A stretch of DNA of 64,000 nucleotides from Bacilli bacterium (GTDB taxonomy: Bacteria; Bacillota_I; Bacilli_A; RF39; UBA660). Where the stretch lies: NCBI GenBank assembly GCA_017542465.1, contig JAFXXB010000020.1:10329-74328 (forward strand), in the 5' to 3' direction. Both the position numbers and the translations under genes were made by a program. The number at the start of each line of letters is the position of its first letter. The stretch's first letter is position 1. This document shows, in pieces, positions 1 to 64,000 of the stretch. The notes under the pieces were generated by a model, which saw nothing but the letters and a program-made list of their open reading frames with translations, was not told the DNA's origin and searched no databases.

Positions 1-405
1 AGTTAAAGCTTCTCCATCTATTGTTGAATCTAATTGTTCTATTTCTTCCTGTGTTAGCAGTTTCATACTGTAATAATTCGTCGATTGATTAGTAATCTTA
101 CCACTTCCTGATTTTTTACCACTAGATAAAATAATAATTAATACAATTACAAATATAACAATAAATAATACAACAGCAGCTGAAGAACCACTACCAGATG
201 AACTAGAACTTGATGATGAAGATCTTGATCTAGAACTTGAGTGATAACTTGATCCACCAGATGAACGAGACCCACCAGATGAATGTGATCCGCCACTTGA
301 GTATGATGAATTATGCCCTGCATCACCATATACAGTTGCAATTGGTAATACAAGTAATAATATACCCATCACTAAAAATAATCCTTTTATTAAACGATCT
401 TTCAT
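1..405 (-). CDS. Membrane protein with signal/TM segment and Ser/Gly-rich linker, probably Tim44-like domain family; runs off the window start (3' partial)
   Basis: Not in ORF track; translated by hand: MKDRLIKGLFLVMGILLLVLPIATVYGDAGHNSSYSSGGSHSSGG...AAVVLFIVIFVIVLIIILSSGKK; ATG at 405 with GGAGG RBS at 411-415; no stop before base 1. Confidence 0.7.
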   Translation of the reverse strand, partial: MKDRLIKGLFLVMGILLLVLPIATVYGDAGHNSSYSSGGSHSSGGSRSSGGSSYHSSSRSRSSSSSSSSSGSGSSAAVVLFIVIFVIVLIIILSSGKKSGSGKITNQSTNYYSMKLLTQEEIEQLDSTIDGEALT

Positions 406-465
406 ATTTTCCTCCAATTAGATTAATTATATCATTTATTAAAAGAAACAAAAAGATAATTATTT

Positions 466-1254
466 CTAATTACCTTTAAATCCACACTTATCACATTTAC
501 CATTTATAAATTGAGTTCCACAATTAGGACAGAACTTTTTTATAACACCAATTGGTGTTCCATCAAAGTTAGTTTTCTCTTTAGATGCTTTCTTAATTAA
601 TATAATTGCTATTATATAAGTTATTATTACAAACACTAAGAACATAATTAATAAATACCAATCTTCAATAGATAAGAATTGGAATATTAAGGCATCATAT
701 ATAGCATGTGTTATTCCTGGAATAAATATTGATAATAACAAGAATATAAATGATTTCTCATGTTTATTTTGCATCAAATGTTTTTTAGACATTGATAATA
801 AATACCCCATATAAACTGCATCAACAGCATGGGAAGGAACACTTAATAATGCTCTTACTACTCCTGTTCCAAATCCTGATGTTACTACATATAATAAGTT
901 TTCTATAACAGCAAATCCTAATGATGCAAATACAGCATATACTATTCCATCATATACATGATTAAATTCTTTATTCCTAAAACATATAACATATGTAATA
1001 AACCACTTACCAAATTCTTCCACTATTGCAATAGTCATAAACACAGCAACAAGTGTTCCTAATAACGATGGTAAACCATCTGTAGGAAAATATATACCTA
1101 ATATTATTTCAACAATAGCAATAGGTATTGTTGATAAACATCCCATTATAAATATTAATAAAAGCATTCCTCTTGGTTCTTTTTCAACATCTTTAAAATA
1201 GATATATAGTAATAACAAAACTACAGGCAATATAGATATAAATAATAATCTCAT
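466..1254 (-). CDS. prsW: PrsW-family intramembrane glutamic/metalloprotease with C-terminal zinc ribbon
   Basis: EEFGK, GFAVIEN and HAVD motifs in a multi-TM protein; C-terminal CPNCG...CDKCG. Confidence 0.85.
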   Translation of the reverse strand: MRLLFISILPVVLLLLYIYFKDVEKEPRGMLLLIFIMGCLSTIPIAIVEIILGIYFPTDGLPSLLGTLVAVFMTIAIVEEFGKWFITYVICFRNKEFNHVYDGIVYAVFASLGFAVIENLLYVVTSGFGTGVVRALLSVPSHAVDAVYMGYLLSMSKKHLMQNKHEKSFIFLLLSIFIPGITHAIYDALIFQFLSIEDWYLLIMFLVFVIITYIIAIILIKKASKEKTNFDGTPIGVIKKFCPNCGTQFINGKCDKCGFKGN

Positions 1255-1317
1255 GTAACCACTTCAATTCTAAAATGATTATAACAAAAAACTATTAAGT
1301 TTTAAACTTAATAGTTA

Positions 1318-2892
1318 TTATTTAAAGAACTTTAATAGTTTATTTAATGTTCTATCAATTATTTTATTTTCAGCTTTGTTAACAACTTTCTTTCCAAGTT
1401 TATAACCAACTGAATTCTTCTTAGCTCTTTCAGCTTCCTTTTCTGCTTTTTCTTGAGCTCTTAATTCTTCTTTTTGTTTTCTTTCTTCTTCCTTAGCTGC
1501 TTTTTCAGCTGCACGTTGTTCTTCTTTTAATTTTTTTTCTTCTTCTTTAGCTAATTTTTCTTCAAGCTTAGCTTGTTCTGCATCTAACTTTTCTTGTTCT
1601 TGTTCTGCAAATACTGCATCATTCTTTTCCTTGGCTGACTCTCTTTCTTTAGCTTCTTCATATGTGCCATATAAATCAGAATTAATTATTATATTTTTTC
1701 TTTCTTCATCTGTAATAGTTCCCATTCTAGATTGAGGTGGAAGTATTACAACATGTTCAACCATAGTTGGCTCTCCAGCCTCATCTAATACTGTAACTAA
1801 CGCTTCTCCCGTACCCAAATTTTGTATTTCTTTAGCAGTATCAAATTTAGGATTTACTCTAAATGAATCTGATGCAATCTTCAAACTTCTTTGTTCAGCT
1901 GGAGTATATGCATGTAAAGCATGTTGTACCCTATTACCTAATTGAGCAAGTATTTCTTCTGGTATGTCACCAGGTAATTGAGAAACAAAGTATAGACCTA
2001 CTCCTTTAGATCTCATTAATCTAACTATCTTAATAATGTGATCAACTATAGATTTAGGCATATCCTCAAATAATAAATGAGCCTCATCTATAAAGAATAC
2101 TAATTTAGGTTTATCAATGTCTCCTACTTCAGGCATATTCTCATATAAGTTATTTAACATCCATATTGTAGCAACAGCATATGAATCTGGATGTTTAAAT
2201 AATTCTTGTGCATCAAGAATGCTTATTTGACCATATCCAGTATCAACATCTATTCCTCTAAAATCCTTAATATCAAATTCAGGTAAGCCAAAGAAGTTAT
2301 TACCTATGTCATCAATTAAATCCATCACATTTCTTTGAATTGTTGTTAATGTTTGAGATGGTAAATTACCATATTTATTGCTATATTCACTTCTTTTATT
2401 ATTAACATACACTATCATAGATAGAAGATCCTCTAAAGAATCCATTTCTCTTTCTTCCTCTGATGCAATCTTATATATCATTGATAATACAGAATCTTGT
2501 ACTTCAGATAAGCCTAACATCTTAGACATCAATCTGTGTCCTACTTTTTGAACTGTAGTTCTAACTGGATGTCCGTTTTTTCCATATATATCTAAAAATC
2601 TTACAGGAAATTTAGTATATTTAAAATCATCTAATTCTAATGATTTAACTCTAGAATCAACATTCTCAGATTGTTCACCTACATATGCTGTACCAGCTAA
2701 ATCACCTTTAACATCAATCATTAAAACAGGAACACCAGCTGATGAAAAACTCTCAGCTAATACTTTTAAAGTAACAGTTTTACCTGTACCAGTAGCACCT
2801 GTAATCAACCCATGTCTATTAGCTTTATTTAATAAAATATAAGCTTCTGTCTCTTTATTCTTACCAACTAAAATCTTTCCATCTTTTAACAT
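1318..2892 (-). CDS. DUF853/YjgR HerA-like ATPase with charged coiled-coil tail
   Basis: ANRHGLITGATGTGKT Walker A, FFIDEAH Walker B, LGNRVQHALHAYTP family motif. Confidence 0.9.
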   Translation of the reverse strand: MLKDGKILVGKNKETEAYILLNKANRHGLITGATGTGKTVTLKVLAESFSSAGVPVLMIDVKGDLAGTAYVGEQSENVDSRVKSLELDDFKYTKFPVRFLDIYGKNGHPVRTTVQKVGHRLMSKMLGLSEVQDSVLSMIYKIASEEEREMDSLEDLLSMIVYVNNKRSEYSNKYGNLPSQTLTTIQRNVMDLIDDIGNNFFGLPEFDIKDFRGIDVDTGYGQISILDAQELFKHPDSYAVATIWMLNNLYENMPEVGDIDKPKLVFFIDEAHLLFEDMPKSIVDHIIKIVRLMRSKGVGLYFVSQLPGDIPEEILAQLGNRVQHALHAYTPAEQRSLKIASDSFRVNPKFDTAKEIQNLGTGEALVTVLDEAGEPTMVEHVVILPPQSRMGTITDEERKNIIINSDLYGTYEEAKERESAKEKNDAVFAEQEQEKLDAEQAKLEEKLAKEEEKKLKEEQRAAEKAAKEEERKQKEELRAQEKAEKEAERAKKNSVGYKLGKKVVNKAENKIIDRTLNKLLKFFK

Positions 2893-4121
2893 TATTCTTT
2901 ATCCTTCTTTCTTTTAAATAAATTGAATAGGAAGAATCCTTTTTTCTTTTTCTTATGTTCAATAGCTTTCTTATATACATCTACAATTCTTTCTGCAAAG
3001 TATTTAGATGAATATTGTTCAGAACTTCTTCTTGCTTGTTCCCTTAATTTCTTTTGTAGTTTTTTATCATTAAATATTTTAATAATATATTTTTCATATT
3101 CTTTATTAGTATTAAATATATAACCATTATAATCATTCATAATAGTTGTATTAAAACTTTCATCATTAATACATACTACAGGAAGTGATGCAGCTAAACC
3201 TTCAATAACTGTTAAACCTTGAGTTTCAGAAGTTGAAGCTGTAGCAAATACGTCTGATAATAAATAATATTCAGGAACATTTACCCATGGTATCTTACCA
3301 GCAAATATTACACTATCATCTATCTTATTCTTTTTAGCATATTCTTTATAACCAGGTAAATCTGGTCCATCACCTACAATTAATAATTTGATCTTTTTAG
3401 ATTCTTTTTGTAATGCTTTCATTGAATCTAATAATAGATTAATGTTTTTTTCTTGTGCTATTCTACCAACAAATAGGATTATAAAATCATCTTTATTAAA
3501 TCCTAATTCTTTACGCATCTTATCTTTATTAAATCCTTTATGATTTTCCTCATAGAATCTATCTATTTCAATACCAGTAGGAACTATATATACTTCTCTA
3601 TCATATTTATATTTATCTTTAAATAATTCATATGTTTTTCTAGTTGGTACAACAAGTTCAGTACATGTTTTATCACAATAGAACTTAGTTAAGTATTCAA
3701 CAATCTTTTTACTAGAGTTTTTAAAGTAACCTTTAGTTATATAATGTACATAATCTTCATACATTGTATGATATGTATGTACTAAAGGTATATTAAATTG
3801 TTTAGCAAATATTCTAGCAAATGTACCAACACCAAACTCTGTTTGACAATGGATAACATCTAAATTCCAACTCTTAATTAATTTAATTACTTCAATTGGA
3901 TAAATACTTGTTAATCTATAATCATATATACCTATAGGTATACCAGGTAATCTTAATACCTTCTCTTCTTCTTCATATTTATAATGAAGGTTTTCATTAT
4001 TAACTGTTACAACATATACATTATAACCAAGTTTTTCCAATGCATTCTTTAACATCAATACGCTTGTTGTTACCCCATTTATATAAGGTACATATGTGTC
4101 TGTAAAAATTCCTATATTCAT
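2892..4121 (-). CDS. Glycosyltransferase family 4 (1,2-diacylglycerol glucosyltransferase-like)
   Basis: MNIGIFTDTYVPYINGVTTS N-terminus; FVGRIAQEKN; ETQGLTVIEGLA motif. Confidence 0.88.
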   Translation of the reverse strand: MNIGIFTDTYVPYINGVTTSVLMLKNALEKLGYNVYVVTVNNENLHYKYEEEEKVLRLPGIPIGIYDYRLTSIYPIEVIKLIKSWNLDVIHCQTEFGVGTFARIFAKQFNIPLVHTYHTMYEDYVHYITKGYFKNSSKKIVEYLTKFYCDKTCTELVVPTRKTYELFKDKYKYDREVYIVPTGIEIDRFYEENHKGFNKDKMRKELGFNKDDFIILFVGRIAQEKNINLLLDSMKALQKESKKIKLLIVGDGPDLPGYKEYAKKNKIDDSVIFAGKIPWVNVPEYYLLSDVFATASTSETQGLTVIEGLAASLPVVCINDESFNTTIMNDYNGYIFNTNKEYEKYIIKIFNDKKLQKKLREQARRSSEQYSSKYFAERIVDVYKKAIEHKKKKKGFFLFNLFKRKKDKE

Positions 4122-4165
4122 ATTAATCGCCCTAATTTAATTATAAAAAAAATAAATAGATATGT

Positions 4166-4900
4166 CTATTTATTTCTTACATAATGTTCAATAAACATTT
4201 GTTCTTCATTTCTTGCTCTTTCTTCAAAGTCAAAATCTTCTGGAAATTCTTTTCCAAACATATTCATTAAATCTATTCCATGTTTATACTCATGAATATT
4301 TATAAGTGCAGTCTTTAAATTATGTACTGGTGGTACAACTAATTTAACACCAAATATTTTATTACTAGATAAAGTTGGATAAGCTCCATAGAAAGTATAA
4401 TCATTACCACAGTCAATTCTATTAACTCCATTTTGATTAATTACTTTATACACAAGATTATCTCTAAAATAACTATCTATATCGGATTTAGTTAAAGCTA
4501 CACCTTTTATTTCATCAGTCAATTCATGATTCTTTAATAAACTTATACAGTGTTCTTCATTAAATCTTAATGGTCTTCCAGTATAAGCTTTTTCAGAGTA
4601 TTTATCTCCCATAAGATCATAATACTCATATGTACTTCTATTATTATCATCTATTAATTCAAGTATTCTTAATAATTCTTCTTCTTTAATCTTATCACAA
4701 TAAGCAAGTAAATATTTTAAATATTCTGTTTCTTCAGTTAATTCAACTTTATAATGTTTTAATCTATCTATTAAGAATGCTATTTCTTTAAAATCATAAT
4801 ATCCTCTAAACAAAGAACCTAAAACATTATCAAAATAACTTTTTAGTAAATCTATATATTCAAGTTTATTTAGTTTTATTCTTTCCTCTATACTCATCAT
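4166..4900 (-). CDS. Hypothetical protein with HExxH (HEYKH) motif, possible zinc peptidase
   Basis: ORF track; start moved to Met at 4900 behind AGGTGA RBS; NIHEYKHG near the C-terminus followed by EERARNEE. Confidence 0.55.
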   Translation of the reverse strand: MMSIEERIKLNKLEYIDLLKSYFDNVLGSLFRGYYDFKEIAFLIDRLKHYKVELTEETEYLKYLLAYCDKIKEEELLRILELIDDNNRSTYEYYDLMGDKYSEKAYTGRPLRFNEEHCISLLKNHELTDEIKGVALTKSDIDSYFRDNLVYKVINQNGVNRIDCGNDYTFYGAYPTLSSNKIFGVKLVVPPVHNLKTALINIHEYKHGIDLMNMFGKEFPEDFDFEERARNEEQMFIEHYVRNK

Positions 4901-4904
4901 ATAA

Positions 4905-5876
4905 TCACCTTGTAAATTTACCAACATATTTGCTTTCAACATATTCTTGAGTTGGTTCATTATTCTTTATGTATTGTTTTAAGAAATTAGTTTTATCTAA
5001 TGCATTATCAAATATAAGATCAGCAAACTCAACAGCCTTAGGTAAATCATATCTTCCTAATCCATAATAATTAGATCTATTAAATTTAATAATGTCTAAT
5101 TCTTTTTCTAGTTTTTCAACATCTAAATCTTTATTAGATGCTTTAATCATCTTTAAACATAAGTTAATATAGTTTTGCCATAGAATTGGATCTGTTGTAC
5201 CATTTCCAAATCTAAACTCAATAGTGTTCTTTTCTTTTCTTCTTGATAGACTATGTAGATTATTAAAGTTTATTCCATGGAATCTATCATATCTTCTATT
5301 AATTGCTTTTACACTTTCACATTGTTTTATTTCTTCATAATCTCTTGCTAGTTCAATTGATAAAGGGTGAGCACAAGATATAATTGATTCTCTTGGATTT
5401 AATCTATCCATATATCCAAATCTATATAATACATCTTCATAATCAACATATAATAATATTAATTTTAATAGATTATCAAAGTCTTTTAATCCTTGAGCAC
5501 CAACATGTACATGAGCACCTGCTCTTTCAGATGTTGTGATATTTCTACAATGATTTAAGATATTACATGTTTCTTTTAAGTCTTTCCAATTAATAATATG
5601 ATCTACTAAAGTAGGAGATACAACTTCTCCTCCTTTTTCAAAGTCAGCTTCTTCAACTACTTTCCATGATACCTTTTCATCAAGAACTGCTTCAACTTCA
5701 TTTATATCAACACCCTCAAACTCAACTTCTACTCCAAAGGTGTTTCCTTGATCACCTAAAGTATCACGATAAGGTATTTTATAGTTTTCCAAGAAGTCAC
5801 GATATTCTTTCAAATCTTCTTTTGATAGACCGCCTATATATATATTTTGGCCTTCATCCATAAACACACTTTCCAT
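4905..5876 (-). CDS. Putative amidoligase (Amidoligase_2, COOH-NH2 ligase fold)
   Basis: TFGVEVEF, GGEVVSP, AGAHVHVG, HGINF and TIEFR motifs. Confidence 0.85.
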   Translation of the reverse strand: MESVFMDEGQNIYIGGLSKEDLKEYRDFLENYKIPYRDTLGDQGNTFGVEVEFEGVDINEVEAVLDEKVSWKVVEEADFEKGGEVVSPTLVDHIINWKDLKETCNILNHCRNITTSERAGAHVHVGAQGLKDFDNLLKLILLYVDYEDVLYRFGYMDRLNPRESIISCAHPLSIELARDYEEIKQCESVKAINRRYDRFHGINFNNLHSLSRRKEKNTIEFRFGNGTTDPILWQNYINLCLKMIKASNKDLDVEKLEKELDIIKFNRSNYYGLGRYDLPKAVEFADLIFDNALDKTNFLKQYIKNNEPTQEYVESKYVGKFTR

Positions 5877-5950
5877 ATGCTTTCCCTCTTCATTCGTACT
5901 CGCTTATTATATAATTTTTTAAAGATTTTATCAAATAAAAAAAGATAGTG

Positions 5951-7093
5951 TTACCTATCTTTTATCTTATTATTTAAGTTAAATAATAGACCTATATATA
6001 TAAGCACATTTGGCTTCATAAATATATGACCTGAGAAACATGACATAAGGATAAATAATATAAATGATAATAAATATACATTATGTAGTTTATTATCTTT
6101 AACTATAAATATCATTACTAATAGGTAGAAAATAATACCTACTATACCTATTATATAAATCATATCAATAATATCTATTTCAGAATCCTTAATTGTTATT
6201 GTTCCTACACCTAATAATCTATGTCTTAAATCTTGTTTGCCATAGTCATCCATTAGGTTAGATGCATATGTTAATCTCTTTGAATAAATTACATTATCAA
6301 TTGTTGATATATTAACATCTTTAATTGAATGAATATTATAATAATCTAAAGTAATCTTTAAATTCTTAGCAATAGGAGTAAAAGGTAAAATAACAGCTCC
6401 TACAATTAATATTCCTATAGTTATAACTATCGCATATTTATTAAGTTTAATAGATTTATTAATGATCTTATAAATAAACATTATTAATAAAACTAATATA
6501 GCACCTAAGAATAATGTTTTAGTACCTATAAATGTAAATGATAATAATATAAGAATATATAAAATTATTCTTTCATATAATTTATATTCTTTTGAATAAA
6601 CTAATACAATAGGTAAATAACCTAATAGAATAGCAGATAATTCATTACCACCATAGAATAAGCCAAGTGATGCTTTCTTTGCCTCATCAGGTGCATAAAC
6701 ATTAAAGTTTAATCCTAATAAAGTTGGAACTATTACAAGTAATAAATATGTAACATATACATATACAATCATATTCTTATTAATATCTTTATCATATCTT
6801 ACAAAGAATAATATAGATATTGGTAAGAATAATATTTTAACAACATTTAATACAGCACTTATACTATGGAAATGTATTGCTGATATTATAAAGAATATAA
6901 ATGTTATTAATAGTAAGATATAATCTTTCTTATTCTTCTTAAATAGAATATATAATACCATTACTAAAAGAATAGCTAATCTTATAATTGCACTTATAGA
7001 TGGAATATTATTAAAATATCTAATTTGAAAAGATGCAAATATATCTATAACAGGTTGCATAAATAATAAAATATATATTAAATATTTTTTCAT
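5951..7093 (-). CDS. O-antigen ligase/polymerase-like multi-TM protein
   Basis: About 10-12 TM segments; GLFYGGNELSAI, IGTKT, DSEIDIID, FSGHI motifs; start at Met 7093 behind AGGTGA. Confidence 0.7.
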   Translation of the reverse strand: MKKYLIYILLFMQPVIDIFASFQIRYFNNIPSISAIIRLAILLVMVLYILFKKNKKDYILLLITFIFFIISAIHFHSISAVLNVVKILFLPISILFFVRYDKDINKNMIVYVYVTYLLLVIVPTLLGLNFNVYAPDEAKKASLGLFYGGNELSAILLGYLPIVLVYSKEYKLYERIILYILILLSFTFIGTKTLFLGAILVLLIMFIYKIINKSIKLNKYAIVITIGILIVGAVILPFTPIAKNLKITLDYYNIHSIKDVNISTIDNVIYSKRLTYASNLMDDYGKQDLRHRLLGVGTITIKDSEIDIIDMIYIIGIVGIIFYLLVMIFIVKDNKLHNVYLLSFILFILMSCFSGHIFMKPNVLIYIGLLFNLNNKIKDR

Positions 7094-7158
7094 ATTATCA
7101 CCTAATAAAATTATAGAATATTTAAACAATTAAAAAAAGACCCTAAGGCCTTCTTTTA

Positions 7159-7626
7159 TTAGTTTCCAAATGAGTTAACAAAATTGCTAATTAACTTGCT
7201 TAAGAATGTTTCTTTAACATCTTTCTTCTTTAAGAAGATAACAACGAAACCAAGTTTAATAGCAGCAACAACATAATCAAATATTGAATCAATCATGTTG
7301 ATGATTGTCTTAATTGGAGTTAAGCAATATCTGTAGAATCCAGATACATCTAATGGTTTACTTAAGTATGAATCAATGAATTCAACTAAACTATTAATAA
7401 TAGTTAAGAATAATCCATATAGATTTACTAATAAGTCCCAACCAGCTGTTAAGATAAACATAGCTACAGCAAATGATAATACTCTAACTAATACTTTCTT
7501 GAAGTCTTCAATATCACAGAATATTAATAGTAATACAGCAATTGTTAATGTAGTACCAATACCTGCAAATAAAGAAGCAACTAATAATCCAGCAGCTACT
7601 CCGTTTGACACTTTAACCTTATTCAT
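7159..7626 (-). CDS. Hypothetical membrane protein
   Basis: 155-aa ORF with hydrophobic segments and an RBS. Confidence 0.6.
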   Translation of the reverse strand: MNKVKVSNGVAAGLLVASLFAGIGTTLTIAVLLLIFCDIEDFKKVLVRVLSFAVAMFILTAGWDLLVNLYGLFLTIINSLVEFIDSYLSKPLDVSGFYRYCLTPIKTIINMIDSIFDYVVAAIKLGFVVIFLKKKDVKETFLSKLISNFVNSFGN

Positions 7627-7691
7627 TCTTCATCTATCCCTTCTATAATAATTATAAAATAACAAAAAAATAATTACAATAATAATTGTAA

Positions 7692-8339
7692 TTATTCATC
7701 AAAAATCGCATCTAAATAATAGATTGGTTTTCCATCTTTAACACATTTATTCTCCCAATCAGTTGGTATATTAGATATTGGATTTTCGTCATTATATAAA
7801 TCTAATGATACTCTTTTAAAAGTATACCAATATTGAGATAATGTTTCCAAACTATATTGGAATAAACCTTTATTATCTGTTTTTAATATTATATGTTTAT
7901 TCTTCTTAAAGATTCTATCATATAGTTTTAAATAACCTACATGAGTAAATCTTTTCTTTTCATCTATTGGTTTAGGCCATGGTTCAGAGAATGTTAAATA
8001 TATAGTATCTATCTCTTTACCAAATATATTTATTATATCAGTAGCATCTCCACATATAAGTTTTAAGTTAGGTATATTTTGAGAACCTATCTTTTGAACT
8101 GCAGTAGCTGTTTGAGATTCATTTAACTCTAATCCTATAAAATTGATCTTAGGATATTTTTTAGCCATCTCTATAATAAACTCTCCTCTACCCATACCTA
8201 ATTCTAAGTGTATTGGATTTTTATTACCAAATGCTTGCATCCATCTATTCTTATTTGAGTTAGGATTCTTAATAACATACTTAGAATTATTAAGTATATT
8301 CTTAGCATCTCTTACAACATTATATTCCATATAATCCAC
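7692..8339 (-). CDS. trmB: tRNA (guanine-N7)-methyltransferase
   Basis: LELGMGRG SAM motif, FSEPWPK, KTDN, PTDWE. Confidence 0.93.
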   Translation of the reverse strand: MDYMEYNVVRDAKNILNNSKYVIKNPNSNKNRWMQAFGNKNPIHLELGMGRGEFIIEMAKKYPKINFIGLELNESQTATAVQKIGSQNIPNLKLICGDATDIINIFGKEIDTIYLTFSEPWPKPIDEKKRFTHVGYLKLYDRIFKKNKHIILKTDNKGLFQYSLETLSQYWYTFKRVSLDLYNDENPISNIPTDWENKCVKDGKPIYYLDAIFDE

Positions 8340-8388
8340 CTCTTTAATTATTCTTATTATATATATTTATATTATTAAAATCAAATTA

Positions 8389-9069
8389 TTAATCTTTTAT
8401 CTTAAGACTCTTTAAATACTCTTTATGTTCATCTGTAACTCTATAACTTTCAATTGCTTTTTGAATTGTTCTATTGTGAGTCCACTTATCTAACTTATTA
8501 TTTTCTATATATTTAATAGTAGCATAATATTGTTTAGCTAATGCTGTAGCATAGAACCATGCTCTCATCATATTAACATAGTATTCATTAGATTTAATCT
8601 TAGATATGATATCTAAATAATCTACTTTAAAATCATCATCTAAATAATATTGCATTAATGCACATATCCCAAATCTAATAGTATATGTTTCTTTTGATTT
8701 AATCCATTTATATATTTCATCTATAAGTTTATCTCTATTCTTCTTAAATATTTTAGGACTCATTTGATCACATGTAGCCCAGTTATCTACATAAGGCAAA
8801 AACTCATTTATATATTCTATACATTTATCATAATCTTTTATTTCAGAAATAATAAATGCATGTAATTGATTCTCATCAAAATATTTATGTGGTAAATCTT
8901 TCAAGAATAATTCATAATTACCACTTTTATATAATTCTTTTGCATATTTTCTTAAATCAGGAGTTCTTATACCTATGAAATAATCAATAGGAACATTAGG
9001 TATTAATTTACTTTGAAAATCTCTATATTTTATATCTTGTAGTTTAAATAAATCATCAATAATACTCAT
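8389..9069 (-). CDS. DNA alkylation repair protein (AlkD-like HEAT repeat)
   Basis: GIRTPDLR, DNWATCD, EYYVNMMRAW, HNRTIQKAIES motifs; start at Met 9069 behind AGGAGA. Confidence 0.85.
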   Translation of the reverse strand: MSIIDDLFKLQDIKYRDFQSKLIPNVPIDYFIGIRTPDLRKYAKELYKSGNYELFLKDLPHKYFDENQLHAFIISEIKDYDKCIEYINEFLPYVDNWATCDQMSPKIFKKNRDKLIDEIYKWIKSKETYTIRFGICALMQYYLDDDFKVDYLDIISKIKSNEYYVNMMRAWFYATALAKQYYATIKYIENNKLDKWTHNRTIQKAIESYRVTDEHKEYLKSLKIKD

Positions 9070-9136
9070 ATATTCATCTCCTAATAAAATTATAACATAA
9101 AAAAATAAAAGCAAGATATCTTGCTTATTAATTATT

Positions 9137-9667
9137 TTATATTTTTAGTAATACTCTAAATCCTCTATTTGAATAATATGATTCAGCACCATTATGATAT
9201 ATAAAAGTCCTATTATATTTTTTATCACCAAATAATGCTCCACCCAATTTCCTAATTTCCTTTGGAGTTAATATCCAGCTTGAAGATTTTAAATCAAAAT
9301 CTCCAAGTGATTGAAGATATTTATATTCTATTTCATCTAATACTTTTACCTTATTATTATTTGCTTCTGTTATAATGTCCGAATTTGGTTTATTACTTTT
9401 TCTACTATTCAAAGCATCTATATCATAACAAAAACTTCTTCTTCCAATGGGAGATTCTATTGAAGTATCACAATAAACATACTTATCATTTTCTTTATCA
9501 TACATTATAACATCTGGTTCTCCACCTGTTTCTTCCATATATCTTAAAGAAAATAATGCTTCATTATTTAGTCTTTTAAAAACATCATTCCAATTAATTC
9601 CTTTATGCATAATTTCATTTTTAATAAATCTTTTTTCTAAAATTGATATTAATTCCTCATTACTCAT
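9137..9667 (-). CDS. DUF4256 family protein
   Basis: MEETGGEPDV, ESPIGRRSFCYD, IRKLGGALFGD, HNGAESYYSNRGFR motifs. Confidence 0.85.
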   Translation of the reverse strand: MSNEELISILEKRFIKNEIMHKGINWNDVFKRLNNEALFSLRYMEETGGEPDVIMYDKENDKYVYCDTSIESPIGRRSFCYDIDALNSRKSNKPNSDIITEANNNKVKVLDEIEYKYLQSLGDFDLKSSSWILTPKEIRKLGGALFGDKKYNRTFIYHNGAESYYSNRGFRVLLKI

Positions 9668-9731
9668 ATTACACCTCATAATAGTTTATTATTACTTAAA
9701 ATTATACCATAATCTTTAAAAATATAAATAA

Positions 9732-9753
9732 TCGCAATATTACTATTTTCCGA
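9732..9753. repeat. Cassette-boundary site A1 (8-6-8 quasi-palindrome)
   Basis: TCGCAATA-TTACTA-TTTTCCGA, upstream of the DUF4256 promoter. Confidence 0.7.
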
Positions 9754-9897
9754 ACATACAAAAAAGACTAGATTTCCTAGTCTTATTTATTTAATTACTT
9801 ATTGTTTTTTTGCTTTGATTGTGGCTTGAGATTACACCCAACTAAAAGCTCCAAATCCTACGAGTTTCCGTATTGTTTTTGACTAAATATTTATTAA

Positions 9898-9919
9898 TCG
9901 GAATATCCTAATCTTACGA
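9898..9919. repeat. Cassette-boundary site B1
   Basis: TCGGAATA-TCCTAA-TCTTACGA, 6 nt beyond the hydrolase stop codon. Confidence 0.7.
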
Positions 9920-9925
9920 TGCATT

Positions 9926-10915
9926 TTATTTTAAATAATCTTTTAAAAATTTTTCTATCTTATCAAATGGTATTTTATCTTTTTGATCATATAAATCTGT
10001 ATGAGTTGCTCCTGGTATAACTACTAATTCTTTATTGCTAGTATATTTAGAATCTTTAATCATATTATCATAAGCATCTTTTCCCATATAAAATGAATGA
10101 GCTTTATCTCCATGAACAATCATTACAGCACTTCTAATCTCATTAGAATAATGTAATAATCTTACATTCATCATTGAAGTACTAGATTGTATTGCCCAAC
10201 CTCCATTTGAATTTAAACTTCTCTTATGATATCCTCTTGGAGTTTTATAATATGCATGATAACCTTGTAAGAATTCAGGAGCATTTTCTGGTAACGGATC
10301 GATTACTCCACCAGCTAGAGCATATTCTCCATTCTTATAATCTTCATTTCTTTGATTGTTTAAATTAACTCTTTGTTGGTATCTTGCTTCTTCATTATCT
10401 TGTTCGTCAAAATATCCATTTCCAGCAACTCTAGACATATCATACATAGTTGATACGATAGTAGCTTTTATTCTTGTATCAATACATGCAGTTTGAAGCG
10501 CCATTCCACCCCAACCACAAATACCTATAATTCCAATACGCTCAGAATCAACATTATCTAAACTAATTAGATAATCTACTGCTGATTGAAAATCTTCTAC
10601 ATTGATGTCAAAAGATGTCATATATCTTGGTTCTCCACCTGATTCACCAGTAAACGATGGATCAAATGCAATTGTTAAGAATCCTCTTTCAGCCATTTCT
10701 TGAGCATATAATCCACTTGACTGCTCTTTTACTGCTCCATAAGGACCACTTACAGCTAAAGCTGGTAGTTTACCTTCATAATCTTTTGGCTCATACATAT
10801 CAGCTGCTAATGTAATGCCAAAATGATTTTTAAATGTTACTTTTTTGTGATTTACTTTATCACTTTGAGGGAATACTTTATCCCATTCTTGAACTAAATT
10901 TAATTCTTCTTTCAT
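9926..10915 (-). CDS. Alpha/beta hydrolase (YcjY-like)
   Basis: FTGESGGEPR, GICGWGG nucleophile elbow, ATHTDLYD; AGGAGG RBS. Confidence 0.88.
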   Translation of the reverse strand: MKEELNLVQEWDKVFPQSDKVNHKKVTFKNHFGITLAADMYEPKDYEGKLPALAVSGPYGAVKEQSSGLYAQEMAERGFLTIAFDPSFTGESGGEPRYMTSFDINVEDFQSAVDYLISLDNVDSERIGIIGICGWGGMALQTACIDTRIKATIVSTMYDMSRVAGNGYFDEQDNEEARYQQRVNLNNQRNEDYKNGEYALAGGVIDPLPENAPEFLQGYHAYYKTPRGYHKRSLNSNGGWAIQSSTSMMNVRLLHYSNEIRSAVMIVHGDKAHSFYMGKDAYDNMIKDSKYTSNKELVVIPGATHTDLYDQKDKIPFDKIEKFLKDYLK

Positions 10916-10971
10916 CATATTCCTCCTAATTATCAATAAATATTATACCACAAATTATCAAACTATAATGT

Positions 10972-10993
10972 TCGCAATATTGCTATTTTACGA
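10972..10993. repeat. Cassette-boundary site A2
   Basis: TCGCAATA-TTGCTA-TTTTACGA. Confidence 0.75.
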
Positions 10994-11008
10994 TAAAAAA
11001 AGATGTAT

Positions 11009-11075
11009 TTAAACATCTTTTTTTCTAATATCAAAACTGTTTCAACATGCCTTGTATGCGGTCAACAAACATATC
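11009..11075 (-). pseudogene. Orphan copy of rlmD 3' end (att-like scar) with downstream terminator hairpin
   Basis: Minus strand GAT ATG TTT + GTTGA + CCG CAT ACA AGG CAT GTT GAA ACA GTT TTG ATA TTA GAA... = DMF/PHTRHVETVLILEK; matches the rlmD end DMFPNTYHVETVMVLERKDV; one base lost in the A-run. Confidence 0.85.
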
Positions 11076-11096
11076 ATAATATCTTATATCTTACAA
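11074..11096. repeat. Cassette-boundary site B2 (7-nt spacer variant)
   Basis: TCATAATA-TCTTATA-TCTTACAA, 5 nt beyond the CPBP stop codon. Confidence 0.6.
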
Positions 11097-11101
11097 TCAT
11101 T

Positions 11102-11749
11102 TTAGATTAAGAATAATGCTAAAACATCTGCTAAGAAATGTGGTATCCAACTACACCATGCATTATCTGTTTCTTTAAATACCAATCCAAATAATGATGA
11201 ATCAATAAATACAAATAATAAATCATATGCTACTATTATAAAACTTCCTGCACTATAATGTCCTAATGCAAATAATAAAGATGTTACAATTATTGATAGT
11301 ATATAATGTATTTTTTTAGAAGTTTGCTTTTGAAAAAATCCTCTCCATGCTATTTCTTCTCCCAAAGTAAGAACTGCCAATGTTAAAATAGTTCTCATTA
11401 AATCAGTTGATGTGGCAAAATTAATTCTATCTTTTAAATGATTATTGAATTCTGGAATGAATTTATTTGCAATTATAGTACATAGTATAACTGATATAAA
11501 TGGTAAGAATGCATATATAATTGACTTAGGATGATCTTTAAAATCTTTAAATATAGTTTTAATATTTAATCCTTCATCTTTCGTTTTATTTGCTTTTCTA
11601 GTAACAAAGAAAGCAACTACTCCAACAATAACTGAAATACCAGAAAGTTTTAACACTTCTCCATCAATTTTAATATTCAATAAATTTGTTAATGATAATA
11701 TAGCAATTACTATTAAAAATATTACTACACTTTTATTCCCTTTATTCAT
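11102..11749 (-). CDS. CPBP/Abi (CAAX-protease-like) intramembrane protease
   Basis: GEEIAWRGF, LLFALGH, PHFLAD motifs; start at Met 11749 behind GAGGAG. Confidence 0.88.
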   Translation of the reverse strand: MNKGNKSVVIFLIVIAILSLTNLLNIKIDGEVLKLSGISVIVGVVAFFVTRKANKTKDEGLNIKTIFKDFKDHPKSIIYAFLPFISVILCTIIANKFIPEFNNHLKDRINFATSTDLMRTILTLAVLTLGEEIAWRGFFQKQTSKKIHYILSIIVTSLLFALGHYSAGSFIIVAYDLLFVFIDSSLFGLVFKETDNAWCSWIPHFLADVLALFLI

Positions 11750-11803
11750 TTTTTCAACTCCTCTATTAAACATTATACCACGAATTTTTAAAATTAAATT
11801 ACT

Positions 11804-11825
11804 TCGCAAGATTACTATATTGCGA
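11804..11825. repeat. Cassette-boundary site A3
   Basis: TCGCAAGA-TTACTA-TATTGCGA, the most symmetric copy. Confidence 0.75.
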
Positions 11826-11870
11826 TTAAATAAGTTTCGAATTTACAAAAAAACTTATCTAAAAACGTAT

Positions 11871-13316
11871 CTAAAGTTTTCCTATTTTCCGATTGCCGGG
11901 TTCAAATAAATCTATGTCTTCTATGTTAATGTCACTCATGTTAAATGATTTAAAGAAATTACTTCGTATTCCATTTAAAAGATCTTCTACAGCAATATTA
12001 TCTTCCCATGTAGGATTTAGTTCATTTTTTATACCACTTGGCCAGTCATATAAATGAAACCCACCGTTTTCTCCAATTCCCCATCTTCCATGTACAAATG
12101 CATTTCTAATCCTATTTACAGGCAATATTTTCTCACCACACTCAAAGTTTTCTTGAGAATCAACTGTTCTAAAATAAAAACTAGCTAGAAGAGCTATATT
12201 ATTCATATTTCTAGCCTCTAAATCCGATATATATTTTAAAATCAAATTAATTGTATCTGTATTATTTCCAAAACTATCATATAATAAATTTCCAGTTTGT
12301 TTTTTTCCATAATTACGCATATATTCATCTACTTTTCTTTGCATATATAAATTATATTCACTATTTGAATTATCCCAGTTGGATATAAAATTATCATAAA
12401 TAAGTATGTTTTCATTTTGATTAAATGCAGCTTTATATATTCCAATTGGCAATATTATTCTCATATAATAGATAATAAAATCAGTTAATAGTTTTCCATT
12501 CGATAAAACATCCGTGCGGCCTGCTATTTCTTTAAATTTTCTAAGCATTTCTTTTTTTTGCGTTTTTGTTAATTCATGTACTACTTTTTCAGCACCAAAT
12601 TGATTGGCTTTTTCTAACATTATTTTTTGAAAATTATTACTATCTACTCTAGATAAAGCAGCCTTATATTCCAAAGAATTCCCATCAACTATCTTTTGCG
12701 TATATAAAAATCTCACATAATTAAATCTGTCAAAAAAGGAAGACAAATCGTTTGGATCTATATCTTTTGAGTTATCTATTTCCATACCTGTTGTTGAATA
12801 TGTACTAGATGAAAGATTAATATATTTTACTAAAATTTCAATATCATTTTTGGGAATTATTAAGTTTAATGGCTTAGGTTTTGTTCCTTTCATGTCAATT
12901 ATTATATACTGTCCATCTTTTGTGATTTTATATAATTCATTAATATTACTATGAGAAAAAGCATCTCTTAAAAATTTCAAAATATTTTTCCCGCTAAAAA
13001 TTTTTTTGTCTTTTTTATCAACAAACCATCTTTCTGGTATTTCTATATTTTTGGCTTCTATATAATCAAAAACTTCATCTTTCGTTAAAGAAAATGCATC
13101 TATATATCTTAAAATTGAAATAATATTTATCATTTTGTCATAGTTCTCTTTTGTTGCTTTTGGACCATTTTTTAAACTCCTATTTAATTCATTTAAAGTT
13201 CTTATATAATTTGTCTTGTATGTATCCTGAGGAAACCTTGAATTCATATCAAGAAAGTATGTATTTAATATTAAATATAATATTATATCTGCTTTGTTTA
13301 AAGTCTTCTCCTCCAT
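11871..13316 (-). CDS. Hypothetical protein with two HEPN-like RxxxxH motifs
   Basis: LRDAFSH and IRNAFVHG, each followed by a short beta-hairpin-like stretch; own promoter, RBS and terminator. Confidence 0.6.
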   Translation of the reverse strand: MEEKTLNKADIILYLILNTYFLDMNSRFPQDTYKTNYIRTLNELNRSLKNGPKATKENYDKMINIISILRYIDAFSLTKDEVFDYIEAKNIEIPERWFVDKKDKKIFSGKNILKFLRDAFSHSNINELYKITKDGQYIIIDMKGTKPKPLNLIIPKNDIEILVKYINLSSSTYSTTGMEIDNSKDIDPNDLSSFFDRFNYVRFLYTQKIVDGNSLEYKAALSRVDSNNFQKIMLEKANQFGAEKVVHELTKTQKKEMLRKFKEIAGRTDVLSNGKLLTDFIIYYMRIILPIGIYKAAFNQNENILIYDNFISNWDNSNSEYNLYMQRKVDEYMRNYGKKQTGNLLYDSFGNNTDTINLILKYISDLEARNMNNIALLASFYFRTVDSQENFECGEKILPVNRIRNAFVHGRWGIGENGGFHLYDWPSGIKNELNPTWEDNIAVEDLLNGIRSNFFKSFNMSDINIEDIDLFEPGNRKIGKL

Positions 13317-13368
13317 TATATCAACTCCTATAATTAATTATAACATAAAAGAACGAATTCTCATCCGT

Positions 13369-13390
13369 TCTATATATCTTAATATTACGA
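13369..13390. repeat. Cassette-boundary site B4 (left arm degenerate)
   Basis: TCTATATA-TCTTAA-TATTACGA, 5 nt beyond the GNAT stop codon; spacer identical to B3. Confidence 0.55.
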
Positions 13391-13395
13391 TTACT

Positions 13396-14139
13396 TTATT
13401 TAATTAATTTTTCAAATGCATTTGCATTTAATATTGTATTTGAAACAAATTTACCTTTATAAAAGTTTGCCCAGTTATTAAATACACATGGAGCATTCTT
13501 TGCTTTCTCTAATGAGTCTATTTTTATAAAGTTTAACTTAATTTCCTTATCTTTTGCATAATCAGATAATTCTTTTACTTCATATTCTACATATGGGCAT
13601 TCATTAGAATAGTAAATAGTGAAATCTTGACTATCTATTTCCATCTTACGAGCACTATCACTAAATTTAGGTGTTTCTTTATCATCAAATTGTAATGCCA
13701 TTAATTCATAATCATTAATTGTATCTACTACTTTAAATCCATAGTGTTCAAAGAACTTCTTATCTCCAATAAATGGTTTCTTCTTTTGTGATACTAATGT
13801 ACATATACCACTCATTTTTTTCTTTTTAGCATCTTCAATAGCATATTCTAATAATTCTTTACCAATACCTTTTCCTTTAAAACTACCAGCAACCCATAAA
13901 CAGTAAATATGCATATAATTTTTACCGTTAATAGGAACCCAAGCTGTTTCTATTGGTTCATATTCAATAAAGATTTTACCTCTTGCATTTAGCTTTCTAA
14001 ATACATGACCATCCTTTATTTTACTTTTAATCCATTCTTTCTTTTTATCAACACCATCTTGATGTTTAGGATCTCCTATAGCACAACAAATATGCTCTTC
14101 ATCAATATTCTTTTCATCTAAATTAATGTACTCATTCAT
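13396..14139 (-). CDS. GNAT N-acetyltransferase with C-terminal YoaP domain
   Basis: EEHICCAI, FIEYEPIETAW, CLWVAGSFKGKGIGKELL, CPY...APCVFNNW. Confidence 0.88.
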   Translation of the reverse strand: MNEYINLDEKNIDEEHICCAIGDPKHQDGVDKKKEWIKSKIKDGHVFRKLNARGKIFIEYEPIETAWVPINGKNYMHIYCLWVAGSFKGKGIGKELLEYAIEDAKKKKMSGICTLVSQKKKPFIGDKKFFEHYGFKVVDTINDYELMALQFDDKETPKFSDSARKMEIDSQDFTIYYSNECPYVEYEVKELSDYAKDKEIKLNFIKIDSLEKAKNAPCVFNNWANFYKGKFVSNTILNANAFEKLIK

Positions 14140-14199
14140 ACTCACACCTCTATATTCATTATAGCACAAATTTTTACTATTTTTTTCTTACTTGCTTCT

Positions 14200-14221
14200 T
14201 CGGAATACTACTATTTTACGA
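14200..14221. repeat. Cassette-boundary site A4
   Basis: TCGGAATA-CTACTA-TTTTACGA, identical to A5. Confidence 0.8.
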
Positions 14222-14236
14222 TTAAAAAGATGTCTT

Positions 14237-14304
14237 TTAAACATCTTTCTTTTCTAAAACCATAAGGCTTTCAACATGCCTAGTATGCGGTCAACGAACA
14301 TATC
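14237..14304 (-). pseudogene. Orphan copy of rlmD 3' end (att-like scar) with downstream terminator hairpin
   Basis: Minus strand GAT ATG TTC + GTTGA + CCG CAT ACT AGG CAT GTT GAA AGC CTT ATG GTT TTA GAA AAG AAA GAT GTT TAA = DMF/PHTRHVESLMVLEKKDV*. Confidence 0.88.
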
Positions 14305-14324
14305 GTAATATCTTAATCTTGCGA
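14303..14324. repeat. Cassette-boundary site B3
   Basis: TCGTAATA-TCTTAA-TCTTGCGA; its reverse complement matches A3 at 19/22. Confidence 0.75.
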
Positions 14325-14332
14325 TTATTCTA

Positions 14333-15088
14333 TTAATTAAAAATCTTTTTCTTATTATTTATTTTAACTAGAACTAGTGACATTATTACTAATATAATTG
14401 ATGTTACTAAACTACCAATAATATTTTCATTAATTATATATATACCACTTAATGAATTTACAATACAATGAAATAATACACATAAACATACACTATTAGT
14501 ATTTTTTCTAATACTTGCTAAAGCAAAAGCTAAACCTAATACACTTATACCAAAAGCAAAATAGTTTTGTCCATATTGGGCAACTCCTTGAATAAAGAAT
14601 AAAGGTAAATGCCATATCCACCATATAACACTGACAACTAATGTTGATAAAAGAAAATTATGTTTCTTTTCTAATTCAGATTGTAAAATATATCTCCATC
14701 CAGCTTCTTCTAATCCACCACCAATTAACATTATGGGTATCATAAGAACAATTGCATATAAAGGAAAACCACTTTCATATCCTGAAATAAATATTTGAGG
14801 TAAAATATATACTACACCTAAAAATATCACCATTAAATAGGATAATAGATTATGTTTGAAATCAAAAATATGTTTAACCCAATCTTTAAATCCTTTAATT
14901 TGCTTGTTTTTCTTTAGTGATATATAAGAAGCAATAGTTGGAGACCAGCCTCCAATCAAATATGGAACATATAATAATAGATTATCTTTTAATATAATTC
15001 CATTTATACTGCAAACTATTAATGTTCCCCAACAAATAATCATTATTAAAAATGTAATTGATAAATAATCTTTAATTAATTTATTCAT
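14333..15088 (-). CDS. CPBP/Abi intramembrane protease
   Basis: GGGLEEAGWRY, WWIWHLPLF, CVLFHCIVN motifs. Confidence 0.88.
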   Translation of the reverse strand: MNKLIKDYLSITFLIMIICWGTLIVCSINGIILKDNLLLYVPYLIGGWSPTIASYISLKKNKQIKGFKDWVKHIFDFKHNLLSYLMVIFLGVVYILPQIFISGYESGFPLYAIVLMIPIMLIGGGLEEAGWRYILQSELEKKHNFLLSTLVVSVIWWIWHLPLFFIQGVAQYGQNYFAFGISVLGLAFALASIRKNTNSVCLCVLFHCIVNSLSGIYIINENIIGSLVTSIILVIMSLVLVKINNKKKIFN

Positions 15089-15140
15089 ATAATCAACTCC
15101 TTCTAATATATTATATCATTCTTTTTATCTTTCTTGCTCA

Positions 15141-15162
15141 TCGGAATACTACTATTTTACGA
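15141..15162. repeat. Cassette-boundary site A5, just beyond the rlmD terminator
   Basis: TCGGAATA-CTACTA-TTTTACGA. Confidence 0.8.
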
Positions 15163-15179
15163 TTAAAAAAAGATGTCTT

Positions 15180-16376
15180 TTAAACATCTTTCCTTTCTAA
15201 AACCATAACTGTTTCCACATGATATGTATTAGGAAACATATCAAGACCATATATCTTTTTAATATTATAATGTTCTTTTAATATATTTATATCTCTAGCT
15301 AATGTCATTGGATCACATGATACATATCCAATCATATTAGGTTTAATCTTAATTATATCTTTAATAGTTTTATCATTTAATCCTGATCTAGGTGGATCAA
15401 CAATAATAATATCTATCTTGTCATTTATTTTATTTAACATAACTGATGTATCATCAGCATAATATTTATAATCTTTAACACCATTTAATTTAGCATTATC
15501 ATTTGCATCTTTAATAGCATTAGCTATCTTCTCTATGCCTATTATTTTTTTAACCTTATCTTTCATAGATATTCCCATTACACCTGAACCACAGTAAAGG
15601 TCTAATAAAGTATTACCTTCTAAATAATTATTTAATATCTTAAATATTTCATTAGCAATATAATTATTTATTTGAAAGAATGAATTATATGATACTTTAA
15701 AATTATAATCACCTATTTTATCTTTAAAATATGATTCACCATATACTACTTTATCATTAATGATTATACCTACAATATTCTCAGGTATATCATCATGTAA
15801 TTCATATTTACTAGTGTTAATAACTAATAAGATATCATCATTATAATTAGTTCTTATAGTTATATCTCCATCATATATATAAATAAAACTATGATTACCT
15901 ATTATCTCATTAATTGTATTGTTAGCAAGTAAACATCTATTAATATATACATCATCATGGGAATCTTTATTGTAATAAGAAAACTTATTCTTATTAACTC
16001 TTAAAGTTATCTTATTTCTATAGAATAAATCTTTATTAGATTCTATTAGTTTAATCTCAGTATCAATACCAGCATATTTAAATAATATATCTTTTAATCT
16101 ATTCTTCTTAAATTCCATTTGTTTATCAAATGGCATATGCATTAAAGTACATCCACCACATTCATTTATATAAGGACACTTAGGTTGTATTCTATCTTGT
16201 GATGATTTAATAATATTTATAACTTTAGCTAAATAATATTTAGATGTCTCTTTAATAATTTCTACTTCTACTTCTTCATCTATTAATGCATTATAAACAA
16301 ATACTATCTTATTATTATAGTATGAAATACCTCTACCTTGATTATCAATTTTATTAATTGTTAGTTTTGTATGCAT
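15180..16376 (-). CDS. rlmD: 23S rRNA (uracil-C5)-methyltransferase RlmD/RumA
   Basis: TRAM domain, CPYINECGGC Fe-S motif, SFFQIN, DLYCGSG, VDPPRSG, YVSCDP, DMFPNTYHVE. Confidence 0.93.
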   Translation of the reverse strand: MHTKLTINKIDNQGRGISYYNNKIVFVYNALIDEEVEVEIIKETSKYYLAKVINIIKSSQDRIQPKCPYINECGGCTLMHMPFDKQMEFKKNRLKDILFKYAGIDTEIKLIESNKDLFYRNKITLRVNKNKFSYYNKDSHDDVYINRCLLANNTINEIIGNHSFIYIYDGDITIRTNYNDDILLVINTSKYELHDDIPENIVGIIINDKVVYGESYFKDKIGDYNFKVSYNSFFQINNYIANEIFKILNNYLEGNTLLDLYCGSGVMGISMKDKVKKIIGIEKIANAIKDANDNAKLNGVKDYKYYADDTSVMLNKINDKIDIIIVDPPRSGLNDKTIKDIIKIKPNMIGYVSCDPMTLARDINILKEHYNIKKIYGLDMFPNTYHVETVMVLERKDV

Positions 16377-17058
16377 ATAATTTATGAACTTCTTTCTTAT
16401 TTATTTCTCTATAATTACCAACAGGCATATCATCAATTAAGAATCCATATCTAGATCTATGAAGTTTAATAACCTTATAACCTAGAGCACCAAATACTCT
16501 CTTAACTATATGATTTCTACCTTCAATTATAGTTATTTCAACTGTTGCATATTTATTATTTGATTTAACTTTTACTCTAGTAGGCTTACATACTCTACCA
16601 TCTATATCTACACCTTGTTGTAATTTATAGATATCTTCTGTTTCTATTTTCTTATTAAGTTTTGCTATATATGTTTTTTCTATATGGAAAGAAGGATGAG
16701 TTAATAAGTTATCTAACTCACCATCATTAGTTAAGATGATTAAACCAGTTGTATTATAATCTAATCTACCTACAGGATATATTCTTTTATCTGTATCAAT
16801 TAAATCAGTTATGATTGGTCTATTCTTTTCATCCTTTAGGGAACATATATATCCTTCAGGTTTATTAAGTAAGAAATAAACTTTTTCTTCTGCTTTAATT
16901 TCTTCACCATTAACTATAATTTCATCTTCATGTGTTACTTTCATACCCAAAGTAGCTACTTCACCATTAACAAATACTTTTCCTTGTTTAATTAACTCTT
17001 CTGCTTTTCTTCTTGAAGTATAACCTGCTTCAGATATAACTTTTTGTAATCTTTCCAT
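16354..17058 (-). CDS. rluB: rRNA pseudouridine synthase (RsuA/RluB family)
   Basis: S4 domain ERLQKVISEAGYTSRRKAEE; GRLDYNTTG catalytic motif; EGRNH. Confidence 0.88.
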   Translation of the reverse strand: MERLQKVISEAGYTSRRKAEELIKQGKVFVNGEVATLGMKVTHEDEIIVNGEEIKAEEKVYFLLNKPEGYICSLKDEKNRPIITDLIDTDKRIYPVGRLDYNTTGLIILTNDGELDNLLTHPSFHIEKTYIAKLNKKIETEDIYKLQQGVDIDGRVCKPTRVKVKSNNKYATVEITIIEGRNHIVKRVFGALGYKVIKLHRSRYGFLIDDMPVGNYREINKKEVHKLYAYKTNN

Positions 17059-17109
17059 ATCAACACCACCTAACTAATAAATGGAAAAAAGATATGTTAT
17101 TCATATCTT

Positions 17110-17721
17110 TTATTTACTTTTCTTTTTTTCAGCCTTTTTAGCTTTAGAGTTTTTAGATACATGTTTTCTCTTTTTAGCTTTTGGTTGAGGCATTTCTATT
17201 TCTTCCTCCTTAACTTCAATCTTCTTAGGTTCTGCTTTAGCCTTTTTAGGTTTTGGTTCTTCTGTTGTTTCTTCAACTTTTCTAGTTGCTTTCTTAGGAG
17301 CAGCCTTCTTAGCTGATTTAACTTCTTTCTTTTCTTCCTTAACCTCTTTCTTAGGTTCTTCCTTCTTATCTTCTTTTACTTCAATCTTCTTTTCTACTTT
17401 TTCTTCTTTAACTGGAACTCCCTTAGTTTCTTCAATTAAGAATTTATTAATTGTAGATGATTGAATTCTGCTCTTTTGAATAAGTAAGAATACAGAGAAT
17501 ACAATTATTACTCCATCAACAACATAAGACCATACAGGAACTGATAATATAAATGCATCAAATATTGCACTTATAATACCATATGTTAATCCTATAATAC
17601 CTAATACTAACATTCTTGTTAATAATGACATATAACTCTTATTTCTATCACTAAAAGCTATATATCTTTTCTTAGCTTCCTTCTTTTCTTCTTTTGATAA
17701 TCTTTGGTATTTATTCTTCAT
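17110..17721 (-). CDS. Hypothetical 2-TM membrane protein with long Lys/Glu-rich tail
   Basis: Two hydrophobic helices then low-complexity KKEVKEEKKEVK...KKAEKKKSK. Confidence 0.65.
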   Translation of the reverse strand: MKNKYQRLSKEEKKEAKKRYIAFSDRNKSYMSLLTRMLVLGIIGLTYGIISAIFDAFILSVPVWSYVVDGVIIVFSVFLLIQKSRIQSSTINKFLIEETKGVPVKEEKVEKKIEVKEDKKEEPKKEVKEEKKEVKSAKKAAPKKATRKVEETTEEPKPKKAKAEPKKIEVKEEEIEMPQPKAKKRKHVSKNSKAKKAEKKKSK

Positions 17722-18463
17722 AATTTCCACTTCCTTTAAATCCCTTTTGATATAATTTCATCTTTACTCTTTTATCTAATTCATATCCAGAGTATTTTTT
17801 AGATAATTGATTATAGATCTTTACTTTCTCTTTTTCATATATCTCTTTATCTATTATATCATATCTATTTAATATACTTAATATATCTTCTTTATTATAT
17901 CCTAAGTTTACTAAATATAATATTATTTTATTCTTTAATACATATGATGAATCTTTTTTATTTGTACTTATTCTCTTAGATATAATTGTATCTATTCTAT
18001 CATTCCAAATATCACTTGATATAGTATTTAATTGATTATCTATATCTTCGCCTTTATAACCTAGATTCATTAATTCTTCTTTTATTATAATAGGTCCTTC
18101 ATGAGATAGGTTTATTCTATCATTTATGTATGCTTTTAAATATAATTCTTCATTCAAAAAATTATTATCATATAATAATTTAATTGTTTTATTAATTATA
18201 TTATTTGGTATATCTTTCTTTTTTAAGTATTCTCTTATTTCTTTTTCACATCTCATCTTTCTATTAATATATTTAATAGATTCATAGTAAGATGTTAATT
18301 CATCATTTGATGATAATACTTCATCCAATTCTTTTTTAGTTATATCTTTTTTAGTTAATAAATGATACTTAATAATTATATCATCATATAATTTATATTC
18401 ATCATCATCTATAATAACTTTATATTTATTAGTTTTATCTTTAATAAACTTTTCTATCTTCAT
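17711..18463 (-). CDS. recX: RecX regulatory protein
   Basis: MKIEKFIK...YINRKMRCEKEIREYL...GPIIIKEEL...KLYQKGF; start moved to Met 18463. Confidence 0.8.
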   Translation of the reverse strand: MKIEKFIKDKTNKYKVIIDDDEYKLYDDIIIKYHLLTKKDITKKELDEVLSSNDELTSYYESIKYINRKMRCEKEIREYLKKKDIPNNIINKTIKLLYDNNFLNEELYLKAYINDRINLSHEGPIIIKEELMNLGYKGEDIDNQLNTISSDIWNDRIDTIISKRISTNKKDSSYVLKNKIILYLVNLGYNKEDILSILNRYDIIDKEIYEKEKVKIYNQLSKKYSGYELDKRVKMKLYQKGFKGSGNYEE

Positions 18464-18525
18464 GATAACACCTTCAAATGTATTATACTTATAACAAAAT
18501 AAAAAAAGCAAGATAAATCTTACTC

Positions 18526-19863
18526 TTATAATCCTAATAAAATAGTTGCTATTTTAAAATATATTATTAAAGAACATGCATCTACAATTGTTGTAATAAA
18601 AGGAGATGCCATGACTGCTGGGTCAAATCCAATTCTTTTAGCTATAATTGGTAATGATGATCCAATAAACTTAGCAACACATACTGTTAATACTAAAGTA
18701 CCACATACAACAAATGCTATAGTCATCTCAACTTTATCTAGTAACATTAGTTTAGCAAAGTTAGCAATAGCAAGTGTTATACCACATAATAAAGACACTC
18801 TTACTTCTTTCCATATAACTTTAAATGTATCTTTAAATTCTATTTCATTTAAAGATAAACTTCTTATAACTGAAACTGATGCTTGAGATCCAGCATTACC
18901 GCCTGTATCCATAAGCATTGGTATAAATGCAGTTAATACTACATATGATGCTAAAGCTGATTCAAAGTGTGTAATAATACCACCTGTAAATGTAGCAGAA
19001 ATCATAAGTAATAATAACCAAGGTATTCTCTTATAGAATGTTTCAAATACACCTGTATTCATATATGATTTATCTGTTGGAGTGATGGCTGCCATCTTTT
19101 CGATATCCTCTGTTGCTTCTTCTTCGATAACGTCGATGATATCATCAATTGTGATGATACCAACAAGTCTGTTTTCCATATCAACAACAGGCATTGATGA
19201 GTAGTCATAATCTTGGAACATATCTGCAACTTCCTCTTGGTCCATTAAAGTTGGAATCATATGTTCAACATCATGCATAACATCATCTATTAACATCTCA
19301 GGATCATTTATTAATATATCTTTAACTGTTACATAACCAAGCAAGTGTCTTTCATTATCAGTAACATAACAACTATCATATGTAACAAAGTCATCTTTTT
19401 GTTTTCTTATCCTCTCTATTGATTGTCTAATAGTTAAACCTTTTTTAAGATGAATATATTCCATAGCCATTAAAGAACCAGCTGAGTTGTCTGGATATCT
19501 TAATAACTTATTAATTGTAGCTCTTGTTTCTTTAGACACATTAGTTAATAACTTAGATATCATAACTGCAGGCATCTCATCAAAAAGGTCTGCTAAGTCA
19601 TCTGAATACATATCTTCAATTAAGAAAGTTGCTTCTTTATTTGATAAGGCATTAATTAATTTCTTTTGTACTTCATCTTCCATGTTTGTAAAAACGTCTG
19701 ATGCAATATTTTTAGGAAGTAATCTAAAAGCTTGTATTAATCTATCTTCAGGTAAATCTTCAATCAACTCTGCAATATCGAATTCATTCATATCATTATA
19801 AATATTTTTAATATCAGAGTATTTCTTATTAGTTAATAATTCTTCAAAATAATTTAAATCCAT
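18526..19863 (-). CDS. mgtE: Magnesium transporter MgtE
   Basis: CBS pair, RIPWLLLL, DTGGNAGSQ, DPAVMASPFITTIVD. Confidence 0.95.
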   Translation of the reverse strand: MDLNYFEELLTNKKYSDIKNIYNDMNEFDIAELIEDLPEDRLIQAFRLLPKNIASDVFTNMEDEVQKKLINALSNKEATFLIEDMYSDDLADLFDEMPAVMISKLLTNVSKETRATINKLLRYPDNSAGSLMAMEYIHLKKGLTIRQSIERIRKQKDDFVTYDSCYVTDNERHLLGYVTVKDILINDPEMLIDDVMHDVEHMIPTLMDQEEVADMFQDYDYSSMPVVDMENRLVGIITIDDIIDVIEEEATEDIEKMAAITPTDKSYMNTGVFETFYKRIPWLLLLMISATFTGGIITHFESALASYVVLTAFIPMLMDTGGNAGSQASVSVIRSLSLNEIEFKDTFKVIWKEVRVSLLCGITLAIANFAKLMLLDKVEMTIAFVVCGTLVLTVCVAKFIGSSLPIIAKRIGFDPAVMASPFITTIVDACSLIIYFKIATILLGL

Positions 19864-19985
19864 ATTAACAACTCCCTTCAAGGCTTGATTATTATATCAC
19901 GATTTTATTATAAAACACAAAAAGAAATAAACATATATTTTAAGTAAAATAAAAAGAGAGTTAACACTCTCTTTTCACAAGTAAA

Positions 19986-20351
19986 TTATCCTTGATATTT
20001 AGCATCACCAAATGCTAATAAAGCCCAACCAATTGGAGCAACAAACATTAATAATAATGCAGTTAATATTCCTTTACCAAATGCCTTAGCAAATTTGATT
20101 GGAACATAAATACACATAAAGATGTTTGCGATTGGAATGATATATAAAAGAATCATCCAAACTGGAATATGAGCTATATCTAATTCAACAATAACGTTGA
20201 AAATTGGAATTATAGCTGCCCATCCTTGGCGTCCTGCTTTTTTGAATGTCATCCACATACAAACAAGTTGGAAAATACCAACTGCTAATGCAATAATATA
20301 AACAACAGCAGAAGCACCAGTAATCATTGTATTAACATCATCCATATTCAA
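19986..20351 (-). CDS. DUF5684-like small membrane protein
   Basis: WMTFKKAGRQGWAAIIPIFN...LAFGDAKYQG. Confidence 0.75.
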   Translation of the reverse strand: MNMDDVNTMITGASAVVYIIALAVGIFQLVCMWMTFKKAGRQGWAAIIPIFNVIVELDIAHIPVWMILLYIIPIANIFMCIYVPIKFAKAFGKGILTALLLMFVAPIGWALLAFGDAKYQG

Positions 20352-20415
20352 ATCGTTTCCTTTCTATTTTTATTAAAACACATTTTGTGTACTATATCAA
20401 TAAAAAATACATCAG

Positions 20416-21651
20416 TTATCTTGATGTATTTTTAACATATTCACTTGGAGTATTTACTACACCAGTAAATAATAAAGTATTGTTTTTCTTATCTCTTATC
20501 ATATATAAGAAAGGTTTGTTGAAAGATATATTAATTATATCATATTCTTCTCTTATTGCAGTTGCTTTATCTAATCCAAAATAAGTAACAGCTGCAGCTT
20601 TAGTTCCCTTTTCATTTAAATCTATATATGTTTTGTGAATAGCTGTTGATACATATAGATTTTCTATACCAACCTTCTTCATATAATTTCTAGCAATAAT
20701 ATTTGTAAAATCTGCATTCTTTTCATCAAAAGCATCAGTCATGCCCATGTCCTTTAACATTTCCATAAATTTATTATAATCATATGAATAAGAGAACTTA
20801 GGTAAACCTAAATTAATATGTAGACTTCTACTAGAAGATCTTTTACTTTCTTCTAATGTTTCAAATTCTTTCTTATCTAACTTTTTAATATATTCATCAA
20901 TATTTTCATCTGGCATTATTGCTATGAATTCAAGATTTGTATCATCCTTATATGGAATAATAATTCCTTGAGCTTTTTTAGACTTAATATAATATGCTCC
21001 ATCATCAGATTCATAACTATTATGCATCATATTAACATTCATCTTTGTTCCATCTTTTTTAGTGAACTCTGCATTTCTAGTTGCTGCTCCATCAAATGGT
21101 TGTTTCCATTCAACATCTATAGCGATAGCATTAGCTAAACCTAAAACAAAATCTTTACTTATATCATTTAATAAAGTTGGTATCATTCCATCAGTTTTTT
21201 CATTAACCCATTTATTAATTACTTCTGGAGTATCGAACTTATCATATAATAATTCAGCTTTATGATTATCTTTTAATAATTTAACATAGTTATTTTCTAT
21301 AACATCTTTGTATTGATCTTTTATAAATACACCATTTGCATCTTTAACTGAATTGTTATTAATAGCTTTTGTGTTATTTCCAATTAACTTTTCAATTTGG
21401 GCTTTTGTGTTTCCACTTGCTCCATCTTTTAACATAGCCATTGCTTGTTCCATTGAATATGGTGAAACTAAATAATTATCATTATTCTTTTCATTAGTTC
21501 TTTTTAATACTTCAAGATTAAAATCACTTTCAATAATTACTGTTCTTTCATGTTTATTATATTTATTCATTATAAATAAGTATAAAACAAGTGTTATTAC
21601 AGTTATAATAAGAAATACACTACAAATAAAAACTACTTTATTGTTTCTCAT
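20416..21651 (-). CDS. Membrane-anchored serpin (serine protease inhibitor)
   Basis: N-terminal TM; NYLVSPYS, INKWVNEKTDGMI, hinge EKGTKAAAVT, FNKPFLYMIRD. Confidence 0.92.
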   Translation of the reverse strand: MRNNKVVFICSVFLIITVITLVLYLFIMNKYNKHERTVIIESDFNLEVLKRTNEKNNDNYLVSPYSMEQAMAMLKDGASGNTKAQIEKLIGNNTKAINNNSVKDANGVFIKDQYKDVIENNYVKLLKDNHKAELLYDKFDTPEVINKWVNEKTDGMIPTLLNDISKDFVLGLANAIAIDVEWKQPFDGAATRNAEFTKKDGTKMNVNMMHNSYESDDGAYYIKSKKAQGIIIPYKDDTNLEFIAIMPDENIDEYIKKLDKKEFETLEESKRSSSRSLHINLGLPKFSYSYDYNKFMEMLKDMGMTDAFDEKNADFTNIIARNYMKKVGIENLYVSTAIHKTYIDLNEKGTKAAAVTYFGLDKATAIREEYDIINISFNKPFLYMIRDKKNNTLLFTGVVNTPSEYVKNTSR

Positions 21652-21659
21652 ATATCCTC

Positions 21660-22250
21660 CTATTTAAATATATTTATTATAAAATCTATTATACTTTGAT
21701 TATAACATATAAAACCAAATATTACTCCACATACAGCACCAGTTAAATGTCCATAGTGGGCTACTCCATCTTTATGAAATAACTGTCTTACTTCATCTAT
21801 AAAATAGAATAGTATTATAAACACTAATGTTAATGGAATCTTATCAGACATATTAACAAATGCTGATAAAGCAATTAACATAAATACTATATTTGATGCT
21901 CCCATAATTCTATACTTACCTATTATGAAATTTATAATAGCAGTCACAAATGCAGTTATTAATATCATGATAAGAAGATTAAGACTTCCATATTTTTCTT
22001 CTATCATAGGACCAAGTAATAATATCTTTAAAAAGTTTGAACTAAAATGCATCCAATCTCTGTGTCCTAATATATTAGTAAAAAATCTAATCCATGTAGT
22101 AGGTTTTAATAAAGATGCTCTTTCACTTGAAAACAAGAAATTACTTTTACCTCTAGTAAACCATCCTATTATTAATACAATGAAAGATAGTATAAAGAAT
22201 GTTAAAGTAACATATGCATTATATTCAAAATATTTAAATACCTCACTCAT
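21660..22250 (-). CDS. Rhomboid-family intramembrane serine protease
   Basis: HRDWMHFSSN, GASNIVF (catalytic Ser), HYGHLTG (His). Confidence 0.85.
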   Translation of the reverse strand: MSEVFKYFEYNAYVTLTFFILSFIVLIIGWFTRGKSNFLFSSERASLLKPTTWIRFFTNILGHRDWMHFSSNFLKILLLGPMIEEKYGSLNLLIMILITAFVTAIINFIIGKYRIMGASNIVFMLIALSAFVNMSDKIPLTLVFIILFYFIDEVRQLFHKDGVAHYGHLTGAVCGVIFGFICYNQSIIDFIINIFK

Positions 22251-22290
22251 ATTATCACCTATTATAATTATAACATAAAAAAGAAGAATA

Positions 22291-24837
22291 CTATTTATCC
22301 TTCTTTTTAATTTCTTTAATCTTATATAATAAATTAATTGCTTCTATAGGTGTAGTATTAAGTGGATCTATTTTATCTATAAAGTCATCTAATTCAGATG
22401 ATTTCTTATGTTCAAAATCCATACTTATTTGTTCTACATGTGTATCTCTACCCTTTTTCTTAGAATTATCTTCATACACATTAAGTATTGCTCTAGCATT
22501 TTGTAATACTTCATCAGGTAATCCTGCAAGCTTAGCTACATGAATACCATATGACTTATCTACAGCACCATCCATGATCTTATGTAAGAACACTACATTG
22601 CCATCTTCTTCTCTTGCTTCAACATGAACATTCTTAATAGATGGTATTCTCTTATCTAAATCAGTTAACTCATGATAATGTGTACTAAACATAGTCTTAC
22701 ATTTAACTTTCTCTGAAATGTATTCAAGTATTGCTCTAGCTAAAGACATACCATCAAATGTAGCAGTACCTCTACCTAACTCATCAAATAAAACTAATGA
22801 TTTATCAGTTGCACCGACTAAAGCATTTTTAGCTTCAATCATTTCAACCATGAAAGTAGATTCACCAGATACTAAATCATCTGATGCACCAATTCTTGTA
22901 AATATCTTATCAAAGATTGGTAATGTTGCTTCATCAGCTGGTACAAATGAACCCATTTGAGCCATGATAACAGTTATAGCTAGTTGTCTCATATAAGTTG
23001 ATTTACCTGACATATTAGGTCCAGTTATTAATAATGTATTAGTATTTTCATCCATCAATATATCATTCTTAATATATTGATTATTAGATACTACTTCTAC
23101 AACTGGATGAGATCCATTTTTAATATCTATTATTCTCTTTTCAGTTAATGTAGGTCTAACTAAATGTTGTTCTTCAGATACTATTGATAATGAAGATAAT
23201 ACATCTAGTTCAGCTAAGATTCTTGCCGACTCTTTTAACTTAAATATTTCTTTTTTAATTCTTTCTCTTATTTCAGTAAATAAATTATATTCAAGTTCAA
23301 TAATCTTTTCTTCAGCATTTAAAATTAATGCTTCTTTTTCTTTTAACTCAGGTGATATATATCTTTCAGCACCTGTTAATGTTTGTCTTCTTTCCCAATT
23401 TAGGTTCTCAGGTACATTAGCTATTTGTCCTTTAGTTATTTCAATGTAATAACCAAATACTTTGTTATAACCTACTTTAAGATTATTAATTCCTGTTTCT
23501 TGTTTTAACTTTTCTTCTATAGAAGAAATAAAGTTCTTTCCACCTTTTCTTATTTCCTTAAGTTCATCTAATTCTTTGTTATATCCATCTTTAATTAGAT
23601 ATCCTTCTTTAACAGTTATAGGTGGTTCTTCATATATTGCTTCTTCAAGTAAATTATATAATTCTGAATGATCATTTAGTTTTAACTTATAACCTAATTC
23701 ATTTATTATTCTAGTTATATCAGGTAATACTTTTAAACTATTCTTAATTTGAAGAACATCCCTTGCATTTAAATTACCACATGAAACTTTTCCACATAAT
23801 CTCTCTAAATCATATACTTCATATAAATCATTTCTTAATTCATCTCTTAACATAAAATTCTTATTTAAAGAATCAATATAATCATATCTTTGATTAATAT
23901 CATCTATATCTTTTAAAGGATTCATTAAGAAGTATTTAAGCATTCTTGCACCCATGGCAGTTTTAGTTTTATCGAGTAACCAAATAAGTGAATACTTTCT
24001 TTCTTTTAATCTAATAGTTTCAATTAATTCAAGATTACGTACTGTATGTACATCCATCTCTAAGTATTTATCTTTCTTAATAATATTAACATGAGATAAA
24101 TGAGATAAATCTTTTAATTGATCTGTATGAAGATAATATAATAAATGTTTAATACCATATATTATTCTTTCATCTTCTATATCTTCATATATACTACTAT
24201 ATTCATCTTCAAGTATATTATCTTCTATAGATATATTAATACTATAATTATTCTTTAATACATTAAGTAAATCTATAGGAAATTCATTTGTAATAACTAC
24301 TTCTTTAACATTTATATTTAACAATTCATTTATAAGTTCATCTTCATTATGATTAATATAACAAGAGTTGACTTCACCTGTTGAGATATCTATATAAGTT
24401 AATAGATATGTATATTGTAAGTCTTCAACTGATGCTATATAGTTAAAGTCTTTGTCATTTAAGAATTCTAAGTCTACCATAGTACCACGAGTCACTACTT
24501 CAACTACTTCTCTTTTAACCATACCTTTAGCCGTCTTAGGATCTTCCACTTGTTCAACTATTGCAACTTTATATCCTTTATCTACTAGCTTTTCAATATA
24601 ACTCTTAGCAGAATGATGAGGTACTCCACACATAGGTACTCTTTCTTTTAATCCTGCATTCTTACCAGTTAATGTTAGTTCTAATTCTCTTGATGCTATT
24701 TCTGAATCTTCAAAAAATAATTCATAAAAGTCACCTATACGATAAAATAATAAAGTATCTAAATATTTATCTTTAATCTCCATGTATTGTAACATCATAG
24801 GAGATAATTCAGATCTATTAACCTCACTTCTTATCAT
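22291..24837 (-). CDS. mutS: DNA mismatch repair protein MutS
   Basis: GDFYELF, TGPNMSGKSTY, STFMVEM, DELGRGT, FSTHYHELT. Confidence 0.97.
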   Translation of the reverse strand: MIRSEVNRSELSPMMLQYMEIKDKYLDTLLFYRIGDFYELFFEDSEIASRELELTLTGKNAGLKERVPMCGVPHHSAKSYIEKLVDKGYKVAIVEQVEDPKTAKGMVKREVVEVVTRGTMVDLEFLNDKDFNYIASVEDLQYTYLLTYIDISTGEVNSCYINHNEDELINELLNINVKEVVITNEFPIDLLNVLKNNYSINISIEDNILEDEYSSIYEDIEDERIIYGIKHLLYYLHTDQLKDLSHLSHVNIIKKDKYLEMDVHTVRNLELIETIRLKERKYSLIWLLDKTKTAMGARMLKYFLMNPLKDIDDINQRYDYIDSLNKNFMLRDELRNDLYEVYDLERLCGKVSCGNLNARDVLQIKNSLKVLPDITRIINELGYKLKLNDHSELYNLLEEAIYEEPPITVKEGYLIKDGYNKELDELKEIRKGGKNFISSIEEKLKQETGINNLKVGYNKVFGYYIEITKGQIANVPENLNWERRQTLTGAERYISPELKEKEALILNAEEKIIELEYNLFTEIRERIKKEIFKLKESARILAELDVLSSLSIVSEEQHLVRPTLTEKRIIDIKNGSHPVVEVVSNNQYIKNDILMDENTNTLLITGPNMSGKSTYMRQLAITVIMAQMGSFVPADEATLPIFDKIFTRIGASDDLVSGESTFMVEMIEAKNALVGATDKSLVLFDELGRGTATFDGMSLARAILEYISEKVKCKTMFSTHYHELTDLDKRIPSIKNVHVEAREEDGNVVFLHKIMDGAVDKSYGIHVAKLAGLPDEVLQNARAILNVYEDNSKKKGRDTHVEQISMDFEHKKSSELDDFIDKIDPLNTTPIEAINLLYKIKEIKKKDK

Positions 24838-24889
24838 ATTAACCACCTGTACTACCTATTATATAATTTTTTAAACAAAATAAAAAGAA

Positions 24890-25882
24890 CTAATTATAGT
24901 TCTTTAAATCTTCAAGTACTTGATCAAAAGTATCTGCTTTTAATAATTTAATATTATAATGGTTTTCTTTAATCACTTGTTCTGCTTCTTCATAGTTTGC
25001 AGATGGCACAATAAATAAATCAACTTTATTCTTTGCAGCTCCTTTAATCTTATATTTAACACCTGCAATTTCACCTACCGAACCATCTATTTCTATTGTT
25101 CCAGTTCCAGCTATCTTCATGCCTTTAGTTATATCTTCTTCTACAAGTGCATCATATATTGATAAAGCCAATATTAAACCACCTGATGAACCAGATTCTT
25201 TTTTATCTTCTTTATATTTTATATCTGGTTCTTTATCAAAGTCATATGAAAGAGTAAATATAATATGTAACATATTATCATCTAACACCTTTGATTTAGT
25301 TGAAACTTCTTTATTATTTCTTAATACTGTTATAGTAACTTCATCATCCTCAGAATGATTATCAATACATGTCTTTATATCATCAAAATCATTAATGTCT
25401 AAATCATCACATTTAAGTACTTCATCGCCAATTGATAAACTTGATGATGCTTCTGGATATTTATAATAAACAAATACATGATTCTTAATAATATCTATCT
25501 TCTTTTCAGCTTTAGTATAAGCTGTAAGTGTTGCAAGTGAGATGGATTGTTTCATTAACAAATCACTGCGTTTTAATCTATCATTAATAGTTTCATTATC
25601 AGCTGTTATATCTTCATTCTTTACTATATCTTGTGAAGGAACAAGTTTAGCTATCATCAAGTTAAATATAGTTCCTTTTCTATAAGTCACATAAGTCATA
25701 TTAAATGAACCTTTGGATTCATATAATTTATTACTTAATCTCTCTCCAACATTATCTAATCCACCAGGTGAATAAACTGAATAATCTAATTCAATAAACT
25801 CACATGCAATTAAACCTAATAGAATGATATAGATAATTATAAATATTATATTGTTTTTTATAAATGCTAACACCTTCTTCAT
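24890..25882 (-). CDS. YlbL-like PDZ + Lon-protease (S16) domain protein
   Basis: SGSSGGL catalytic Ser region, AGTGTIEIDGSVGEIAGVKYK. Confidence 0.85.
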   Translation of the reverse strand: MKKVLAFIKNNIIFIIIYIILLGLIACEFIELDYSVYSPGGLDNVGERLSNKLYESKGSFNMTYVTYRKGTIFNLMIAKLVPSQDIVKNEDITADNETINDRLKRSDLLMKQSISLATLTAYTKAEKKIDIIKNHVFVYYKYPEASSSLSIGDEVLKCDDLDINDFDDIKTCIDNHSEDDEVTITVLRNNKEVSTKSKVLDDNMLHIIFTLSYDFDKEPDIKYKEDKKESGSSGGLILALSIYDALVEEDITKGMKIAGTGTIEIDGSVGEIAGVKYKIKGAAKNKVDLFIVPSANYEEAEQVIKENHYNIKLLKADTFDQVLEDLKNYN

Positions 25883-25883
25883 A

Positions 25884-26816
25884 TTAATCACCTATATACT
25901 TTAGTGCTTTACTTATAAAATCTTTAAAAGTAATTACTAATATTCCTCGATAATTACAACTATAATTATGATATAATTCTAAAGTTCTTTTTGGTGGAAT
26001 AATACTACAATTATCTAAATAATATTTTGTTAATGGTTTCATCCATTCAAATAATTCATCCTTAATATCTAAATTATAATTAACTTGATACATATAATAT
26101 AAATACATAATAGCTGTTGTTGATATATCAGTGATAACATATCTATCAAATCCGCATTCAATACCTTTATTGATAGCGTACATAGTATTCTCAACAAAAC
26201 TTTTAAATGTTCTATACTCTTCATTTTCATCTTTATCATGAGTTAAAGACTTATCATTAAACTTATAAAAATATGTAGGAGTATTAGAATACACATACTT
26301 TGGTTGAGACATTAATACTATTTCATGGAATGATGAATCTTCATGTCTATATGAATTATTAAATCTAATATTATATTTATCCAAAAGAGATCTTCTATAC
26401 ATCTTTCCATGTAAGCATCTATCATGATCATTATAGTAAGTAATAGATTTATCTGGATTTTCAAATAAAGTTAAACCAATCCCTAAATCTTTTCCATCCA
26501 TTTTTTTAAGTAAATCACTTATAGCTTTTCTATTAATAAACATATCATCTGCATCAATAAACATTATATATTCATTATTGGATATATCTAACCCTTTATT
26601 CCTACATGCACCAGGGCCTGAATTTTTATCTAATCGAGTTAAAGATATATCTAATTTATCTTTAAAATCATCAATTAAATAATCATATGGTTTTTCAGAA
26701 CAATCATCTACAATATATACTTTTATATCCTTAACTATATCTTGCATACATATAGAAAATAATGTTTTATGAATTGTTTCATGAGCATTATAAGCAGGCA
26801 TAATTATATCTATCAT
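25884..26816 (-). CDS. Glycosyltransferase family 2
   Basis: IIMPAYN, VDDCS, NSGPGACRN, FIDADD. Confidence 0.88.
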   Translation of the reverse strand: MIDIIMPAYNAHETIHKTLFSICMQDIVKDIKVYIVDDCSEKPYDYLIDDFKDKLDISLTRLDKNSGPGACRNKGLDISNNEYIMFIDADDMFINRKAISDLLKKMDGKDLGIGLTLFENPDKSITYYNDHDRCLHGKMYRRSLLDKYNIRFNNSYRHEDSSFHEIVLMSQPKYVYSNTPTYFYKFNDKSLTHDKDENEEYRTFKSFVENTMYAINKGIECGFDRYVITDISTTAIMYLYYMYQVNYNLDIKDELFEWMKPLTKYYLDNCSIIPPKRTLELYHNYSCNYRGILVITFKDFISKALKYIGD

Positions 26817-26817
26817 C

Positions 26818-27759
26818 TTACTCACCTGCCTTATCTAAAAACTCACCAAATGTAATCGATGGTTTTATTATCATATCTAAATCATATTTCATTAATGAAT
26901 AACCTAACTGAGATTTATATAAGTCTTTTTGATATTTGAAATGTTCTTTATTATCCATATAATAATTTCTTAAGACCTTAGCATATTTTAAGAAATCCTC
27001 TTTACCAAATTCTAAGTAATAATAATAAATTGCATTTAAAGCACCAAAACTTCTTTCAGCAATAATAGATTTATTCTTGTTATTTTTTATACCAAATTCT
27101 ATAGCTTTAGTAATACTTTCAATATAACTATAAACTCCAGATAAACTAAATTCATGATTATTTCTTCTTGTTATACTATTAGGATTATAATCCCAACAAT
27201 AAGTTACATAATCCAAATAATTTCTTTTTGGCTCACATAAATAAATACAAGTATTATAATAATTATCTTCATTAGTTCTTATATCATTAAAATGAATATT
27301 ATTATCCATTAAAAACTCTCTTTTATATATTTTACCGTGTAGATATACTTCATCTATTTCATGTCTATAAGAATCATCTTTTCCAATTTCCATGAATACA
27401 CTTGAAACTAAATCTAAGTCTTTTTTACTTATCTCATTATATAAATATTCAATGGCATTTGGACAAGCAAAATAATCATCTGAATCAGCAAATACTATAT
27501 ACTTTGAAGTGCTATTCATTATACCTACTTCTCTAGCTGTTCCCGGTCCAGAGTTTTCATCTAATCTGATTGTTTTAATATCTAAATACTTTTTATACTT
27601 ATTAACTATATCTTCATAATCTTTATCAGATTTATCATCCATAATATATACTGATAGTTTCTCAGCCATAGTTTGATAACAAATAGAATCTAAAGTGCTA
27701 CATATAGTATCATGAGCATTATAAGCTGGAATAATAACATCAACTAGTTTTTCCATCAT
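26818..27759 (-). CDS. Glycosyltransferase family 2 (paralog of the neighbour)
   Basis: VIIPAYN, MDDKS, NSGPGTARE, FADSDD. Confidence 0.88.
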   Translation of the reverse strand: MMEKLVDVIIPAYNAHDTICSTLDSICYQTMAEKLSVYIMDDKSDKDYEDIVNKYKKYLDIKTIRLDENSGPGTAREVGIMNSTSKYIVFADSDDYFACPNAIEYLYNEISKKDLDLVSSVFMEIGKDDSYRHEIDEVYLHGKIYKREFLMDNNIHFNDIRTNEDNYYNTCIYLCEPKRNYLDYVTYCWDYNPNSITRRNNHEFSLSGVYSYIESITKAIEFGIKNNKNKSIIAERSFGALNAIYYYYLEFGKEDFLKYAKVLRNYYMDNKEHFKYQKDLYKSQLGYSLMKYDLDMIIKPSITFGEFLDKAGE

Positions 27760-27810
27760 TATCACCTTATAAAAATTATAACATAAAAAAAGCAGGTTTA
27801 TAACCTACTT

Positions 27811-29160
27811 TTAATGAATGTTAACTGTTATTTCAGTATTATTAGGAACAGCTATAACTCTTTCATCTGAAGTTGTTACAGTTACAGGAACTTTAAATGT
27901 ACCTTTTCCTAATCCTGCTAAATCTACTGTTGCATATACAGCGCTATCTTGAACTGAATTAATAGCTTCTTGAGTACCCTTTAATATAACTGATATAGTT
28001 CTTTCATTTGTTGATGCTTGAGCAGTTAAGTTAGATCCTAAGTTTGTATGAGAAACTATAATACCATCAATTGTTCTTTGCGCTTCTTCACCAACTGTAA
28101 TACTAATATTAGTCTTAGTTTCACTTAAATATCTAACTCCGTTAACCTTAATTAATTCAACAGACATTTGTTTATTTTCACTTAATCCATCAACATTAAC
28201 CTTAGCTTCAACTTCAGTTAACTTATCAAGAACATCTTTTTCACCATATACTTCAACATTCTTAACTGATGAAGATATAGATGCAATAGCTTTACCTGAT
28301 GCCATATTACCTTCTACAACAGTCTTAACTGGTAAAGTAACATGATATGAATCAATAGATACTGTAGCAGATATTCTAGAAGGAACAACTTCTACATTAC
28401 TTAATCTATTACCATAATCATCATAAGCAACTAATTCTACATCTTCTAATGTTTGAGTACCAGACTCTTTTAATGTTATCTTAGATGTATCAATTAATGC
28501 TTTAACTGTAGCTATCTTATTTAAGTTTTCTTGAGAAGACTTAGCAATAACCTCTGATGTATCTAATACTACTTTAGATACAGATAACTTCTTATCTAAT
28601 TTATTTTGATTTAATAAATCATATGTTAAAGGTTCAACTTCAGATACTTTTTCACTTATCTTAACTGTAATAGTTTGAGGATCAAGTTTATAAGTAACTG
28701 ATTCAACTGAATGATTATATTTGAATTTAACCTTATGTGTTCCAGGTCCATATCCAGATAAATCTAAATCAACAGCATGTTCACCTAATTGAGTAGCTAA
28801 GTATATAGATGACTTAGATCCAATTAATGTAATATCTACTGTATCAGGTACACCTTCAACTACATATAATTCATCATTATAAATTATATTAACCTTTTGA
28901 CCTTCAATTACTTCTGCTTCCTTTTCAGTCAAATTGATTACTCTTCTATCAACTAAGAAGAATAGTACAATTGCACATACTAGTGAAACATATATTAATA
29001 TATTAGGTCTATTTAAGATTTTTTCAAATCTAGAACTATTATCCTTTAAGAATCCTCTTAATCTATAAACTAATCTAGATATAGGAGTAACTATAAGGAA
29101 ATCAATTATTTTATATATACCTTTAAATAACCAAATTATTGGTGCAAATATCTTACTCAT
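27811..29160 (-). CDS. cdaR: CdaR/YbbR regulator of diadenylate cyclase
   Basis: TM followed by repeated YbbR-type beta domains; overlaps cdaA. Confidence 0.85.
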   Translation of the reverse strand: MSKIFAPIIWLFKGIYKIIDFLIVTPISRLVYRLRGFLKDNSSRFEKILNRPNILIYVSLVCAIVLFFLVDRRVINLTEKEAEVIEGQKVNIIYNDELYVVEGVPDTVDITLIGSKSSIYLATQLGEHAVDLDLSGYGPGTHKVKFKYNHSVESVTYKLDPQTITVKISEKVSEVEPLTYDLLNQNKLDKKLSVSKVVLDTSEVIAKSSQENLNKIATVKALIDTSKITLKESGTQTLEDVELVAYDDYGNRLSNVEVVPSRISATVSIDSYHVTLPVKTVVEGNMASGKAIASISSSVKNVEVYGEKDVLDKLTEVEAKVNVDGLSENKQMSVELIKVNGVRYLSETKTNISITVGEEAQRTIDGIIVSHTNLGSNLTAQASTNERTISVILKGTQEAINSVQDSAVYATVDLAGLGKGTFKVPVTVTTSDERVIAVPNNTEITVNIH

Positions 29161-29977
29161 CTATAGCACCTTCACTTTCTTCTGCATCTGCTGCATAGAA
29201 CACATCATTCTTAGGTTTTAATTCATCTAATAACATTGATCTAAATTCATCAATTGTTAAATTGTAATGAAGATAGTTATCACATGCTATAGATATTCTA
29301 CCTGTTTCTTCAGATACAACTAAAGCAATTGCATCTGTTTCTTCAGCTACACCTAAAGCTGCTCTATGACGTGTACCTAACTTTTTATTAACATTAGGAT
29401 TCATTGATGTCTTAAATACTGCTCCAGCACATGTTACCTTATCACCTTGAATGATAATACCACCATCATGTAATGGGTTTGGAGGTAAGAATGCTGCCTC
29501 TAATAATTGAGAAGTTATATCAGCATATAATTTAATAGCTGGTTGAATATATTCTTGTAATGACATATTTCTTTCAATAACTATTAAAGCACCAATTCTT
29601 TCTCTCTTTAAGTGTTCAATAGCAGTCATTATTTCAAATACTACTCTTTCTCTTTCATCAACAGTTAATACCTTATGTCTTCCTAATAATTGAGTACGTC
29701 CTACTTGTTCAAGTAAGTTTCTTATTTCTGGTTGGAAAATAACAATTAATGCTATAGGTCCCCAAGAAATTACATACTCTAGTAAAACACCAACTGTATA
29801 TAGATTTAATAAATTACTTAATAACTTAATTAATATAATAATTACTACACCCTTAAATATAAGGACCATCTTAACATTATTCTTAATATTCTTAAATAAA
29901 ATATAGAAGAATGTCCAAACGATACATATATCTAATGTCTTAGTAATGTATGCCCATATTGTTGCAAATGGAATCAT
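29153..29977 (-). CDS. cdaA: Diadenylate cyclase CdaA/DacA
   Basis: Three TM, IFQPEIR, LHDGG, GTRHRAALG, VVSEETG. Confidence 0.93.
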   Translation of the reverse strand: MIPFATIWAYITKTLDICIVWTFFYILFKNIKNNVKMVLIFKGVVIIILIKLLSNLLNLYTVGVLLEYVISWGPIALIVIFQPEIRNLLEQVGRTQLLGRHKVLTVDERERVVFEIMTAIEHLKRERIGALIVIERNMSLQEYIQPAIKLYADITSQLLEAAFLPPNPLHDGGIIIQGDKVTCAGAVFKTSMNPNVNKKLGTRHRAALGVAEETDAIALVVSEETGRISIACDNYLHYNLTIDEFRSMLLDELKPKNDVFYAADAEESEGAIDE

Positions 29978-30171
29978 TTTATCACATCCCTTTTTAAATT
30001 ATACCATAGATAACATAATTAAAAAATGCTCTAAGAAGCATTTCTTAAATTTATTAATCTCTAATATCATTAATAATTATACATATATAATACATATTTA
30101 TCAATAACTATATATTGAAAATAATTCGTAATAAATGTTATAATTTAATAAGTAATAGGAGTTGAAAAACT

Positions 30172-31317
30172 ATGGATAAAAAAATGCTTAAAATAATAGG
30201 AATAGTTGCAGGAGTATTTGTTGTATTTATAATATTATTATTTATAATTGCAGCATGTTCTAAAAAGAGATTTGAATTTGTTAAATTCCAAGATGAAATG
30301 ATAGCAGCAGCTAAAAACTATTATAAAAATAATGAAAAAGAATTACCTAATGAAGATGGTAAAACTAAGAAGGTAACATTAAAACAATTAATAAATGACG
30401 GATATTTGCAAGAGCCTTCTAAAACATATAAAGATGAAACACTTCAATGTGATGGATCAATAACTGTTACAAATAATGGTGGAACATATTTATATTCTCC
30501 ATCACTTACATGTGGTAAGGATCATAGAACACAATTATTTAAGGATAAAGTTTTAGATGATTCATTAGTTACTGAAGGTGTTGGTTTATATGAGACTAAA
30601 ATAAACTACATCACTACTGAAGAAGATGTAACAAATCCTAAATATAAAGATGCATATGTATTTAGAGGTGAAGTTACAAACAACTATGTAAAAATAAATG
30701 GAACAGATAAATTGTTTAGAATCATAAGAATAAATGAAGATGGTACAATCAGATTAATAGCCACAGAAAGTGAAGAAGGAACTGAATGGGATAATAGATA
30801 TAATTATGAACAAGATGAAAAAATTGGTATTAATGAATATATATATAAAGATATAAATTCACGTATGAAAGATTCTATTGCAAATTATTATAACAATTCA
30901 ACTTTAATGCCTGATTCAATTAAACCATACATAGTATCTCAAGGTTTATGCTTAGGTAAAAGAGGTGCTGATGACTCAACTAAAGATGGTTCTACAGAAT
31001 GTACTGTTGGATTATTAAATCAAAAACTTGGTTTATTAAGCGCATATGAATATTTAAATGCATCACTTGATGAACATTGCTTAACTACAACTGATGAGTC
31101 ATGTTCAAATTATAACTGGATGACTAGTATTAAATATGTATGGACTCAAACAGCATTTAATGGTGATACATATTCTGTATGGTATGTTGGTGTTAACAAC
31201 TTAAGAAAAACTACAGCTGAAGGACAAAATGAATGGAATGTAGTATTTAATATATCTGAAAAAGTAACTTATGTATCAGGAACTGGTACTAAAGAAGATC
31301 CTTATATAATTAAGTAA
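30172..31317 (+). CDS. Membrane-anchored extracellular hypothetical protein (DUF6273-like C-terminal domain)
   Basis: N-terminal TM; YVFRG..NNYV..LFRIIRINEDGTIRLI; ends GTGTKEDPYII. Confidence 0.6.
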   Translation: MDKKMLKIIGIVAGVFVVFIILLFIIAACSKKRFEFVKFQDEMIAAAKNYYKNNEKELPNEDGKTKKVTLKQLINDGYLQEPSKTYKDETLQCDGSITVTNNGGTYLYSPSLTCGKDHRTQLFKDKVLDDSLVTEGVGLYETKINYITTEEDVTNPKYKDAYVFRGEVTNNYVKINGTDKLFRIIRINEDGTIRLIATESEEGTEWDNRYNYEQDEKIGINEYIYKDINSRMKDSIANYYNNSTLMPDSIKPYIVSQGLCLGKRGADDSTKDGSTECTVGLLNQKLGLLSAYEYLNASLDEHCLTTTDESCSNYNWMTSIKYVWTQTAFNGDTYSVWYVGVNNLRKTTAEGQNEWNVVFNISEKVTYVSGTGTKEDPYIIK

Positions 31318-31355
31318 TATAAAAACACTTTCAAATGAAAGTGTTTTATTTTGTC

Positions 31356-33314
31356 TTAATCTTCTGATTTAAGTTCAAATATTAAATCTCTTAGTTCTGC
31401 AGCCTTCTCAAAATCTAAGTTCTTAGCTGCATCTTTCATCTCTTGTTCCATAACTGAGATGATTTGTAGTTTATCTTGTTTAGATAACTTCTTATCTTCA
31501 AGTTTCTCTATTTCTTCATTAGATACTACATCATTAATCTTCTTAATAATAGTCTTAGGTACAATACCATGTTCTTTATTATATTCATCTTGGATAGTTC
31601 TTCTTCTATTAGTTTCTTTAATAGACATATCCATAGATTCAGATACAGTATCAGCATACATTATAACTTTACCTTCACTGTTACGAGCACATCTACCAAT
31701 TATTTGGATAAGCGATCTATAACTTCTTAAGAATCCTTGTTTATCAGCATCCATGATAGCAATTAATGATACTTCAGGTAAATCTATACCTTCTCTTAAT
31801 AAGTTAATACCAACTAATACATCATATTTACCTTGTCTTAATTCTTTAATTATTTTTAATCTCTCTAAAGTTTTAACTTCTGTATGTAAGTAAGCAACCT
31901 TTATACCTACACCTTTAAGATATGCTGTTAATTCTTCAGCCATCCTAATAGTTAAAGTAGTAACAAGTACTCTTTCATTTTTGTTTATTCTTTCATTTAT
32001 TTCACCAATTAAATCATCTATTTGACCTTCTGTTGGTCTAACTTCAGTAATTGGATCTAATAATCCTGTTGGTCTAATTAATTGTTCAATACACTTATTA
32101 TTAACTAAATCTAATTCATAATCACCAGGTGTAGCAGATACATAGATTATTTGATTTGTTTTATCCTCAAACTCATCAAATTTAAGTGGTCTATTATCTA
32201 ATGCACTAGGTAATCTAAAACCATAATCTACAAGTGTTTGTTTTCTCATTCTATCGCCATTATACATTCCTCTTACTTGAGGTAACGTAATATGAGATTC
32301 ATCTATAAATAATAAATAATCATCATCGAAGAAATCCATTAAAGTACATGGTGTAGATCCAGCTTCTCTTAATCCTAAATGTCTTGAGTAATTCTCAATT
32401 CCATGACAAAAGCCTGTCTCCCTTAACATCTCTAAATCATAGTTACATCTTTGTTCTAGTCTTTCAGCTTCAAGTAATTTATTATTATCTCTTAATTCTT
32501 TTAATCTATCTTTAAGTTCAGCTTCAATTCTATCACAAGCCATATTTAATTTATCTTTATTTGTTACAAAGTGAGTAGCTGGAAATAACATAACTGTGTG
32601 TTTTTGTTTAATAATACTTCCTGTAACTATATCAAACTCACATATTCTATCTACTTCATCACCAAATAATTCTATTCTTATTCCATTCTTCTTTTCAGCA
32701 ATAGGTACTATATCAATAGTATCTCCTTTAGATCTAAATGTACCACGATGAAAATCTATTTCATTTCTTTCATAATTCATATCTATTAATTTAGATAAAA
32801 TAGTTTCTCTTGGTTTATTATCACCTACAGATACAACTAAACATTCATTCTTATAATCTTCTTTATCTCCTAAACCATATATACATGAAACAGATGCTAC
32901 AACTATAGTATCTCTTCTTGTTAATAATGATTCTGTAGCTGAATGTCTTAATTCATCTATTTCATCATTTATAGATGCATCTTTTTCTATATATGTATCA
33001 CTTTGAGGTACATATGCTTCAGGTTGATAATAGTCATAGTAAGATACAAAATACTCTACTCTATTATTAGGAAACAATTCCTTCATCTCTGCATATAATT
33101 GACCTGCTAGAGTTTTATTAGGTTCAAGTATTAAAGTAGGTTTATTCTCTCTTGCTATAACATTAGCCATGGTAAAAGTTTTACCAGAACCTGTTACACC
33201 TAATAATACTTGATGTTTATTACCTTTATCTATTGATTCACATAACTCATCTATAGCCTTAGGTTGATCACCTGATGGTTTATAATCAGATATAATTTCA
33301 AACTTATTATCCAT
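31356..33314 (-). CDS. uvrB: Excinuclease ABC subunit B
   Basis: [42 protein letters not shown] domain. Confidence 0.97.
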
Positions 33315-33381
33315 GACTCTCACCTCACTTAATTGTATTCTATCATTTATAAATAAAAATACAAGATTACTCTTGTATTTA

Positions 33382-34473
33382 TTATCTTATTTTAATATGT
33401 CTAGAATACATTTTTGCTAATCTATTAGCAACTACTTTTGATCTTCCTTTAGGAGAAGTATTATCTATTCTATCCATAACTTCACTTACATAATCAATAT
33501 CATATTCATTAATACCTTTAGATGAAGCATCATCTAAATATTCATTAATAAAATATAATACTTTTTTGTAAGGAGCATTTATATTAGCTTTAGAATCATG
33601 TCTAGTATTATATGAATCTATAAAGAAAGATTTAAGTGTATCATATTTTAAATCAATTATTTCTCTTGTTTGTTTATATTTTTTACTTAAAGCATTTAAT
33701 TGTTCTAATTTTTCATCAGTTAATTCTTCAAATGAGAATACTTTTAAATCTTCAAATAAATCAGTATAGAACACCAATTCATTCATTATTAAATTATTTA
33801 ATTCATTTAATATATATGGTGCATTCTTACATACTGTTTTTTCTAATACTTCATATAATTCATATTTACTTTCATTAGTGAAATCATGAATGTTAATAAT
33901 TCTTTTATTATCATTAGAATTCTTTCCACTATCAATTTTAATATTATCATATAATTGAATTAATAAATCATAAGAGTCAGATAATTGTTTTCTGCATTCT
34001 TCTATTTCTTTAAAACAATTATCTCCATCTTTTAATAATTTAGCATATTCATTATTAACTTTAATATATTCATCTCTTGCTTTAATCTTTCTATCAGTAG
34101 TTTCTTTTAATCGCTCATAAGCTTCTTCAGTTATTTGATTATTTAATGCAAGTTTATCAAAATTTAAAGAGTCTTTAGTATTAATAAATTTTAATTGAGA
34201 TCTTTTATCATGTAATTCACTTAATTTATCAATTTGTTTTAATTTAATATCCTTATATTCTTTAGATTTAATAGAATATATATTCATATTCTTACAAATA
34301 CTTTGGAATAAATCTTCACACATGTCTAAATCTATAATATCTATTAATTCTAGATTACTACGAATAAATTTAGTTACTTGATTATCAAAATAAAAACCAA
34401 TTAAATCATCACCAGAATATATATCTAATGCTTTAGCTACTCTCATACCATTATTTCTATTAATAATACTCAT
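33382..34473 (-). CDS. Hypothetical coiled-coil protein
   Basis: 363-aa ORF with RBS; no recognisable motif. Confidence 0.55.
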
Positions 34474-34547
34474 ATAAACCCCTTCTTTACGAGGTATTAT
34501 TTTATAACAATTTCAATAAAAAAGCAAATTAAAAGTAGGTTATTAAC

Positions 34548-34838
34548 CTACTTTAATAAATCCTCTATTTCAGATTTAGAACACATTCCAACTTGTTTTT
34601 TATATTCTTTACCATCCTTAAATGAAATAATACATGGAATAGACATAATACCAAATGATAAAGCTAATTCATTCTCATCATCAACATTTATCTTATATAC
34701 AGTATGTTCCTTTGCAATTTCCTCCATGACAGGCATCATCATTTGACAAGGTCCACACCAATCAGCATAGAAATCCACAATACATTCTTCTTTTCCATCT
34801 ATTACTCTCTTTTGGAATTCTTCATTATTTAGGTTCAT
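34548..34838 (-). CDS. trxA: Thioredoxin
   Basis: DFYADWCGPC and IMSIP motifs. Confidence 0.92.
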   Translation of the reverse strand: MNLNNEEFQKRVIDGKEECIVDFYADWCGPCQMMMPVMEEIAKEHTVYKINVDDENELALSFGIMSIPCIISFKDGKEYKKQVGMCSKSEIEDLLK

Positions 34839-34886
34839 ATAATCACTTCCTATAATAATTATAATAAATAATTACTTATAAATAAA

Positions 34887-36338
34887 TCATCTGATTCTAA
34901 AATTTTTAGGATCTTTAATCATTTCTTTTTGTAATACTAACTTCTTAGGTAATTCTTTACCTTGATCCATTTCATCAATAATAGCACCTTCAAGTTTAAT
35001 AAATGATTTAGAAATAATTTTATTTAAACTTCTTGCACCAGCACCAATTGATATTGCTTCTTCAATAATAGCATTTAAAAAAGCATCATCATATTCAATT
35101 TCACATCCATATAATTCTTTATATTTATCTTTAACTAATAATAATGGAGAAATCTTTGATTCAGTTAATATTGATTTATAACCTTGTTCATCTAAATCAT
35201 TATAAGTAAATATTTGAGCAAATCTACCAACAAACTCTGGTAAGAAACCGTACTTCTTGATAGACTCATCAGATGCAACCTTCTTTTCCTTCTTTTCTTC
35301 TTCATTATTATCGGTTGTTTTACCTGAGAAACCAATTACTTTACCATTTTCTTTATTAAGCATTCCATCAAATGCTCCTGTTGCAATAACAGTTATAAGT
35401 GATGTATCTAGAGTTAACTTATTTGCACCTTTTTTAGGTTCAAATTGAAATTGTCCTCCCTCAACAAACTTTAATAAAGCTTGTTGAACAGTTATATCAG
35501 TTACATCATTACCACGAGAAGCTAACTTATCAACTTCATCTAAACATACTATAGATCTTTCAGCTAAACTCATATCACATTTAGCATTTGAATATATCTT
35601 ATTGATAATATCAGTTACACTATCACCTACATAACCTTCAGCTGTTAATTTAGTACAATCATAGATTGTTACAGGTAAATTAACATATTCAGCAATTTGT
35701 CTAACTGTTTCTGTTTTTCCACATCCAGTTCCACCAACACATAATATATTATGCATCATTCTTGGATCTGTTTCTCTTAAGTTATGACATATAGAAGTTG
35801 AAATATCTTCAAGAATATCATCATTATTCTTTACTCTATCTTTTAAGTATCCATATAATTCACTTCTGATTACTCTTCCACCCATACTTTTAGGTTTTTC
35901 GTTCTTTTTAGGAATCATAATTTCAGGAGCACTCTTAATTATTCCACTACTTTCTTTCTTAGGTATAGGTTCAACTATTAGTTTTTCATTTTCTCCATCT
36001 TTATACATAAGAACAATATTTTCTCTTAATTCTCTATAATAAGCTATAGCTAATCCTGTACTATTTAAGTCTTCACCATATTTATCTCTTAACTCATCAA
36101 AAGTAACTGGATATAAAAAGAATACATCTTCTTCATTATGTTTATATTCATCATGTTTAGATATAGGTAATATCTTTTCTCCTGTATCTTCACATACGAA
36201 AGAACCATATTCATCTACTTTTCCCACAGCAAAACCATATGGGATAATTCCATAACTATTTTGATTCTTATCAATAAGTTTTATATTACATGTGATTGCT
36301 ACTGTATCATTTGGCATATCTTGTATTATCTTTTCCAT
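34887..36338 (-). CDS. ClpX-like AAA+ ATPase with atypical N-terminal domain
   Basis: GGTGCGKT, TAEGYVG, LDEVDK, VQQALLK, IGF loop, PEFVGRF, GARSL; no C4 zinc-binding N-domain. Confidence 0.8.
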   Translation of the reverse strand: MEKIIQDMPNDTVAITCNIKLIDKNQNSYGIIPYGFAVGKVDEYGSFVCEDTGEKILPISKHDEYKHNEEDVFFLYPVTFDELRDKYGEDLNSTGLAIAYYRELRENIVLMYKDGENEKLIVEPIPKKESSGIIKSAPEIMIPKKNEKPKSMGGRVIRSELYGYLKDRVKNNDDILEDISTSICHNLRETDPRMMHNILCVGGTGCGKTETVRQIAEYVNLPVTIYDCTKLTAEGYVGDSVTDIINKIYSNAKCDMSLAERSIVCLDEVDKLASRGNDVTDITVQQALLKFVEGGQFQFEPKKGANKLTLDTSLITVIATGAFDGMLNKENGKVIGFSGKTTDNNEEEKKEKKVASDESIKKYGFLPEFVGRFAQIFTYNDLDEQGYKSILTESKISPLLLVKDKYKELYGCEIEYDDAFLNAIIEEAISIGAGARSLNKIISKSFIKLEGAIIDEMDQGKELPKKLVLQKEMIKDPKNFRIR

Positions 36339-36412
36339 AATAATCACCTATTGGTTTATTATAATAATACATTTATGAAAAATAAACAATAAAAAAAGAA
36401 CTATTTTAGCTC

Positions 36413-37576
36413 TTAATCAACTAATGTTGTTTTTAAGTTATATATAACTCCATCCTTACTGATATATAATGATTTTCTTCCTTCAATATCAGTCTTAATT
36501 ACTCCTGATTTATCAATAGGATATGTATATAATTTTCCTTTGCTATCAACAATTAATAATTTACCAGTTACATCTGATGTATATGAAATATATTCACCCA
36601 TATAATTAACTTTAAATTCACCATCATATTTAACTGAATTATTCAATAAATGTTCATATTCACTTATTGGTAATACTGCTTTTGTTGTATATGAATCAGG
36701 TAATGTCACATCCTCAAATGAATAGTTATCTATTTCATCTTGATATACATTATAAGCATCTCCAATATATGAGTTACTTTCAGTAAATACATTTACCTCA
36801 TATTTCAATTCTTCTGTATTACTAGTTATAGATGATATTCTACCCATATAATCTATGTCTAATCTAATATCATTCTTAACATCCCTATTTTGTTTATAGC
36901 CTAATGCTATCTTATTCTTAAATAATGTAGCACCTGAGAAATATCCAAATTCATAATAACTTATTAAAGTATTATTCTTATCAAATCCTCTTAGTGAAGA
37001 TATATCAGCATTTAAATCACCAACAAGGTAATATGTATTTTCATTCTCTAACATATCTGATACTTTAATATTTTGTATATCATTATTGAATGGTTCAATG
37101 ATTATATTATATGTTTGTTTATCACCATTATCTAAAGTAAGTGTTACATGATTAGATGCATCAGCATATAATTGATAAATTGGTATGATATGATTCTTAC
37201 TTTTTTTAACAGTTGTAACATGTACATCATTTAATGCAACTTTAACTGCTGTATCTTCTTCTGTAGTAAAAATAATTAAAGCAGAAGATCTATTAACTTT
37301 ATATGGAGCTTTTAAGATAATTGGTTTCTCAAATGTATACTCACCATTTTTAGATAGTTCCTTAATCTTTTCATCCATATCTTTTTGGTCTGCTAATAAT
37401 CCTTTTAAATTATTATTTACCATAGTATTATATGGAGAAAAATACTTAGCTACTGGAGATTGTAAATTCATTCCAAAGAAAGCAACAAATATCATAGCTA
37501 CTATAAACACAACAAATATTGATGCCATTAAAATTGGAGAAATCTCACTCACATTATTAGTCTTTTTCTTAGTCAT
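36413..37576 (-). CDS. Membrane-anchored protein with aryl-sulfotransferase N-terminal Ig-like domain
   Basis: APYKVNRSSALIIFTT...HIIPIYQLYADASNHV resembles the Arylsulfotran_N pattern. Confidence 0.6.
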   Translation of the reverse strand: MTKKKTNNVSEISPILMASIFVVFIVAMIFVAFFGMNLQSPVAKYFSPYNTMVNNNLKGLLADQKDMDEKIKELSKNGEYTFEKPIILKAPYKVNRSSALIIFTTEEDTAVKVALNDVHVTTVKKSKNHIIPIYQLYADASNHVTLTLDNGDKQTYNIIIEPFNNDIQNIKVSDMLENENTYYLVGDLNADISSLRGFDKNNTLISYYEFGYFSGATLFKNKIALGYKQNRDVKNDIRLDIDYMGRISSITSNTEELKYEVNVFTESNSYIGDAYNVYQDEIDNYSFEDVTLPDSYTTKAVLPISEYEHLLNNSVKYDGEFKVNYMGEYISYTSDVTGKLLIVDSKGKLYTYPIDKSGVIKTDIEGRKSLYISKDGVIYNLKTTLVD

Positions 37577-37639
37577 ATATCATACCTTCTATTCTATATA
37601 AATTATATAACAAGTAATTATAAAAAGTAAACTTTAAAC

Positions 37640-37940
37640 CACAAAAAAACTCCGGCCTGATAAACCAAAGTTCTTTTGGGCTTTTTTAAAAAAATCGAAT
37701 AAATGATACAACAAATTATCAGTTTATTATACCATCTTGAAACGTGGATAGAGTTGTCCATCTCTATATATGATCATATCCTTAGTAATAGTTTCAACCT
37801 CTTGGCATTCTTAAAGTGTAAGATTACTATAATGAATTGATAAATCAAGACAAAAGTTCACCTTACAAGAATTAATATAAAGCAATTAGTCATACTAAAT
37901 AATAATTCTTATAAATAAAATAATTACTAAGTACCTAATA
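37640..37940 (-). ncRNA. Candidate structured RNA or long leader, class unknown
   Basis: TTGATT-17-TATAAT promoter just inside/after the topB end; several helices; ends in a U-tract. Confidence 0.35.
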
Positions 37941-37968
37941 TTATAAACACATTATATCAATAAATCAA

Positions 37969-40059
37969 TCATTTAAATTCAAAGTTAACTTTTTTATCTT
38001 TAAGCACTAGATACGCTGAAAACTCCTTACCTTGTTTAGATATAAATCCATCTATAAGTTTTGTTTTCTTATTATTTAATAATTCATCAAATATTTCTTT
38101 ATCTATATGTTTCTTACATATATAGAAATTAATGTTAAACTTACATTCTTTATAATCCTCACATGCATATGAATACTTAGTATATTTCATATCTTTTCCA
38201 CAGTAAGGGCATTTCCCTACTACATCACCAAAGAAAGGTGTCTCATCTTTTTTGTTGAAAACCTCTGTGATTTCATCTTCAGCTAATTTAACTGAATCAT
38301 CTACCGTTATTTCATCATGATAAACTTGTTTTAAGGCTTTACCTAATTCACTAGTTTTATATTTATCCATAGATATACCCATATTAATTAGAGATTCAAT
38401 TAAATATTCTCCATCAGGTAATATTGTATATACATCTTTCTTTAATTCTATATATTTACTCTTACGTGCATTATCAATAATGCCTGTTCTTGTTGCTTCA
38501 GTACCTAACTCTAGACCTTCAAATATTGCTTTATAATCTTCTGTGTCGTCTCCTTCTTCACCTGTTTGTTCTTCCTCTAATCTCTTCTTATCATCTTTAA
38601 ACGGATTCTTAAGATAATTATTTAGAGTTTCAATTGTATAATGTTTAGGTGGAGTTGTTTCTTTTTCTTTAGGTTTAAAGTCATGGTTAACTTTATCACC
38701 TTTCTCAAGGTTAGGTAATATCTTATCTTTGGAATTAGGTTCTTCAAACTTAGTCCAACCTGGTTCTAGGATCATCATTCCCTTAAGATTAAATTCTTCA
38801 TAATCACCAACCATGATTTTAATTTCAGTCTTTTGAACTACACAGTCATTTGCACAAAAGACTGCAACAAATCTTTTAAATACTGTTTGATAAACAATCT
38901 TTTCATCTTCAGTTAAATTCTCTGGTTTAGGTATTTTATATGTTGGAGTTAAGGCTGAGTGTGATTCAATCTTACTATCATCAAAGATAGTTTTTTTATC
39001 AACAAACTTAACTGGATAACCTAAATCACTTATATTCTTTAATATCTTTTCAACTTTATCTTTTTCAGCTACTGCTAAATATTCTGAGTTTGTTCTTGGA
39101 TAAGTTAAGAATCCTTTTTCATATAATCCTTGAGTAAGGGCTAATGATTTTTCCATACTCATTTTATATTTTTTACCTAAGTAGTTTTGTAACTTAGTTA
39201 AAGAGAATAACTTAGGAGGACTCATAGTATCCTTCTTAGTCTTCTTATCAGTTACTATAGCATCAGCTTCATTATATTTCTTACATAACTCTAAAGCACG
39301 CTTTTGTTCATTCTTATCAAACTTCTCTTTAGAGTTTAATTCTACTGGTTCTCCATTGGTTACTTCATTAGATGTAATTCCATAATAGATTTCAGGAACA
39401 AAGTTTCTTATAGCCATATCTCTATCATATATAGCTTTAACTATTGGAACTATAACTCTTCCTACTCTTAAAAGAGTACCTGTTTTAAGTGTTGCATATC
39501 TTGTTAAATTAACACCATATAACCAATCAATATAAGTTCTTGCAAATCCTTCTTTAGCAAGATTATCATATTCTTTATCTTCTTTTAAATCCTTTAATGC
39601 TTCTTGAATTGTTTCAGGTGTTTGATCTGGTAACCATAATCTTGTTTTTAACTTACTATTATCTTCTAAAGCATGTTGAATAATTAATCTAACAATTACC
39701 TCACCTTCACGATCAGCATCACCAGCATTTATGATATTATCCACATCTTCTCTATTAATTAAACCTTTAATAATGTTATATTGTTTTTCTACACCTGTAT
39801 CTACTTTTTTAGTTGCATCTTTTTTTAGATTGAATTTAAAAGTATCAGGATAACATGGAATATTCTTCATACTCCATTTACCTGTCTCGTTTTCATATCC
39901 TGGATAGTCTTCAATATCCGCTAAAGTAAATAAGTGACCAAATACATAAGTTACTATATATTCATCATTGATGTAATAACCTTGTTGTTGTTTCATTTGA
40001 CCAATGGCTCCAACTATATTACGAGCAAGACTTGGTTTTTCAGCTATAATAACTTTCAT
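37969..40059 (-). CDS. topB: Type IA DNA topoisomerase (topoisomerase III-like) with C-terminal zinc ribbon
   Basis: IIAEKPS, NAGDADREGE, LTYPRT catalytic Tyr, SHSALTPT, LGTEATR, CPYCG. Confidence 0.88.
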   Translation of the reverse strand: MKVIIAEKPSLARNIVGAIGQMKQQQGYYINDEYIVTYVFGHLFTLADIEDYPGYENETGKWSMKNIPCYPDTFKFNLKKDATKKVDTGVEKQYNIIKGLINREDVDNIINAGDADREGEVIVRLIIQHALEDNSKLKTRLWLPDQTPETIQEALKDLKEDKEYDNLAKEGFARTYIDWLYGVNLTRYATLKTGTLLRVGRVIVPIVKAIYDRDMAIRNFVPEIYYGITSNEVTNGEPVELNSKEKFDKNEQKRALELCKKYNEADAIVTDKKTKKDTMSPPKLFSLTKLQNYLGKKYKMSMEKSLALTQGLYEKGFLTYPRTNSEYLAVAEKDKVEKILKNISDLGYPVKFVDKKTIFDDSKIESHSALTPTYKIPKPENLTEDEKIVYQTVFKRFVAVFCANDCVVQKTEIKIMVGDYEEFNLKGMMILEPGWTKFEEPNSKDKILPNLEKGDKVNHDFKPKEKETTPPKHYTIETLNNYLKNPFKDDKKRLEEEQTGEEGDDTEDYKAIFEGLELGTEATRTGIIDNARKSKYIELKKDVYTILPDGEYLIESLINMGISMDKYKTSELGKALKQVYHDEITVDDSVKLAEDEITEVFNKKDETPFFGDVVGKCPYCGKDMKYTKYSYACEDYKECKFNINFYICKKHIDKEIFDELLNNKKTKLIDGFISKQGKEFSAYLVLKDKKVNFEFK

Positions 40060-40171
40060 TTGTTCACCTACTTTCTATACAAGTACTTTTTATTATATCA
40101 TATATAAACAATCAAATTTGTAAAAATTAATAAAAAACTATATAATATATATCGCTCAAAGGGGATGTTTT

Positions 40172-40387
40172 GTGAATAATATAGATTATGAAGAATTTTA
40201 TGAAAATAAACTTAAAGAAATTGACGATATGCAAAAAAAATTAATGATTGGTTTATGTATAGGTACATCAGTTGTATTAATTGGTACTGCAATATCATCA
40301 CTTTCAAAAAATAAAGTTACTGATGCTCATGAATACGGTAATAGACCTCAAGCAGAATACACTACTGAAGATATGAGAACTCGTTAA
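40172..40387 (+). CDS. Small single-TM hypothetical protein
   Basis: GTG start behind AAAGGGG; one hydrophobic helix. Confidence 0.55.
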   Translation: MNNIDYEEFYENKLKEIDDMQKKLMIGLCIGTSVVLIGTAISSLSKNKVTDAHEYGNRPQAEYTTEDMRTR

Positions 40388-40444
40388 TGAGTTCTCTTTC
40401 TTTTATAATATATGATATAATATGTTTATGCAGGAGGAGAAACT

Positions 40445-40792
40445 ATGAAGAAAAATTCAGAGTATAAAAATATGAAAAGAGAATTAAAAAGTGTAGAAAA
40501 AGAAATAAACAAATCTGTTAAACAAACTGAAAAAGAATTAACAGATTCATTCAATAAAGCAGCTGATAATGCATTAAAAGAATATGAAAATAATATTGAA
40601 GTAGATTCTAAAACTAAAAGACGCATTCTTCTAGCATCATTAATAACTATTGGTGCTATAGGTGTTGCTTTTAAATGGGCAGATTATAAAGGATATATTA
40701 ATCCTCATAACACACATAAAGTTGAAAGTTATCATAAAGTTTATGATCTTAATAGCACTAAAGAAACTGATACAAATATAAGAAATAAATAA
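40445..40792 (+). CDS. Small single-TM hypothetical protein
   Basis: AGGAGG RBS, own TGaTATAAT promoter, terminator at 40791-40807. Confidence 0.6.
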   Translation: MKKNSEYKNMKRELKSVEKEINKSVKQTEKELTDSFNKAADNALKEYENNIEVDSKTKRRILLASLITIGAIGVAFKWADYKGYINPHNTHKVESYHKVYDLNSTKETDTNIRNK

Positions 40793-40856
40793 GAACTATT
40801 ATAGTTCTTATTTTATTGTGAACTATTTGGGGTTCACTACAGTTAGAGTTCTTTTA

Positions 40857-41780
40857 TTATAGTTTAATATAACAATCTTCTTTTAAAAATTTAATAAGTT
40901 CTTTTTTGTCATTCTTTTCATAATAATTAAGTAATAATTCCTTGTATTTATTTGAATCATCAGCACTTATCATTAATAAGCCCTTACCATGAGATATTAA
41001 ATAATGATTAGCAATTATTAAAGCTGTTCTTTTATTACCATCTAAAAACATTTGACTCTTACAAATATATAATAATAAATCTATAGCTATATCTACTTTA
41101 ACTTTATTAGAATTAATCATCTTATCTATATCATCACGTATATTCTCTTTGTTAGGTATAGTAGGTAACCATTTAGTTCCAGTTATTCTTACAGGAGTAC
41201 TTCTTAATATACCAGCATTATAATAAAATCCTGATTCAACTAACTTATTAACATTAGATATTAATTCATAAGATGTAGATAAAGTTAATATATACTCATT
41301 AAGAATAAAATCCCAAGCTCTTTTAAGATTAGTTATTTTTAATACACTCTCTTGATTCATATTATGAATCCTACCATTTTCAATTAAATCTTCAGTATCT
41401 ATATACGTTGTATTAATATTTTCAATGATAGATTGATCATATATCATGTTAATAATATTAGATTTAGCAAAATCAACATTATAAGAATACTTGAACTCTT
41501 TTAAACTATCAAACACTTGAAATTGATTTAATCTATTATTAATAGTTCTGATTCTTTTCTTATATTCTTTAGCCTTAATATTATTGTTATTAATTAGATT
41601 ACATAAATCATCAGAATATTCTCCAGCATATTTAGTTATAGATACACCCTCATCTCTATAATGAGTATATATATATTTATTATCTCTTATTTCAATAGAA
41701 CCATATATAAGTTTATCTAATTCTTGTTCTAATAATCTTTTTTCATCTAAAAGTACTAAAACTTCTTCATTAATACTCAT
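40857..41780 (-). CDS. Fic/Doc family protein with extra N-terminal domain
   Basis: GILRSTPVRITG and QMFLDGNKRTA (Fic motif variant). Confidence 0.85.
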   Translation of the reverse strand: MSINEEVLVLLDEKRLLEQELDKLIYGSIEIRDNKYIYTHYRDEGVSITKYAGEYSDDLCNLINNNNIKAKEYKKRIRTINNRLNQFQVFDSLKEFKYSYNVDFAKSNIINMIYDQSIIENINTTYIDTEDLIENGRIHNMNQESVLKITNLKRAWDFILNEYILTLSTSYELISNVNKLVESGFYYNAGILRSTPVRITGTKWLPTIPNKENIRDDIDKMINSNKVKVDIAIDLLLYICKSQMFLDGNKRTALIIANHYLISHGKGLLMISADDSNKYKELLLNYYEKNDKKELIKFLKEDCYIKL

Positions 41781-41873
41781 ATTTATCTTCCTTTCTATAT
41801 GTGATACATATTATATATATTCACTTCTTTTTGTTTCACATATAGAATAACACAAAATAAAAGGGAATACAAA

Positions 41874-43301
41874 TTAATATTGTATTCCCCAGATAACATG
41901 ATGCTTAGCTTCTTTACCACAGCAAACACATTTATCATCTATCTTTTCTCCATCTTCAACAATACATCTAGACTTACATCCTTTAATTTCTTTAATACGA
42001 GTTTCACAAGCTTCATCCCCACACCACATAGCATGAATGAATCCTGGTTGAGTATTTAAGATCTTTTCCATATCTTCTAGATTATGCGCTTCAAATGTTA
42101 ATTTATCTCTTCTTTCAACTGCTCTTTCATACATATCTCTTTGAATAGTATCTAATAATACTTTAACATATGTAACTATATCTGTATCAGCTTCAGTTGT
42201 AAGTTTTTCTCTTGTATCTCTTCTAGCTACAGTTATTTTATTTTCAGCTAAATCTCTTGCACCCACTTCAATTCTTACAGGTATACCATTTACTTCTGCT
42301 TCTGCAAATTTAAATCCTGGAGATTTATCTGTATTATCTATATAACAATCAACACCAGCTTTAGTTAATTGTTCTTTATACTTATTACATAAAGAATCTA
42401 CTTCTTCATTATCTTTTCCTATAGGTATAATAACTACTTGTTTAGGAGCAATTCTTGGTGGAAGGACTAAACCAAAGTCATCTGAATGAACCATGATTAA
42501 TCCACCAATCATTCTTGTAGTAGTTCCCCATGAAGTTTGATATACATATTCTTGTTTATTATCTTTATTTAAGAACTTAACATCATATGCTTCAGCAAAC
42601 TTTTGACCAAAGTAATGAGAAGTACCAGATTGTAATGCTACACCATTATACATTAATGCTTCATTAGTTAAAGTATATTCAGCACCAGCGAATTTTTCCT
42701 TTTCAGTCTTAACACCAGTTACTGTAGGAATAGCTAATATTTCATGATGGAACCATTTATAAACTTCCATCATTCTATCTGTTTCTTCTTTAGCTTCTTG
42801 TTCAGTAGCATGAATAGTATGTCCTTCTTGCCACCAGAATTCTCTAGATCTTAAGAATGGTCTGGTTTCTTTTTCCCATCTTATAACATTACACCATTGA
42901 TTATATAATTTAGGTAAATCTCTATAAGATGAAATATGATCTTTATAATAATCACAGAATAATGTTTCAGATGTTGGTCTAAATGCTAATCTCTCTTCTA
43001 AGTCTTTTGAACCACCTTGAGTAATCCATGCAACTTCAGGAGCAAAACCATTAACAAGTTCTCCTTCTTTCTTAAGTAAGTTTTCAGGAATTAATACTGG
43101 CATAGCTACATTAACATGTCCTAATTCTTTAAACTTCTTATCTAAGATTTCTTGCATCTTTTCCCAAATAGCATAACCATTTGGTTCAATTACCATACAT
43201 CCCTTTACTGATGAGTAATCACATAATTTAGCTGCTCTAACTACATCTGTATACCATTTAGCAAAATCTTCATCTCTTGATGTAATAGCTTCATTTTTCA
43301 T
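41874..43301 (-). CDS. proS: Prolyl-tRNA synthetase (archaeal/eukaryote-like ProRS type)
   Basis: FAPEVAW, RPTSET, RWEKETRPFLRSREF, QSGTSH, TSWGTTTR, C-terminal Cys motif. Confidence 0.96.
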   Translation of the reverse strand: MKNEAITSRDEDFAKWYTDVVRAAKLCDYSSVKGCMVIEPNGYAIWEKMQEILDKKFKELGHVNVAMPVLIPENLLKKEGELVNGFAPEVAWITQGGSKDLEERLAFRPTSETLFCDYYKDHISSYRDLPKLYNQWCNVIRWEKETRPFLRSREFWWQEGHTIHATEQEAKEETDRMMEVYKWFHHEILAIPTVTGVKTEKEKFAGAEYTLTNEALMYNGVALQSGTSHYFGQKFAEAYDVKFLNKDNKQEYVYQTSWGTTTRMIGGLIMVHSDDFGLVLPPRIAPKQVVIIPIGKDNEEVDSLCNKYKEQLTKAGVDCYIDNTDKSPGFKFAEAEVNGIPVRIEVGARDLAENKITVARRDTREKLTTEADTDIVTYVKVLLDTIQRDMYERAVERRDKLTFEAHNLEDMEKILNTQPGFIHAMWCGDEACETRIKEIKGCKSRCIVEDGEKIDDKCVCCGKEAKHHVIWGIQY

Positions 43302-43321
43302 ATTTATTCCTCCTTATATAA

Positions 43322-43515
43322 AACAAAAAGGATAATACCCAAAGAGTCATATACGACGGTACCATCCTTTATTTAACTTATTTATCTTTAACGCAGATCA
43401 TACGGATTTTATTAAAATCTCTCCGAGGTAGGAATTATTTAAGTATATTATCTATTCACACCAACCATAGACTCTCTTTAATATTTAAATAAATAATCAT
43501 GTCCTCTTCATCAAG
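43322..43515 (-). promoter_or_regulatory. T-box riboswitch upstream of proS
   Basis: Minus strand AG box AGAGAG, GGTGTGAA, CCU codons in stem I; antiterminator AAAGGA-TGGTACC-GTC..GAC-TCTTT; overlapping terminator with U-tract. Confidence 0.88.
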
Positions 43516-43552
43516 TTATTAATAATATACTCTTTAATTATATAAAAAGCAA

Positions 43553-44128
43553 TTATTTTTCTTGGAATGGTATTTCTTTTGTATCAGTTGCTTCTTTAAG
43601 TGTTCCCATGACAAATGCTGTTTCAACAAGTTCACCTATAGCACCAATAGCTAATACAATACCAATTATTCTTAAGAACACTTCAGCAGATCCTGATGGA
43701 TAAATAATTAATAATAAACCAGCAGTAAATATTAATAATCCAACAAGTAAATTGTATTTCCATGCTTTAGTCATCTTTCTTATATATAAAGCTGTTTGAA
43801 CTTTATATATAGCTTTAACAACTAGAATAATACCAACTAATACAGTTATAAAATCAACTAATATATTTGGTTTAATAAATAAGAATATTCCTATTCCAAT
43901 TAATATAATTCCAAAGGCTAATGAAAAGTTTAATAACTTTTGTTCTTTAGGTGCTCTTATATAATCAAATATAAAGTAACCTCCTAATAACATGGATACT
44001 ACAGCAATGAATCCATTCATAATCTTAATAGATTCAGCTGGTGCTATAGCAAATATAATACCAATTACAAGTATTACTAAAGTATAAACTATCATTCCTC
44101 TCATACTCTTTTTAATAATATCTAACAT
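43553..44128 (-). CDS. DUF308/HdeD-like membrane protein
   Basis: Six short TM helices in repeated pairs. Confidence 0.65.
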   Translation of the reverse strand: MLDIIKKSMRGMIVYTLVILVIGIIFAIAPAESIKIMNGFIAVVSMLLGGYFIFDYIRAPKEQKLLNFSLAFGIILIGIGIFLFIKPNILVDFITVLVGIILVVKAIYKVQTALYIRKMTKAWKYNLLVGLLIFTAGLLLIIYPSGSAEVFLRIIGIVLAIGAIGELVETAFVMGTLKEATDTKEIPFQEK

Positions 44129-44319
44129 ATTTATCACCTATTTGAATTATAGCATAAAAAAACTCCTATATAAATATAGAAGTTGTCTTTAAATAAAAAT
44201 ATGCAGTAGGCACACTGCAATTAGATTATAACATTATAATTGTTAATAATACAAGTATAATCTAAGTAAAGTTTGTAAATAATAATTATTAACATGTTAT
44301 AATTGTAATAGGTGATTGT

Positions 44320-45156
44320 ATGAATATAGAGGTAATAAACTTAAATAAAAAATTTAAAGACTTTCAACTAAAGAATATAAACATAAAAGTACCTAAAGGA
44401 AAGATAGTAGGATTAATTGGCGAAAATGGAGCTGGTAAAACTACACTGATTAAATGTATATTAGGAGCTATGTTTAAGAATTCAGGAGAAGTTAAATTAT
44501 TCGATAAAAGATATAATGATTCAAATAAAGATGATATAGGTGTTGTATTTGATGATTCATATATGATAGAAACATTTACAATCAAAGATATAAATCTAAT
44601 CATGAAAAATACATATAAGAGATGGGATTCTAAATTATTCTTTAAATATGTTAAAGAATATAACTTACCAACAAATAAAGAAATCAAAAGATTATCTACA
44701 GGTATGAAAAAGAAGCTAGAGATAATAACAGCTCTATCCCATCATCCTAAAGTATTAATACTCGACGAACCAACATCTGGACTTGACCCAGTTATTAGAT
44801 CTGAAATATTAGATATATTTCAAAACTTTGTAGATAATAAAGAAAACTCTATATTATTATCTACTCATATAACATCCGATCTTGAACACATAGCTGATGA
44901 TGTAATATTTATATCTAAAGGTGAAATAGTATTTGATAAACCTTTAAAAGAAGTAAAAGATAATTATATTGTATTAGATGTAGATAAAGATGAAATAGAT
45001 AGTATAAATAAAAAAGATATAATAAGGATTAAGGAAAACCGAATCGATTATCAAGTATTGATAGAAAAGAAAAATATGAAAAAACAATATGAAAAATATA
45101 TAAAGAATATAACTGCATTAGATGATATTATGCTTTTATATATAAGAGGTGTCTAA
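44320..45156 (+). CDS. ABC transporter ATP-binding protein
   Basis: GENGAGKTT, LSTGM signature, ILDEPTSGLD, STHI. Confidence 0.93.
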   Translation: MNIEVINLNKKFKDFQLKNINIKVPKGKIVGLIGENGAGKTTLIKCILGAMFKNSGEVKLFDKRYNDSNKDDIGVVFDDSYMIETFTIKDINLIMKNTYKRWDSKLFFKYVKEYNLPTNKEIKRLSTGMKKKLEIITALSHHPKVLILDEPTSGLDPVIRSEILDIFQNFVDNKENSILLSTHITSDLEHIADDVIFISKGEIVFDKPLKEVKDNYIVLDVDKDEIDSINKKDIIRIKENRIDYQVLIEKKNMKKQYEKYIKNITALDDIMLLYIRGV

Positions 45157-45812
45157 TGAAAGGTTTAATAATTAAAGATTTATTATTTATAAAAAGTACA
45201 TGGAAATTCTTAATAATAATGTTTATAGGTTCATTACTTATTAGTGTTGCTTTAGGTAATTATCTATTAGCTATATGTGTATTACCAGTTATGTTATTAT
45301 CATCTGGTATAAATACATTCCAAACTGATGAATTCTATAATACAGACAGTTATATATTAAGTTTTCCATTATCAAGAAAAAAGATAGTATTATCTAAATA
45401 TATATTCACATTAATAGTATTATTAGTATCTACATATATTGGATTAATGTTATATTTTTTCATTTATTTAATCATCCATCCAGGTTTTAATGGATTAAAC
45501 ACAGACATGATTAAGCAATTATTGATGTTAGAATTCTCTGCAGTATTTGTTAATTCAGTATTCTATCCTGTTATATATAAATTTGGATGTGAAAAATCTA
45601 GATTAGTTTTATTAAGTATAGTTATGTTATTACTAGGAATAGTATCAATTGCATCAGTATATATTAATACACAAAATGTTAATCTTGACTTTGAATTTAT
45701 AGTTAACACTATACAAACATATGGTGTATATGTGTTAGGAGTATTTGTATCAATTTGCTTAGTGATATCATATTTTTTATCAATACTATTCTATAAGAGA
45801 AAGGATTATTAA
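45156..45812 (+). CDS. ABC-2 transporter permease
   Basis: MKGLIIKD..LPLSRKKIVLSKY..KRKDY family pattern; overlaps the ATPase stop. Confidence 0.85.
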   Translation: MKGLIIKDLLFIKSTWKFLIIMFIGSLLISVALGNYLLAICVLPVMLLSSGINTFQTDEFYNTDSYILSFPLSRKKIVLSKYIFTLIVLLVSTYIGLMLYFFIYLIIHPGFNGLNTDMIKQLLMLEFSAVFVNSVFYPVIYKFGCEKSRLVLLSIVMLLLGIVSIASVYINTQNVNLDFEFIVNTIQTYGVYVLGVFVSICLVISYFLSILFYKRKDY

Positions 45813-45819
45813 AAGAATT

Positions 45820-46161
45820 ATGAACTTACTCAATTATGAAGAAAAAGTAAAATATATAAAAGAGGAATGCAAAAAAAGCATTAAATATGATCAAATCAAT
45901 AATCTTGAAAATAATAAGAGAGATGCTGAACATATCTTAGCGGATCTTAAAAGTCTAAGAAGTAATAACTATGACAAAAGAGATGAAATCACTAAAGCAA
46001 TAGATGATATGGAAAAACTAATAAAAGAAATAAATAAAGTATTAGATGTATCTAAGAATAATAATGAAAAATCATTTACTGGATTACTAGGATGCTTGAA
46101 AGAAATATATAGAATTGGTGAAACACCAGTAGATGACTTAAAGAGACACTTAGGATTATAA
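45820..46161 (+). CDS. Hypothetical helical protein
   Basis: 113-aa ORF followed by terminator 46161-46187. Confidence 0.5.
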   Translation: MNLLNYEEKVKYIKEECKKSIKYDQINNLENNKRDAEHILADLKSLRSNNYDKRDEITKAIDDMEKLIKEINKVLDVSKNNNEKSFTGLLGCLKEIYRIGETPVDDLKRHLGL

Positions 46162-46234
46162 AATAAGGTAATGTATACCTTATTTTTATTTGTGTAAAAT
46201 TTGCTGTATACCTTTGTAAAATTTACAAATACTT

Positions 46235-46263
46235 ATGACAAGCAAATATAAACATGATATAGT
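46235..46263 (+). promoter_or_regulatory. Sigma-A-type promoter for the intergenic unit
   Basis: ATGACA-17 nt-TATAGT with TG extension. Confidence 0.6.
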
Positions 46264-46269
46264 TATCAT

Positions 46270-46829
46270 AGGTGGTAACACAACTATTCAAATTATTAAG
46301 AGTATAAATGAAGGAGATCTTAAATACGCTATTACAGCAGATCATATTTATACAATTATGTTTGGAAAAGTTTGGTTAATAATTTGGTTTGGAATAGTTT
46401 AAGGATTGGCAATTAAAGATATTACATCAACTACCTAAAGAATTAAAAAGAGAGTGTGAATGCACTGATGACCTGTAAAACAAATATGATTTTATATCAT
46501 ATGCTAGAATAATAAGTAATGTAGGTATTCTTTACTTATATATTCATCTAGTGTCACATACTTATAGTCGTGATTATAAGTGCTAGGTTACTAAGTAATA
46601 AATGTGAATTTAAAATTTATTTTTTGATTTAAGAAGTAAACGAAAGTTTATTAAGTGACTCATTCTTATGAGAAGAAAAGTGATTTAAGAGGTATTAATA
46701 TGAAAACCCTAAAAACCTTAAAATATTTCTTTTCCCCCCTTAAAAAAAATCTTTTAAATTATTATATTAATATTTCTTAAATACTTAAAAATTTTAAAAC
46801 ATGAAGATACATTAATATGTATCTTTTTT
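46270..46829 (+). ncRNA. Candidate large structured non-coding RNA (~560 nt)
   Basis: Promoter upstream, terminator downstream, no ORF of 60 aa or more, many complementary segments (see findings). Confidence 0.55.
46804..46829 (+). terminator. Intrinsic terminator
   Basis: AAGATACAT-TAAT-ATGTATCTT followed by T-tract. Confidence 0.8.
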
Positions 46830-46860
46830 GTTTATATGATATAATTTATATGGTGATATT

Positions 46861-47394
46861 ATGAAGCCATGTACAAAGAATCAATTAAAAAGATTAAGAA
46901 TAGCTTTAATATTAAATTCAGATAGAAGAAACAAATATATAAAGAAACATAATATATTTAAAGAGATGGGTGAAAATGTTTTCTATCAACCAAGATTCAT
47001 ACCATCTGATCCTAAACTAATTAAAATACACAACAATGTAATAATTACATCAGGTGTTACATTTGTTACTCACGATATATTTGATATGGGTATTAATTAT
47101 ATGAATAAAGATAAACAAGTACCAACTCTATATAAGCCAATAGAAATAATGGATAATGTATTTATTGGTTGTAATTCAATTATATTAGGTGGAGTTAAAA
47201 TCGGTAACAATGTTGTGATAGCTGCTGGTTCAGTTGTAACTAAAGATGTGCCAGATAATTCAGTTGTTGCTGGTAATCCTGCTAAAGTAATTGAAACATT
47301 TGGTGAGTATCTAGAAAAAAGATATAACTCATATCACTCATATGATTTTGATGATTTATGGAATAATTTTAATAAAAATAAAACTAGTAAGTAA
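46861..47394 (+). CDS. Hexapeptide-repeat (LbH) acyltransferase
   Basis: [45 protein letters not shown]; own TGaTATAAT promoter. Confidence 0.9.
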
Positions 47395-47403
47395 TCTTAC
47401 TAG

Positions 47404-47865
47404 TTATTTTATTTCATTTCCTGTTATTTCAATAGTAGCACCAAGGTATCCATTTGCTATACCTAGTTTAACAATATTAACTTCCTCTTTATTATTTATA
47501 AATGTTAATTCATAATCTAACGATTCTTTAGTATCAATTGTATTCTTTATTTCTTTATCAGATGTTACAGCTACATCTTCACCAACATAATATAATTTAT
47601 AATCATTAGGATAATCATTATTACTTATTACTTTAATATTAATTACTTTTGTTTCACCAGGAAGTAATGTTATTTCATCACTTTCTAAATCATCTGTTTG
47701 AATAACTGTATTGATTGTTTTTACTTTCATTACTTGATCAGAATCAGATGAGTCTTCAATATAATATGAGAATGTAATAGATGATAAACCAAATACTACT
47801 ATCAACATTGTAACTATAGATAAATACAAATTACGTGGTCTTTTAAAGAATTCTATTATCTTCAT
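47404..47865 (-). CDS. Secreted/anchored hypothetical protein
   Basis: Signal-like TM then beta-rich domain. Confidence 0.55.
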   Translation of the reverse strand: MKIIEFFKRPRNLYLSIVTMLIVVFGLSSITFSYYIEDSSDSDQVMKVKTINTVIQTDDLESDEITLLPGETKVINIKVISNNDYPNDYKLYYVGEDVAVTSDKEIKNTIDTKESLDYELTFINNKEEVNIVKLGIANGYLGATIEITGNEIK

Positions 47866-47930
47866 ATTACCAACTCCTAACTAAATTATATCATAATAAA
47901 AAAAAGGAATAAATAATTCCTTTTTATTTT

Positions 47931-48731
47931 CTAACAATTGCTTTCACCAGTACAAATATTTTCTGATGTTGTAGTTGTAACTATACTCTTAAATACTTTA
48001 TCAAACTCACTTATAGAATAATTAATTTCTTCTTCAGTTAATTCCTTATAAGGATCTTCAATATCATCAGATATACCAGTTGTTAGTTGAATTGGTTTAC
48101 CATTTTTTACCAATACAACATTTGGAGCATATATTCTCTTCTCATCTATATCAACTTTAACTGTAACAGTTTTCTTTTTTCCTTTAACAGTTTTAGTTGT
48201 CTTGTACTCTAATGGTTTATAATCAGATAATACAGAATTAAACTTATTTAATAATTGATAATATCCTTCAGTTCCTTCAGTTGTTTTAACAGCTTCATTA
48301 TCATCATTTAATTCATATTTATCTCTAATGTTCTTTATATCAACGTAATAAATTGTTGAAACACCATTCTTAGATGCACTCTTTAATAATGGTTCAATGA
48401 TTGTTCTACACCAAGGACATGAATTAAATCCAAAGTATACTACAAATGATTCTTTATTATCCATCTTAGTTATTAAATCAGATGCAGTAATATATTTAAT
48501 TGGATTATTTTCATCTATATTAAGAGTTCTATATTTAACTCCTTCTTTAACTTCTTTATCATTTAATTCTTCATATTCACTTTTAAAGTTTTTAGCATCA
48601 GTAGTATTTATATTTTGTATTCTTATATCATTTTCTTCTTTTAATTCAGTAAATACATAAATAATAGTACCTGCTAAACCTAGGAATATAATTATAATTA
48701 AGGCTATACCTAAAATCTTCTTCTTTTGCAT
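47931..48731 (-). CDS. Membrane-anchored thioredoxin-fold protein
   Basis: N-terminal TM, YFGFNSCPWC, YAPNVV. Confidence 0.7.
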   Translation of the reverse strand: MQKKKILGIALIIIIFLGLAGTIIYVFTELKEENDIRIQNINTTDAKNFKSEYEELNDKEVKEGVKYRTLNIDENNPIKYITASDLITKMDNKESFVVYFGFNSCPWCRTIIEPLLKSASKNGVSTIYYVDIKNIRDKYELNDDNEAVKTTEGTEGYYQLLNKFNSVLSDYKPLEYKTTKTVKGKKKTVTVKVDIDEKRIYAPNVVLVKNGKPIQLTTGISDDIEDPYKELTEEEINYSISEFDKVFKSIVTTTTSENICTGESNC

Positions 48732-48858
48732 ATCAAACGCCCCACTCCTATTTAATTATAACACAAGACAAACAAAAAAATATATAAAAATATATAGGTC
48801 AAGAGGTAGTTTTTTTAGATATATAGTAGTATAATTTTGTATTATAGGAGTTGGTGAA

Positions 48859-50838
48859 ATGAAGACAATGTTTAAGAAATTTCACAATGCTAGTTTAAGT
48901 ATTAAACTGGTATATATAATAAGTACATTATTATTATTTGGAACTGTAGGTTTCTTTATATATAATTTAATAAGATTACAAGGAATTGAAACTAGTATCA
49001 GAGCAATTATAATTACATCATTAATAATTGTATGTTTAATATATCTAATACTTAACTTTATATTATTAATTGCAAAGAAGAAAGTACCTATTTATATTAC
49101 ATCATTTATTGTAATTATAATTGCAGCATTCTGTGTAATAGGTTCCATGACAATAAATAAGATTTTATCTTCAATGGGAGCCTTATCAAAGGATACAGTA
49201 ATATATACAACTAACTTAATTACATTATCAGGTACAGAATTTGTTGATGATGAAACATTTGTTACAGGTATTATTAATAATGAAACAGATGTTGAGGGCA
49301 ACATACTAGCTTATGAACTTATCAATAAAGACAAGATGAAAATAAAACTTGAAAAGTATGATAGTTACTTCGAAATGTTAGAAGATTTATATTCAGGTAA
49401 AATTAAAGGTATGTTTGTTTCATCCAACTATGTAATAACATACGCAACATATGAAGCATATCAAAGTATAGGTGAACAAACAAAAGTTGTTAAAGAATAC
49501 TCTAAAGAAATGAAAAACCAAGATTACATAGAAAACTATGCTTCAGTTACTGAACCATTTACTATGTTAGTCATGGGTGTTGATTCATCAGCTGGATCAC
49601 TTAAAAAAGCTTCATCATTTAATGGTGATACATTAATGCTTATTGCATTTAACCCTCATACTTTAAATGCTACAGTATTTAGTATTCCAAGAGACACTTA
49701 TGTACCAATAGCATGTTTAAATGGTGATTCATCAAAAATTAACTCAGCAGGTGCATATGGAACAAAATGTGTAATGAACACAGTTCAAAATCTAACAGGA
49801 TTAAATATTGATTATTATGTTAAAGTAGATTTCCAAGGTGTTATAGATTTAGTTAATGCCTTAGGTGGAATAGATGTTGAAGTAGAAACTCCTACATCAA
49901 AAGGATTCTTAAATAAATATAATGGACAAGTATGTGAAAGTGATGCACACAGAAACATGGGTAATCTAATATGTATGAATACTGGATTACAACATTTAAA
50001 CGGTGATCAAGCACTAGCTTATGCTAGATGTAGACACGGATATCTTGATGGAGATTTTGCAAGAAATAGACATCAACAAGTTGTTGTTGAAGGTGCATTT
50101 AAATCAGTTAAAAATATATCATCAGTAAATGATTTCTATACTATATTAGATACAATTACACCTCATATTGATACAAACATGCAAACAAAAGAAATGTTAT
50201 CATTATATGGTGTAGCTAAGACAGCATTCCAAAATAATAATGGAGCTACAATAAACGTACAAAGAACTCAATTAACTGGATATGACTTAACAATGTATGT
50301 TAATAATATTAGAGCAAATGTATATACATTCCAATACTATCCACAATCATTAGAAGAGATTGTAGATGCAATGAATGTAACACTAGAGAAAAAGAAAGCA
50401 ACAATGATTAAAACATTTAGCTTCTCAGCAAACAAAACTTATAAAGTACCAGTAATAGGTCAAAGATATTATTCAGTTGAAAGAAATGAAACAGTACCTA
50501 ACTTTAAAGGTCAAACATTAGAACAAGCTAAAGCATGGGCATTACAAAGAAATAAAACAGTTAATGTTCAATGGATTAGAAAAGATAGTCCAGGTTATGA
50601 TGAAACATTAGCTGAAGGAACAATAATAGGACAAGATATAATCAAGGGTAAATTAGTAAAAGACTTTACTACAATCACATTACAAGTAATATCACATGTT
50701 GATCCTTCATCAACTACTACTACAACAAGTACAAGTGTAACAAAATCAACAAGTAATACTGAAGCAACAAAGACAACTGAAACAACAGAAGCAACAACAA
50801 AAGAAACAACTCAATCAACAACAAAAGAAGCCGAATAA
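48859..50838 (+). CDS. LCP (LytR-CpsA-Psr) family protein with PASTA-like domain and Thr-rich tail
   Basis: GVDS, DTLML, SIPRDTY, DYYVKVDFQG, ALAYARCR, DFARNRHQQ. Confidence 0.9.
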   Translation: MKTMFKKFHNASLSIKLVYIISTLLLFGTVGFFIYNLIRLQGIETSIRAIIITSLIIVCLIYLILNFILLIAKKKVPIYITSFIVIIIAAFCVIGSMTINKILSSMGALSKDTVIYTTNLITLSGTEFVDDETFVTGIINNETDVEGNILAYELINKDKMKIKLEKYDSYFEMLEDLYSGKIKGMFVSSNYVITYATYEAYQSIGEQTKVVKEYSKEMKNQDYIENYASVTEPFTMLVMGVDSSAGSLKKASSFNGDTLMLIAFNPHTLNATVFSIPRDTYVPIACLNGDSSKINSAGAYGTKCVMNTVQNLTGLNIDYYVKVDFQGVIDLVNALGGIDVEVETPTSKGFLNKYNGQVCESDAHRNMGNLICMNTGLQHLNGDQALAYARCRHGYLDGDFARNRHQQVVVEGAFKSVKNISSVNDFYTILDTITPHIDTNMQTKEMLSLYGVAKTAFQNNNGATINVQRTQLTGYDLTMYVNNIRANVYTFQYYPQSLEEIVDAMNVTLEKKKATMIKTFSFSANKTYKVPVIGQRYYSVERNETVPNFKGQTLEQAKAWALQRNKTVNVQWIRKDSPGYDETLAEGTIIGQDIIKGKLVKDFTTITLQVISHVDPSSTTTTTSTSVTKSTSNTEATKTTETTEATTKETTQSTTKEAE

Positions 50839-50939
50839 AGCTTCTTTTTTATATGTATGAATAAAATATATTCAATAAATAAAACACAGCTATTTGGCCA
50901 TTAAAAAACTCAATCATTTGATTGAGCTTTTAACTATTC

Positions 50940-51665
50940 TTACTTCTTTGACTTTTTTGTCTTTTTCTTTGTTGAAGTAGTTTTACTTACAGTCTTAACA
51001 GGTTTATCATCTTCCTTAATAGTTTCTGTAACTTCTTCTTCTACTTCTTCAACATCTTCTTCATCTTCATCATTATGTCTTGTGAATATAATGATTACGA
51101 TTACTGCTAATGTAACAACTAGAATAACAATACCAATAATATTATTCTTCTTTGTTTCATCTTTATTATCATTAGCTCCTGCAGGTTCTGGATTAGACTC
51201 AGTTAATTGAGCTCCAGTAGTTTTAACTAATTCAGCAACTACATCAACATATTTAGAGTTATCTTTTTGATTCTTAATAGTTGATACAATTTCTTCATTC
51301 ATAGTTTCGCCATATCCTGAGAAATACTTTTCACCAATTACTATAAATGGAACACCCTTAACTTGAGTACCAAGTTGAGTTCCAACTGTTGTCATGAAAG
51401 ATGCGTTAGTACTATTTTCCCATACTTCATAGTATTTTACTTCTAATATATCTTTTACTCTAGAATCTTTCTTTAAAGTAGTTGCGATATATTCTTCTAA
51501 CTCTTGGCAGTGTGGGCAAGTAGAACCATAGAATACATACATAGTTACTTTATCAGGTGTACCTGTTGAAGCAGCTGTTGTAGTTGTAGTCTTTTTTGCA
51601 CTTGCAAAAGTAACTGGCATTATAACTAATAATAATAGAAATAATGTCTTAAGAAATCTTTTCAT
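50940..51665 (-). CDS. Exported glutaredoxin/thioredoxin-fold protein with C-terminal TM
   Basis: Signal peptide, FYGSTCPHC, GVPFIVIG, C-terminal TM and charged tail. Confidence 0.75.
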   Translation of the reverse strand: MKRFLKTLFLLLLVIMPVTFASAKKTTTTTAASTGTPDKVTMYVFYGSTCPHCQELEEYIATTLKKDSRVKDILEVKYYEVWENSTNASFMTTVGTQLGTQVKGVPFIVIGEKYFSGYGETMNEEIVSTIKNQKDNSKYVDVVAELVKTTGAQLTESNPEPAGANDNKDETKKNNIIGIVILVVTLAVIVIIIFTRHNDEDEEDVEEVEEEVTETIKEDDKPVKTVSKTTSTKKKTKKSKK

Positions 51666-51757
51666 TACCATTTCCTCCTTATTTAACTAACATAATTATA
51701 TCATAAATAATAATAATGTTATCAAAAAAATGAAAAAAACAAGGATTTTTCCTTGTT

Positions 51758-53305
51758 TTATAGTACTATTCCAGTATGTAATCCTATATTAATTTTAACT
51801 ATATAGAATAATACTAATAATATAATCCACATAGCCATAATGAATAATGCATAAGGTAATACATATCCGAATGATCTTCTTATATCTATTCCACCATCTT
51901 TATTATATTTTTCGAGATAAGCTATATATATTACATAGTATGCCATTGCTGGAGTTAATATATATGTAATTGAAGATCCAACAGTGAATACCAATTGAGC
52001 AGCCTCAGGAGTAAATCCTGCTGTCATCATTGTTGGTACAATTGTTGGTGCTAGAATAGACCATCTACTTGTAAGTGATGGTAATAGTATTCCAGATACA
52101 CCACTTATTACAAATACTAATATCATTAATGGAATTCCACTGAAATTAGAAGCGTTAATAACATTAGCTAAAGCTGCTGTTACTAATTCTCCAATATTAG
52201 TATATTTTAATAATGATATATATGTTGAGGCAAAGAATAATAATACTATAACCTTACCTATACCATCCAATGAATGTGATAAGTGTTCACATAATTCTCT
52301 ATTATTACTTATCTTTCTTGCACCTACAGCATAAGCAAATCCACAAATGAAGAATAATAATGTAATAACAAATACATATCCAGAATTGAAGAATGAATCA
52401 ATTCCAAATAACTTATCAATATATCTTGCTTGAGAATAATCTAATAAATTACCACCGAATGGAACACCAGGAATAATATTATATATAAATATAATTCCAT
52501 ATATAAATGCTCCAATACCAGCAAATATTAAACCTCTTATTTCTCTCTTTGATAATGAATCTTTATCTTCTACAATCTCATTTTCATCAACTTCATATTT
52601 AGCTAAGCTTGGTGCTGTAACTACTTCAGTTATGTAAGTTAATACTATAGAACCAATAATTACTGCTGGAATCATAATCCAGATATTATTTAATGAACTA
52701 ATATGATATGAAGTAGTAATTAAATTAGCTGCTTCAGTTGTTGATGTAATTAATGCAGAATCTATACTACTTGTGAATAAATGTAATCCATAACCTAAAC
52801 CACAAGAAGCAAATCCATGTACAATACCTATCATAGGATTTCTCTTACCATATTTAAATAATAATGCTCCTAATGGTATAAATACAATAAAACTTATATC
52901 ACCAGTTAAGTTTATTAATAAACATACAATTGTGAAAACCCATGTAACCATAAACTTTGGAGCTTTTTTAGTCACTACAAAGAACATTGTATCTAGGAAT
53001 CCACTTACATCCATTATTGATATACCCATTAATAAAATTAATAACGTACTTAATGGAGCAAATGAAGCAAAGTTAGATACTGTATGTGAAAATATATATT
53101 TAATACCACTTAAATTAAACAGTGATTCAATAGTAACTAAAGTTGATTCAATGCTTCCTGTTTTAACATTAATCTTACTATAATTAACAGATGCATCAAA
53201 GAAATCTAATATTCCACTGAATATAATTGTTGCAAATATTAATAATATGAAACTCATTATAGGATGCAACGAAATAAATTTTCTAATTCTTTTGAACGCT
53301 TTCAT
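51758..53305 (-). CDS. AbgT family transporter
   Basis: HPIMSF, NFASFAPL, LEKY..motifs; multi-TM. Confidence 0.82.
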   Translation of the reverse strand: MKAFKRIRKFISLHPIMSFILLIFATIIFSGILDFFDASVNYSKINVKTGSIESTLVTIESLFNLSGIKYIFSHTVSNFASFAPLSTLLILLMGISIMDVSGFLDTMFFVVTKKAPKFMVTWVFTIVCLLINLTGDISFIVFIPLGALLFKYGKRNPMIGIVHGFASCGLGYGLHLFTSSIDSALITSTTEAANLITTSYHISSLNNIWIMIPAVIIGSIVLTYITEVVTAPSLAKYEVDENEIVEDKDSLSKREIRGLIFAGIGAFIYGIIFIYNIIPGVPFGGNLLDYSQARYIDKLFGIDSFFNSGYVFVITLLFFICGFAYAVGARKISNNRELCEHLSHSLDGIGKVIVLLFFASTYISLLKYTNIGELVTAALANVINASNFSGIPLMILVFVISGVSGILLPSLTSRWSILAPTIVPTMMTAGFTPEAAQLVFTVGSSITYILTPAMAYYVIYIAYLEKYNKDGGIDIRRSFGYVLPYALFIMAMWIILLVLFYIVKINIGLHTGIVL

Positions 53306-53486
53306 CTATAACTCCTTTCAATTTCTTCTTAAATTCTAATCTATCCATCATAATCTCATGACCACAGTTAGAACATTTAATCTTTATATCCACTCCTACA
53401 CGTGTAATAATCCATTCATTACTTCCACATGCATGAGGTTTCTTCATAATTACTTTATCATTTAGTTTAAAATTATTTTCCATCAT
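53283..53486 (-). CDS. DUF951 family protein
   Basis: MKKPHACGSNEWIITRVGVDIKIKCSNCGH; start moved behind GGAGG. Confidence 0.88.
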   Translation of the reverse strand: MMENNFKLNDKVIMKKPHACGSNEWIITRVGVDIKIKCSNCGHEIMMDRLEFKKKLKGVIDESVQKN

Positions 53487-54273
53487 GTACCTCCACTTGA
53501 GGATATGGTATCTTAATTCCTTTTTCATCAAAATTATCTTTAACTATTTTTAATACTTCTCTTCTTAATGCATATCTATCTTTAGATTCACATTCTACTT
53601 GTAATAAATAATTAACATTTGAATCACAGAAATCATTAACACCTAAATACTCTGGATCTTTTGTAGTTAATTTAGTATTAACTATATCTTTAATGATATC
53701 TTTCATAACCTTTGCTACTTGTTTTTCTGATACTTCATATGCAACAGGTATATTTAGATACCAAACTGTTTTAGCTGCTGATAGATTCTTTATTTGAGAT
53801 ATCTCTCTATTAGCTATAACTAAAACTGTTCCATCAAATGCTTTAATCTTTGTTCTCTTTAATCCAAACTCAGTAACAATACCAGTGAAATCACCAATAG
53901 TTACTAAATCGCCAACAACAAAGTAATCATCCATGATTATATTACAACCAGCTATGATATCTTTAAGCGCATCTTGAAGAGCTAAACCTCCAATTACACC
54001 TACAACACCAAGTGATGCCACTATAGCTGATACATTAACACCTAACTTAGAAAGAATAATTACACCAGCAACAATTAATACTATATATTTAACTATATTA
54101 AATATTAATGCTACTATTGTATTTTTCTTCTTAGTTTTAATAGATGCTGCATTTGATACTTCTATCTTATTTTGTGCTCTACTTATAACAATGATTATTA
54201 TAGATGATATTAATAATGTTATTAATATCGTAAACACTTTATCAGATAGAATTATATTAACAATATTATCCAT
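53473..54273 (-). CDS. Small-conductance mechanosensitive channel (MscS/YkuT-like)
   Basis: GLALQDALKDIIAG, VGDLVTIG, IPYPQVEVH. Confidence 0.9.
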   Translation of the reverse strand: MDNIVNIILSDKVFTILITLLISSIIIIVISRAQNKIEVSNAASIKTKKKNTIVALIFNIVKYIVLIVAGVIILSKLGVNVSAIVASLGVVGVIGGLALQDALKDIIAGCNIIMDDYFVVGDLVTIGDFTGIVTEFGLKRTKIKAFDGTVLVIANREISQIKNLSAAKTVWYLNIPVAYEVSEKQVAKVMKDIIKDIVNTKLTTKDPEYLGVNDFCDSNVNYLLQVECESKDRYALRREVLKIVKDNFDEKGIKIPYPQVEVHDGK

Positions 54274-54274
54274 A

Positions 54275-55159
54275 TTAATCATCTACTTCTACATTTAATA
54301 TTTCCATGATTCTATCTAAATCTTTGTCAGAATCAAATGGAATAACAATCTTTCCAGATTTAATACTTACTTTATTTCCAGTTTTATCTCTTAAGATATT
54401 TTCATATATTCTACATCTACTAGAAACATTTTCAGTTCTCTTAATTGCTTTCTTTTTCTTTATATCAGAGTTCTTAGATATATCTTCAATATCTCTTACT
54501 GATAATCCTTCACTTTTAATTCTATCAACTAATTCTAGGATTTTATCAGCATCTTCCATCTTAGATAACACTCTAGCATGTGACATTGAAATCTTCTTAT
54601 TTGTTACATCCTTTTGAACATCTTTAGGTAATGTTAATAATCCTAATATATTAGTGATATAACTTCTACTCTTTTTAAACTTATTAGCAATCTCTTCTTG
54701 AGTAACACCCATCTTATCCATATATTTCTTATATGCTTGAGCTTCTTCAATTGGAGATAAATCTTCTCTTTGAATATTTTCTAGTATTGCTATTTCCATC
54801 ATCTCTTCATCAGAAAAATCTGTAATAATAGCAGGTATTGTCTTAACTCCAGCTATACGAGAAGCTTTAGTTCTTCTTTCACCAGCTACTAGTTCATATC
54901 CTTTAATACTCTTCTTAACAATAATTGGCTCTAATACGCCATGTTCTTTAATAGATTCAGCTAATTCATTTAATCCTTCTTCATCAAAATATTGTCTAGG
55001 TTGATAAGGATTACTTCTAATCTCATCTACAGGTATATCAACAATTTCTTTCTTAGGTGTAGAATCAATTATTTCTTGTTCAAACGCATCAAAATTTAAG
55101 TTTTCTGATGCAAATAGTTGTTCTAATCCTTTACCTAATGCTCTTCTATTCTCTTTCAT
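54275..55159 (-). CDS. parB: ParB/Spo0J partition protein
   Basis: LGKGLEQL, NPYQPR, GERRTKA, ENIQREDL, HTH. Confidence 0.95.
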   Translation of the reverse strand: MKENRRALGKGLEQLFASENLNFDAFEQEIIDSTPKKEIVDIPVDEIRSNPYQPRQYFDEEGLNELAESIKEHGVLEPIIVKKSIKGYELVAGERRTKASRIAGVKTIPAIITDFSDEEMMEIAILENIQREDLSPIEEAQAYKKYMDKMGVTQEEIANKFKKSRSYITNILGLLTLPKDVQKDVTNKKISMSHARVLSKMEDADKILELVDRIKSEGLSVRDIEDISKNSDIKKKKAIKRTENVSSRCRIYENILRDKTGNKVSIKSGKIVIPFDSDKDLDRIMEILNVEVDD

Positions 55160-55946
55160 CTCTTGCTAATACCTCCTTAGCTAGATTCTCAAATGCAAGT
55201 GTTGCACGATTCTCTGGATCATATACATTTATTGGTTCACCATGTGATGGTGCCTCAACTAATCTAATTAATCTAGGAATAATTGTATCAAATGTCTTAG
55301 GACCGAAGAATCTTCTAACATCTTCAACAACTTCCATACCTAAGTTAGTTCTTGAGTCTAACATAGTTAATAATACACCTTCAATTTGTAATCTTGGATT
55401 AATTGCTCTTTGAGTTCTTAATATTGTATCTAATAATTGAGTAACTCCATCAAGTGCAAAAAATTCACATTGAACAGGTATTATTATTTTATTTGATGCA
55501 GCTAAAGCATTGATTGTTAATACACCAAGATTTGGAGGACAATCAATTATTATATAATCAAATCCTCTTTTAACTTGATCTATAACTAACTTTAGTTGTT
55601 CATTCATCTTAAAACTTTTATCTGTAGCCATACGATAATGATATTCATTATCTATACCAGCTAAGTTAATAGTAGCAGGTAGAACATAAAGGTTAGTAAA
55701 TCCTGTTTGGATGATTGCATCTTTTGGTTCAATAGCACCAGTTAAACATTCATATGTAGATTTACCATTGATATCACTCTTATTAATTCCTAAACCTGTT
55801 GATGTATTTCCTTGAGGGTCTAGATCAACTAAAAGTGTTCTCTTTCCTAGTTTTCCTAATGCTGCTGATAAGTTGATAGAAACTGTTGTTTTACCAACTC
55901 CACCCTTTTGATTTACTAATGATATAATCATACCCATTTTGCTCAT
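55146..55946 (-). CDS. parA: ParA/Soj ATPase
   Basis: NQKGGVGKTT, DLDPQGN, IDCPP, PVQCEFFAL, EAPSHG. Confidence 0.95.
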   Translation of the reverse strand: MSKMGMIISLVNQKGGVGKTTVSINLSAALGKLGKRTLLVDLDPQGNTSTGLGINKSDINGKSTYECLTGAIEPKDAIIQTGFTNLYVLPATINLAGIDNEYHYRMATDKSFKMNEQLKLVIDQVKRGFDYIIIDCPPNLGVLTINALAASNKIIIPVQCEFFALDGVTQLLDTILRTQRAINPRLQIEGVLLTMLDSRTNLGMEVVEDVRRFFGPKTFDTIIPRLIRLVEAPSHGEPINVYDPENRATLAFENLAKEVLARDERE

Positions 55947-56011
55947 CCACTTTCTACTTGTACATTATTAATTATACCATATGTATATGCCATAAATAAA
56001 CAAAAAGAACT

Positions 56012-57967
56012 CTACTTTTGAGTAGAATTCTTAATCTCATTTTCTAGTTCTTCTTTGTTCATTTTAGAATAACCCTTAATTCCTAATTCTTTAGCTTTTT
56101 CTTTTAAATCTTTTAATGAATCTTCAGATTCATCAGATAATTTTCCATTCTTAACTAATTCTTCAATTTGTTCTTTAGTTATAGTTTCTCTTTCAACTAA
56201 TGTATTAGCAATTAATTTAACTAGTTTTTCATTTTCTTTTAATATCTTAGTTGTTTCTTTATAACATTGATTAATAATCTTTTGAACTTCTTTATCAATC
56301 TCTAATGCAACTGCATCTGAGAAGTCTCTATTCTTATTGTAATCTCTACCTAAGAATACACCTTCAGATTGTTCTTCAAGTTCAATAGGTCCAAGATCAG
56401 ACATACCATATCTTGTAACCATAGCTCTTGCAATCTTTGTAGCTTTTGAGAAGTCATCTGATGCTCCTGTAGTTATTTCACCTAAGAATAATTGTTCAGC
56501 TACACGTCCACCTAATAATCCAGTGATTCTAGCTAATAATTCATCTTTAGTTGTAACAACCATTTTTTCTTCCGGAGGTAACATCATTGTGTATCCACCA
56601 GCTTGTCCACGTGGGATAATTGTAATCTTATGAACGTCTTCAGCATCTTTTAATTTTAATCCTACTACAGCATGTCCAGATTCATGAATAGCAACTAACA
56701 TCTTTTCTTTATCAGAGTATTTTCTAGTAACCTTAGCAGGTCCCATTAAAACTCTATCAGTAGCTTCATCTATTTCATCCATTGTTATAGCATCTTTCTT
56801 ACGTCTTACAGCAAGTAAAGCAGCTTCATTAAGTAAATTTTCAAGATCTGCTCCAGAGAATCCTGGAGTTCTCTTAGATAAACTTTCAATATTAACTGAT
56901 TTATCAAATATTTTACCTCTTGCATGAACATCTAAGATAGCTTTTCTAGCTTTTTGATCTGGTAAAGAAACTGTTACTTGTCTATCAAATCTTCCTGGTC
57001 TTAATAAAGCAGGATCAAGTACGTCTGGTCTATTTGTTGCAGCTATAACTATAATACCTTCATTAGCTCCAAAACCATCCATTTCAGTAAGTAATTGGTT
57101 AAGTGTTTGCTCTCTTTCATCATGACCTCCACCTAAACCAGTACCTCTTTGACGACCAACTGCATCAATCTCATCAATAAAGATTAAGCATGGTGCTGTA
57201 TGTTTAGCTTGTTTAAACATATCTCTAACACGTGATGCACCAACACCAACGAATAATTCAACAAAGTCAGATCCACTTATATAATAGAATGGAACATTAG
57301 CTTCTCCTGCAACAGCTTTAGCAAGTAAAGTTTTACCTGTTCCTGGAGGACCTACAAGTAATACACCTTTAGGTATTCTTGCACCCATTTTATTATATTT
57401 CTTTGGACTCTTTAAGAAGTCTATTAATTCTGCTACTTCTTCTTTTTCTTCATCTAAGCCTGCAACATCAGTAAATTTAGTTTTACCTTGTTCATCAACA
57501 AGTTTAGCTCTTGATTTACCAAAGTCCATAGAGCCTTTATTAGCTCCACTTAATCTAGTAAATAAGAAGAATGCTAACCCACCAATAATAATTAAAGGTC
57601 CAACATTTAATAAAATTAATAAGAATGAATTGTTTTCAGGATTAGTCTTAACTACCCATTTAAATTCTGAATTCTTATAGTATGTACTTAATTCTTCTTG
57701 CACTGATTCACTTAATGGTGCATTTACTTTAAAGTAATCATTTTTATTATAACTAGATAATTTACCAGTTATGTAATAAACACCATCAGCACTATGTTCA
57801 GTAGTTTCAATTTCAGTAACATTACCTTGGCTTAATTCAGTAATTAATTCACTGTAAGTTAATTCCTTCCAATTCTTATTATTAACACCATATGTTAATA
57901 TTACTACGCCTATAATAACTAGTAATACTATATATGGAATAAATTGTTTTATGTTTGTTTTTTTCAT
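56012..57967 (-). CDS. ftsH: ATP-dependent zinc metalloprotease FtsH with extra C-terminal Rho_N-like module
   Basis: Two [32 protein letters not shown] region. Confidence 0.97.
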
Positions 57968-57968
57968 A

Positions 57969-59279
57969 TTATTCCTCCAATATGTACTTAATTATTATAT
58001 CATATTCCTTATCTATTGGTATATCTAAATTAGACTTTTTTATACCAGGAATAAATATTATTTTATCATCCGAATCAACTATGATTGGATAGACATCTCT
58101 TAGGTCTTTTGGTACCTTATTATCAATAAAAATATCATTAATCTTTTTAGTTCCATCCATATTTTTTACATGTATTTTATCTCCATCTCTTCTATTTCTA
58201 ACATATAAAGGTAACTTAATATCTTTAGAATTTAATCTAATAATATAATTAGATTTATCTTTCTTATCTTCATCTATTAGTTTAATAATTCCACATGGAG
58301 TTTCAACACAATCTTGTAACTCTTCTTTATAGTTAATAACTTTATTCTTTTCAACATTAAAGATTAGTTTGTTATATTCTTTAACTACTCTCATATTAGG
58401 TAGAATTAGTTCTACATTTGGTTTATCACTTTCAATCATCTTTAACAATTCATTTATGTGATTATCATTGATAAGATACAAATCATCAGGATAATAAGGT
58501 CTAATAACTTCTTCAAGTACTTTATCTTTTAAGAATTCATCTATCTTATTAAACTTATCTATATCTAATGTATTATCTGTTACTATATCTTCAATTATTT
58601 CATATACCTTTTCATTAATATAATCAAAGTATGATTGAGCTACTTTATGATATTTTAAGAATTTTAAATGAACATTCTTATCTTCTTCTTTAAGAATAGG
58701 TAATACATATTTTCTATATCTATTTCTTAAATGAATATCATCTAAGTTTGTAGCATCCATATAATATTTAATACCTAATATATCTAATTGTTTAATGATG
58801 TTTGCCTTAGTCATATATACTAAAGGTCTAACAATCTTATAGCCTTTCTTTTCAGTAATAATATTAAATCCTGCATATCCATTTAATGTTGATCCTCTTA
58901 CTATTCTTAAAAGAACAGTTTCAATCAAATCATCACCATGATGAGCCGTAAATAAATATTTTGCATTATATTTATCTATTAATGTTTTAAAGAATTCATA
59001 TCTTTTTTCTCTAGCTACAAGTTCTGTGTTGACTGAAGGTAAATCATGTAATTCAGTACCTTCAAAGATAATACTATTATCATTACAATACCTTTCAACA
59101 TACTCATATTCCTCTTTAGACTCTTCTCTTAAATTATGATTAACATGAGCACATACTACATCTAAACCATATTCTTTTAAGACATGCAAAAGAAACATGC
59201 TATCTGGTCCACCTGAGCATGCAACGATGACTTTACCATCAATATTTAAAGATTGTAATAACTCTTTAATATTATCCAT
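57969..59279 (-). CDS. tilS: tRNA(Ile)-lysidine synthetase
   Basis: ACSGGPDS PP-loop, TAHHGDD, RPL, RNRYR, C-terminal domain. Confidence 0.93.
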   Translation of the reverse strand: MDNIKELLQSLNIDGKVIVACSGGPDSMFLLHVLKEYGLDVVCAHVNHNLREESKEEYEYVERYCNDNSIIFEGTELHDLPSVNTELVAREKRYEFFKTLIDKYNAKYLFTAHHGDDLIETVLLRIVRGSTLNGYAGFNIITEKKGYKIVRPLVYMTKANIIKQLDILGIKYYMDATNLDDIHLRNRYRKYVLPILKEEDKNVHLKFLKYHKVAQSYFDYINEKVYEIIEDIVTDNTLDIDKFNKIDEFLKDKVLEEVIRPYYPDDLYLINDNHINELLKMIESDKPNVELILPNMRVVKEYNKLIFNVEKNKVINYKEELQDCVETPCGIIKLIDEDKKDKSNYIIRLNSKDIKLPLYVRNRRDGDKIHVKNMDGTKKINDIFIDNKVPKDLRDVYPIIVDSDDKIIFIPGIKKSNLDIPIDKEYDIIIKYILEE

Positions 59280-59364
59280 AATGACTCCTTCAAATCAATT
59301 GTATTATACTATATTATATAAAAAAATCCATAATTAATAAAAGAGGATAACTTATTATCCTCTT

Positions 59365-61698
59365 TTAATCATCCATTAATATTATTATATCGGCTAATTT
59401 ACCTTTAAAGAATCTACCTGGTTGATTATTACTTCCAAAGTATCCACCAAAAGCTACATTAGTTGCAAATGGTTGATTTAATGTCCAACTACTTTGAGTA
59501 ATCATTGTAGTTTCTTGACTTGTAAATCCTTCATAAGAATATTGCATTGTAATTACTCCATTCTTTCTCTTAAACACGAAATCAATAGGAGCTTTTGATA
59601 CTTGAATACCACCAGTCGGAACTTTAACTGTACTTCCACCCCATCTATATGTAGGACTCATAACTGTAATACTTCCATCAAAACGGACATTTATTCCAGG
59701 ATATTTATTATTAGATTCATCTTTAGCATTAAAGAATGTAGGTTGTGTTGGTGATACAGAGTATATATCACTATCAACAGATACAAATGTGAATCTAATT
59801 TCAAAGTCTTTATCAATATTGGTTGAACTAAATATATTTACTCCAGTATCAATGAATGTATTAATAGTACCATCAAATACAGCTTCACCCGTATGACCAT
59901 ATTGAATTTTCCACCATTCAGCATATAATGTTACAATATCACCATCTACTACACTTAAGTTTCTTACAGCCTGTAAATCATCATAATGTGTTCCAGTACC
60001 ATCAGGCATTGTATTCCATCCTCTAAATTCATAATTAGTTCTAGTAAATTCATTTGGAGATAATGCTTGAACCGGATCATCAATTATAAATTCTTGATCA
60101 GCCATAGTTCCAGTTCCACCATTAGCATCAAAATGAACATTGTATTTTAATGCTGGAATCCATTGTGCATATAATGTTATAACATCACCATCATTACCTA
60201 TATCAGATATAATATTATATTCATTAGGATAACTTGTTCCAGTACCATCAGGCATTGTATTCCATCCTCCAAATGAATTATCTTGTTTAGTAAATTCATT
60301 TGTATTTATAGATGTATTTTTACCTATTACTACTTCTTGATCTACCATCATACCAGTTCCACCATTAGCATCAAAATGAAGTGTATATGAAGCAATATCA
60401 ACTAATTCAACACTCATATCAGATAATTGTCCTCTAAAGTAACGATATACACCACCATTTTTATCAACACCTGCACAGAATAATGCGTGATTATCAAAAT
60501 ACGTATTAAAATTACTAAAGTCATTTATTCTAACATCATTACCACCGTTATAACTATAGTAAACAACTCCATCTACTTTCTTTATTACTACACTTTGACC
60601 AGTTACATAACCAGTATTACTGTTTTTAACTTTACTTCCTGCGGTGTTAATATTCATTGTATATGCACCAACATTATTTGTAAAGAATGTAATACCAGGA
60701 TATGGTTCACCAACTTCGAGCATGTTAGAGAAAATACTTCCTCTATCACCTGATGATGTATTATATCCATTATTAGTATCTACAGTAAACTTAACAATAA
60801 AGTCTTTATCTGCATTAAGCTCATTAAACATTTGAACACCAGTATCTATATAACTAGAACCATCACATGTTATTGTAGAATCTTCTTTAAAATATACTTT
60901 ATTCCATTTGGCATATAAATCAGTAGTACCTGTTGGAACATAGCTTTCATTTACTTGATTATCAAATGTCGACTCTAAATACCATCCTTCAAATTTATAA
61001 AAATAAGTACATTGTCTTGTTTCATAATCACCTGTCCCACTTTGACAATCATCATTTGTAACTACAGGTAATGTACCTAAGCTTTGATTCTGTGGAATAT
61101 TATCAACTATTGAAGCATCACCATTATTTGGATGATATATAACTGAATAAGACTGTCCATATATTGGTCCAATTGTTACATCACCAGTAATAGTAAAAGT
61201 ATAATTAGGATTAGTTTCATTATTAGACCATTTAACAAATGGATTACCATTATTATCTACATTATCAGCTATTAAATTAATAGTTGTTCCATAATAATAT
61301 GATCCAGAAGGTGTATTAGTTGTAACATAATTACTATTATTAATAGTTAAGTTATATTGTTTTCTTGCATATCTATATGTAATAACTGTATTATCTAAAC
61401 TATCTAATACAACTGTTTGTACAGATGGTGCATCGAATCCTTGTATATTTAATACAGGTGGAGTAACAGATGTTCCAATAGGAATATCTGAATAATTTAA
61501 TCTGCTGTATTCAGAATATGTTATTCCATCTAAATTCATAATTTCATGTACCACAGTATAACTTGTTTCTTGTAAAATAGTTAGATTATTAACAGCAGGC
61601 TCTGTTATTTTAAAAAATAAGCCATGTATTCCTGAAATAAAAAAAAGTGATGAAATAATCACGATTAATAAAACAGAATATAGTTTTATTCTTTTCAT
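59365..61698 (-). CDS. Surface protein with Listeria-Bacteroides (InlB B-type) repeats and two related sugar-binding-like domains
   Basis: Repeats Y.LHFDANGGTG...GWNTMPDGTG...TLYA.W; two domains starting .DG..YIDTGV.MF/IF. Confidence 0.75.
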   Translation of the reverse strand: MKRIKLYSVLLIVIISSLFFISGIHGLFFKITEPAVNNLTILQETSYTVVHEIMNLDGITYSEYSRLNYSDIPIGTSVTPPVLNIQGFDAPSVQTVVLDSLDNTVITYRYARKQYNLTINNSNYVTTNTPSGSYYYGTTINLIADNVDNNGNPFVKWSNNETNPNYTFTITGDVTIGPIYGQSYSVIYHPNNGDASIVDNIPQNQSLGTLPVVTNDDCQSGTGDYETRQCTYFYKFEGWYLESTFDNQVNESYVPTGTTDLYAKWNKVYFKEDSTITCDGSSYIDTGVQMFNELNADKDFIVKFTVDTNNGYNTSSGDRGSIFSNMLEVGEPYPGITFFTNNVGAYTMNINTAGSKVKNSNTGYVTGQSVVIKKVDGVVYYSYNGGNDVRINDFSNFNTYFDNHALFCAGVDKNGGVYRYFRGQLSDMSVELVDIASYTLHFDANGGTGMMVDQEVVIGKNTSINTNEFTKQDNSFGGWNTMPDGTGTSYPNEYNIISDIGNDGDVITLYAQWIPALKYNVHFDANGGTGTMADQEFIIDDPVQALSPNEFTRTNYEFRGWNTMPDGTGTHYDDLQAVRNLSVVDGDIVTLYAEWWKIQYGHTGEAVFDGTINTFIDTGVNIFSSTNIDKDFEIRFTFVSVDSDIYSVSPTQPTFFNAKDESNNKYPGINVRFDGSITVMSPTYRWGGSTVKVPTGGIQVSKAPIDFVFKRKNGVITMQYSYEGFTSQETTMITQSSWTLNQPFATNVAFGGYFGSNNQPGRFFKGKLADIIILMDD
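59905..60390 (-). repeat. Two tandem ~243-bp coding repeat units
   Basis: CCAGTTCCACCATTAGCATCAAAATGAA identical at 60110-60137 and 60353-60380; a second shared block near 59989 and 60235. Confidence 0.85.
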
Positions 61699-61725
61699 AT
61701 TTCATCACCCTTTCTCATTAATTAT

Positions 61726-62226
61726 TTATTCTCCCTTTTCTTTCTTTTCTTTCTTTTTATCATCACCAAAGAGAAACCCTGTTATCAATAAAACTACAAT
61801 AAGAGTTATAGATATTATTTTTCCAGTAGTAGTTTGGAATGTCTTTACAACATATCCAACCTTAGGAATCCAGAATAGATTTTTACCAACATAATTCTTA
61901 TTTGTTACTAAATTACTATCTTCATCCTTATTATTATCACCTTTAGTTACTATTCCATTTTCATCAATTTTAACTGCTCTATGAGTAACTAAAGTACCAT
62001 CATTCATTTTAAATGCAATAACATCTTTTTCTTTAACACTTTCATATTTTGCATTTTTATTGATAAAACAAATACTTCCTGTTTCTATAGAAGGTTCCAT
62101 AGAACCAGACAATACTACATATGGAATAATTCCACATATATATAGTATTAGAAATATTGATCCAATAAGAATAATTATTGTTGTTAAAACATTAATTATT
62201 TTTTTAATAACTTCTATTATCTTCAT
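61726..62226 (-). CDS. sipW: Signal peptidase I, SipW (archaeal/ER-type S26B)
   Basis: VVLSGSMEPSI, VTHRAV (His instead of Lys), TKGDNN. Confidence 0.88.
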   Translation of the reverse strand: MKIIEVIKKIINVLTTIIILIGSIFLILYICGIIPYVVLSGSMEPSIETGSICFINKNAKYESVKEKDVIAFKMNDGTLVTHRAVKIDENGIVTKGDNNKDEDSNLVTNKNYVGKNLFWIPKVGYVVKTFQTTTGKIISITLIVVLLITGFLFGDDKKKEKKEKGE

Positions 62227-62234
62227 AATTCATA

Positions 62235-62882
62235 TTAGCTGAAGTTACTCCAAACACTTGCAGGAGTAGTACTTGCTAATCCTTCAGTTTGGATTCCATA
62301 ACCAGTTACAACTACTTCTTTGTTACCAGTTAAACCTTCATTTCCTTTTAATGTACTAAGTAATGTAATACTACTAAATACAGGGTTTGTAGTTGAAGTT
62401 GGTGTTGAAGCATTTGCAGCTTTAGCTAATTCAGTTAAAGTACCATTTGTACCATAATAATATACATGTGTAGCTGTTCCTCCAGAAGTACATGCAACTT
62501 GAGCAGTAGTTAATTCTGTCCAACCAGCATTAACAGTATATGTAAATAATTCTTCTGAAGTAGTAGCAGGAGCTACTATTGTAGTACATGGAACTTCTAC
62601 TTTAGCAAATACATACGCAGGATTCTTAGTTGAAACATTATTAATTAATGGATCCTTTGTAACGCTTTCTCCAGGCATCATATCTTCAGCAGCATCTGGA
62701 ATGTCATTATTATTAGTGTCTGGTAAAGCATCCCATCCTGCTTCTGTTAAAGTAATATCAACATTACCAATTGTAAATGTATTTGTTTTAGTATCTGTAT
62801 CTGTGAAGTAAGCAATTGTTCCTCCAACAACAAAAATCATTAATAATATTGCAGCAGCAATTATTGTTTTCTTTTTATTCAT
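62235..62882 (-). CDS. TasA/CalY-like protein with SipW-cognate signal peptide
   Basis: GGTIAYFTDTDTKTNTFTIGNVDITL; MMPGESVTKDP. Confidence 0.8.
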   Translation of the reverse strand: MNKKKTIIAAAILLMIFVVGGTIAYFTDTDTKTNTFTIGNVDITLTEAGWDALPDTNNNDIPDAAEDMMPGESVTKDPLINNVSTKNPAYVFAKVEVPCTTIVAPATTSEELFTYTVNAGWTELTTAQVACTSGGTATHVYYYGTNGTLTELAKAANASTPTSTTNPVFSSITLLSTLKGNEGLTGNKEVVVTGYGIQTEGLASTTPASVWSNFS

Positions 62883-62906
62883 AAATAAATCTCCTTTTCA
62901 ATTAAA

Positions 62907-64000
62907 TTAATTTGTATTTTCAGTTTCCTTCTTATATAAAAATAAGGTTACTATAAATCCTATAGCAGAAAGAATAAATACTGTAATATGTATGTTAATA
63001 CTAAAATCACCTGTAATAGGATTAATAATATCATCGCCTTTAGTTTCTTCATCATTTAGACTATCGTATGAAAAGATCCATTTAATCTTTGTATACAATT
63101 TACTAAATTCATTATTTGCATCCTTAGGTAATGATACTTCAATATTAAATATATTTCCTTCGCCTGTTTTATATATTCCCAGATTATATTGATTCTTATT
63201 TGCAAGATTACTATTTACTATTTCTTCTCCATTTTGATTCTTAATAGATAATTTAATATTCTCAAGTAGTCTTATTTCTTCATCTGTTAAATTATCATAA
63301 GCAATAGATAAATAATAATTATTTTCAGTTTCGCTTTTATTTAAAAGCACTACCTTATCTTTAACACTATCTCCTGGAAGCATATTTCCAAGTTTATTAA
63401 AGAATTTATCGCTTAATGTTGTATGTTTATTCGTATGATCTTCATATATTATTGAAGATTCACCTTCATAATCAATATCATAAGCTCTATCTACGCTTTT
63501 AATAACATTAACATTATTCCAATTACCATCAAAATTCTTTGATTGAACTGCTTCAACAATAATATGGACAACAACTAGTTTTCCATTATATTCAGAACTT
63601 AAATTTGGAATTTTAACTTTATTAAATAAATCTATAGAACTCTTTTTAGTGAAAACTGAATCATAATAGTAATAATCACCATTCTTTGTCCAAGATAAAT
63701 AATTACCTTCTATATATTCAGTTATAGGAAATTCTTCATTATTAATAGTGTATTCTATTTTTGCTCTTAAATAGCAATCCATACCAAGATTATTTATTCT
63801 AGGAATTAATATTATTTCTGAGCCAGGCATCATCATAGAACCATCTTCATCAAATGGTTCTGAATCTTTATTATATTCTTTGATTTCAATATCAACTGAT
63901 CCAGTAGATAAACCATTTTCTGTAATATTTAATTCATTCCCCAATGAATAAATACCAGAAATAAACATAATAAGAAATAGAAATAAACCTAGAAAGAATA
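62907..64000 (-). CDS. SipW-type fibre accessory protein with C-terminal sorting-like signal; 5' partial
   Basis: Frame open to window end; TGSVDIEI and LPGDSV camelysin-like segments; NPITGD + TM + KK tail. Confidence 0.65.
   Translation of the reverse strand, partial: FFLGLFLFLIMFISGIYSLGNELNITENGLSTGSVDIEIKEYNKDSEPFDEDGSMMMPGSEIILIPRINNLGMDCYLRAKIEYTINNEEFPITEYIEGNYLSWTKNGDYYYYDSVFTKKSSIDLFNKVKIPNLSSEYNGKLVVVHIIVEAVQSKNFDGNWNNVNVIKSVDRAYDIDYEGESSIIYEDHTNKHTTLSDKFFNKLGNMLPGDSVKDKVVLLNKSETENNYYLSIAYDNLTDEEIRLLENIKLSIKNQNGEEIVNSNLANKNQYNLGIYKTGEGNIFNIEVSLPKDANNEFSKLYTKIKWIFSYDSLNDEETKGDDIINPITGDFSINIHITVFILSAIGFIVTLFLYKKETENTN

What the first reader, a model, noticed from the sequence alone, without database searches (positions are those of the whole stretch)
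9137..15250. Integron-like stack of single-gene cassettes anchored at the rlmD 3' end, with no recombinase in cis
Seen, reading the minus strand away from rlmD: rlmD end + terminator, site A5, CPBP gene, site B3, rlmD-end copy + terminator, A4, GNAT-YoaP, B4, two-HEPN gene, A3, second CPBP, B2, rlmD-end copy + terminator, A2, alpha/beta hydrolase, B1, 144-bp spacer + terminator, A1, DUF4256. Every A site precedes a cargo promoter, and every B site sits 5-8 nt past a cargo stop codon. The ~70 bp from A4 onward is nearly identical to the ~70 bp from A5 onward. All cargo genes are co-oriented, unrelated to each other and accessory. No integrase, resolvase or transposase occurs in the 64 kb. Established: rlmD/rumA 3' ends are known targets of serine-recombinase ICEs/IMEs in Bacillota, and integrons and Acinetobacter pdif modules are the known gene-cassette systems. 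Inference: this is a gene-capture array of ~1-kb non-autonomous units mobilised in trans; I do not recognise it as a described system.
Basis: partly seen in the sequence, partly recalled or inferred. Interest (0 to 1): 0.9.

Follow-up and report, generated by a model that had tools for sequence, protein, structure and literature searches.

The report
Swappable gene-cassette array behind rlmD
Behind the ribosomal RNA methyltransferase gene rlmD of an uncultured small-genome gut bacterium lies a real row of single-gene cassettes joined by two kinds of a 22-base recombination site; the same sites and cassettes are reshuffled across many related genera, as in an integron, but with different sites and no identified recombinase.

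Summary
Nine co-oriented 22-bp sites (8 strong, 1 degenerate; 0.22 expected by chance) alternate A-B-A-B... between six accessory genes downstream of rlmD.

The site has 7-bp inverted arms (TCGnAAn/nTTnCGA) around an 8-bp asymmetric core. The core comes in two discrete forms: A = ATAGTAAT and B = ATTAAGAT.

About 8% of 301 genomes of this Bacilli family, in many genera, and more than 120 gut or rumen metagenome contigs carry the same sites, always co-oriented (51/51 loci).

The sites are mosaic junctions. Of 326 site pairs that share one flank, only 4 share both. The left arm travels with the left flank and the right arm with the right flank, so crossovers fall in the core.

The GNAT-YoaP cassette is 93-98% identical in five other genomes whose rlmD is 38-72% identical. 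The rlmD-trmB interval holds 1, 4 or 7 genes in genus-level relatives.

The junctions carry orphan tails of rlmD (twice) and, newly found, of ppdK (the "144-bp spacer").

Tested and disfavoured: Xer/pdif (the family's dif is canonical and unrelated), the MAG's only serine recombinase (a tRNA-CCA integrase), phage origin, and genome-wide operators.

The recombinase remains unknown.

The parts
15180..16376 (-). rlmD (23S rRNA U1939 methyltransferase), the anchor gene. Its last ~20 codons (...DMFPNTYHVETVMVLERKDV*) are of the element-borne type.
   Evidence: Pfam tRNA_U5-meth_tr plus TRAM. The tail ...VM(V/I)LE(K/R)KDV* occurs only in relatives that carry an A site; array-free relatives end differently.
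15165..15190 (-). Intrinsic terminator overlapping the rlmD stop codon; part of the conserved 'tail + terminator + A' module.
   Evidence: Sequence. The same module follows rlmD in G248, whose rlmD is only 38% identical.
15141..15162 (-). Site A5 (TCGTAAAATAGTAGTATTCCGA), A-type core.
14333..15088 (-). Cassette gene 1: CPBP/Rce1-like membrane protease (251 aa) with its own TATAAT promoter.
14303..14324 (-). Site B3 (TCGCAAGATTAAGATATTACGA), B-type core, 8 nt after the stop codon.
14222..14302 (-). Junction module 1: orphan rlmD tail (PHTRHVESLMVLEKKDV*) plus terminator.
   Evidence: Repeat family D1. A nearly identical module lies between other cassettes in G248.
14200..14221 (-). Site A4, identical to A5.
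13396..14139 (-). Cassette gene 2: GNAT acetyltransferase with YoaP-like C-terminus (247 aa).
   Evidence: Pfam. It is 93-98% identical in L011, L063, L076, L080, L093 and L096, in different contexts.
13369..13390 (-). Site B4 (TCGTAATATTAAGATATATAGA), with a degenerate right arm, followed by hairpin, promoter and RBS.
   Evidence: The module is identical up to the ATG in L097 but is followed there by a different ORF.
11871..13316 (-). Cassette gene 3: 481-aa protein with two Rx4H motifs (HEPN-like by motif only).
   Evidence: No Pfam or PADLOC hit; motifs read in the translation.
11804..11825 (-). Site A3 (TCGCAATATAGTAATCTTGCGA), 45 nt after the stop of gene 3 and preceded by a TTTAGATA(A/C)G repeat motif.
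11102..11749 (-). Cassette gene 4: second CPBP/Rce1-like protein (215 aa).
   Evidence: Pfam. A 77% identical copy lies in the ppdK-anchored array of G141.
11074..11095 (-). Site B2, degenerate (TGTAAGATATAAGATATTATGA).
10994..11073 (-). Junction module 2: second orphan rlmD tail plus terminator.
   Evidence: Repeat family D1.
10972..10993 (-). Site A2 (TCGTAAAATAGCAATATTGCGA).
9926..10915 (-). Cassette gene 5: alpha/beta hydrolase (Peptidase_S15/DLH-like, 329 aa).
9898..9919 (-). Site B1 (TCGTAAGATTAGGATATTCCGA).
9754..9897 (-). Junction module 3: orphan 3' end of ppdK (..SQATIKAKKQ*) plus the ppdK terminator.
   Evidence: Alignment with true ppdK ends L143 and L153 and with the same junction in L069.
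9732..9753 (-). Site A1 (TCGGAAAATAGTAATATTGCGA).
9137..9667 (-). Cassette gene 6: DUF4256 protein.
8389..9069 (-). DNA alkylation repair gene with a cassette-like promoter but no recognisable site. It also lies in the variable rlmD-trmB interval of relative L118.
7692..8330 (-). trmB, the conserved far border of the variable interval.

Best explanation
The stretch is a composite array of integrase-less, single-gene mobile cassettes.

Each cassette is a self-contained expression unit (TGnTATAAT promoter, RBS, ORF). It ends 5-8 nt after its stop codon in a B site. The DNA between cassettes is a junction of the form B - terminator - A. In this window the junction also carries an orphan 3' tail of an anchor gene: rlmD twice and ppdK once.

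A and B are two heterospecific versions of one 22-bp double-stranded recombination site. The site has 7-bp inverted arms (TCGnAAn / nTTnCGA), probably bound by two subunits of one recombinase, around an 8-bp asymmetric core: ATAGTAAT in A and ATTAAGAT in B. Strand exchange happens inside the core.

A recombines with A and B with B. This excises, inserts or exchanges whatever lies between like sites, much as heterospecific lox sites do in engineered cassette exchange.

Shown:
- the site anatomy;
- the two discrete cores;
- the constant orientation;
- the independent assortment of left and right flanks, with arms linked to their own flank;
- the horizontal spread of cassettes between genera;
- the variable content of the rlmD-trmB interval.

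Inferred:
- The array reached rlmD because minimal circles of the form (rlmD tail - terminator - A - cargo - B) were stacked in tandem. Stacking could occur by A x A exchange, or by recombination within the ~125-bp tail-terminator-A module.
- A block from a ppdK-anchored array was later moved in through an A or B site.
- The enzyme acts in trans. No candidate is encoded in the window.
- The 8-bp core identity favours a tyrosine-type recombinase, but its identity is unknown.
For: Non-random sites. 16 strand matches against 0.22 expected. The sites are confined to this locus, apart from one good and one weak site elsewhere in the assembly.

Family-wide occurrence. 70 of 301 genomes have a hit and about 25 have at least 4, with controls near 0. 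The same two site types appear in every genus.

Conservation ends exactly at the 22 bp.

Discrete cores. An arms-only scan of 578 kb gives about 41 B cores, about 40 A cores and no A/B hybrids.

Orientation. 51 of 51 multi-site metagenome loci are co-oriented.

Mosaic junctions. Among 280 distinct sites, 116 pairs are alike on the left flank only, 206 on the right flank only, and 4 on both. In left-sharing pairs the differences fall at positions 16, 19, 20 and 22. In right-sharing pairs they fall at positions 3, 4 and 7.

A case at high resolution. The same mobilizable element in two genera is 99.8% identical up to a point inside B, with different cassettes between A and B.

Horizontal transfer. 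The GNAT cassette is 93-98% identical at the protein level where rlmD is 38-72% identical.

Variable interval. 1, 4 or 7 genes lie between rlmD and trmB in genus-level relatives. The array-free relatives have native rlmD tails and no sites.

Assembly breaks. 39 of 103 sites lie within 300 bp of a contig end, against 17.9 expected. Contigs of near-identical rlmD stop right at the terminator or the A site.

Movement between anchors. An orphan ppdK tail sits inside the rlmD array.
Against: No recombinase was linked to the sites. Arrays occur in genomes with no serine recombinase and only Xer-type tyrosine recombinases (G248), or with just one further integrase (G257). They may therefore be inherited relics there.

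No excised circle, empty site or alternative junction was observed, because reads could not be searched.

Two same-strain contigs show the same order.

Both site types sit at a rather constant distance (about 25-35 nt) upstream of a -10 box. This would also suit a regulatory protein.

One junction module is identical up to the start codon in front of two different ORFs. A crossover in the 22-bp site does not explain that.

The flank statistics rest on ungapped 40-nt comparisons of sites that were partly collected with the B pattern itself.
Confidence: 0.72

Rival explanations
1. Pure tandem accretion at gene tails (SCC / CIME style). The units were stacked only by integrases that target the 3' end of rlmD (and of ppdK or secA elsewhere), or by Campbell-type homologous recombination through the ~60-125-bp tail modules. 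On this view the 22-bp sites are not recombination sites.
For: Orphan rlmD and ppdK tails lie at three junctions. rlmD tails in array-bearing genomes are element-derived. Tail-duplicating insertion and decay to integrase-less elements is established for ICE/IME accretion (PMC5704250). Large serine recombinases are present in 242 of 301 family genomes.
Against: Most junctions in relatives have B, or B - terminator - A, with no gene tail at all. Two junctions in the window (B4, A3) have none either. Homology breaks map inside the 22-bp core, not in the tails. A ppdK tail inside an rlmD array cannot come from rlmD-tail targeting.
Confidence: 0.12
2. The enzyme is a serine recombinase. One candidate is the short (~415 aa) large-serine-recombinase family that sits as the last cassette behind a perfect B site and in front of rbgA. 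Other candidates are the IME-borne large serine recombinases found next to arrays. A and B would then differ by their central dinucleotide (GT versus AA).
For: Nine cases of B - terminator - promoter - recombinase - rbgA start. The domains are Resolvase + Recombinase + Zn ribbon. The four closest intact homologues are all in array-positive genomes. Large serine recombinases lie within 1-4 kb of arrays in L064, L067, L070 and L209.
Against: Conservation covers only 22 bp, which is short for large-serine-recombinase att sites. A whole 8-bp core, not just 2 bp, is fixed within each class. The short recombinase is tied to copies of the rbgA start, its likelier att site. The two IME recombinases examined have tRNA-CCA att sites. 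G248, G257, G021 and G043 have arrays but no PF00239 hit. This MAG has none of the short type.
Confidence: 0.15
3. The sites are operators of a DNA-binding regulator, for example the membrane-anchored Xre-type HTH proteins that are the commonest cargo. The mosaic structure then arises from homologous recombination or gene conversion between the conserved junction modules.
For: Both site types lie about 25-35 nt upstream of an extended -10 box. Xre-HTH-TM genes occur in 10 of about 20 arrays and behind the second A site of this MAG. A junction module is shared up to the ATG in front of different ORFs.
Against: The central 8 bp are invariant within two discrete classes and always point the same way relative to the genes. 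That is unusual for a dyad operator. B abuts stop codons and lies before the terminator. Flanks next to the 22 bp are unrelated in most pairs, leaving too little homology for RecA-type exchange. The sites are absent from the rest of the genome.
Confidence: 0.08
4. Rolling-circle or relaxase-type mobilisation. A acts as an initiation site and B as a termination site for a MobV/Pre-type relaxase or HUH enzyme, giving A...B, A...B...B units, as in IS91/ISCR one-ended transposition or Pre-RSA recombination.
For: Typical arrays read A, B, B, B. MobV relaxase genes lie 300-330 nt upstream of A in several IMEs. All sites are in direct orientation.
Against: This MAG has no relaxase, and neither do many array contexts. 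The N4/N19 positions do not co-vary, so a hairpin signal is unlikely. Arrays with several A sites, and A sites behind chromosomal genes far from any Mob gene, are common.
Confidence: 0.06
5. Xer-dependent modules like Acinetobacter pdif modules. The 22-bp sites are dif-like 8-6-8 sites used by the host XerC/XerD.
For: Short two-armed sites bracket single-gene modules with no dedicated recombinase. All 16 family genomes tested (8 of them array-bearing) carry two Xer-type genes, and G248 has arrays with only Xer recombinases.
Against: The family's dif is the canonical TATAATATATATTATGTTAACT, next to a xer gene, with one copy per genome. It has no similarity to A or B. The sites are co-oriented, not alternately inverted as in pdif modules. 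Arrays occur in only about 8% of genomes although Xer is universal.
Confidence: 0.03

Closest known systems
Integrons and CALINs (IntI, attI, attC cassette arrays)
   Same: Co-oriented rows of mostly single-gene cassettes, each ending in a recombination site close behind the stop codon. A distinct 'first' site heads the array (A, like attI). Cassettes are shared between distant hosts. Many arrays lack a linked integrase, as CALINs do.
   Different: The sites are 22-bp double-stranded dyads with an 8-bp core, not 57-141-bp folded attC hairpins. There are two heterospecific cores. Every cassette has its own promoter, and a terminator sits in the junction. No IntI-type integrase lies next to the array. 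The hosts are small-genome Bacilli, a lineage in which I know of no integron report (from my own knowledge); the literature searches here found no description of this system.
SCC / pseudo-SCC composite islands at the 3' end of rlmH (orfX) in staphylococci
   Same: Tandem, partly recombinase-less elements are stacked at the 3' end of an rRNA methyltransferase gene. Each junction repeats the end of that gene. Mobilisation in trans by serine recombinases of other elements is the accepted model there.
   Different: The units here are ~1 kb with one gene. Besides the gene-tail repeats they carry the A and B sites. The same cassettes also occur at other anchors and inside IMEs. No Ccr-like enzyme is linked.
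CIMEs and site-specific accretion of ICEs/IMEs (ICESt1 family; rumA/rlmD-targeting serine-recombinase IMEs of streptococci; PMC5704250)
   Same: Integrase-less elements keep att sites and pile up at a gene end. rlmD (rumA) is a known target gene. In relatives the arrays ride in IMEs with tyrosine or serine integrases and MobV relaxases.
   Different: The streptococcal rumA IMEs insert at an internal site and disrupt the gene, whereas here the tail is rebuilt. CIMEs have one att type, whereas here a second, anchor-independent site pair brackets the cargo.
pdif modules of Acinetobacter plasmids (Xer-dependent)
   Same: Small gene modules bounded by short two-armed sites, with no recombinase of their own, moving between replicons.
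   Different: pdif sites copy the host dif (11-6-11) and alternate in orientation. Here the sites are unrelated to the host dif and are all co-oriented.
Heterospecific lox/FRT pairs used for recombinase-mediated cassette exchange (engineered)
   Same: The two site classes share arms but have incompatible spacers. A segment flanked by one of each can therefore be swapped by double exchange. L064 and L067 differ in exactly this way.
   Different: That is a laboratory design with known Cre or Flp. Here the pattern is natural, the sites are 22 bp rather than 34 bp, and the enzyme is unknown.

Membership tests
Integron | intI (tyrosine recombinase) adjacent to attI at the head of the array | tested here: not met
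   There is no PF00589 hit in the whole MAG. The genes upstream of A sites in 30 loci are unrelated to one another: rlmD, uvrA, yebC, ppdK, Mob, T4CP and RM genes.
Integron | attC: 57-141-bp imperfect palindrome recombined as a folded single strand, with R''/L''/L'/R' boxes and extrahelical bases | tested here: not met
   Conservation is limited to 22 bp. The variable positions 4 and 19 do not pair or co-vary. The core is fixed in sequence, not in structure.
Integron | Promoterless cassettes expressed from a common Pc | tested here: not met
   Each cassette has its own TGnTATAAT box and RBS, and terminators lie in the junctions.
Integron | Co-oriented cassettes whose content varies between relatives | tested here: met
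pdif / Xer modules | Sites resemble the host dif, with XerC and XerD arms (11-6-11) | tested here: not met
   The family dif is TATAATATATATTATGTTAACT, next to a xer gene and single-copy. It shares no arm with A or B.
pdif / Xer modules | Neighbouring sites in alternating (inverted) orientation | tested here: not met
   The asymmetric cores point the same way in 51 of 51 loci and throughout the window.
SCC-like / CIME accretion at a gene end | Direct repeats of the 3' end of the target gene at each junction | tested here: met
   Two orphan rlmD tails and one orphan ppdK tail. This holds for only 3 of the window's junctions; B4 and A3 have no tail.
SCC-like / CIME accretion at a gene end | A cognate integrase (Ccr-type or other) somewhere in the genome or in related autonomous elements with the same att site | tested here: inconclusive
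   The only serine recombinase of the MAG targets tRNA CCA ends. No intact rlmD-tail-targeting element was found in the loci read.
Large-serine-recombinase att sites | Roughly 40-50-bp imperfect dyads (from my own knowledge) in which only a central dinucleotide must match | tested here: not met
   There are 22 bp of conservation and 8-bp class-specific cores.
REP/BIME elements (RAYT) | Tens to hundreds of copies spread over intergenic regions of the genome | tested here: not met
   There are 9 copies in one locus and 1-2 elsewhere in 1.09 Mb.
Transcription-factor regulon operator | Sites upstream of a set of chromosomal operons, with orientation-free dyad and an unconstrained centre | tested here: not met
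   The sites are confined to mobile arrays and have directional, invariant cores. Binding itself is not testable with these tools.

The most novel reading that the evidence does not exclude
Small-genome gut and rumen Bacilli possess a natural cassette-exchange platform not described in the literature searched here. One still unidentified recombinase recognises 7-bp arms. Two (perhaps three) incompatible 8-bp cores mark the entry (A) and the exits (B) of 'cargo bays'. The same bays are built into chromosomal gene ends (rlmD, ppdK, uvrA, yebC, rbgA) and into unrelated integrative mobilizable elements. Resistance, immunity and defence genes, each with its own promoter, can therefore be swapped between all of them without each carrying an integrase.
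Probability: 0.45. Interest if true: 0.85.

Novelty: new variant of a known kind. Interest (0 to 1): 0.78.

Why it matters
If this reading is right, it is a second, independently built solution to the problem that integrons solve: storing and shuffling ready-to-express accessory genes. It occurs in a lineage of uncultured gut and rumen bacteria with ~1-Mb genomes in which I know of no integron report.

It would explain how these reduced genomes keep a flexible pool of acetyltransferases, CPBP immunity proteases, hydrolases, restriction systems and a streptogramin-type acetyltransferase-like gene (a hexapeptide transferase by Pfam only).

It would also explain why assemblies of these organisms break at such loci.

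The short site, with two naturally orthogonal cores, points to a compact recombinase that could be of use for cassette exchange once found.

The open question, which enzyme acts on the sites, is directly testable.

Tried and rejected
1. Xer/pdif reading. The family's dif was found as a canonical Firmicutes dif beside a xer gene and is unrelated to A or B. This MAG lacks both xer genes and dif, probably because of an assembly gap.

2. The MAG's only serine recombinase (C46:31229 to the contig end). It is the integrase of an element inserted at the CCA end of tRNA genes and is 92-99% identical in four other genera. Its link with array-positive genomes is best explained by the element carrying a cargo bay.

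3. A second IME recombinase next to arrays in G040 and G078. It also has tRNA-CCA att sites.

4. The short serine recombinase behind B sites. It is tied to rbgA-start copies and absent from most array genomes. It is kept only as a weak candidate.

5. The IME tyrosine integrase (RepHTH-Xis-Int-Mob module). It is enriched in array genomes (8 of 14 against an 8% base rate), and a B site lies ~190 nt upstream of the module. However, that B can be read as the end of the preceding cargo bay. This is unresolved.

6. Hairpin / attC-like or IS200-type single-strand sites. There is no covariation at the variable stem positions.

7. Phage origin. No exact site was found in 2.9 million viral contigs, and no match in phage or plasmid records beyond a distant GNAT gene.

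8. Literature. No paper holds the site sequences, and word searches gave only integron and IME reviews.

9. Clustering of ORFs near arrays to find a recurrent unknown enzyme. This gave only cargo (Xre-HTH-TM, ABC ATPases, GNAT) and anchors.

10. Read-level search for circles.

11. Orphan rlmD tails in 16 more distant relatives. None were found.

Full report
THE OBSERVATION

The window is part of contig C34 of a 1.09-Mb, 46-contig, 27% G+C metagenome-assembled genome (87% complete). Its closest public records are labelled uncultured Bacilli, Bacillales or 'Tenericutes' from gut and rumen.

- the rlmD stop codon inside a terminator hairpin;
- site A5;
- a CPBP gene;
- B3;
- an orphan copy of the last ~17 codons of rlmD, with the same terminator;
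- A4;
- GNAT-YoaP;
- B4;
- a 481-aa gene;
- A3;
- a second CPBP gene;
- B2 (degenerate);
- a second orphan rlmD tail plus terminator;
- A2;
- an alpha/beta hydrolase;
- B1;
- a 144-bp stretch plus terminator;
- A1;
- DUF4256.

Eight sites match a 16-base degenerate pattern with at most 2 mismatches, where 0.22 are expected. In the whole assembly only one further good site (C11:93895, in front of an Xre-type gene) and one weak site exist. Pfam confirms the cargo names, except that the '2-HEPN' gene has no profile hit. B sites start 5-8 nt after stop codons. A sites lie 24-36 nt upstream of a TATAAT box.

ANATOMY OF THE SITE

In 77 instances from many genomes, conservation stops exactly at the 22 bp. 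The site reads TCGnAAn - 8 bp - nTTnCGA.

I scanned 578 kb of fetched array regions with the arms only, leaving the centre free. The centres fall into two discrete classes: ATAGTAAT (A, about 40 places) and ATTAAGAT (B, about 41 places). A rare third class is ATTTTGAG. There are no A/B hybrids.

The cores are asymmetric and always point the same way relative to the genes. In 51 of 51 metagenome loci with more than one site, all sites are co-oriented.

The variable positions 4 and 19 do not pair or co-vary. The site is therefore read as duplex DNA by a two-fold symmetric protein, not as a hairpin.

DISTRIBUTION

A scan of 301 genomes of the family found hits in 70 genomes and multi-site arrays in about 25, spread over many genera. 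Reversed-pattern controls were near zero.

The sites are absent from 2.9 million viral contigs and from the phage and plasmid collections. No paper in the library contains the sequences.

THE SITES ARE RECOMBINATION JUNCTIONS

(i) In 280 distinct sites with 60-nt flanks, 116 pairs are alike on the left flank only, 206 on the right flank only, and only 4 on both. In pairs sharing the left flank, the site differs mainly at positions 16, 19, 20 and 22. In pairs sharing the right flank, it differs mainly at positions 3, 4 and 7. Each arm therefore stays with its own flank, and the exchange point lies in the invariant core.

(ii) One small mobilizable element is present in two genera (L064, L067). 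It is 99.8% identical over 3.3 kb up to a point inside B, and it shares the ~130 bp outside A. Yet it carries different cassettes between A and B.

(iii) The GNAT-YoaP cassette of the window is 93-98% identical in L011, L063, L076, L080, L093 and L096. In those genomes rlmD is 72%, 38% or undetectably similar. In L076 the homology starts at the first base of A and ends at the stop codon.

(iv) 39 of 103 sites in whole metagenome contigs lie within 300 bp of a contig end, against 17.9 expected. Contigs carrying the same or a 93% identical rlmD end at the terminator or the A site. This is what assemblers do at population-level branch points or repeats.

THE rlmD-trmB INTERVAL IN RELATIVES

The comparison, at 70-73% rlmD identity, is:

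| Locus | Genes between rlmD and trmB | A/B sites | rlmD tail |
|---|---|---|---|
| L122 | 1 unknown gene | none | native (..ILNKKN*) |
| L118 | 4 (deoxyribosyltransferase, DNA-alkylation repair, beta-lactamase-like, a small ORF) | none | native |
| Window | 7 | nine | element type |

.

L011, L119 and L120 have the tail ..VMILEKKDV*, the same terminator, a perfect A site, and GNAT as the first cassette.

G248 belongs to another genus, with rlmD 38% identical. It has an rlmD-anchored array of the same build: rlmD - terminator - A - c - B - [orphan tail + terminator] - A - c - B ... GNAT (98% identical) is in fourth place, followed by B-only junctions.

The module B - TATGTTCGTTGACCGCATAC..tail - terminator - A is nearly the same in both genera. 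The functional rlmD tails of both are also of this element type. The tails therefore came in with the mobile DNA.

A NEW POINT: THE ppdK TAIL

The '144-bp spacer' before A1 aligns with the true 3' end of ppdK, its terminator and its A site, as found in L143 and L153. It also aligns with an identical B - orphan tail - A junction in the ppdK-anchored array of L069.

A block that once headed a ppdK array now lies in the rlmD array. Targeting of the rlmD tail cannot produce this. Exchange at an A or B site can.

WHERE ARRAYS LIVE

First A sites follow many different genes:
- rlmD (four genomes);
- ppdK;
- uvrA;
- yebC;
- restriction genes;
- a coupling-protein gene;
- MobV relaxase genes of IMEs integrated at secA through tyrosine integrases.

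Arrays also end in front of rbgA, and they lie inside small IMEs inserted at tRNA CCA ends.

The common picture is a cargo bay opened by A and closed by B. Further B-bounded cassettes lie inside. The bay is built into otherwise unrelated carriers. In a circular carrier, the carrier's own att region (a gene tail) lies between B and A.

THE ENZYME

No candidate is encoded in the window. The candidates I examined:

| Candidate | Finding |
|---|---|
| Tyrosine recombinases in this MAG | None detected; the xer/dif region seems missing from the assembly |
| The MAG's one large serine recombinase (end of contig C46) | Integrase of a tRNA-CCA-targeting element, 92-99% identical in four other genera |
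| Xer | The family's dif is canonical and unrelated to A or B |
| ~415-aa serine recombinase (Resolvase + Recombinase + Zn ribbon) | Behind a perfect B site in nine loci, always followed by a copy of the rbgA start, its probable own att site; absent from most array genomes |
| IME tyrosine integrase orthologues | Enriched in array genomes: 8 of 14 against an 8% base rate; this may be hitch-hiking |

G248 has a 14-site array but only two Xer-type recombinases. G257, G021 and G043 have no serine recombinase.

Either the arrays are often orphaned, as CALINs are, or the enzyme belongs to a family I did not test.

The fixed 8-bp core argues for a mechanism that needs spacer identity, which points to a tyrosine recombinase. 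That is inference.

WHAT REMAINS UNEXPLAINED

The B4 module (right half of B, hairpin, promoter, RBS) is identical up to the ATG in L097 but precedes a different ORF there. Similar modules precede other genes in L011 and L093. A crossover in the 22-bp site does not account for a border at the start codon. Gene conversion between junction modules, or a second kind of exchange, must be considered.

Both site types lie at a similar distance from the next -10 box. A regulatory role, alone or in addition, is therefore not excluded.

COMPARISON WITH KNOWN SYSTEMS

Functionally this is closest to integrons and CALINs. It fails their defining features: IntI, folded attC sites and promoterless cassettes.

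It shares gene-tail repeats and recombinase-less units with SCC composite islands and with CIME accretion (PMC5704250). It adds an anchor-independent site pair.

It fails the pdif/Xer tests.

The two incompatible cores resemble engineered heterospecific lox pairs.

I found no published description. Earlier agent notes of this same scan describe arrays that may belong to the same kind: a '26-bp junction site' array, rlmD-tail arrays and rbgA-start arrays. Within the scan this is therefore a further instance, and a particularly composite one. Those notes are unchecked leads. What I tested of them here is listed separately.

VERDICT

The finding is real and well above chance.

I rate it a new variant of a known kind: a site-specific gene-cassette platform. 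The recombinase is unidentified, and activity has not yet been shown at read level.

Noticed in passing
G000:C46:31229-32628 (outside the window; loci L083-L087): A large serine recombinase is cut by a contig end. It is the integrase of an element inserted exactly after the CCA end of tRNA genes (attL ..GCTCCA|TTTGTAAAAATCG..). It is 92-99% identical in four other genera of the family, so it was transferred recently.
   Followed up: yes
G000:C11:93895-95248 (outside the window): A second A-type site of this genome (TCGTAAGTTAGTAATATTACGA) lies in front of an Xre-HTH membrane protein and a GNAT gene, near a contig end. No B site follows it.
   Followed up: partly
whole assembly G000: No xerC/xerD-type gene and no dif site were found in this MAG. 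All 16 relatives tested for the genes have two xer genes, and most of the 10 relatives scanned for dif have a canonical dif (TATAATATATATTATGTTAACT) 1-4 kb from one of them. This is probably an assembly gap.
   Followed up: partly
L109:821-2200, L108:11464-12900, L100, L110, L111, L139, L167: A ~415-aa serine recombinase (Resolvase + Recombinase + Zn ribbon) always sits behind a perfect B site and in front of the start of rbgA. Where real rbgA is not present, a 17-codon orphan rbgA start takes its place. It looks like the integrase of a separate rbgA-start cassette system that shares B-type junctions.
   Followed up: partly
L069:7751, G157:C11:19660, G234:C112:46: A third, rare core class has the same arms (TCGnAATATTTTGAGATTnCGA). 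In G157 it lies ~190 nt upstream of the RepHTH-Xis-integrase-Mob module.
   Followed up: no
window 13317-13390 and L097:6572-6650: The right half of B4, its hairpin, promoter and RBS are identical up to the ATG in another genus, but the ORFs that follow differ. This is an ORF-precise border that the 22-bp-site model does not explain.
   Followed up: partly
window 11826-11870; L065:14580-14650; L068, L076, L082 upstream of A sites: A direct-repeat motif TTTAGAT(A/C)AGTTTTAGAT(A/C)(A/T) recurs 25-50 nt upstream of those A sites that are not preceded by a terminator. Its role is unknown; it could be an accessory binding site.
   Followed up: no
L065:9202-9867 (G043): One A-B cassette in a relative encodes a hexapeptide-repeat transferase (Pfam Hexapep only) that by eye resembles Vat/streptogramin acetyltransferases. 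The cargo may therefore include likely antibiotic-modifying enzymes.
   Followed up: no
window ~20400-21650 (L060:4726-5961): A serpin-family gene (PF00079) lies upstream of the conserved mgtE-recX-rluB-rlmD neighbourhood and is present in all genus-level relatives.
   Followed up: no
window 46235-46829: Another first-stage note flags a candidate ~560-nt structured non-coding RNA here. I did not examine it.
   Followed up: no

Follow-up and report, generated by a model that had tools for sequence, protein, structure and literature searches.

To our knowledge, integrons and the dif modules of Acinetobacter are major routes for trading single adaptive genes, and both are known almost only from Proteobacteria. 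The modules of Acinetobacter plasmids (pdif modules, which are XerC/XerD-dependent) are short, often hold one gene, are bounded by two-arm sites of ~22-28 bp and have no recombinase in cis. They come in two alternating types set by the inward half-sites, neighbouring sites are inverted, and the modules are shuffled between replicons. The methyltransferase gene rumA is a documented hot spot for another kind of mobile DNA, elements with a serine recombinase that use a GA dinucleotide for insertion (PMC4120198). Here we describe an array of small modules beside rumA in the window (the whole 64,000-nt stretch of DNA that was analysed), which resembles pdif modules in module size, site layout, alternation, absence of a recombinase in cis and shuffling between replicons.

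Sites and modules of the array

Nine 22-bp sites lie between positions 9732 and 15162 (Table 1). On rereading the sequence, all coordinates and spacers given in the first-pass annotation were found to be correct, as was the strict order A,B,A,B,A,B,A,B,A, for which the chance is 1/126 with five A and four B sites. Seven of the nine are perfect copies of TCGNAANA-N6-TNTTNCGA, the imperfect ones being B3 and B2. With up to two mismatches allowed, the window has eight matches versus 2.05 expected, a number reached in 0/100 shuffles. The whole-genome scan that had been suggested as a check confines the perfect motif to this locus within the 1.09-Mb assembly (the reversed-pattern control gave 0). 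At B3, a terminator hairpin (13350-13371) stands in place of one arm, and the same junction of half a B site, terminator and -10 element recurs in loci L004 and L081.

Table 1. Features of the array and of the adjoining rumA gene (window coordinates).
Feature	Position	Strand	Sequence or basis
Cassette 6: DUF4256 protein	9137..9679	-	Pfam
Site A1	9732..9753	+	TCGCAATA-TTACTA-TTTTCCGA
Linker: relic of DNA downstream of S1-type large serine recombinase genes, with terminator (9764-9784)	9754..9897	-	
Site B1	9898..9919	+	TCGGAATA-TCCTAA-TCTTACGA
Cassette 5: alpha/beta hydrolase (Peptidase_S15/DLH-like)	9926..10936	-	Pfam
Site A2	10972..10993	+	TCGCAATA-TTGCTA-TTTTACGA
Linker: second relic of rumA 3' end, with terminator	10994..11073	-	Sequence, likened to linkers elsewhere
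Site B2, degenerate arms	11074..11096	+	TCATAATA-TCTTATA-TCTTACAA; 7-nt spacer
Cassette 4: second CPBP/Rce1-like protease	11102..11809	-	Pfam
Site A3	11804..11825	+	TCGCAAGA-TTACTA-TATTGCGA
481-aa protein in a B-to-A module (linker position)	11871..13316	-	ORF
Site B3, degenerate left arm	13369..13390	+	TCTATATA-TCTTAA-TATTACGA
Cassette 2: GNAT acetyltransferase, YoaP-like C-terminus	13396..14169	-	Pfam
Site A4	14200..14221	+	TCGGAATA-CTACTA-TTTTACGA
Linker: relic of rumA 3' end (from the DMF codons, 5-nt insertion), with terminator hairpin	14222..14302	-	Read in sequence
Site B4	14303..14324	+	TCGTAATA-TCTTAA-TCTTGCGA
Cassette 1: CPBP/Rce1-like intramembrane protease (Abi-type)	14333..15088	-	Pfam PF02517
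Site A5	15141..15162	+	TCGGAATA-CTACTA-TTTTACGA
rumA/rlmD-type 23S rRNA (uracil-5) methyltransferase gene	15180..16376	-	Pfam TRAM and tRNA_U5-meth_tr

The first-pass annotation read A and B as one site in opposite orientations. The sequence it offered as the reverse complement of B3 (TCGCAAGA-TTAAGA-TATTACGA) in fact derives from B4 (14303), although the 19/22 match to A3 is right. The one-site reading itself is opposed by the division of more than 180 sites into two discrete classes (TACT core or CTTA core) and by a fixed gene polarity: in all 46 modules counted (median length 836 bp), A is on the 5' side of the gene and B on the 3' side. Position tables give the consensus TCGNAANA-TTACTA-TNTTNCGA for class A and TCGNAATA-TCTTAA-TNTTNCGA for class B. 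Both classes carry 9-bp inverted arms (TCGNAANAT and ATNTTNCGA) around an asymmetric core. One half (TCGNAA[T/G]ATTA) is common to A and to the reverse complement of B, and the other half differs; gene cassettes have the shared half inward at both ends, and linkers the other halves. Both classes are present in 29 of 301 genomes of the family (26/214 genera), with cores solely CT or AG and no match to the reversed-pattern control, and in 14 of 61 relatives. Additional core classes, TATTT (7-nt spacer) and CAAA/TTTG, bound cassettes in other genomes.

The cassette cargo is diverse (57 clusters from 66 ORFs). Among its products are hydrolases, acetyltransferases, regulators, proteins of beta-lactamase-fold and ABC-F-like type, and CPBP immunity-type proteases. 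It seems that cassettes bring -10 promoters of their own. The TTG start listed for cassette 4 overlaps A3, and the real start is probably further inside the gene. Cassette 6 is followed by a terminator (9109-9126) and then by no recognisable B site in the window sequence. Intervals from B to A span 38 bp to ~1.9 kb and some contain whole genes; the 481-aa protein in one of them has no Pfam match at E<=0.01. We also considered the integron attC (a 55-140-bp imperfect palindrome with R''-L''…L'-R' boxes and a GTTRRRY core) as a candidate and rejected it, the unit here being a 22-bp palindrome of double-stranded type with TCG…CGA arms.

The 3' end of rumA/rlmD is the docking platform of the array. 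Its last codons (…LERKDV*) form a terminator hairpin, with A5 directly after. The block of rumA 3' end, hairpin and A site is kept in seven loci of several genera, in which the rumA proteins are just 37-72% identical. Judged by sequence likeness, the short linkers are relics, either of the 3' end of rumA or of what lies downstream of a serine-recombinase gene. A rumA relic like that at 14222..14302 also occurs between B and A sites in L039 and L046, and the linker at 9754..9897 resembles the DNA that separates S1 recombinase genes from A sites in L004, L029 and L056.

Cassette sharing and breakpoints

The mobile-module, pdif-like layout proposed in the first-pass annotation is borne out by cassettes common to several genera, by homology breaks inside sites and by one cassette replacement between loci. 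Four cassettes of the window are found singly elsewhere at about 92-97% nucleotide identity with unrelated flanks; the rumA flank is just 78% identical. Copies of cassette 2 in L004, L005 and L007 have 89-92% nucleotide identity, L005, L022, L039 and L126 have this cassette in common (~92% identity among themselves), and the protein has 98% amino acid identity with one in a genome of another genus (G282). Cassette 4 has a 95% identical copy in a different context (L081), and a 92% identical copy of cassette 6 adjoins an A site in G006 (L006). The homology of cassette 5 with L024, from a roe-deer gut MAG (97.4% nucleotide identity over 1067 bp), begins exactly at the B site.

Internal homology endpoints fall within about 100 bp around a site in 186 of 400 cases versus 2% expected. 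Homology starts cluster at site positions 1 and 5, and ends at positions 18 and 22. Comparison of L018 with L028 reveals retained flanks (99.8% and 92%) and a swapped cassette between B and A, with identity ending past the left arm and spacer of B and returning at the spacer of A. In 42 site pairs with only the backbone-side flank in common (not independent events), the backbone-side arm is near-invariant (<=2/42 pairs differ per position) and the cassette-side arm differs at N4 in 29/42 and at N7 in 12/42. Thus, the exchange is placed between about positions 9 and 16.

Candidate recombinases and alternative explanations

We consider it probable that the array consists of mobile gene modules exchanged by conservative site-specific recombination in the site core, with the enzyme supplied in trans. 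No recombinase genes are encoded within the window. The assembly has no tyrosine recombinase (no match to PF00589, and nothing with a genus-specific Xer HMM) and one large serine recombinase, which is interrupted by the contig end. No recombinase family with consistent linkage to, or co-occurrence with, the sites was found. A tyrosine recombinase of Xer type is favoured as the enzyme class, and a large serine recombinase is possible.

A point counted for a tyrosine recombinase is a near-identical site, ATTTCGCAAAA-TTAATA-TTTTGCGAAAT (TTACTA in one genome), that occurs as a single copy 60-100 bp upstream of an Xer-like gene in 12 Clostridia genomes. The look-alike is also carried by 15 viral contigs, the covered stretches of which lack a recombinase. 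The Clostridial enzyme scores under the cut-offs for XerC, XerD, XerS and XerA and has no orthologue in the family of the window, where its best match (38% identity) is an ordinary XerC/D. The likeness could be chance, given a scan of 596 Gb with ~70 chance matches by rough estimate.

Alternatively, an S1- or S2-type large serine recombinase might move the cassettes, with A and B as attL-/attR-like hybrids that arose when cassette circles entered a short attB. Genes for large serine recombinases are enriched beside the sites, <=8 kb away in 16 loci, with S2 genes directly behind a B site in L074, L085 and L116, and S1 genes either preceded by a B site (L029) or closely followed by an A site (L004, L024); one window linker, as noted, is a relic of DNA downstream of an S1 gene. 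On the + strand, CT occurs in both A and B with a 2-bp offset, giving 11+9 and 9+11 half-sites as hybrid sites predict, and the rumA relics all join a B site at a GA, the dinucleotide used by serine-recombinase elements at this hot spot (PMC4120198). However, the predicted parents, a 20-bp attB (TCGNAANAT-CT-ATNTTNCGA) and a 24-bp attP (…TACTTA…), are absent from the loci examined and from the assembly, and are missing among the matches listed from the 301 family genomes. A PF00239 match is lacking in 9/34 site-bearing genomes, including the near-complete G006 and G032. The conserved stretch of just 22 bp is short for att sites of large serine recombinases, and like-with-like pairing is atypical of these enzymes; we regard this explanation as unlikely.

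The first-pass annotation had a chromosomal Xer-type enzyme acting here, that is, the host XerC/XerD pair recombining A and B sites in the way put forward for pdif modules of Acinetobacter. No recombinases other than those of XerC- and XerD-like genes occur in every one of the 36 relatives or in every site-bearing relative, and the arm TCGNAA-A is, we assume, loosely like XerC-type arms. The alternating modules match the dif-module architecture as outlined in PMC13141974 and PMC6449649. As stated, however, the claim is unsupported: the assembly lacks a tyrosine recombinase and the dif of relatives is unlike the sites. This dif (ACTTCATATAA-TATATA-TTATGTTAACT; ACTTCA(T/C)ATAA-TATATA-TTATGTTAACT across genus and family) is single-copy and 1-4 kb from a xerD-like gene. 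In the alignment of dif with the sites that had been proposed as a check, the XerD arm (TTATGTTAA) has no counterpart in A or B, and the XerC arm is matched at ~4/8 specified positions. Sites of pdif modules closely copy dif and A/B do not, and two fixed cores with a fixed gene polarity are foreign to pdif modules. Action of the host pair is quite doubtful.

That the palindromes are transcription-factor operators, terminator-associated repeats (REP/BIME-like), folded attC-like units or transposon inverted repeats is highly improbable: XRE-type HTH genes are the most frequent neighbours (22 loci), the sites are close to promoters and terminators, and BIMEs likewise alternate in orientation, but ancestry breaks fall inside the sites, genes have sites at both ends, seven perfect copies (nine in total) occupy one locus rather than being scattered genome-wide, the distribution is patchy and horizontal, target-site duplications and a transposase are lacking, positions N4 and N19 are unpaired, and B-to-A intervals that range from 38 bp to gene size and may contain whole genes do not fit folded attC units.

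Proposed mechanism

Returning to exchange within the site core by an enzyme acting in trans, we infer the following reaction scheme and enzyme. A recombinase from elsewhere would pair like with like (A-A, B-B), with strand exchange within the core. Recombination of A with B would be barred because the cores differ, and a gene would therefore keep its ends and polarity. Any A or B site could serve for the insertion or excision of a circle bearing one A and one B; alternatively, two crossovers could replace a B-to-A segment, which would be recombinase-mediated cassette exchange in a natural form. In the array, gene cassettes, each made up of A end, putative own promoter, gene and B end, take turns with backbone or linker modules that reach from a B end to an A end and hold terminators and relics of earlier docking platforms. 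The initial docking was probably by a serine-recombinase element, with subsequent growth through A/B recombination.

We tentatively suggest, as something that may well prove otherwise, that this is a previously undescribed cassette system of uncultured gut and rumen Bacilli: an integron analogue with natural recombinase-mediated exchange between heterospecific sets of 22-bp sites (TACT/CTTA, also TATTT/CAAA), with rumA and integrative elements as docking places and an as yet unrecognised recombinase as its enzyme. The finding points to an equivalent of the Proteobacterial cassette systems in uncultured Bacilli with reduced genomes from the guts of ruminants and humans. In two site classes that do not cross-react and that fix orientation, nature would have its own version of engineered cassette exchange. 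The 22-bp motif can be used to detect such arrays in metagenomes.

Comparison with known systems

Unlike in pdif modules, the host dif is not copied, there are two or more fixed heterospecific cores and gene polarity is strict. The location also differs from that of Acinetobacter plasmid modules: the uncultured gut Bacilli have theirs in the chromosome (3' end of rumA) or on integrative elements. As in integron arrays, diverse and mostly single-gene cassettes are stacked in one orientation at a fixed docking point, and as in CALINs there is no integrase nearby. What sets the array apart from integrons is the lack of IntI, attI and Pc, the presence of two classes of site around each cassette, and cassettes that appear to have promoters of their own. 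XerS/difSL offers a likeness for the Clostridial locus, where a single-copy site with A/B arms lies just upstream of an Xer-like gene, as difSL lies by xerS. The family of the window, in contrast, has many site copies without a gene of the Clostridial type, and the Clostridial site is a single locus and not a cassette boundary.

Docking at the 3' end of an rRNA methyltransferase gene is shared with the serine-recombinase elements at rumA (vanG, ICE-r; PMC4120198) and with SCC at rlmH, as are tandem accretion, gene 3'-end relics between units and junctions at GA. Those elements are 20-100 kb with their own recombinase, whereas the units here are ~0.4-4 kb, recombinase-free and A/B-bounded. The relics here start at the DMF codons, versus the 11th codon from the end in the serine-recombinase elements at rumA.

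Mobile modules bounded by two classes of site

From sequence comparison, we predict with high confidence that the nine 22-bp sites alternating between positions 9732 and 15162 of the window (A1-A5, core TACT; B1-B4, core CTTA) are targets of site-specific recombination that delimit mobile modules. With moderate confidence, like sites would recombine within their cores via a putative tyrosine recombinase acting in trans. We refer to the gene module running from an A end to a B end as a cassette, and to the segment from B to A as backbone or linker.

The positions and spacers of all nine sites in the first-pass annotation were borne out when checked against the sequence. Seven of the nine fit perfectly to TCGNAANA-N6-TNTTNCGA; one arm of B3 (13369) is degenerate, as is B2 (11074), which has a 7-nt spacer. 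With up to two mismatches allowed, the window contains eight motif matches (2.05 expected), and a scan of the whole 1.09-Mb, 46-contig assembly showed that the perfect motif is confined to the array locus. A looser scan of the assembly identified one further good A-like site, TCGTAAGTTAGTAATATTACGA, which is solitary and located outside the window (C11:93895); a -10 box and a gene for a 205-aa protein follow ~40 nt downstream. This may be a lone cassette at a second location in the genome.

The genes of the array are all encoded on the minus strand, and terminator-like hairpins are enriched in the array region (seven, compared to 1.1 expected). A Pfam search with the 481-aa protein returned no match at E<=0.01. 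The window also encodes a serpin-family protein (411 aa, 20416-21651, minus strand; PF00079 in the gene table for an identical contig), the gene for which is flanked by those for a rhomboid protease and a DUF5684 protein. In a bacterial genome of ~1.1 Mb, a serpin is unusual cargo.

Features of the array, in gene direction, and loci with related sites in other genomes (L, loci; G, genomes; C, contigs)
Feature	Position or loci	Strand	Context
rumA/rlmD-type methyltransferase gene	15180-16376	-	then terminator, then A5
CPBP protease			then B4, relic rumA 3' end with terminator, A4
GNAT/YoaP acetyltransferase			then B3, a half-site plus terminator
481-aa protein	11871-13316	-	B-to-A module, then A3; own terminator and extended -10 promoter
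CPBP protease no. 2			then B2, second relic rumA 3' end with terminator, A2
alpha/beta hydrolase			then B1, relic of DNA downstream of serine-recombinase genes with terminator, A1
DUF4256 gene			then terminator; last in gene direction
Further site classes	L176 (G175:C1) 4018-9108; L177 (G167:C3) 4725-5449
Clostridial look-alike loci	L016, L032, L045, L051, L060, L069, L093, L112, L118, L119, L122, L130
Viral contigs with TAAT-core site	among L179-L197		IMG/VR, mostly one dataset

The motif is present in 14 of 61 relatives and, in a survey of the family, in 29 of 301 genomes and 26 of 214 genera; a reversed-pattern control returned none. The central two letters were left free among four combinations in this survey, and only CT and AG were found. 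Built on ~145 distinct perfect sites, the consensus is TCGNAA[T]A-TTACTA-T[T]TTNCGA for class A and TCG[T]AATA-TCTTAA-T[C]TT[C]CGA for class B. The half TCGNAA[T/G]ATTA is common to A and to the reverse complement of B. The other half is consistently different, and A and B thus constitute two classes rather than one site in opposite orientations, as had been proposed in the first-pass annotation; the sequence used there as the reverse complement of B3 is actually that of B4.

In 46 of 46 modules bounded by A and B sites, the longest open reading frame (ORF) has its 5' end towards the A site and its 3' end towards the B site. These modules have a median length of 836 bp, and their 66 ORFs fall into 57 clusters. 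Sites with the same arms and further cores (TATTT with a 7-nt spacer, and CAAA/TTTG) also bound cassettes in other genomes, and one of these cassettes carries a CPBP gene that is 77% identical to that of the window.

Cassette sharing and location of the exchange

The GNAT cassette occurs with 89-92% nucleotide identity in three of the loci compared with the window (L004, L005 and L007), and its protein is 98% identical in a genome of another genus (G282). The flanking rumA of L005 has only 78% nucleotide and 72% amino acid identity. Identity is 97.4% for the hydrolase cassette in L024, 95% for the second CPBP cassette in L081 and 92% for the DUF4256 cassette in genome G006.

Across all loci, 186 of 400 internal homology endpoints fall within ~100 bp around a site, compared to the ~2% expected. 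Starts cluster at site positions 1 and 5, and ends at 18 and 22. Thus, shared DNA extends across the conserved central part of a site and breaks off where the far arm first becomes variable. Loci L018 and L028, which have flanks that are 99.8% and 92% identical, contain different cassettes between B and A, a case of cassette replacement; identity stops after TCGTAATATCTTAATA in B and restarts at TTACTATTTTCCGA in A. We also compared the arms of site pairs that have only the backbone-side flank in common, pairs that do not represent independent events. The backbone-side arm is near-constant, with any position differing in at most 2 of 42 pairs, and in the cassette-side arm N4 differs in 29 and N7 in 12 of these 42 non-independent pairs. 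Based on these differences, we infer that exchange occurs between about site positions 9 and 16.

In strains with the identical rumA, a search for variants identified only the same array. Among metagenome relatives of rumA, an A site was found only at ~72% identity, and the contigs stop soon after it. L073 and L007, compared as a possible empty and occupied site, are 70-77% identical, too diverged for a junction to be read, and the array is unmatched in annotated plasmids and phages. Many metagenome contigs appear to break off no more than ~200 bp from a site or from the 3' end of rumA (L137, L139, L140, L006 and many genome-contig loci), which would fit assembly graphs that branch at variable cassette arrays.

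Docking at rumA

At seven loci from several genera, a near-invariant block comprises the 3'-terminal codons of rumA (…LEKKDV*), a hairpin in which the stop codon is included, and the A site; the RumA proteins of these loci are only 37-72% identical. The rumA genes without an array have a different 3' end and no A site. Several genomes contain relic rumA 3' ends between their B and A sites. Some of the relics are nested, and each begins at GATATGTTC, directly after the CGA of a B site. The gene is a documented hot spot for serine-recombinase elements, which insert at a GA, leaving behind a relic of its 3' end (PMC4120198). A serine-recombinase element was probably responsible for the initial docking at rumA, and A/B recombination would then have built the array.

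Candidate recombinases

Genes for XerD-like and XerC-like proteins were identified in 36 of 36 relatives. The dif of these relatives is single-copy and canonical (ACTTCA(T/C)ATAA-TATATA-TTATGTTAACT), and the distance between it and the xerD-like gene is 1-4 kb. Neither the A nor the B sites, attributed in the first-pass annotation to a chromosomal Xer-type enzyme, resemble this family dif. The PF00589 census and the genus Xer HMM identified no tyrosine recombinase in the assembly, and a search of the assembly for dif, with the B. subtilis, E. coli and difSL sequences as seeds, returned nothing convincing. Lacking from the assembly are xerC, xerD and a canonical dif, all three of which are present in every relative (e.g., G002 and G005-G008). 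This is probably due to one missing contig, and not to real loss.

In 16 loci, genes for large serine recombinases are found close to the sites, and some have a B or A site as their direct neighbour; AP2-type integrases with Mob_Pre relaxases are encoded in ~11 loci. Thus, we conclude that arrays are also carried on integrative elements in other genomes. No recombinase co-occurs consistently with the sites in the PF00589 and PF00239 censuses or the search with the genus Xer HMM; the same holds for Y2-type integrases accompanied by a Mob_Pre relaxase, for the third integrase of genome G006 and for any orthologue of the Clostridial Xer-like enzyme described below. Site-bearing genomes have no extra tyrosine recombinase in common, and the PF00239 census identified no serine recombinase in 9 of 34 of them, among which are G006 and G032, both near-complete. 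The only serine recombinase of the assembly (C46:31184-32626, outside the window) is large, phage-type and cut by the contig end, and has ~28-30% identity to the S3 and S4 types of serine recombinase. A model in which the sites are hybrid att sites of a serine recombinase predicts 20-bp and 24-bp parental sites, and was rejected given their absence from the loci, the assembly and the matches listed for 301 family genomes.

A look-alike site in Clostridia and viruses

Twelve Clostridia/Eubacterium MAGs contain a single-copy perfect palindrome, ATTTCGCAAAA-TTAATA-TTTTGCGAAAT, with the same arms as the window sites. It lies 60-100 bp upstream of an Xer-like gene beside radA, and in one Clostridia genome the spacer is TTACTA instead of TTAATA. 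The gene scores below the cut-offs for XerC, XerD, XerS and XerA, and with its site is a candidate for a new single-recombinase dif/Xer module of the XerS/difSL type. No orthologue of this enzyme was identified in the window's family. The Clostridial site is the best sequence lead on the enzyme acting at the A and B sites.

The TAAT-core site also occurs, in one copy each, in 15 predicted viral contigs of 30-62 kb. No recombinase was identified in the stretch of these contigs examined, and they possibly represent phages or phage-plasmids that make use of the Xer-like enzyme of their host. Together, the Clostridial and viral occurrences show the pattern of an Xer-type site exploited by mobile DNA.

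Comparison with known systems

A literature search returned pdif modules, integrons and rumA hot spots, but no account of the cassette system of the window. Folding of the B-linker-A unit in the manner of attC was rejected on inspection of the sequences, given gene-sized intervals and N positions that do not pair. Of known systems, Acinetobacter dif modules and integron/CALIN arrays come closest; defining features of both were tested for here and are lacking from the array.

Follow-up and report, generated by a model that had tools for sequence, protein, structure and literature searches.

Two orphan 3' ends of the rlmD gene in the window (the whole stretch of 64,000 nucleotides of a Bacilli bacterium contig) are in all likelihood seams between site-specific cassettes inserted into rlmD. 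The reading favoured here is a stack of such cassettes, free of recombinase genes and joined at CAY NNN GA, and it is probable that a recombinase, most likely of the serine type, is supplied in trans.

Both orphan ends with a common GTTGA, described in an earlier sequence-only reading, were located on the minus strand (11041-11075 and 14270-14304), where they read GATATGTTY-GTTGA-CCGCATACWAGGCATGTTGAA. The 35-nt pattern GATATGTTYGTTGACCGCATACWAGGCATGTTGAA has exactly two matches in the window, each without mismatches; it did not occur in 100 shuffles and has no further match in the 1.09-Mb genome. Once the five nucleotides are taken out, both orphans encode PHTRHVE, whereas the host rlmD encodes PNTYH. 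The native gene ends in GAT ATG TTT CCT AAT ACA TAT CAT GTG GAA ... GTT TAA (minus strand). Without the five nucleotides the tail of the 14.2-kb orphan continues as ...VLEKKDV-stop. The alignment shows a single-base deletion in the 11-kb orphan, which puts the KDV stop out of reach. Downstream of each orphan lie the same terminator hairpin and 22-bp 'A' site as behind the native rlmD.

The array has the order rlmD, tail-genes-P, tail-genes-P and so on (Table 1). The left end of a cassette, P', is an in-frame substitute for the last ~11-13 rlmD codons; in the window, a terminator and an A site come after it. Between P' and the right end, the P arm, there are one to three cargo genes, giving units of 0.6-4 kb, many of which have their own promoter and terminator. 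Since cassettes start with a tail and end with a P arm, the orphans are seams between cassettes: each would consist of the P arm of cassette n joined to the P' tail of cassette n-1, with GTTGA as a P-arm spacer of fixed length. The cargo of rlmD cassettes includes CPBP immunity-type proteases, acetyltransferases, hydrolases and candidate defence genes.

Table 1. Features of rlmD and the adjoining cassette array (positions in the window).
Feature	Position	Strand	Remarks
rlmD (23S rRNA m5U methyltransferase)	15180..16376	-	Pfam PF05958 and TRAM domains
attL-like junction	15213..15242	-	B arm GATATGTTT-CCTAATACATATCAT, then GTG GAA
Replacement rlmD tail (TVMVLERKDV-stop), terminator hairpin, A site (15141-15162)	15141..15212	-	left end (P') of rlmD-proximal cassette
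Cassette a cargo: CPBP/Rce1-like membrane protease (immunity-type protein)	14333..15088	-	Pfam PF02517
B site TCGCAAGATTAAGATATTACGA	14303..14324	-	second site class; fused to P arm
Orphan 2	14270..14304	-	P arm of cassette a (GATATGTTC-GTTGA-CCGCATACTAGGCAT), then GTT GAA starting the tail of the next cassette
Tail (SLMVLEKKDV-stop), terminator, A site (14200-14221)	14200..14269	-	left end of cassette b
Cassette b cargo	11102..14169	-	
GNAT-YoaP acetyltransferase	13396-14169	-	cassette b
B-type site	13369-13390	-	cassette b
481-aa protein without Pfam match	11871-13316	-	cassette b
Hybrid A/B site	11804-11825	-	cassette b
Second CPBP protein	11102-11809	-	cassette b
Orphan 1	11041..11098	-	degenerate B site and P arm of cassette b (GATATGTTT-GTTGA-CCGCATACAAGGCAT), then GTT GAA
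Tail with one-base deletion (KDV stop lost), terminator, A site (10972-10993)	10972..11040	-	left end of cassette c
Cassette c and beyond	9732..10936	-	
Alpha/beta hydrolase	9926-10936	-	cassette c and beyond
B site	9898-9919	-	cassette c and beyond
Remnant similar to a large serine recombinase gene 3' end, plus its terminator	9754-9897	-	
A site	9732-9753	-	cassette c and beyond

The rlmD gene at the head of the array has genus orthologues with 70-78% nucleotide identity. Its host-derived part stops at about the His codon (15219-15221), and the crossover interval of the attL-like junction, CAT GTG GA, occupies positions 15214-15221. The Glu codon at this junction is the 11th from the rlmD 3' end, as in the streptococcal rumA target (PMC4120198). 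The insertion lies in the 3'-terminal codons of rumA/rlmD at the HVE motif, with the gene end replaced. The rlmD site itself reads GATATGTTTCCTAATACATATCATGTGGAAACAGTTATGGTTTTAGAAAGG. Most members of the genus have different rlmD tails and no array, and in six of them the empty site is seen as an rlmD with another tail. The tail, terminator and A site of the rlmD-proximal cassette also follow rlmD in other genera, with ~90% identity (G274, G048, L096). A clean single insertion was found in L072: behind rlmD and its new tail come a 182-aa gene, a P arm and then the old tail of the host, including the terminator of that tail. Similar single insertions are present in L101 and G004 (L023).

The P arm is non-coding. 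Its core is ATGTTC-N5-C..CATACWAGGCAY, and the full form contains two to three tandem units of ~32 nt, (ATATGTTY-N5-(A/C)C..CATAC..) x 2-3, closing with the core. A pattern search yielded ~22 true matches in 18 GTDB species genomes and ~50 in metagenome contigs, and there were matches in five genera of the family. The total is ~80 distinct copies in ~19 species genomes and ~50 metagenome contigs, nearly all from low-GC rumen or gut Bacilli; there was no match in IMG/VR, the phage collection or PLSDB plasmids. In every contig that reaches far enough, rlmD lies upstream of the P arm on the same strand. The five variable nucleotides are flanked by two blocks with ~2 bits per position. Among 78 copies the most common spacers are GTCAT (21), GTTGA (18), AATGA (16), GTTCA (8) and GTTAT (5); GTTGA, common to both orphans, is one among several. 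The outer GATATGTTY is exactly five nucleotides farther from the crossover in 79 of 83 P-arm copies than in 29 rlmD genes. The five nucleotides are evidently a spacer of a conserved P arm, not a mutation in a copied rlmD. Three other readings were considered and rejected. Firstly, a covarying hairpin around ATGTTC (AACGA/TCGTT versus ATGAC/GTCAT) does not hold, as its two palindromes differ in register and are missing from the AATGA subtype. Secondly, a Tn916-type coupling sequence or a 5-bp target duplication does not fit the order of the junctions. Finally, the P arm does not look like what is left of a serine recombinase gene at its 3' end, in the style of streptococcal rumA ICEs: every upstream frame is closed, and the C-termini of four large serine recombinases (LSRs), used as tblastn queries, revealed no serine recombinase remnants upstream of any P arm.

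The crossover is placed in CAY-NNN-GA because attL retains the host-type CCNAAYACNTAYCAY, whereas the distal joints and attR carry the element-type CCGCATACWAGGCAY, even before the host's own original tail. The exchange evidently occurs within the His-x-Glu codons (CAY NNN GA). GTTGA itself, at the boundary between DMF and PHT, is not where recombination takes place; the crossover lies ~20 nt downstream of it. GA follows the codon next to CAY in 72 of 78 copies, and the codon between CAY and GA has a mutual information of 1.15 with the right-hand tail versus 0.36 with the P-arm subtype. LSRs exchange strands at a central dinucleotide of 2 bp that both partners have in common, and need no further identity. 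The only invariant positions near the junction are CA(Y) and GA, and the exchange is narrowed to an interval of 8 bp. Half-sites of LSR att sites are imperfect dyads around the crossover; dyad symmetry of the rlmD site is weak, 10.5 of 26 around GA (background ~7.4), with none around CA, and the strongest palindrome lies wholly within the left arm. A crossover at GATATGTT or between DMF and P, including integration at the B/rlmD junction, was rejected, as attL has the host P-N-T-Y-H codons and attR has element-type codons.

Among ~35 arrays with rlmD on the same sequence piece, none contains a recombinase (neither a resolvase or recombinase domain nor a tyrosine integrase), and no LSR was found in or beside any array. 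Four of six array-bearing relatives have no serine recombinase gene with a resolvase domain, one of them a 94%-complete assembly of six contigs. The genome of the window has one serine recombinase, an LSR on another contig (C46). This LSR and the 591-aa LSR type of relatives were rejected as cognate enzymes, as both adjoin tRNA genes and their presence does not track that of P arms. On the other hand, single serine integrases in Firmicutes have rumA/rlmD as their standard target (PMC4701971, PMC4120198, PMC5357655, PMC12785378). The vanG and ICE-r elements enter rumA at the Glu codon, the 11th counted from the 3' end, and are sometimes arranged in tandem (PMC4120198). [quoted passage not shown] Streptococcal Javan prophages, used as comparators, carry recombinase triplets.

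In serine integrases, attP half-sites place the outer motif of the zinc-ribbon domain 5 bp farther out from the crossover than attB half-sites do (PMC3783163). The +5 shift of the P arm agrees with this rule, but it is confined to the left arm. Cassette and host have equally spaced right arms because both are in-frame tails, and the joint of P and P' would therefore be an asymmetric attP, unlike canonical sites. The sequence-only reading took the orphans for attP-derived scars of an rlmD-targeting serine integrase. Element-derived att joints and the shift itself stand, but no LSR was found in or beside the arrays and the shift is one-armed; for these two reasons we infer a serine recombinase with reserve, considering it somewhat favoured.

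A heterobivalent tyrosine integrase, for instance one from the Int+Mob IMEs that are common in the family, could move the same cassettes, with the GATATGTTC units as arm-type sites and CAY-NNN-GA as the overlap. Indeed, tandem ~32-nt units like those of the P arm are absent from canonical serine-integrase attP and are more like arm-type sites, and IMEs with a tyrosine integrase and Mob_Pre are located directly behind B sites in relatives (L032, L035). The conserved CA and GA around four variable nucleotides could form a 7-8-bp overlap. However, this putative overlap differs between partners, and the junction contains no identical 6-8-bp overlap of the kind needed by lambda-type tyrosine integrases. 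The genome of the window has no PF00589 gene and no match to two tyrosine-integrase seeds, none of the rlmD arrays contains a tyrosine integrase, and the published rumA-specific integrases are all of the serine type. We consider this alternative unlikely.

The A and B sites form a second class of sites, 22 bp in length; A in reverse complement is similar to B, agreeing with it at 16 of 22 positions. Within the family, 21 of 150 genera have the B motif, with three hits for a reversed-pattern control. Both P-arm arrays without any A or B sites (G107 L062, L128, L137) and arrays with B sites but no P arms exist. The two classes are thus separable, in line with the earlier suggestion of two recombination systems in one cassette. 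The proposed overlap of orphan and B site is real, as the GA of GATATG at the 14.2-kb orphan forms the last two bases of B, and a degenerate B site lies upstream of the 11-kb orphan. However, the overlap is secondary: metagenome contig L171, which is 98.5% identical to window 14283-15131 (cassette a), has 78 extra nucleotides between B and the P arm, lost in the window through a deletion between GATATGTTC repeats. A fold of the attC kind, in which B and A would pair on either side of the orphan, was rejected, as the sequence between them is asymmetric. The Xer-site-flanked pdif modules of Acinetobacter plasmids are similar to the A/B modules in that 22-bp quasi-palindromes of alternating orientation bracket single-gene modules. 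However, the A and B sites are shorter than dif (28 bp), the genome has no Xer gene, and the arrays are chromosomal.

It is possible in principle, but we think doubtful, that the orphans are passive old scars trapped between B and A and copied by A/B recombination (pdif/Xer-like or by a small serine recombinase), with no exchange between P and P' in the window. Both orphans are bracketed by B and A sites, the A/B-bounded sub-modules of cassette b are in a different order in L129, and serine recombinase genes of 412-566 aa adjoin A or B sites in relatives. However, a dead scar would lose the conservation and the fixed spacer length observed in the non-coding P arm. Moreover, P/P' joints occur in the arrays wholly without A/B sites, and the clean single insertions display both the junction of rlmD with P' and that of P with the old tail.

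The 11-kb module (window 10162-11077) is 96.7% identical to a contig of a sheep-ileum MAG (L075), and the 14-kb module (window 13313-14348) shares 92.9% identity with a genome from another genus (G274, L061). Cassettes are 92-98.5% identical across hosts, whereas rlmD itself is just 65-78% identical in the genomes matching the modules. This supports separate foreign origins of the two orphans, as previously proposed: their sequences differ, and each has its own best match in another genome. Cassettes have evidently been exchanged between genera, as judged from these identities. Transfer by transformation or conjugation, followed by homologous recombination via the rlmD end, tails and P arms with no site-specific enzyme, is improbable. 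The flanks (tail, terminator, A site and P arm) have sufficient length and an identity of 80-95% among arrays, and deletions between GATATGTTC repeats did happen, but the same few junction bases are used with unrelated host tails and rlmD proteins of just 35-60% identity, and when an empty site is entered for the first time there is no homology on the right-hand side. That the orphans are left over from a second full-length rlmD paralog or from local tandem duplications, as the canonical PHTxHVE motif might suggest, is very improbable and had already been doubted, as the closest relatives of each orphan are in other genera and the likeness to rlmD begins at the same base in ~80 copies, never extending upstream beyond the last ~17 codons.

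The stack of recombinase-less cassettes may be built as follows. The P/P' joint of a circular cassette would recombine site-specifically with rlmD inside the His-x-Glu codons. As the incoming P' imitates the rlmD tail, the rlmD-proximal junction would stay target-like and usable by the next cassette, which would enter there and shift older ones downstream. A large serine recombinase of the rumA/rlmD type, encoded by an ICE, IME or phage outside the array, would act in trans, and the cassettes would be cis-mobilizable hitch-hikers.

Known serine-integrase elements of rumA/rlmD include streptococcal ICEs and IMEs of integrase family Ser_4, vanG and ICE-r elements, phi-m46.1-type and Erysipelothrix phiEr670-type prophages and C. 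difficile CTn5. Like the cassettes, they supply a new gene end and leave orphan tails after tandem insertion (PMC4120198, PMC4701971; FM864213). However, they are 10-60 kb in length, with the integrase at the right end and the att site within the integrase gene, whereas the cassettes are far shorter, carry cargo only and have a non-coding, repeat-bearing P arm in an array without recombinase. Their hosts also differ from those of the cassettes, which are uncultured low-GC Bacilli with 1-Mb genomes.

In staphylococci, the rRNA methyltransferase gene rlmH (orfX) is the target of the Ccr serine recombinases of SCCmec, pseudo-SCC and composite SCC elements, which act at its 3' end and keep its reading frame. 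SCC units flanked by repeated integration-site sequences stack, and units without ccr are mobilised in trans. The rlmD cassettes share with them the location at the 3' terminus of such a gene, the preserved reading frame and the stacking, but the target gene and site differ, SCC units are much larger, and ccr is usually present somewhere in the array. CIMEs at the att sites of ICESt1 and ICESt3 are flanked by att sites, lack recombination and transfer genes, grow by site-specific accretion and are moved by helpers. The rlmD cassettes have the same structure, flanked by att sites and without integrase and transfer genes, and may likewise be moved by a helper. However, CIMEs are products of decay that rely on tyrosine integrases at the 3' end of fda, whereas the ends of the rlmD cassettes are strongly conserved over ~80 copies, which suggests a maintained life-style. 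Integron cassettes (attI/attC, IntI) are also mostly single-gene units arrayed at one fixed site, with the newest presumably proximal, and drawn from a pool common to different hosts. On the other hand, the genome here has no IntI or tyrosine recombinase, the insertion is inside a coding sequence, and no attC-like palindromes or hairpins were found in the inter-cassette regions, so the arrays are not integrons.

Elements targeting rumA through serine recombinases and SCC-like stacking are already known; the large pool of cargo-only rlmD cassettes is apparently undescribed. ATGTTC-N5-C..CATACWAGGCAY followed by NNN-GA is a searchable signature for them. They raise the question of whether a serine integrase can use one attP-type and one attB-type arm, so that integration renews its own target. 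If it can, this would account for the build-up of gene arrays at rumA/rlmD in Firmicutes, including those beside resistance-carrying ICEs, and would offer a design hint for repeated, stackable integration with serine integrases. Tentatively, rlmD may serve as a gene-capture platform in uncultured low-GC rumen and gut Bacilli, with cassettes whose asymmetric att site combines a left arm of attP-type (+5) spacing with a right arm that imitates the rlmD tail in frame at attB-type spacing, a self-regenerating target, open-ended stacking and a trans-acting serine recombinase not kept by the host, a serine counterpart of the integron with a pool common to several genera.

The native rlmD gene is followed on the same strand by two orphan copies of its 3' end, both carrying the 35-mer GATATGTTYGTTGACCGCATACWAGGCATGTTGAA. 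This 35-mer has no third copy anywhere in the genome (1.09 Mb), the window included, and did not occur in 100 shuffles, so the pair is far above chance expectation. In the alignment of all three rlmD ends the native gene has a 5-nt gap relative to both orphans, and the same terminator hairpin and a 22-bp A site lie 3' of every end. The GA of the orphan GATATG is the final GA of a 22-bp B site. The sequence-only reading had described the 35-mer, the gap and the overlap with the B site accurately, and the orphan fragments are foreign. They lie within region 9730-15170, where one-gene modules are stacked, every one on the rlmD strand. The host genome is a MAG of 1.09 Mb (26% GC, 87% complete). 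Identity to other hosts is far higher in the window segments tabulated below than in rlmD (65-78%).

Features of the rlmD region and best-matching segments in other hosts
Feature	Position	Strand	Remarks
rlmD	15180-16376	minus	ends ...GAT ATG TTT CCT AAT ACA TAT CAT GTG GAA ACA GTT ATG GTT TTA GAA AGG AAA GAT GTT TAA
Orphan 35-mer	14270-14304	minus	downstream of rlmD
Orphan 35-mer	11041-11075	minus	downstream of rlmD
Module: CPBP protease
Module: GNAT-YoaP acetyltransferase	13396-14169
Module: 481-aa protein	11871-13316		no Pfam match; between B-type site and hybrid A/B site
Module: second CPBP protease
Module: alpha/beta hydrolase
Module: DUF4256 protein
B site	9898-9919	minus
Spacer	9754-9897	minus
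A site	9732-9753	minus
Segment matching L171 (metagenome contig)	14283-15131		98.5% identity
Segment matching G274 (another genus)	13313-14348		92.9% identity
Segment matching locus L129	11074-11833		95.3% identity
Segment matching locus L075	10162-11077		96.7% identity

The GNAT-YoaP cassette is very widely travelled. It occurs with about 94-97% protein and 89-94% DNA identity in at least eight other genomes or contigs from several genera, and its location varies: after rlmD, after secA-linked IMEs (L035) or after a recombinase gene (L065).

A search of 300 genomes of the family with the pattern ATGTTY-N5-CNN-CATACWAGGCAY, which describes the right end of the cassettes (the P arm), found arrays in four other genera. 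The GTDB species collection yielded 38 matches, about 22 of them real; all the real ones are in MAGs from rumen or gut with the titles Bacilli, 'Erysipelotrichaceae', Tenericutes or Firmicutes. A metagenome scan added about 50 more. Wherever the contig is long enough, rlmD lies upstream of the P arms on the same strand. A typical array (rlmD, cassette, P arm, KDV tail, A site) was also found on contig CAZRJK010000025.1, titled 'uncultured Muribaculaceae' (Bacteroidota), which points to a binning error or else to transfer between phyla.

ATGTTY stands exactly 8 nt upstream of CATACWAGGCAY, that is, at +5 relative to rlmD, in 79 of the 83 distinct sites; two others have a point mutation with unchanged spacing, two have deletions, and none has the native rlmD spacing. 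Information content reaches about 2 bits in two blocks, ATGTTC and C..CATACTAGGCA, with a variable pentamer between them (GTCAT 21, GTTGA 18, AATGA 16, GTTCA 8, GTTAT 5). The five nucleotides, previously taken for an insertion event, are the spacer of a conserved element end. One or two extra degenerate copies of the unit are found upstream, at 32 nt and about 78 nt; we use the name P arm for the whole structure, these copies included.

After ...AGGCAY comes one codon (GTN 49, TGY 15, ATH 11), then GA in 72 of 78 copies, and then an rlmD-like tail, E-x-[VI]-x-x-L-E-[KR].... The tails have three forms. Firstly, there is the KDV-stop-terminator-A-site tail, as in the window. Secondly, a short ...ILERK-stop tail contains GAAAGGA codons forming the Shine-Dalgarno box for the following gene, whose start is a few bases on. 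Finally, the host's original tail with its own terminator closes the far end of the array. Clean cases are the loci L072 and L101 and a contig of a relative, G004:C19. L072 has rlmD with a new tail, then a 182-aa gene and a P arm, and joined to these the old tail with its terminator. In G004:C19, rlmD after ...ACATATCAT is joined to TGCGAAAG...RR-stop, followed by a 338-aa gene and then by ...CTAGCCAT/GTGGAAACGG, the native tail. Since the tails after P arms are rlmD-like, and given these clean cases, the unit is a replacement tail (P'), cargo and a P arm, and the array has the layout rlmD-unit-unit-...-old tail. Both orphans of the window are seams between units of such an rlmD-specific stack. 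In the window, even the 'native' rlmD tail is probably a P', that of the proximal unit. Other genera also have this tail, with its terminator and A site, behind rlmD at about 90% identity. In six further species of the window's genus rlmD ends in different tails and no array follows; their rlmD genes are empty sites.

In short-tail cassettes (L062, L064, L094, L137 and other type-2 joints) the cargo gene starts 2-6 nt past the rlmD stop. As the replacement rlmD codons ...TTAGAAAGGAAnTAA double as its ribosome-binding site, expression of the cargo is coupled to transcription and translation of rlmD.

The rlmD-proximal junction always keeps the host's CCNAAYACNTAYCAY (P-N-T-Y-H), and the distal junction carries CCGCATACWAGGCAY (P-H-T-R-H) even before the host's original tail. 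With host codons proximal and element codons distal, the exchange must therefore occur to the right of these codons and not between DMF and P, where the sequence-only reading had placed it; the true position is about 20 nt downstream. The codon after CAY shares more mutual information with the right-hand tail (1.15) than with the subtype of the P arm (0.36). In lineages whose tails read E[TC]VCLL, this codon is Val at every distal joint and in L119, the only intact gene examined, and Cys at the rlmD-proximal junction where that junction is on the same contig (L132, L149). The codon association and the Val/Cys distribution point to an exchange at the CAY end of the 8-bp interval CAY-NNN-GA. The GA is the second-best symmetry centre (10.5 of 26) in a scan of 29 rlmD ends. 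In streptococci the exchange is placed at the GA of the Glu codon 11th from the gene end (PMC4120198), and the Glu codon at the window's junction is the same codon.

In both A and B sites, inverted arms of 9 bp (TCGNAAKAT) enclose a 4-bp centre that reads AGTA in A and TAAG in B; the reverse complement of A resembles B. In L171, which has the same CPBP cassette, two extra GATATGTTC units (78 nt) stand between B and the P arm. Deletion between GATATGTTC repeats removed those 78 nt from the window copy, and the contact of orphan and B site is secondary. B and the crossover are 50-110 nt apart in many other arrays. Type-2 arrays such as that of the related genome G107 have no A or B sites at all, and B-only arrays without P arms, away from rlmD, occur in 21 of 150 genera, adjoining IMEs with tyrosine integrase and Mob genes or serine recombinase genes. 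The P-arm system and the A/B sites are separable site classes, as the proposal of two systems had it. In arrays from these 21 of 150 genera B sites come directly past stop codons. In relatives (L032, L033, L035, L066, L067, L069, L182, L183) they directly adjoin tyrosine-integrase and Mob_Pre IMEs and serine recombinase genes of 412-591 aa. The stretch at 9754-9897, between a B and an A site, matches the final ~100 nt of the gene for a 566-aa large serine recombinase in the same genus (G002:C15), and the match runs on through the terminator of that gene (identical, aagactag.gaaatctagtc) and its A site; to judge by this alignment, the stretch looks like a remnant of a recombinase gene that was deleted.

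The sequence-only reading, which combined an element arm offset by 5 bp, two nested site systems and a serine recombinase directed at rlmD, is supported in outline, with the crossover, the insertion and the B-site contact corrected. As to the enzyme, the rlmD end is a published target of single serine integrases of ICEs, IMEs and prophages (PMC4701971, PMC5357655, PMC4120198, PMC12785378), and no more than 2-3 bases around the exchange are identical. The zinc-ribbon-domain motif occupies half-site positions 16-24 in attP and 11-19 in attB (PMC3783163). With the centre taken at CA, the outer motif lies at positions 14-22 in rlmD and 19-27 in the P arm; being 5 bp farther out on the element arm, it would reproduce the attP/attB relation and argues for a serine recombinase. 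Against it, the +5 shift affects one arm only, the P arm contains tandem units, and no array examined has a serine recombinase gene. No remnant of one was found upstream of P arms, four of six array-bearing relatives lack the enzyme, and the phage, plasmid and IMG/VR collections contain no P-arm matches. In the window's own genome no tyrosine recombinase of any kind, Xer included, was detected at 87% completeness, and the single serine recombinase adjoins a tRNA gene and is cut off by the end of another contig, C46; the same element is present in G104, another genus.

The characterised rum-integrating streptococcal prophage phi-m46.1 has stacked orphan tails at its right end, as in the window, and this too speaks for a serine recombinase. 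In FM864213 (56780-57060) two successive orphan rum tails lie past the prophage right end, with about 70 nt including a terminator between them; they may mark another stacked small unit that lacks a recombinase. We infer a helper-dependent life-style, which fits the evidence both for and against a serine recombinase: cassettes would accrete next to an rlmD-integrating ICE or phage and then be co-excised.

Follow-up and report, generated by a model that had tools for sequence, protein, structure and literature searches.

A candidate family of large structured RNAs encoded beside a PmtA-like exporter in uncultured Bacilli

A gap of 699 nt (23% G+C) separates a 113-aa ORF (45820-46161) from an acetyltransferase gene in the draft genome of a member of the Bacilli (1.09 Mb, 26% G+C, 46 contigs; here G000). 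The question raised by this locus is whether the gap contains an RNA gene, a coding sequence or AT-rich spacer. All positions refer to the window, which is the whole stretch of 64,000 nucleotides that was analysed. A preliminary description had proposed a stand-alone structured non-coding RNA, either a member of a class such as ROOL, GOLLD or OLE or the founder of a new one. Sequence comparison makes it probable (about 70%) that the plus strand from 46270 to 46829 is an independently transcribed, non-coding and highly structured RNA gene of an undescribed, exporter-linked family, which is the best explanation overall (Table 1). The stand-alone reading is upheld by a conserved promoter and terminator, by covariation and by the finding that no ORF is conserved. 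The RNA gene is single-copy in the G000 genome.

Table 1. Positions in the window of the predicted RNA gene, its elements and its neighbours
Feature	Position	Strand	Details
ABC ATPase gene, PmtA-like	44320-45156	+	Pfam/NCBIfam assignment
ABC-2 permease gene, PF13346	45156-45812	+	Pfam/NCBIfam assignment
Operator-like element TGTAAAATTTGCTGTATA	46193-46210	+	upstream of RNA promoter
Sigma-70-type promoter	46235-46263	+	promoter scan; -35 ATGACA, 17-nt spacer, TG-extended -10 TATAGT
RNA gene	46270-46829	+	about 560 nt, inferred start to end of terminator T-run
5' domain closed by P1	46269-46437	+	UAGGUGGU 46269-46276 with ACUACCUA 46430-46437
Hairpin GUGU-GAAU-GCAC	46454-46465	+	stem covaries: GUGU/ACAC, GUAC/GUAC, GUGC/GCAC
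Local hairpin UAUGAU-loop-AUCAUA	46485-46501	+	AU-to-GC compensatory change in G011; loop varies freely
Pseudoknotted core	46507-46609	+	helices Hc, Hd, He and Hf plus pseudoknot
Hc	46512-46519/46532-46539	+	loop contains AGG
Hd CUAGU/GCUAG	46548-46552/46582-46586	+	CUAGY/RCUAG in alignment
Pseudoknot UCACAU/AUGUGA	46554-46559/46602-46607	+	crosses Hd
He	46560-46568/46573-46581	+	
Hf	46588-46591/46595-46598	+	
Hairpin GUAAAC-GAAA-GUUUAU	46636-46651	+	UAAAC/GUUUA to UGAAC/GUUCA
Hairpin CUCAU-UCUU-AUGAG	46659-46672	+	CUCAU/AUGAG to CUUAU/AUAAG
Long hairpin, about 25 bp	46678-46703 with 46762-46786	+	RNAalifold consensus; 58-nt G-free loop
C-rich loop motif AUAUUUCUUUUCCCCCCUUAA	46723-46743	+	family consensus CAUUUCUUUCCCCCUAA, near-invariant
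Intrinsic terminator AGAUACAU-UAAU-AUGUAUCU and U-run	46805-46829	+	stem 46805-46812/46817-46824
Hexapeptide acetyltransferase gene	46861-47394		downstream of RNA

Boundaries, homologues and neighbours of the RNA gene

The promoter scan recovered the promoter that had been proposed ahead of the RNA, and the spacing between the -10 pattern TAnnAT and the conserved 5' end, TAGGTGG, is the same in each of the 21 homologues. Alignment of the regions upstream of the 21 copies revealed four elements in fixed register (an upstream motif, the -35, the -10 and the 5' end), with the -35 weakly conserved. The upstream motif, TGTAAAAYTT-NN-TGTMTA, precedes the 5' end of the RNA by about 77 nt in 21/21 homologues, and its conservation exceeds that of the -35. 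In the host clade a second repeat, TGTAAAATTT, follows the operator-like element 22 bp on, at 46215-46224. We infer from sequence that the upstream motif is the binding site of a regulator. It occurs once in the 1.09-Mb genome, against 3.75 occurrences expected, and its reading as a regulon signal was rejected as it is found nowhere else in G000.

A terminator had been placed near 46804-46829, where a stem (AGATACAT/ATGTATCT in DNA letters) is followed by a T-run to 46829. Having only two G-C pairs in its stem, it escaped the automatic scan. A hairpin and T-run are present at the same place in every homologue that reaches the 3' end, and the stem sequences differ. Homologue lengths (395 to 560 nt) are script estimates, in which the end was called too early for three copies. 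Both the terminator of the upstream gene and the promoter of the downstream gene, which had been cited as marks of a separate unit, were found.

The upstream gene, between that of the permease and the promoter of the RNA, is the Lys/Glu/Asn-rich 113-aa ORF (+ strand), and it has a terminator of its own. Neither Pfam nor NCBIfam assigns it to a family, and its absence from all three close relatives gives it the look of a recent insertion. On the other side, G000 (window 46830-46860) is without a convergent family-2 glycosyltransferase gene of about 1.05 kb that, in these three relatives, stands between the terminator of the RNA and the gene for the acetyltransferase.

Full-length copies of the RNA, 78 to 83% identical, were detected by blastn in three species of the same genus among 60 related genomes. 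Positions 46561-46760 are 86 to 98% identical to these relatives, whereas the coding genes on either side reach approximately 80 to 85%. R1, a covariance model for the 3' domain built from four close sequences, recovered only its own four genomes, while two exact-pattern scans with different conserved motifs brought in three copies from metagenomes but no further genomes. A permease orthologue is present in 10 of the 12 genomes of the genus, and sensitive blastn revealed RNA homologues of 59 to 64% identity immediately behind it in G003, G007, G010, G009 and G006 (E 4e-30 to 4e-11). It was thus synteny with the permease, together with sensitive blastn, that widened the family, as R1 alone reached no divergent members. 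In total 21 homologues were collected from two genera and metagenomes, and 20 copies were aligned with a second model (R2) of the nested core helices. The RNA had no blastn match in phage and plasmid collections.

The best match of the ATPase encoded upstream is PmtA, the phenol-soluble-modulin exporter ATPase (241 bits); as this score is under the 350-bit equivalog cut-off, the protein is called PmtA-like rather than PmtA. In all 21 loci the RNA follows the permease gene on the same strand. R2 matched three of 81 genomes of the family (G000, G009 and G022, from two genera), and the same three were the only ones with a permease match among 151 family genomes. In G022, which represents the second genus, the R2 match lies about 280 nt past the permease stop codon. 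Among 399 scored genomes of the class (219 genera), only G000 has the permease and the 398 others are without it. Even within its own genus the RNA is lacking in some species. It is clear that its distribution is narrow and the same as that of the exporter operon.

A large protein collection holds at least 161 relatives of the permease (53 to 100% identity). All nine permease loci with DNA have an unannotated gap of about 500 to 660 nt after the permease gene, and a tenth, listed without DNA, has a gap of about 680 nt. R2 matched at the expected place in eight of the nine, the ninth being the core-less locus L070 (see below). Downstream of the RNA the genes vary between loci (GT2, Ham1-like and small unknown genes), so the exporter is its only constant neighbour. 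No dedicated RNA-binding protein gene was found at the RNA locus in the host or in the nine loci with DNA.

Predicted architecture of the RNA

The energy of the single-sequence fold (z = -1.9 for the plus strand and -2.5 for the minus strand) is weak evidence when taken alone, and the case for an RNA therefore rests on comparative data. The plus strand is indicated as the RNA strand by an excess of G.U pairs over A.C pairs (27 to 6). In the predicted architecture, a 5' domain closed by P1 is followed by a pseudoknotted core and by a long hairpin that displays an invariant, G-free, C-rich loop.

Across the homologues the 5' end pairs with a segment 110 to 180 nt downstream to form P1, the strands of which covary (GUGAUA/UAUCAC, GUGGUU/AACCAC, GACGA/UCGUC and, in G005, GAUGG/CCAUC). 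The domain enclosed holds a conserved AUAUUCAYGA and two copies of GUUUGGA (46360-46366 and 46387-46393). TACCTA (46432), for which a possible pseudoknot with TAGGTA (46522) had been noted, instead forms the 3' side of P1 and shows covariation with the 5' end, so that pseudoknot is abandoned.

The hairpin at 46454-46465 is followed by a single-stranded motif, UGAUGACCU (region to 46474), which appears as UGAUUACCU in most members and in which ACCU is invariant. A hammerhead or box C/D K-turn, considered on account of CUGAUGA at 46465-46471, was rejected as most members read CUGAUUACC or are without the motif. Two pairings drawn in this region, TACAG 46333/CTGTA 46473 and GATCATATTT 46340/AAATATGATT 46482, form only in the host species, and the second arm of the latter belongs to the covarying local hairpin at 46485-46501.

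Covariation is strong in the core. An alignment of 11 sequences has standard pairs in 90.5% of cells (31 to 44% when the partners are slid), double-sided changes in 15 pairs (three to six when slid) and a covariation score of 0.334 (no more than 0.107 when slid). With the 20 sequences of the R2 alignment, 90.7% of cells pair (30 to 44% when slid) and 26 of 33 pairs are changed on both sides, which are the compensatory changes that the preliminary description had suggested seeking in collected homologues. Three of the pairings it had drawn are supported in this way: ATAAGTAA 46512/TTACTTAT 46532 (Hc), ACTTATA 46560/TATAAGT 46575 (He) and TCACAT 46554/ATGTGA 46602, the last as the two strands of the pseudoknot. 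The pseudoknot is 99% paired in the 20 sequences and includes two covarying pairs; it is absent from the R2 model used for the alignment.

In the 3' domain, the stem of the hairpin at 46636-46651 covaries as expected from the preliminary description, whereas the GAAA cap described for it is unconserved. The flanks of the C-rich motif pair in 19 homologues, with unrelated sequence in each clade (mean z = -3.3), and form a long hairpin with a stem of 13 to 25 bp across the family. This hairpin displaces ATTTAAGAA 46627/TTCTTAAAT 46774, because TTCTTAAAT pairs with 46683-46694 instead, and TTTAAAATTT 46609/AAATTTTAAA 46789 is not conserved. The C-rich tract, for which pairing with a G-rich tract had been suggested, is the conserved unpaired loop. 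Overall about half of the original pairings were right, and the losses include the G-tract/C-tract pairing, TAGGTA/TACCTA and three long-range helices.

A variant at L070 (3140-3710) keeps P1, GUUUGGA, UGAUUACCU, the 3' hairpins, the C-rich loop and the terminator. Its CUAG/CACAU pseudoknot core is replaced by two unrelated hairpins, showing that the core is not universally required.

Coding potential and known RNA families

The six reading frames of the gap are full of stop codons, and among the 21 homologues no ORF is conserved in position or sequence; seven have no ORF of at least 15 codons that begins with ATG. A 26-codon ORF at 46700-46780, offered in the preliminary description as an alternative reading, does not hold, as its ATG is changed to ATA in two close relatives, it is frameshifted in G005 and it is missing from distant members. 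Stops, ATG-to-ATA changes and indels of 1 to 2 nt break this ORF and a 55-codon ORF with an 'IIGG' motif in relatives, and a 23-codon amphipathic ORF (46308-46379) is unconserved. Coding readings were rejected because none of these three candidates is conserved. Conservation tracks the nucleotide sequence irrespective of reading frame.

At gathering thresholds no Rfam 15 family gives a match anywhere in the window. A permissive search of 46100-46900 gave only chance-level matches (E ≥ 1), including snoRNA hits at E = 6 to 8. Ten divergent homologues (E < 0.1) likewise gave no match to the RNA. Over these searches the sole matches were chance ones to snoRNAs or miRNAs and one to a T-box leader ahead of proS at L069. 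Full-text literature searches turned up no description of such an RNA. The suggestion of a new class is therefore the part of the original proposal that stands, and membership of ROOL, GOLLD or OLE is the part that falls.

Housekeeping RNAs (RNase P, tmRNA, SRP and 6S) can be set aside, since there is no Rfam match, in keeping with the earlier remark that RNase P, tmRNA and SRP signatures are lacking, and since the RNA occurs in only three of 81 family genomes. A riboswitch or cis-acting leader was rejected because the next gene is convergent in the relatives and in G000 has its own promoter after the RNA terminator. ROOL and GOLLD were rejected as no covariance-model match was obtained in the window or in the ten homologues. 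These are also large ornate non-coding RNAs, partly of rumen origin, but the exporter-linked RNA is not beside tRNA or phage genes and is linked instead to a chromosomal exporter operon.

OLE resembles the exporter-linked RNA in being a highly structured orphan non-coding RNA of about 500 to 600 nt from anaerobic Bacillota with many invariant unpaired nucleotides, and being encoded beside a membrane-protein gene. The neighbour of the exporter-linked RNA is an ABC-2 exporter, however, and its distribution is far narrower than that of OLE. The OLE model (RF01071, gathering 50 bits) did not match the RNA in the window, nor at E < 10 in 46100-46900. A true OLE RNA is present on a different contig of G000 (C46:24509-24995, - strand, 201 bits), and the model finds OLE in 11 of 12 genomes of the genus. 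Compared with the OLE of its own genome, the RNA gave a local score of 28 (shuffles 21.9 ± 3.7, maximum 38). Kinship to OLE was rejected for lack of both a model match and similarity to this OLE.

The C-rich loop, candidate roles and rival readings

The C-rich motif is the best-conserved stretch of the RNA (95 to 98% identity in close relatives, against 80 to 85% for the flanking genes) and is kept in all clades. It is G-free and unpaired and contains two or three CCU(A/U)AAA repeats. The loop CAUUUCUUUCCCCCUAA is the exact antisense of the G-rich ribosome-binding site UUAGGGGGAAAGAAAUG; its complement reads UUAGGGGG, an A-rich spacer and AUG, which is a generic Shine-Dalgarno sequence, spacer and start. 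Of 53 G5 runs in the G000 genome, 18 are at Shine-Dalgarno distance before ORFs of at least 50 codons.

An antisense match to the ribosome-binding site and 18 such G5 sites suggest a trans-acting translational repressor of the RNAIII or RsaE type. RNAIII (RF00503) is approximately 514 nt long and its C-rich hairpin loops pair with Shine-Dalgarno regions; RsaE and RoxS also act through C-rich loops. By analogy, the leading guess among the roles considered is that the RNA acts in trans as a regulator through its C-rich 'anti-RBS' loop. The exposed loop would pair with G-run Shine-Dalgarno regions and block initiation of translation. The rest of the large fold would make the RNA stable or serve to bind a protein or signal, and transcription of the RNA would be under a dedicated regulator that acts at the upstream motif.

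This mechanism is put forward tentatively, and the odds are judged to be against it, because targets are not enriched, the exporter leader holds no complement and the size of the RNA goes beyond what pairing needs. Near-perfect complements of the loop are no commoner than those of a reversed-pattern control in the 12 genus genomes, and no conserved target gene came to light. The leader of the exporter operon contains no G-rich complement to the loop. A pseudoknotted RNA of 400 to 560 nt is far larger than base-pairing alone requires. Within the RNA, neither the G-rich GUUUGGA tracts nor the 5' end is consistently complementary to the loop or covaries with it, as an intramolecular partner would.

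RNAIII, RsaE and RoxS are likewise regulatory RNAs of Bacillota that stand alone under a regulated promoter, a likeness that serves as a lead only. The peptide product of RNAIII is exported by the Pmt pump, a link paralleled by the PmtA-like ATPase beside the exporter-linked RNA. Unlike RNAIII, the exporter-linked RNA has no Rfam match and no conserved peptide ORF, and no conserved target emerged for it; it has a single C-rich loop, rather than several, and a pseudoknotted core.

A 14-nt complement to the loop is present in a leader of G000, at C19 (approximately 30400-30560, - strand; also L108 and L091). This riboswitch-like leader, which matches nothing in Rfam and is also conserved in G011, is made up of a promoter, a conserved GC-rich element, GCCAGCGGUCCCAGCUGUAUAAUCGGGGAAAAGAAAU, and a terminator; the gene behind it starts MEKSKVFFTRNITPE. 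The complement is specific to the loop variant of the host clade and is probably due to chance.

The chief alternative is that the RNA may form a ribonucleoprotein at the exporter or the membrane, as in OLE, perhaps with the neighbouring ABC-2 permease or ATPase, that modulates or senses export, its C-rich loop and CCUAAAA-like repeats binding protein. This would account for an adjacency to the membrane-protein operon that is invariant while downstream neighbours vary, and for the agreement of the RNA with the exporter in presence and absence. An RNA of this size, with a pseudoknot and many unpaired nucleotides that never vary, is typical of such particles, and its two or three CCU(A/U)AAA loop repeats recall the repeats of protein-sponge RNAs. 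The lack of a dedicated RNA-binding protein gene at the locus makes this reading unlikely, however, and linkage can explain adjacency; the nearness of RNA and exporter could reflect nothing but linkage. A further reading, which appears rather improbable, makes the RNA and the PmtA-like exporter one functional unit, in which the RNA would bind the pump physically or sense its substrate or state. If true, bacteria with both RNAs would possess, besides OLE, another large-RNA system tied to the membrane. In a different form of this reading, the RNA would be a new RNA machine whose 'anti-RBS' loop captures a particular set of mRNAs at the membrane. The exporter link would be incidental if the RNA were a self-contained machine, either a ribozyme or an RNA-only multimer like ROOL or GOLLD. 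A complex fold with a pseudoknot and invariant unpaired nucleotides fits such a machine, and one recent report (PMC12286853) describes homo-oligomers formed by large ornate bacterial RNAs. It is nevertheless a poor prospect, given a member (L070) without the core, the wide range of lengths, a very narrow distribution and no similarity to the ribozymes of Rfam.

The RNA might also be a cis-acting tail of the exporter transcript, that is, a 3' UTR or read-through product which is processed and stabilizes or regulates the mRNA of the ABC operon. In favour of a tail, the RNA comes straight after the permease gene, always in the same orientation, and the clades of G009, G003 and G006 have no clear terminator between the permease stop and the upstream motif. 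Long odds must be given against a tail, though, since the -10 is conserved at a fixed spacing from a conserved 5' end, most members have a terminator after the permease gene and, in G000, the RNA is intact in spite of the intervening 113-aa gene with its own terminator. A dual-function RNA like RNAIII with its delta-toxin, encoding an amphipathic peptide (the 26- or 23-codon ORF) for export by the PmtA-like pump, would make sense of the 241-bit ATPase match and of the 26-codon ORF, which lies behind AAGAGG in the host species and two or three close relatives. It is very improbable because these ORFs are unconserved (ATG-to-ATA changes, 1- to 2-nt indels and no ATG in distant members), a third of the homologues (7/21) have no ORF of at least 15 codons, and no delta-toxin-like ORF is conserved across the 21. 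Hardly any weight can be given to a decayed gene or a neutral spacer with chance hairpins. An AT-rich genome and a plus-strand fold energy of only z = -1.9 would be compatible with either, but the region is better conserved than the coding genes on either side, its covariation stands out strongly from slid and shuffled controls, stop codons abound in all six frames, and gap length and architecture are kept down to 53% permease identity. These findings also dispose of the decayed protein gene that the preliminary description had named as the reading that would count against an RNA.

Large folded bacterial RNAs of obscure role are rare, the main examples being OLE, ROOL, GOLLD and raiA, each of which has led into new biology (membrane ribonucleoproteins and RNA-only cages, for example). 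As an independent structured RNA gene, the exporter-linked RNA would add another class, and it offers three experimental handles: a single-stranded C-rich 'anti-RBS' loop, a core pseudoknot backed by covariation and strict coupling to one exporter operon. These uncultured small-genome Bacilli of the gut and rumen would keep two unrelated large RNAs, OLE and the exporter-linked RNA, and retention of both despite genome reduction argues that they do something important. Generality is limited by the narrow distribution, which covers two genera so far.

Two further elements were observed. The proS leader of a relative, at L069 (58-237, - strand), scored 61 bits with the T-box model, under the gathering score of 93. 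At Rfam gathering thresholds no T-box is reported upstream of proS in the window (41874-43301), so there may be a divergent one. A hairpin-forming element, TGCAGTAGGCACACTGCA (44202-44219, + strand), lies in the divergent promoter region that separates the genes for DUF308 and the ABC ATPase; it is kept in G011 and L069 and is slightly shorter in L075.
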